A DNA stretch of 5,543 nt, taken from positions 1 through 5,543 of IMG/VR virus record IMGVR_UViG_3300020030_000330; one strand, 5' to 3'. Below the pieces are notes generated by a model. It did not search any database and was not told the origin of the DNA. It worked only from the letters and a program-made list of their open reading frames with translations. The position numbers were made by a program, and so were the translations under genes. The DNA comes from a virus. Of this stretch, positions 1 to 5,543 are shown piece by piece (position 1 is the first letter of the stretch; every line of letters starts with the position of its first letter).

Positions 1-32
1 ATAAATATAATGTTAAAAGGTCGAATGCACTT
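1..32. repeat. Terminal redundancy, copy 1 (identical to 5512..5543). This is the assembly overlap of a circular genome with unit length 5511 nt.
   Basis: ATAAATATAATGTTAAAAGGTCGAATGCACTT occurs at 1..32 and again exactly at 5512..5543. Microviridae genomes are circular ssDNA. Confidence 0.9.
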
Positions 33-40
33 GCGTGTTC

Positions 41-86
41 TTTTCTTTCTTCGTATATTGCCGCCAATAAGATGAAAGAAAGAAAA
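41..86 (+). promoter_or_regulatory. Long imperfect hairpin in the main non-coding region. A polypyrimidine arm pairs with a polypurine arm, and a small hairpin sits inside the loop.
   Basis: TTTTCTTTCTT (41..51) pairs over 11 contiguous bp with AAGAAAGAAAA (76..86), and C52-G74 pairs after a 1-nt bulge. Inside the loop, TATTG (56..60) pairs with CAATA (65..69) around a CCGC loop. Confidence 0.5.
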
Positions 87-89
87 TTT

Positions 90-112
90 TTGTTAAAGTG
101 CCCGTTTAACAA
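90..112 (+). promoter_or_regulatory. Second hairpin in the non-coding leader (8-bp stem, 7-nt loop).
   Basis: TTGTTAAA (90..97) pairs with TTTAACAA (105..112). The loop is GTGCCCG. Confidence 0.4.
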
Positions 113-162
113 CGCCTTTCTTTTCTCTTAGAACATATTTATTAACTAATAATTATTGTCAA

Positions 163-450
163 ATGGTTGAAACTTTGAAAAAGGTTAATCTTACTTATTC
201 GCCCTTTAGTTCTGAAGGGATTTTGCGTGTGAGGCTTGAAGTTGTTCGTAAAGTTCCTTATATTTCTTCAGAATGGCCGTCTCGTATCCTTCTTTGGCTT
301 TCTCGTCGCTATCATGTTATTCTTTCTAGTTTTTCCATGTTAGGCGATGATTCTTTCACTTTGGTTGCTCTTATCGTATGTGATGAGGATTATTTCCGTC
401 AGTGGTCACGTAATTCATTGCTCGATTATGTTAGCGGACTTATTAAGTGA
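163..450 (+). CDS. Hypothetical protein, 95 aa, function unknown.
   Basis: Open frame on the gene-bearing strand. Its T-rich third codon positions (gtt, ctt, cgt, tct, tat) match those of VP1 and VP4. The sequence is not low-complexity, and I recognise no family. Confidence 0.55.
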   Translation: MVETLKKVNLTYSPFSSEGILRVRLEVVRKVPYISSEWPSRILLWLSRRYHVILSSFSMLGDDSFTLVALIVCDEDYFRQWSRNSLLDYVSGLIK

Positions 451-694
451 GAATGAAGTTTTGGCAGGAATGATAATTGACCTTGCTTTAATTCCCGTCG
501 ATTTGTGCACTCCTACTTTGATGTTGAAGATAAATGAGGAACTTTATGCCAAAGCAGAATCCGAATACTGGACACAGCGACGTGTTGACGATGTCAGAGA
601 TTTTTGTGAGTACTTCGCTCATAGGCGTAACGCTGACAAATTTTATCGTGAGCAATCTAAATTGTTCGAGCCTCGTTTTGTTGAACTATTTTGA
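428..694 (+). CDS. Hypothetical protein, about 88 aa. It is the same frame as ORF 347..694, but the true start is probably ATG 428 or ATG 470.
   Basis: The 347..427 part of this frame overlaps ORF 163..450 and reads as Leu-rich off-frame sequence (MILSLWLLLSY...). The part after 450 is ordinary mixed-charge sequence (EELYAKAESEYWTQRRVDDVRDFCEYFAHRRNADKFYREQ). It ends 14 nt before the VP4 start. Confidence 0.5.
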   Translation: MLADLLSENEVLAGMIIDLALIPVDLCTPTLMLKINEELYAKAESEYWTQRRVDDVRDFCEYFAHRRNADKFYREQSKLFEPRFVELF

Positions 695-708
695 TAGTTA
701 GTTAATAT

Positions 709-1683
709 ATGTGTTACAATCCTCTTACCATTACAATTAGTGAACCCAACGCGACTGGAGGAATCCGCCGTGTTGCGGTTCCTTGTGGTAAGTGCTTTCA
801 ATGCTTGCGTGACTATCAGAATTCTTGGTCTATTCGTATTCAAGAAGAATTTAGAAATTACGGATATGGTTACTTTTTTACTCTCACTTACAATAACGAT
901 TGCGTGCCTCTTGTTTGCGATAGTGACAGCGGTTTGTTATATCAGTCGGTTTGTAAGTCACACGTGCAAGATTGGATTAAGAGGTTTCGCACGAGGTTAT
1001 CTCGATCGGAAGGTAAAGCGAAGGAAGGCATTAAATATTTCATAACGTCTGAGTATGGCCCTCGCACTCTAAGACCTCATTATCACGGCGTTATTTTCGG
1101 CGTTGATGATATTGAATTTCGTTTATTGCTTTCTGACTGGAATAAGTCGTTTGGCTTTACGACTTCCAAGTTGATTTCTGCACATAATTGTGGTGCTGCT
1201 TCCCGTTACGTTGCCAAATATTGCTCCAAAGGTTTCTTCAAGAATCCTTATGAAGTACAGGGCATTGTTAAGCCTACTTTTCACCTTGTAAGCAAAGGTT
1301 TTGGTTTATCATATGTAGAACGTATGAAAGATTATCACCTCGCTGCTGATTGTTCTATTAACCCTCGCTTAGACCGTTATTATCAGCGTGTTGGCGACCG
1401 TTCTCGTGTTTATATTGGAAAATTTGGCTACAAGATGCCAAGATATTTTAAGACAAAGATTTATGGTGAAAAAACTCGTTTATCGCATAAAGTTGCTGAT
1501 TATTTATATTCGGAGTCTGACAAATTTCGTGATTGTGCACTGGAAAGAATACAATCCGAAAGGAATTGCACTTTATCTGAAGCCATTCATATACTTGATT
1601 TGCAAAATGATAGCGAAAGACTATGCAAAGAAAGAGAGATACGAAAGACTTTAGGAGAAAGTTATGACAAATCCCAAATTTAA
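709..1683 (+). CDS. VP4: Microviridae replication initiation protein VP4 (HUH superfamily rolling-circle endonuclease), 324 aa.
   Basis: N-terminal MCYNP...PCGKCFQC Cys cluster. RCR motif I is YFFTLTY (nt 871..891). The HUH motif is PHYHGVIFG (HYH at 1078..1086). The double-tyrosine motif YVAKY (Y at 1207..1209 and 1219..1221) has the same spacing as the phiX174 protein A active site YVAKY. Confidence 0.93.
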   Translation: MCYNPLTITISEPNATGGIRRVAVPCGKCFQCLRDYQNSWSIRIQEEFRNYGYGYFFTLTYNNDCVPLVCDSDSGLLYQSVCKSHVQDWIKRFRTRLSRSEGKAKEGIKYFITSEYGPRTLRPHYHGVIFGVDDIEFRLLLSDWNKSFGFTTSKLISAHNCGAASRYVAKYCSKGFFKNPYEVQGIVKPTFHLVSKGFGLSYVERMKDYHLAADCSINPRLDRYYQRVGDRSRVYIGKFGYKMPRYFKTKIYGEKTRLSHKVADYLYSESDKFRDCALERIQSERNCTLSEAIHILDLQNDSERLCKEREIRKTLGESYDKSQI

Positions 1684-1695
1684 TTTCTAATTTAT

Positions 1696-3297
1696 ATGGC
1701 AAATCGTAATTTATTCGGCTCTACGCCGATACAAGTTCCTAATCGTTCTGGTTTCGACTTGTCGCACGAGAATATGCTCACACTTAAGTGTGGTCAGCTC
1801 GTGCCAGTTATGACAGACCTCCTTATCCCTGGTGATAGGGTAAGTGTCGGTTCTGCTTTCGAGATTCAGTTGCCTCCTATGGCGACTGATTTCTACGGTC
1901 GTGTTCGTTTCAAAATGGAGGCTTTTTTTGTGCCTTGTCGCCTTCTTTACGGCGGTTGGCAAAAGTTTATGACTTCGCCTACTGGTAACAATGCTCCTTC
2001 CGCTGTTTCTGTTGGCTCGATTCTTCCGTTTTGTGTTGTCCCTGCTGAAAATGCTTCTATTCTTGGTCGTGCTTCCCTTGCTGATTATCTCGGTTATAAA
2101 GGTACTGTAAATACTCGTCAGCGTATTAATAATATATTGCGCTTTGTGGCTTATCATAAGATTTACGATGATTGGTACCGTGACTCTCGCATTCAGAAGC
2201 CAGTATTTGACGAGGCTGTGCCAGTTAATTCTTCCGTTGGTGCTATTTCTGTTGCTAATCTTCCTTATCAGGGTGTAAATGGTGATTCCTTTACCTATGG
2301 CACTGCAACGAAATTCGCCGATGGTGTTGACCTTTTCAGTCTTCGTCAGCGTAATTGGGCTCGTGACTATTTTACAAACGCCACACCTCTTCCACAAGCC
2401 GGTACAGGTGCTTCTTTGTCTTTTGATGTTGCTGATAATTCTGGTTCTTTTACTATTGCTTCTCTTCGTGCTGCCAATTCTTTACAACAGTGGTTGGAGC
2501 GTAATAATATTGCCGGCAATAGATATGCTGACCAAATTAAGGCTCATTTCGGTGTTATGCCTTCAGATGCTGTTACTCAGCGAGCTATCTATTTAGGTAG
2601 TTCTTCGAGTGTTATTTATAATCATTCGGTCTATCAGACTAACAATATGGGTGATGTTGTCGGTGATGGTGCCCCGAACCCTTTCTCTTCTGTAGGTTCT
2701 AAGTATTCTGCCCCTATCGGTTCTGATAAATCTTCCCTTGTTGGTGATTTTTCCGTCACTGAATTCGGTTACCTTATGGTTATCGGTTCTATCGTTCCTG
2801 ACGCTGTTTATGCGACTGGCGTTAACCGTGATTTCTTCCGTTTACAGATTGGTGATTTTGCTTTTCCTCTGCTTCAGGGCGTTGGCGACCAACCTATTTA
2901 TAAGGCTGAGTTGGCTAATGTTGGTGTAGATGGTAATACGATGGATGCTATGGAAACTTTCGGCTATACTCAGCGTTTCGCAGAGTATAAATTTATGGAG
3001 GATGAAGTTCACGGTGGCCTCTGTGATGGTCAATCGCTTTCTTCTTTTGCTCTTAAGCGTTCTTTTGGTACTCTTCCTAATACTGCCCTTGGTGCCTCGT
3101 TCTTGGAGATTCCAGTTGACTATCTTGATGATGTTGCCGCCTCATCTAGTGCGTTGCCTTCTTCTTATGGTGCTTGGGCTGATATTTTCTTCCAGTATCG
3201 CAAGACTTCAGTTCTTTCCTCTTACACTATACCTACTTTAGGCGACCCTCATAACACACACATTGAAACCGTTCCAACTGGTGGTCGTCGTCTTTAA
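1696..3297 (+). CDS. VP1: Microviridae major capsid protein VP1 (F-protein family), 533 aa.
   Basis: The N-terminus ...NRSGFDLSHENMLTLKCGQLVPVMTDLLIPGDRV is the hallmark start of gokushovirus-type VP1/F capsid proteins. The size is typical, the codon bias is strong, and it starts 12 nt after the VP4 stop. Confidence 0.93.
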   Translation: MANRNLFGSTPIQVPNRSGFDLSHENMLTLKCGQLVPVMTDLLIPGDRVSVGSAFEIQLPPMATDFYGRVRFKMEAFFVPCRLLYGGWQKFMTSPTGNNAPSAVSVGSILPFCVVPAENASILGRASLADYLGYKGTVNTRQRINNILRFVAYHKIYDDWYRDSRIQKPVFDEAVPVNSSVGAISVANLPYQGVNGDSFTYGTATKFADGVDLFSLRQRNWARDYFTNATPLPQAGTGASLSFDVADNSGSFTIASLRAANSLQQWLERNNIAGNRYADQIKAHFGVMPSDAVTQRAIYLGSSSSVIYNHSVYQTNNMGDVVGDGAPNPFSSVGSKYSAPIGSDKSSLVGDFSVTEFGYLMVIGSIVPDAVYATGVNRDFFRLQIGDFAFPLLQGVGDQPIYKAELANVGVDGNTMDAMETFGYTQRFAEYKFMEDEVHGGLCDGQSLSSFALKRSFGTLPNTALGASFLEIPVDYLDDVAASSSALPSSYGAWADIFFQYRKTSVLSSYTIPTLGDPHNTHIETVPTGGRRL

Positions 3298-3307
3298 TCT
3301 TGTTCAT

Positions 3308-3335
3308 TCCAAGGGGCTTTGTCCCCTTGGATTTT
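3308..3335 (+). terminator. Hairpin with a short T-tract just after VP1. It is probably a partial intrinsic terminator or an mRNA-stabilising hairpin.
   Basis: TCCAAGGGG (3308..3316) pairs over 9 bp with CCCCTTGGA (3323..3331), the loop is CTTTGT, and TTTT follows at 3332..3335. It lies 11 nt downstream of the VP1 stop. Confidence 0.6.
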
Positions 3336-3366
3336 ACTATGTAATTTGATAAATTTACTTTGAATT

Positions 3367-3681
3367 ATGATACAAATATGTAATTTCGACAAAGTTCGTG
3401 ACGTTCAAGAGCACGTTCCTTCTCTCGCCACCGACTTGAATAAGGCTATTGAGACAAACACTGTTCAAGATACTGGCGTTGTCGCTGATTTTAATTCCAT
3501 TGAAGAGCCTAACGCTATAACTGGTCGTGTTTCAGATGCCTTTGAGGCTATAGACGCTCAGCGTGCAATTCTAGCTGCCGGTAAGGCTGCTAAGTCTAAG
3601 GCTGACGCTGCCGCCGCTGCTGCTGCCGCCGCTGCTGCCGCTGCTAAATCCGTGTCATCTTCAAAAGACGATGTTCTCTAG
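3367..3681 (+). CDS. Small acidic hypothetical protein, 104 aa, with a C-terminal 13-residue poly-Ala tract. A scaffolding-like role is possible but unproven.
   Basis: Open frame between VP1 and VP2 on the coding strand. I count 15 D/E against 10 K/R. The A13 run is flanked by Lys/Ser-rich sequence, and I recognise no family. Confidence 0.6.
   Translation: MIQICNFDKVRDVQEHVPSLATDLNKAIETNTVQDTGVVADFNSIEEPNAITGRVSDAFEAIDAQRAILAAGKAAKSKADAAAAAAAAAAAAAKSVSSSKDDVL
3607..3645 (+). repeat. GCY trinucleotide tract encoding Ala x13, built from a tandemly duplicated 15-nt unit.
   Basis: GCTGCCGCCGCTGCT occurs at 3607..3621 and again at 3622..3636. It is followed by GCCGCTGCT (3637..3645), which equals the last 9 nt of the unit. 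Confidence 0.85.
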
Positions 3682-3692
3682 AACGAACATCG

Positions 3693-3728
3693 AAGCGCAC
3701 TATATATACTTGATAATATAGTGCGCTT
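3693..3728 (+). other. Perfect 13-bp inverted repeat (hairpin) between the 104-aa ORF and VP2.
   Basis: AAGCGCACTATAT (3693..3705) is the exact reverse complement of ATATAGTGCGCTT (3716..3728), and the loop is 10 nt. Only one extra T follows, so it is not a canonical intrinsic terminator. Confidence 0.6.
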
Positions 3729-3755
3729 TGACACATAACAATAAATCAATTTGTT

Positions 3756-4793
3756 ATGAAAGTAGAATATCATAGTTCTGTAGAAAATAATAAAGGCCTT
3801 TTCCGCAATATCGGTAAAGGTTTAGGCGGTCTTTGGAAAGGTGTCGAAAGTCTTTGGAATCGCATAACTGGCCGTGGTCAGACTAAGGCCGAACGAGCTG
3901 CTCAGGATTTCTCCGCAAATCAGGCTCAAATCAACCGTGAATTTCAGTCTGCTGAGGCTCAGAAGGCGCGTCAGTGGCAAGAGGATTTTTATACACAGTA
4001 TCAGAGTCCTCAGGCTCAGGTTCGTCAGTATCAGGATGCTGGATTGAATCCTGCGTTAATGTATGGTCGTGGTGCTACTCCTGCTGCTTCTGCTTCGGTT
4101 GCGTCTAATGGTCCTTCTGGCGATACTGCCTCCGGTGTTGTTGCCCCTGCTGACCCTTCTTCCTTGCTTAATTTGGTCTTTGGAATGGCAAAGTTGCCTT
4201 CAGAGATTGACCTTCTTAATGCTCAGGCGGATGATTTCCGCGCCGCCGCTACTGGTAAGAATATTCAAAATGCGTACTCACCTCAGATTTTTGATCAAAA
4301 CCTTCGTAAAGGTGAAATGGATATTCTTAACACTTCCGCCGCTATAACTACTGCTCAGTATCAATGGGCTTTGATGTCTTCTCAGGAACAATTGAACACT
4401 ATTAAGACTTTGCTTACAGAAGCTGAAATTTCAGATGTTCTTGCGTCTGCGTCTTTGAAGGAAAAGCAAGCCGCTACAGAGGTTCTCAAACAGTCTAATC
4501 TTGAGGTTACAAATGACTTAATAGCCGCTCAGATAGCCACGGAGAAGATGCGTCCTCTTATGGTTGCCGCTCAGTCTGTTCTTGCACGTAATCAAGGCAC
4601 TTCTATTTCTTTGGATAATTTCCAAAAGGAGTTGACAAATGAAGTTTCTCGTAATACTGGTATTGCCGCTCCAAAGAATTTCTGTGAATTGCTATTTAAG
4701 ACTACGGGAGAATTCGCTCGGAGAGTTGATAATGGCATATCTACTGCAAAGAACTGGCTTACAAAAACTGGCAAACGCTTGTTGAAGTTATAG
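3756..4793 (+). CDS. VP2: Microviridae minor capsid / DNA pilot protein VP2, 345 aa.
   Basis: The Gln-rich segment FSANQAQINREFQSAEAQKARQWQEDFYTQYQSPQAQVRQYQDAGLNPALMYG (about nt 3903..4067) contains the AGLNP motif typical of gokushovirus-type VP2. The remainder looks coiled-coil-like, and the gene sits after VP1 as expected. Confidence 0.85.
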   Translation: MKVEYHSSVENNKGLFRNIGKGLGGLWKGVESLWNRITGRGQTKAERAAQDFSANQAQINREFQSAEAQKARQWQEDFYTQYQSPQAQVRQYQDAGLNPALMYGRGATPAASASVASNGPSGDTASGVVAPADPSSLLNLVFGMAKLPSEIDLLNAQADDFRAAATGKNIQNAYSPQIFDQNLRKGEMDILNTSAAITTAQYQWALMSSQEQLNTIKTLLTEAEISDVLASASLKEKQAATEVLKQSNLEVTNDLIAAQIATEKMRPLMVAAQSVLARNQGTSISLDNFQKELTNEVSRNTGIAAPKNFCELLFKTTGEFARRVDNGISTAKNWLTKTGKRLLKL

Positions 4794-4825
4794 AATCTGC
4801 TTATATTGCGAAAAATATTATCGTT

Positions 4826-4921
4826 ATGGGATTTTGGATAATGCTTGTCGCTTTGTTTGCAGTGTGTATTTATTTACCTTACAAACTATTATCAAAATTT
4901 ATTGACAAATGGAAAAAGTGA
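4826..4921 (+). CDS. Candidate small membrane peptide, 31 aa (MGFWIMLVALFAVCIYLPYKLLSKFIDKWKK). It is not in the supplied ORF track.
   Basis: I translated this by hand: ATG at 4826, TGA at 4919..4921. It has a hydrophobic N-terminal stretch of about 17 residues and a Lys-rich tail. It overlaps the next ORF's start (4909) by 13 nt in a different frame, an arrangement typical of translational coupling. Confidence 0.35.
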   Translation: MGFWIMLVALFAVCIYLPYKLLSKFIDKWKK

Positions 4922-5319
4922 TTGAATTACTTTCTTCGTGGCTTAAGTCCGCCCCTAAATGGGTTAAAGTTGTTGCGCCGCTCGTAATCGCTGGATTAGT
5001 CGCCATCTACCTCCTTTCTTCTTGTAGTGCTATCCATCACTTGGAGGTGGAACGGCGACAGACAAGAGAGATTAAGGACACGTCTTCGGTTCGTCTCGTT
5101 TCGTCAGTTTGTAAACGGACTACTGTAATCCGACTCGCCCGCGTGCGCTCTCTCCCCTATTCCGCCACGACAACCACGGCCGCAAGGCCGCTCGTAACCC
5201 AAGAAGCGGCCGCTCCTGCGGCCGCTGGAACTCAGGCGGCAACTGCACGCCGGTGTATCCATGCCCCAGCTGATCGCACATGTGCCGTAGTGACAAGTTT
5301 CTTGATGCCCTCGCTGTGA
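4909..5319 (+). CDS. Hypothetical 136-aa protein with a signal-peptide/lipobox-like N-terminus. The C-terminal half lies inside the GC-rich island, so its extent is uncertain.
   Basis: The N-terminal region carries K13/K17/K20, followed by the hydrophobic stretch VVAPLVIAGLVAIYLL and then LSSC (Cys39, nt 5023..5025), which fits the lipobox pattern [LVI][ASTVI][GAS]C. The downstream part is Arg/Ala/Thr-rich, and its codon usage departs from the T3 bias of the core genes. Two minus-strand frames are also open across this stretch, so openness alone is weak evidence here. Confidence 0.4.
   Translation: MEKVIELLSSWLKSAPKWVKVVAPLVIAGLVAIYLLSSCSAIHHLEVERRQTREIKDTSSVRLVSSVCKRTTVIRLARVRSLPYSATTTTAARPLVTQEAAAPAAAGTQAATARRCIHAPADRTCAVVTSFLMPSL
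5080..5105 (+). repeat. Short degenerate pentamer array (TCGKN) at the left edge of the GC-rich island.
   Basis: ACGTC T TCGGT TCGTC TCGTT TCGTC. There are four phased 5-nt units at 5086..5105 and a related ACGTC at 5080..5084. Confidence 0.4.
5177..5190 (+). other. 5-bp GC hairpin closed by a GCAA (GNRA-type) tetraloop.
   Basis: CGGCC (5177..5181), GCAA loop (5182..5185), GGCCG (5186..5190). Confidence 0.5.
5205..5226 (+). other. Perfect 9-bp hairpin formed by two NotI-type palindromes.
   Basis: AGCGGCCGC (5205..5213), TCCT loop (5214..5217), GCGGCCGCT (5218..5226). Confidence 0.65.
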
Positions 5320-5351
5320 GGCGTTAGCCCTTATCGAGGGCATCAATGAGC
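5297..5351 (+). other. Long hairpin at the right end of the GC island, spanning the stop codon of ORF 4909..5319.
   Basis: TTGATGCCCTCG (5302..5313) pairs perfectly over 12 bp with CGAGGGCATCAA (5335..5346). After one C/T mismatch, four more pairs follow (5297..5300 with 5348..5351), two of them G-U. Inside the 21-nt loop, GGC (5320..5322) pairs with GCC (5327..5329). Confidence 0.6.
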
Positions 5352-5356
5352 GAAAG

Positions 5357-5389
5357 AAATTGTGCTTGCTTGCAAGTGCAATTTTTTTT
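5357..5389 (+). terminator. Rho-independent terminator closing the + strand transcription unit.
   Basis: ATTGTGCTTG (5359..5368) pairs with CAAGTGCAAT (5373..5382) in a 10-bp stem with loop CTTG. Two of the pairs are G-U and form only in + sense RNA. A run of 8 T (5382..5389) follows immediately, and AAA precedes the stem. Confidence 0.75.
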
Positions 5390-5511
5390 GATTATTGATG
5401 ACCTATTCCCTGGAGATTTTGTATGACAAGGTACCTCTGAAAATCAACGCTTTGCATTCGTTCCTTGTTTTTATAAATAATAAATTATAATAATTTTAAT
5501 TATCAAAAAGT
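5390..5511 (+). promoter_or_regulatory. AT-rich non-coding region that continues into 1..162 across the circular junction. It probably holds the promoter and/or origin, but no motif could be pinned down.
   Basis: With 33..162 it forms the only long gene-free stretch. It is extremely AT-rich at 5470..5525. TATAAT-like hexamers occur at 5486..5491 and 5517..5522, but without convincing -35 partners. I found no Bacteroidota-type TAnnTTTG motif. Confidence 0.3.
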
Positions 5512-5543
5512 ATAAATATAATGTTAAAAGGTCGAATGCACTT
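5512..5543. repeat. Terminal redundancy, copy 2 (identical to 1..32).
   Basis: Exact 32-nt match to the window start. Confidence 0.9.

Follow-up and report, generated by a model that had tools for sequence, protein, structure and literature searches.

Why does a small phage genome of low GC content carry, directly upstream of its transcript terminator, a dense cluster of GC-rich hairpins across which an open reading frame (ORF) continues? The question was raised by a stretch of viral DNA of 5,543 nt (IMG/VR record IMGVR_UViG_3300020030_000330; hereafter the window), for which the original prediction, made from the sequence alone, had proposed that the island at 5131-5351 is an acquired coding segment, a structured RNA, a single-stranded DNA (ssDNA) element serving as a complementary-strand origin, or an assembly chimera. 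Microviruses rank among the most abundant human gut phages and, to our knowledge, the start of their single-to-double-strand copying has been mapped in coliphages only.

Genome, prophage setting and distribution of the island

In the window, a circular microvirus genome of 5511 nt is present in full, with 32 nt of terminal redundancy, and its genes are all encoded on the + strand, including:

709-1683, + strand: Rep gene
1696-3297, + strand: capsid gene
3756-4793, + strand: pilot gene
4909..5319, + strand: ORF of 136 aa; N-terminal ~75 aa conserved, codons 75-136 forming the island-encoded tail

In Microviridae the gene-sense (+) strand is the virion strand and, because every gene lies on it, the + strand of the island is the strand that is packaged. 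According to distant DNA searches, capsid fragments are all that the closest GenBank phages have in common with this genome; the whole genome had no Bullavirinae match in distant blastn against GenBank phages, and neither the island nor the ORF had relatives there (distant DNA search, with tblastn for the ORF). No tRNA or tmRNA was found by scan. Bacteroidales contigs contained the same phage lineage as a prophage, flanked by a SusC/SusD pair on one side and ffh on the other, with junctions at window positions ~88-112 and a palindromic dif-like core (TTTTGTTAAAGTGCCCGTTTAACAA), in agreement with the description of Bacteroidales microvirus proviruses (PMC3091885). No integrase gene is encoded by the phage, a small temperate ssDNA phage of gut Bacteroidales, and the dif-like site lies ~250 nt downstream of the island. 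The island is located near the right prophage end but outside the attachment site, and its presence in Bacteroidales prophages identifies it as phage DNA. The positions of the prophage junctions also ruled out the island as attP. A supposed loss of rep in some prophages was dropped, as the two sequences concerned (L004 and L006) were 100% identical.

The compositional contrast that had drawn attention to the locus was confirmed. GC content reached 63.3% over 5131-5351, the highest of all 221-nt windows of the genome (42% overall; mean of 41.5% outside the island, sd 4.5), and the second-highest window (52.9% at 3424) corresponded to a poly-Ala stretch. The fold of 5106-5400 outperformed 200/200 dinucleotide shuffles (z = -5.45 as RNA, -4.16 as DNA), and a genome-wide scan with DNA parameters identified 5131-5250 as the 120-nt window of lowest free energy, with 3631-3780 as the sole zone comparably structured to the island.

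Assembly error or the recent horizontal insertion of foreign GC-rich DNA would explain the compositional jump and nothing else that was observed. However, the island was recovered in >120 protein clusters from JGI, ENA, Logan and NCBI assemblies in addition to the prophage copies, and this many independent assemblies exclude a chimera. Its DNA pattern had no match in 185,579 species-representative genomes (GTDB), and the three loci found in IMG/VR all belonged to these microviruses, which excludes a recent foreign insert. A JGI metagenome pattern scan returned three loci. The protein pattern of the ORF had no match in the GTDB genomes either, so that neither a host donor nor a prophage of a species-representative genome was found. 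A chimeric or newly inserted island is thereby effectively refuted.

Base pairing and the ORF tail

All four predicted stem-loops were confirmed, and a consensus architecture of hairpin 1, a long-range helix domain, a variable spacer, hairpin 4 and a terminator was obtained with RNAalifold from 15 sequences. The island thus consists of four GC-rich hairpins in a multibranch arrangement (5177-5346), after which comes the transcript terminator; its elements are:

5145..5157, + strand: unpaired C-rich motif GCGCTCTCTCCCC on the 5' side of the island; columns 22-33 of alignment A4 nearly invariant
5177..5190, + strand: hairpin 1, CGGCC-GNNA-GGCCG, of the cGNNAg mini-hairpin type; stem invariant, loop variable
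5200..5205 with 5299-5304, + strand: long-range helix, CAAGAA with TTCTTG, closing a multibranch domain
5205..5226, + strand: hairpin 2, AGCGGCCGC-NNNN-GCGGCCGCT; perfect 9-bp stem in the window, variable loop
5226..5261, + strand: extended hairpin 3, TGGAAC...GT-ATCCA around GGCGGC-AACT-GC(A)CGCC (core 5235-5251)
5263..5298, + strand: variable spacer comprising the last ORF codons, without codon periodicity or conserved pairing
5299..5346, + strand: hairpin 4, 10-12 bp stem (TTGATGCCCTCG/CGAGGGCATCAA); 12 bp perfect in the window (5302-5313/5335-5346)
5351..5390, + strand: intrinsic terminator hairpin with T8 run, ending the late transcript

Hairpin 2 and the extended hairpin 3 are enclosed by the long-range helix, and no conserved pairing was predicted for the GCGCTCTCTCCCC motif. 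The apex of hairpin 4 contains a GTGA loop with the ORF stop codon in it as well as a mini-hairpin, GGCG-NN-AGCC (GCGTTAGC, 5321-5328). Only 5351-5390 combines a GC-rich stem with a T run as expected of an intrinsic terminator, hairpins 1-4 having no T run, and no other part of the region is as conserved as this terminator (nucleotide diversity of 0.05). The short palindromes CAGCTG, GATC and GCACATGTGC, which the original prediction had counted as over-represented, are present in 5263-5298, but they are probably due to chance because this is the least conserved stretch among the homologues.

Conservation of the pairing was assessed on 15 sequences. In total, 97.7% of cells were paired, and two-sided changes occurred at 8 pairs compared to 1.4±1.1 in shuffles (reached in 0/500), whereas sliding the partners by one to three columns left only 1-3 two-sided pairs. 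Three of the sequences (L019-L021) had been selected on account of signs of covariation in their proteins. Repeating the statistics on the other 12 sequences still gave 6 two-sided pairs compared to 1.1±1.0 in shuffles (0/1000). Hairpin 2 alone displayed seven independent exchanges over 5/8 pairs: G-C to C-G in L004, C-G to T-A in L016, to T-A in L011 and L019, and to A-T in L017, L020 and L021. Several of these compensations were non-synonymous, replacing Ala on both sides of the pair (by Val and Thr, by Thr and Val, by Glu or Asp and Ser, and by Ser and Asp). The long-range helix (helix 2; 96.6% of cells paired) showed one A-T to T-A exchange with G·T intermediates, helices 4 and 5 of hairpin 3 (98-100% paired) showed one compensatory G-C to T-A change (L016) and one G·T (L011), and the stem of hairpin 4 (helix 6) showed a C-G to T-A change in L011 as well as alternation between G-C, G-T and A-T. 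L025 and L026 were identical over the compared region (~340 nt) and hence uninformative for covariation. Diversity at codon positions 1/2/3 was.05/.06/.12 at paired sites and.27/.27/.33 at unpaired sites, third positions within stems were 2.6x more conserved than those encoding the N-terminal domain, and synonymous diversity was halved over 5200-5262. Overall, conservation across the island is governed chiefly by base pairing and not by codon position. Compensatory changes in a quasi-palindrome may, however, also be produced by template switching instead of selection.

The ORF that runs into these hairpins has >120 homologues of 133-136 aa (70-88% identity), and 16 distinct nucleotide copies were retrieved. 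Its N-terminal ~75 aa comprise a signal/TM segment and a basic R..TR..DTT stretch, together with a lipobox-like motif that reads LSSC or CTSC among family members (LSSC in the ORF of the window). Synonymous (pS) and non-synonymous (pN) differences per site varied along its length:

Codons 1-74: diversity at codon positions 1/2/3 of.15/.07/.32; pN/pS 0.27
Codons 75-97: pN/pS 0.75
Codons 98-118: pN/pS 0.38, with pS halved (0.216 vs 0.401)
Codons 119-136: diversity at codon positions 1/2/3 of.25/.22/.24; pN/pS 0.75

While codons 1-74 carry a clean coding signature, some homologues terminate at codon 117/118, and an exhaustive HMMER search revealed distant family members that share the first ~75 residues only and possess unrelated tails. 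AlphaFold 2 (AF2), working from a shallow alignment, modelled residues 1-40 as a confident helix, gave pLDDT <50 for residues 56-136 and placed no secondary structure beyond residue 78, and the ORF had no match in Pfam or PHROG. On balance, these results show a real gene, but one in which the tail encoded by the island is specific to the clade and, as a protein, for the most part unconstrained. The loss of the T3 bias along the ORF was confirmed (0.21 in the island vs 0.46-0.58 in core genes), as were the three frames, one plus and two minus, that are open across it. In several homologues the minus-strand frames contained extra stops (by a frame-approximate count), and minus-strand or alternative-frame genes were rejected on these grounds. 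The ORF simply reads on through a stop-poor GC-rich element, and its tail appears mostly dispensable.

Part of the island's conservation is nevertheless protein-level, as every homologue preserves the frame up to and including codon 117, with indels in multiples of three. This residual constraint is restricted to approximately codons 98-118, where first and second codon positions stay conserved even when unpaired and the segment GTQAATARRCI varies mostly at third positions; the comparison of homologues thus yielded both covarying stems and a short stretch of remaining protein constraint. On the strength of this stretch, the island could be read as ordinary coding sequence for a GC-rich Ala/Thr/Arg-rich tail, for example a basic DNA-binding one, with hairpins that are incidental or maintained only by quasi-palindrome template switching. 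Such a tail would, however, have to be missing from distant family members, truncated in some close homologues, near-neutral at codons 75-97 and 119-136, and without a fold in the AF2 model, while tolerating the coupled amino-acid replacements of hairpin 2 and conserving third positions in stems beyond those of the N-terminal domain. We therefore consider this explanation very unlikely. Of the acquired coding segment originally proposed, the intact frame and the partial constraint on codons 98-118 stand; the rest of the tail is limited to the clade, evolves mostly near-neutrally and is predicted to be disordered, and, with no match among the genomes searched, it is not of horizontal origin. 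The suggestion of a J/VP5-like DNA-binding tail did not hold, since nothing ties the tail to J/VP5 and neither homology nor a shared basic domain was found with Microviridae J / VP8-like DNA-binding/packaging proteins.

Two distant relatives carry a counterpart at the same position. In L022, the region 6160-6640 has 55-70% GC and a fold z of -10.4, and in L025 GC content is 55-62% over ~3140-3300, with z = -7.0 for the fold of 3095-3420. Both structured regions begin directly after the conserved N-terminal domain and end at terminator-like hairpins followed by a very AT-rich intergenic region, and neither is alignable to the island of the window. As most of the L025 region is downstream of the stop codon, it is largely non-coding, which counts further against an ordinary coding role. 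The feature that persists at this locus is a hairpin-dense GC island, translated or not, and in the window it is a selected secondary-structure element of the + strand overlapping a mostly dispensable ORF tail.

Folding strand and loop motifs

Among stem pairs changed on one side only, 14 carry G·T on the + strand compared to 2 with C·A, which identifies the + strand (or its mRNA copy) as the folding strand. Covariation cannot tell DNA from RNA because mRNA and virion strand share the same sequence, and the structured RNA of the original prediction is accordingly the main rival to an ssDNA role. As an RNA-level element, the hairpins would fold near the 3' terminus of the late mRNA and shield this transcript from 3' exonucleases, aid termination or give rise to a 3'-derived small RNA. 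The island does lie within the transcript, directly upstream of a strong intrinsic terminator, it folds well as RNA (z = -5.45), G·U intermediates are well tolerated in RNA, all covariation results are equally compatible with this role, and the GTGA and GCAA loops are of the GNRA type. Furthermore, phiX174 mRNAs carry 3' stabilising sequences.

The loops were used to distinguish between the two. Hairpin 1 is CGGCC-GCAA-GGCCG in the window, and its loop among homologues is GCAA, GTGA, GACA, GGTA, GATA, GGCA, GCTA, GTAA or GTTA. Most of these are GNYA, not GNRA: position 3 of the GNNA loop is a pyrimidine in at least 52 sequences and a purine in 2, as the corresponding codons among 120 proteins encode D-R in 52 (GAYA) and E-R in 2 (GARA). 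The preference for Asp over Glu could, however, be an amino-acid effect. At the apex of hairpin 4, GGCG-NN-AGCC was present in 15/15 sequences with N free (TT, TC, AT, AC, CA, or a single A resulting in GCGAAGC). GCGNAGC and GCGNNAGC (any N) form extraordinarily stable DNA mini-hairpins, of which the RNA versions are much weaker, and SSB binds such mini-hairpins poorly (PMC13037366, a 2026 review). In L022, 7 GCGN(1-2)AGC or CCGN(1-2)AGG motifs were counted in the 481 nt of the structured region compared to 1.6 expected (P = 0.0004), with two more elsewhere on the + strand; this enrichment was significant in L022 only (P ~0.1 in the window and in L025). The loop chemistry thus leans towards DNA mini-hairpins (GCGNNAGC, cGNNAg) over RNA GNRA loops.

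The Rfam comparison proposed with the original prediction also returned nothing for the island: with Rfam 15, no family matched within 5100-5400 even at E <=10, the lone overlap being a chance mir-392 hit on the terminator, and no gathering-level match was obtained in four related loci. Moreover, a single terminator hairpin would suffice for 3' protection, so the additional ~200 nt of conserved structure need another reason. An RNA-level role, which the shared mRNA sequence would permit and which the loops and Rfam disfavour, is therefore rather unlikely.

A candidate complementary-strand origin

Of the four original options, an ssDNA element acting as a complementary-strand origin has the best support, namely the covariation, the + strand G·T changes, the DNA-type loops and a likeness to the oric of G4 and alpha3. 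Its role as an origin is inferred. With moderate confidence, we regard the island as a candidate SSB-resistant ssDNA hairpin cluster and putative complementary-strand origin that is G4/alpha3-oric-like without homology. In such a scheme, the AT-rich DNA of the incoming single-stranded genome would be coated by host SSB, while GC-rich hairpins capped by cGNNAg / GCGNNAGC loops would withstand SSB melting. The exposed hairpins might then be recognised by priming enzymes of the host, such as primase, PriA or RNA polymerase, which would synthesise an RNA primer for the complementary strand as at the G4/St-1/alpha3 origin.

At origins of the G4/alpha3 type, SSB and DnaG suffice for priming, and E. 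coli DnaG uses a 5'-CTG-3' start triplet located just 3' of hairpin I. Hairpin I of these primase-dependent origins contains GCGAAAGC in G4 and GCGTTAGC in St-1 and alpha3 (PMC13037366). In the G4 reference genome, the annotated origin and primer occupy a 136-nt intergenic region of 58% GC (45.7% for the genome), with GCGAAAGC inside the annotated primer region at 3977; the alpha3 counterpart region has 58.5% GC (45.2% for the genome) and GGCGTTAGCC at 5048. Experimentally defined microvirus (-) origins, judged by these two genomes, are likewise GC-enriched, motif-bearing hairpin islands. The island shares with the oric of G4, St-1, phiK and alpha3 (Bullavirinae) its placement on the viral + strand next to the end of a transcription unit, its GC-enriched hairpins (63% vs 42% here, 58% vs 46% in G4, 58.5% vs 45% in alpha3) and a stable + strand hairpin cluster, evident from the covariation, the G·T changes and the DNA fold (z = -4.16). 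A GCGNNAGC mini-hairpin, as in hairpin I of these origins, was likewise found within hairpin 4 (GCGTTAGC at 5321-5328), and the 10-mer GGCGTTAGCC at 5320-5329 is identical to that in the alpha3 oric hairpin. Beyond this one 10-mer, whose NN is not conserved within the family, there was no homology to the G4/alpha3 origins. In contrast to the intergenic oric, the island overlaps an ORF, is larger (~170-260 nt, with four hairpins and a terminator) and multibranched, and belongs to a phage with a Bacteroidales host, in which priming at the island is only inferred.

Other known systems offer looser parallels. The phiX174 PriA/n' site and the sso elements of rolling-circle plasmids and filamentous phages are strand-specific, orientation-dependent folded ssDNA that recruits host priming. 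The island resembles the phiX174 primosome assembly site and the sso elements as strand-specific folded ssDNA, but has no sequence similarity to them, and CS-6 or RSB motifs were not established. Closer in kind are the conserved intergenic hairpins with compensatory substitutions of reekeekee- and roodoodooviruses, which were proposed as negative-strand origins (PMC9865509). These were equally a computational find, with conservation at the nucleotide level, compensatory changes and a similarly tentative origin assignment; they differ from the island in being short, intergenic and limited to one or two hairpins, whereas the island alone is GC-rich in an AT-rich genome, partly translated and equipped with DNA mini-hairpin loops. 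Since conserved hairpins with compensatory changes had earlier been put forward as (-) origins of other microviruses (PMC9865509), the island does not constitute a new category.

A bolder version would make the island a new class of complementary-strand origin of temperate Bacteroidales microviruses, with non-homologous analogues in relatives, a novel priming mechanism beside the three known ones (DnaG-direct, PriA primosome and RNA polymerase), and a second function as translated sequence. We consider this quite improbable; if true, maintenance of the stems would force coupled amino-acid changes in a phage protein.

Folded + strand DNA might also serve another purpose, such as an accessory structure for CTXphi-like Xer integration, a condensation or packaging signal, or a pause or termination site for rolling-circle replication. 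The + strand is indeed the folding strand, and the dif-like integration site (88-112) lies ~250 nt downstream in a phage that encodes no integrase (PMC3091885). On the other hand, the att core is located outside the island and is itself palindromic, no second dif-like sequence was seen by eye in the GC-rich island, and the lytic relatives G4 and alpha3 use similar islands for priming. We also know of no requirement for a pac hairpin in Microviridae packaging. These roles are, in our judgement, distinctly improbable.

Under the reading as a complementary-strand origin, the island provides a concrete, base-pair-defined candidate for temperate Bacteroidales microviruses, of which natural compensatory mutants already exist. 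As an example of overlapping constraints, it is a clean case of DNA pairing overriding protein sequence, and it cautions against annotating ORF tails that span GC-rich islands in ssDNA phages as functional domains.

Priming might alternatively take place at a second strong hairpin, at 3686-3733, or at one that follows the capsid gene (3308-3331). A role of the island as (+) origin was considered unlikely, since its loops vary and the hairpin at 3686-3733 is a better conserved candidate. This candidate (+) origin is a perfect hairpin with the loop ATACTTGATA, its ...TACTTGAT.ATATAGTGCG.ATTGACAC was found again in both L022 and L025, and the stretch 3697-3756 has 83.6% identity to a GenBank microvirus that is unrelated in other respects.

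Attachment site and adjoining inverted repeat

The start of the genome carries a palindromic, dif-like sequence that corresponds to the attachment core of related prophages, together with an inverted repeat that directly adjoins it.

Window 41-88: inverted repeat CTTTTCTTTCTTC ... GATGAAAGAAAGAAAA, adjoining the attachment core
Window 88-112: prophage attachment core TTTTGTTAAAGTGCCCGTTTAACAA, palindromic and dif-like
L004 (prophage-bearing Bacteroidales contig) 5174-5200 and 10688-10712: attachment core copies
L008 (prophage-bearing Bacteroidales contig) 5159-5185 and 10689-10713: attachment core copies

In the Bacteroidales contigs the prophage is inserted with SusC on one side and ffh on the other, and both of its junctions carry a copy of the core; the integrating phage genome contains no integrase gene. 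Xer/dif integration has been put forward as a hypothesis for Bacteroidales microviruses (PMC3091885), and the attachment core, its duplication at the junctions and the absence of an integrase agree with that proposal. The adjoining inverted repeat was kept in all relatives compared.

Candidate (+) origin upstream of the pilot gene

A perfect hairpin separates the 104-aa ORF from the pilot gene, and its ssDNA fold z-score (-10.7) was the strongest genome-wide.

Window 3686-3733: perfect hairpin GCGCACTATAT/ATATAGTGCGC with loop ATACTTGATA
L022 4828-4860 and L025 1681-1712: counterparts of the hairpin site in two distant relatives

Both distant relatives keep the motif TACTTGAT.ATATAGTGCG.(A/T)TTGACAC at this site, and an otherwise unrelated GenBank microvirus (OQ686963.1) was 83.6% identical to window 3697-3756. 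The loop resembles the phiX174 nick region (CAACTTG^ATATT), a likeness that makes the hairpin a candidate Rep (+) origin.

The last gene, its small upstream ORF and the island

Two overlapping reading frames close the gene order, the second of which, the 136-aa ORF, extends into the GC-rich hairpin island.

Window 4826-4920 (+): 31-aa hydrophobic ORF (MGFWIMLVALFAVCIYLPYKLLSKFIDKWKK)
Window 4909-5130 (+): N-terminal domain of the 136-aa ORF, combining basic residues and a hydrophobic helix with a lipobox-like LSSC motif
Window 5145-5157: unpaired C-rich motif GCGCTCTCTCCCC in the island

Cys39 of the LSSC motif is invariant, and the protein family defined by these N-terminal features, which has no Pfam or PHROG entry, may consist of lipoproteins; its members are the last gene in various microviruses, including other prophages (e.g., L022). 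The 31-aa ORF ends in a stop codon that overlaps the 136-aa ORF's start codon (ATGGAAAAAGTGA); it is kept in every close homologue except L017, and the two products could form a small membrane-protein pair acting in lysis or exclusion. Within the island, the C-rich motif is nearly invariant (15 homologues), and the surrounding codons 75-97 show near-neutral protein evolution.

Contig L009 and the poly-Ala run

L009 is a metagenome contig of 2.6 kb whose sequence stays collinear with that of the family as far as approximately window 5288, just past hairpin 3 of the island; the 600 nt beyond this point (L009 1-600) bear no relation to any of the loci compared. This switch could mark a site of recombination or integration in another context, or it could stem from misassembly.

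Window 3597-3645 (+): late in the 104-aa ORF, 13 consecutive Ala codons (GCTGCC-type repeat)

This run gives rise to a GC peak (53-54%) that ranks second in the genome, and the L009 homologue of the 104-aa ORF also contains an Ala run.
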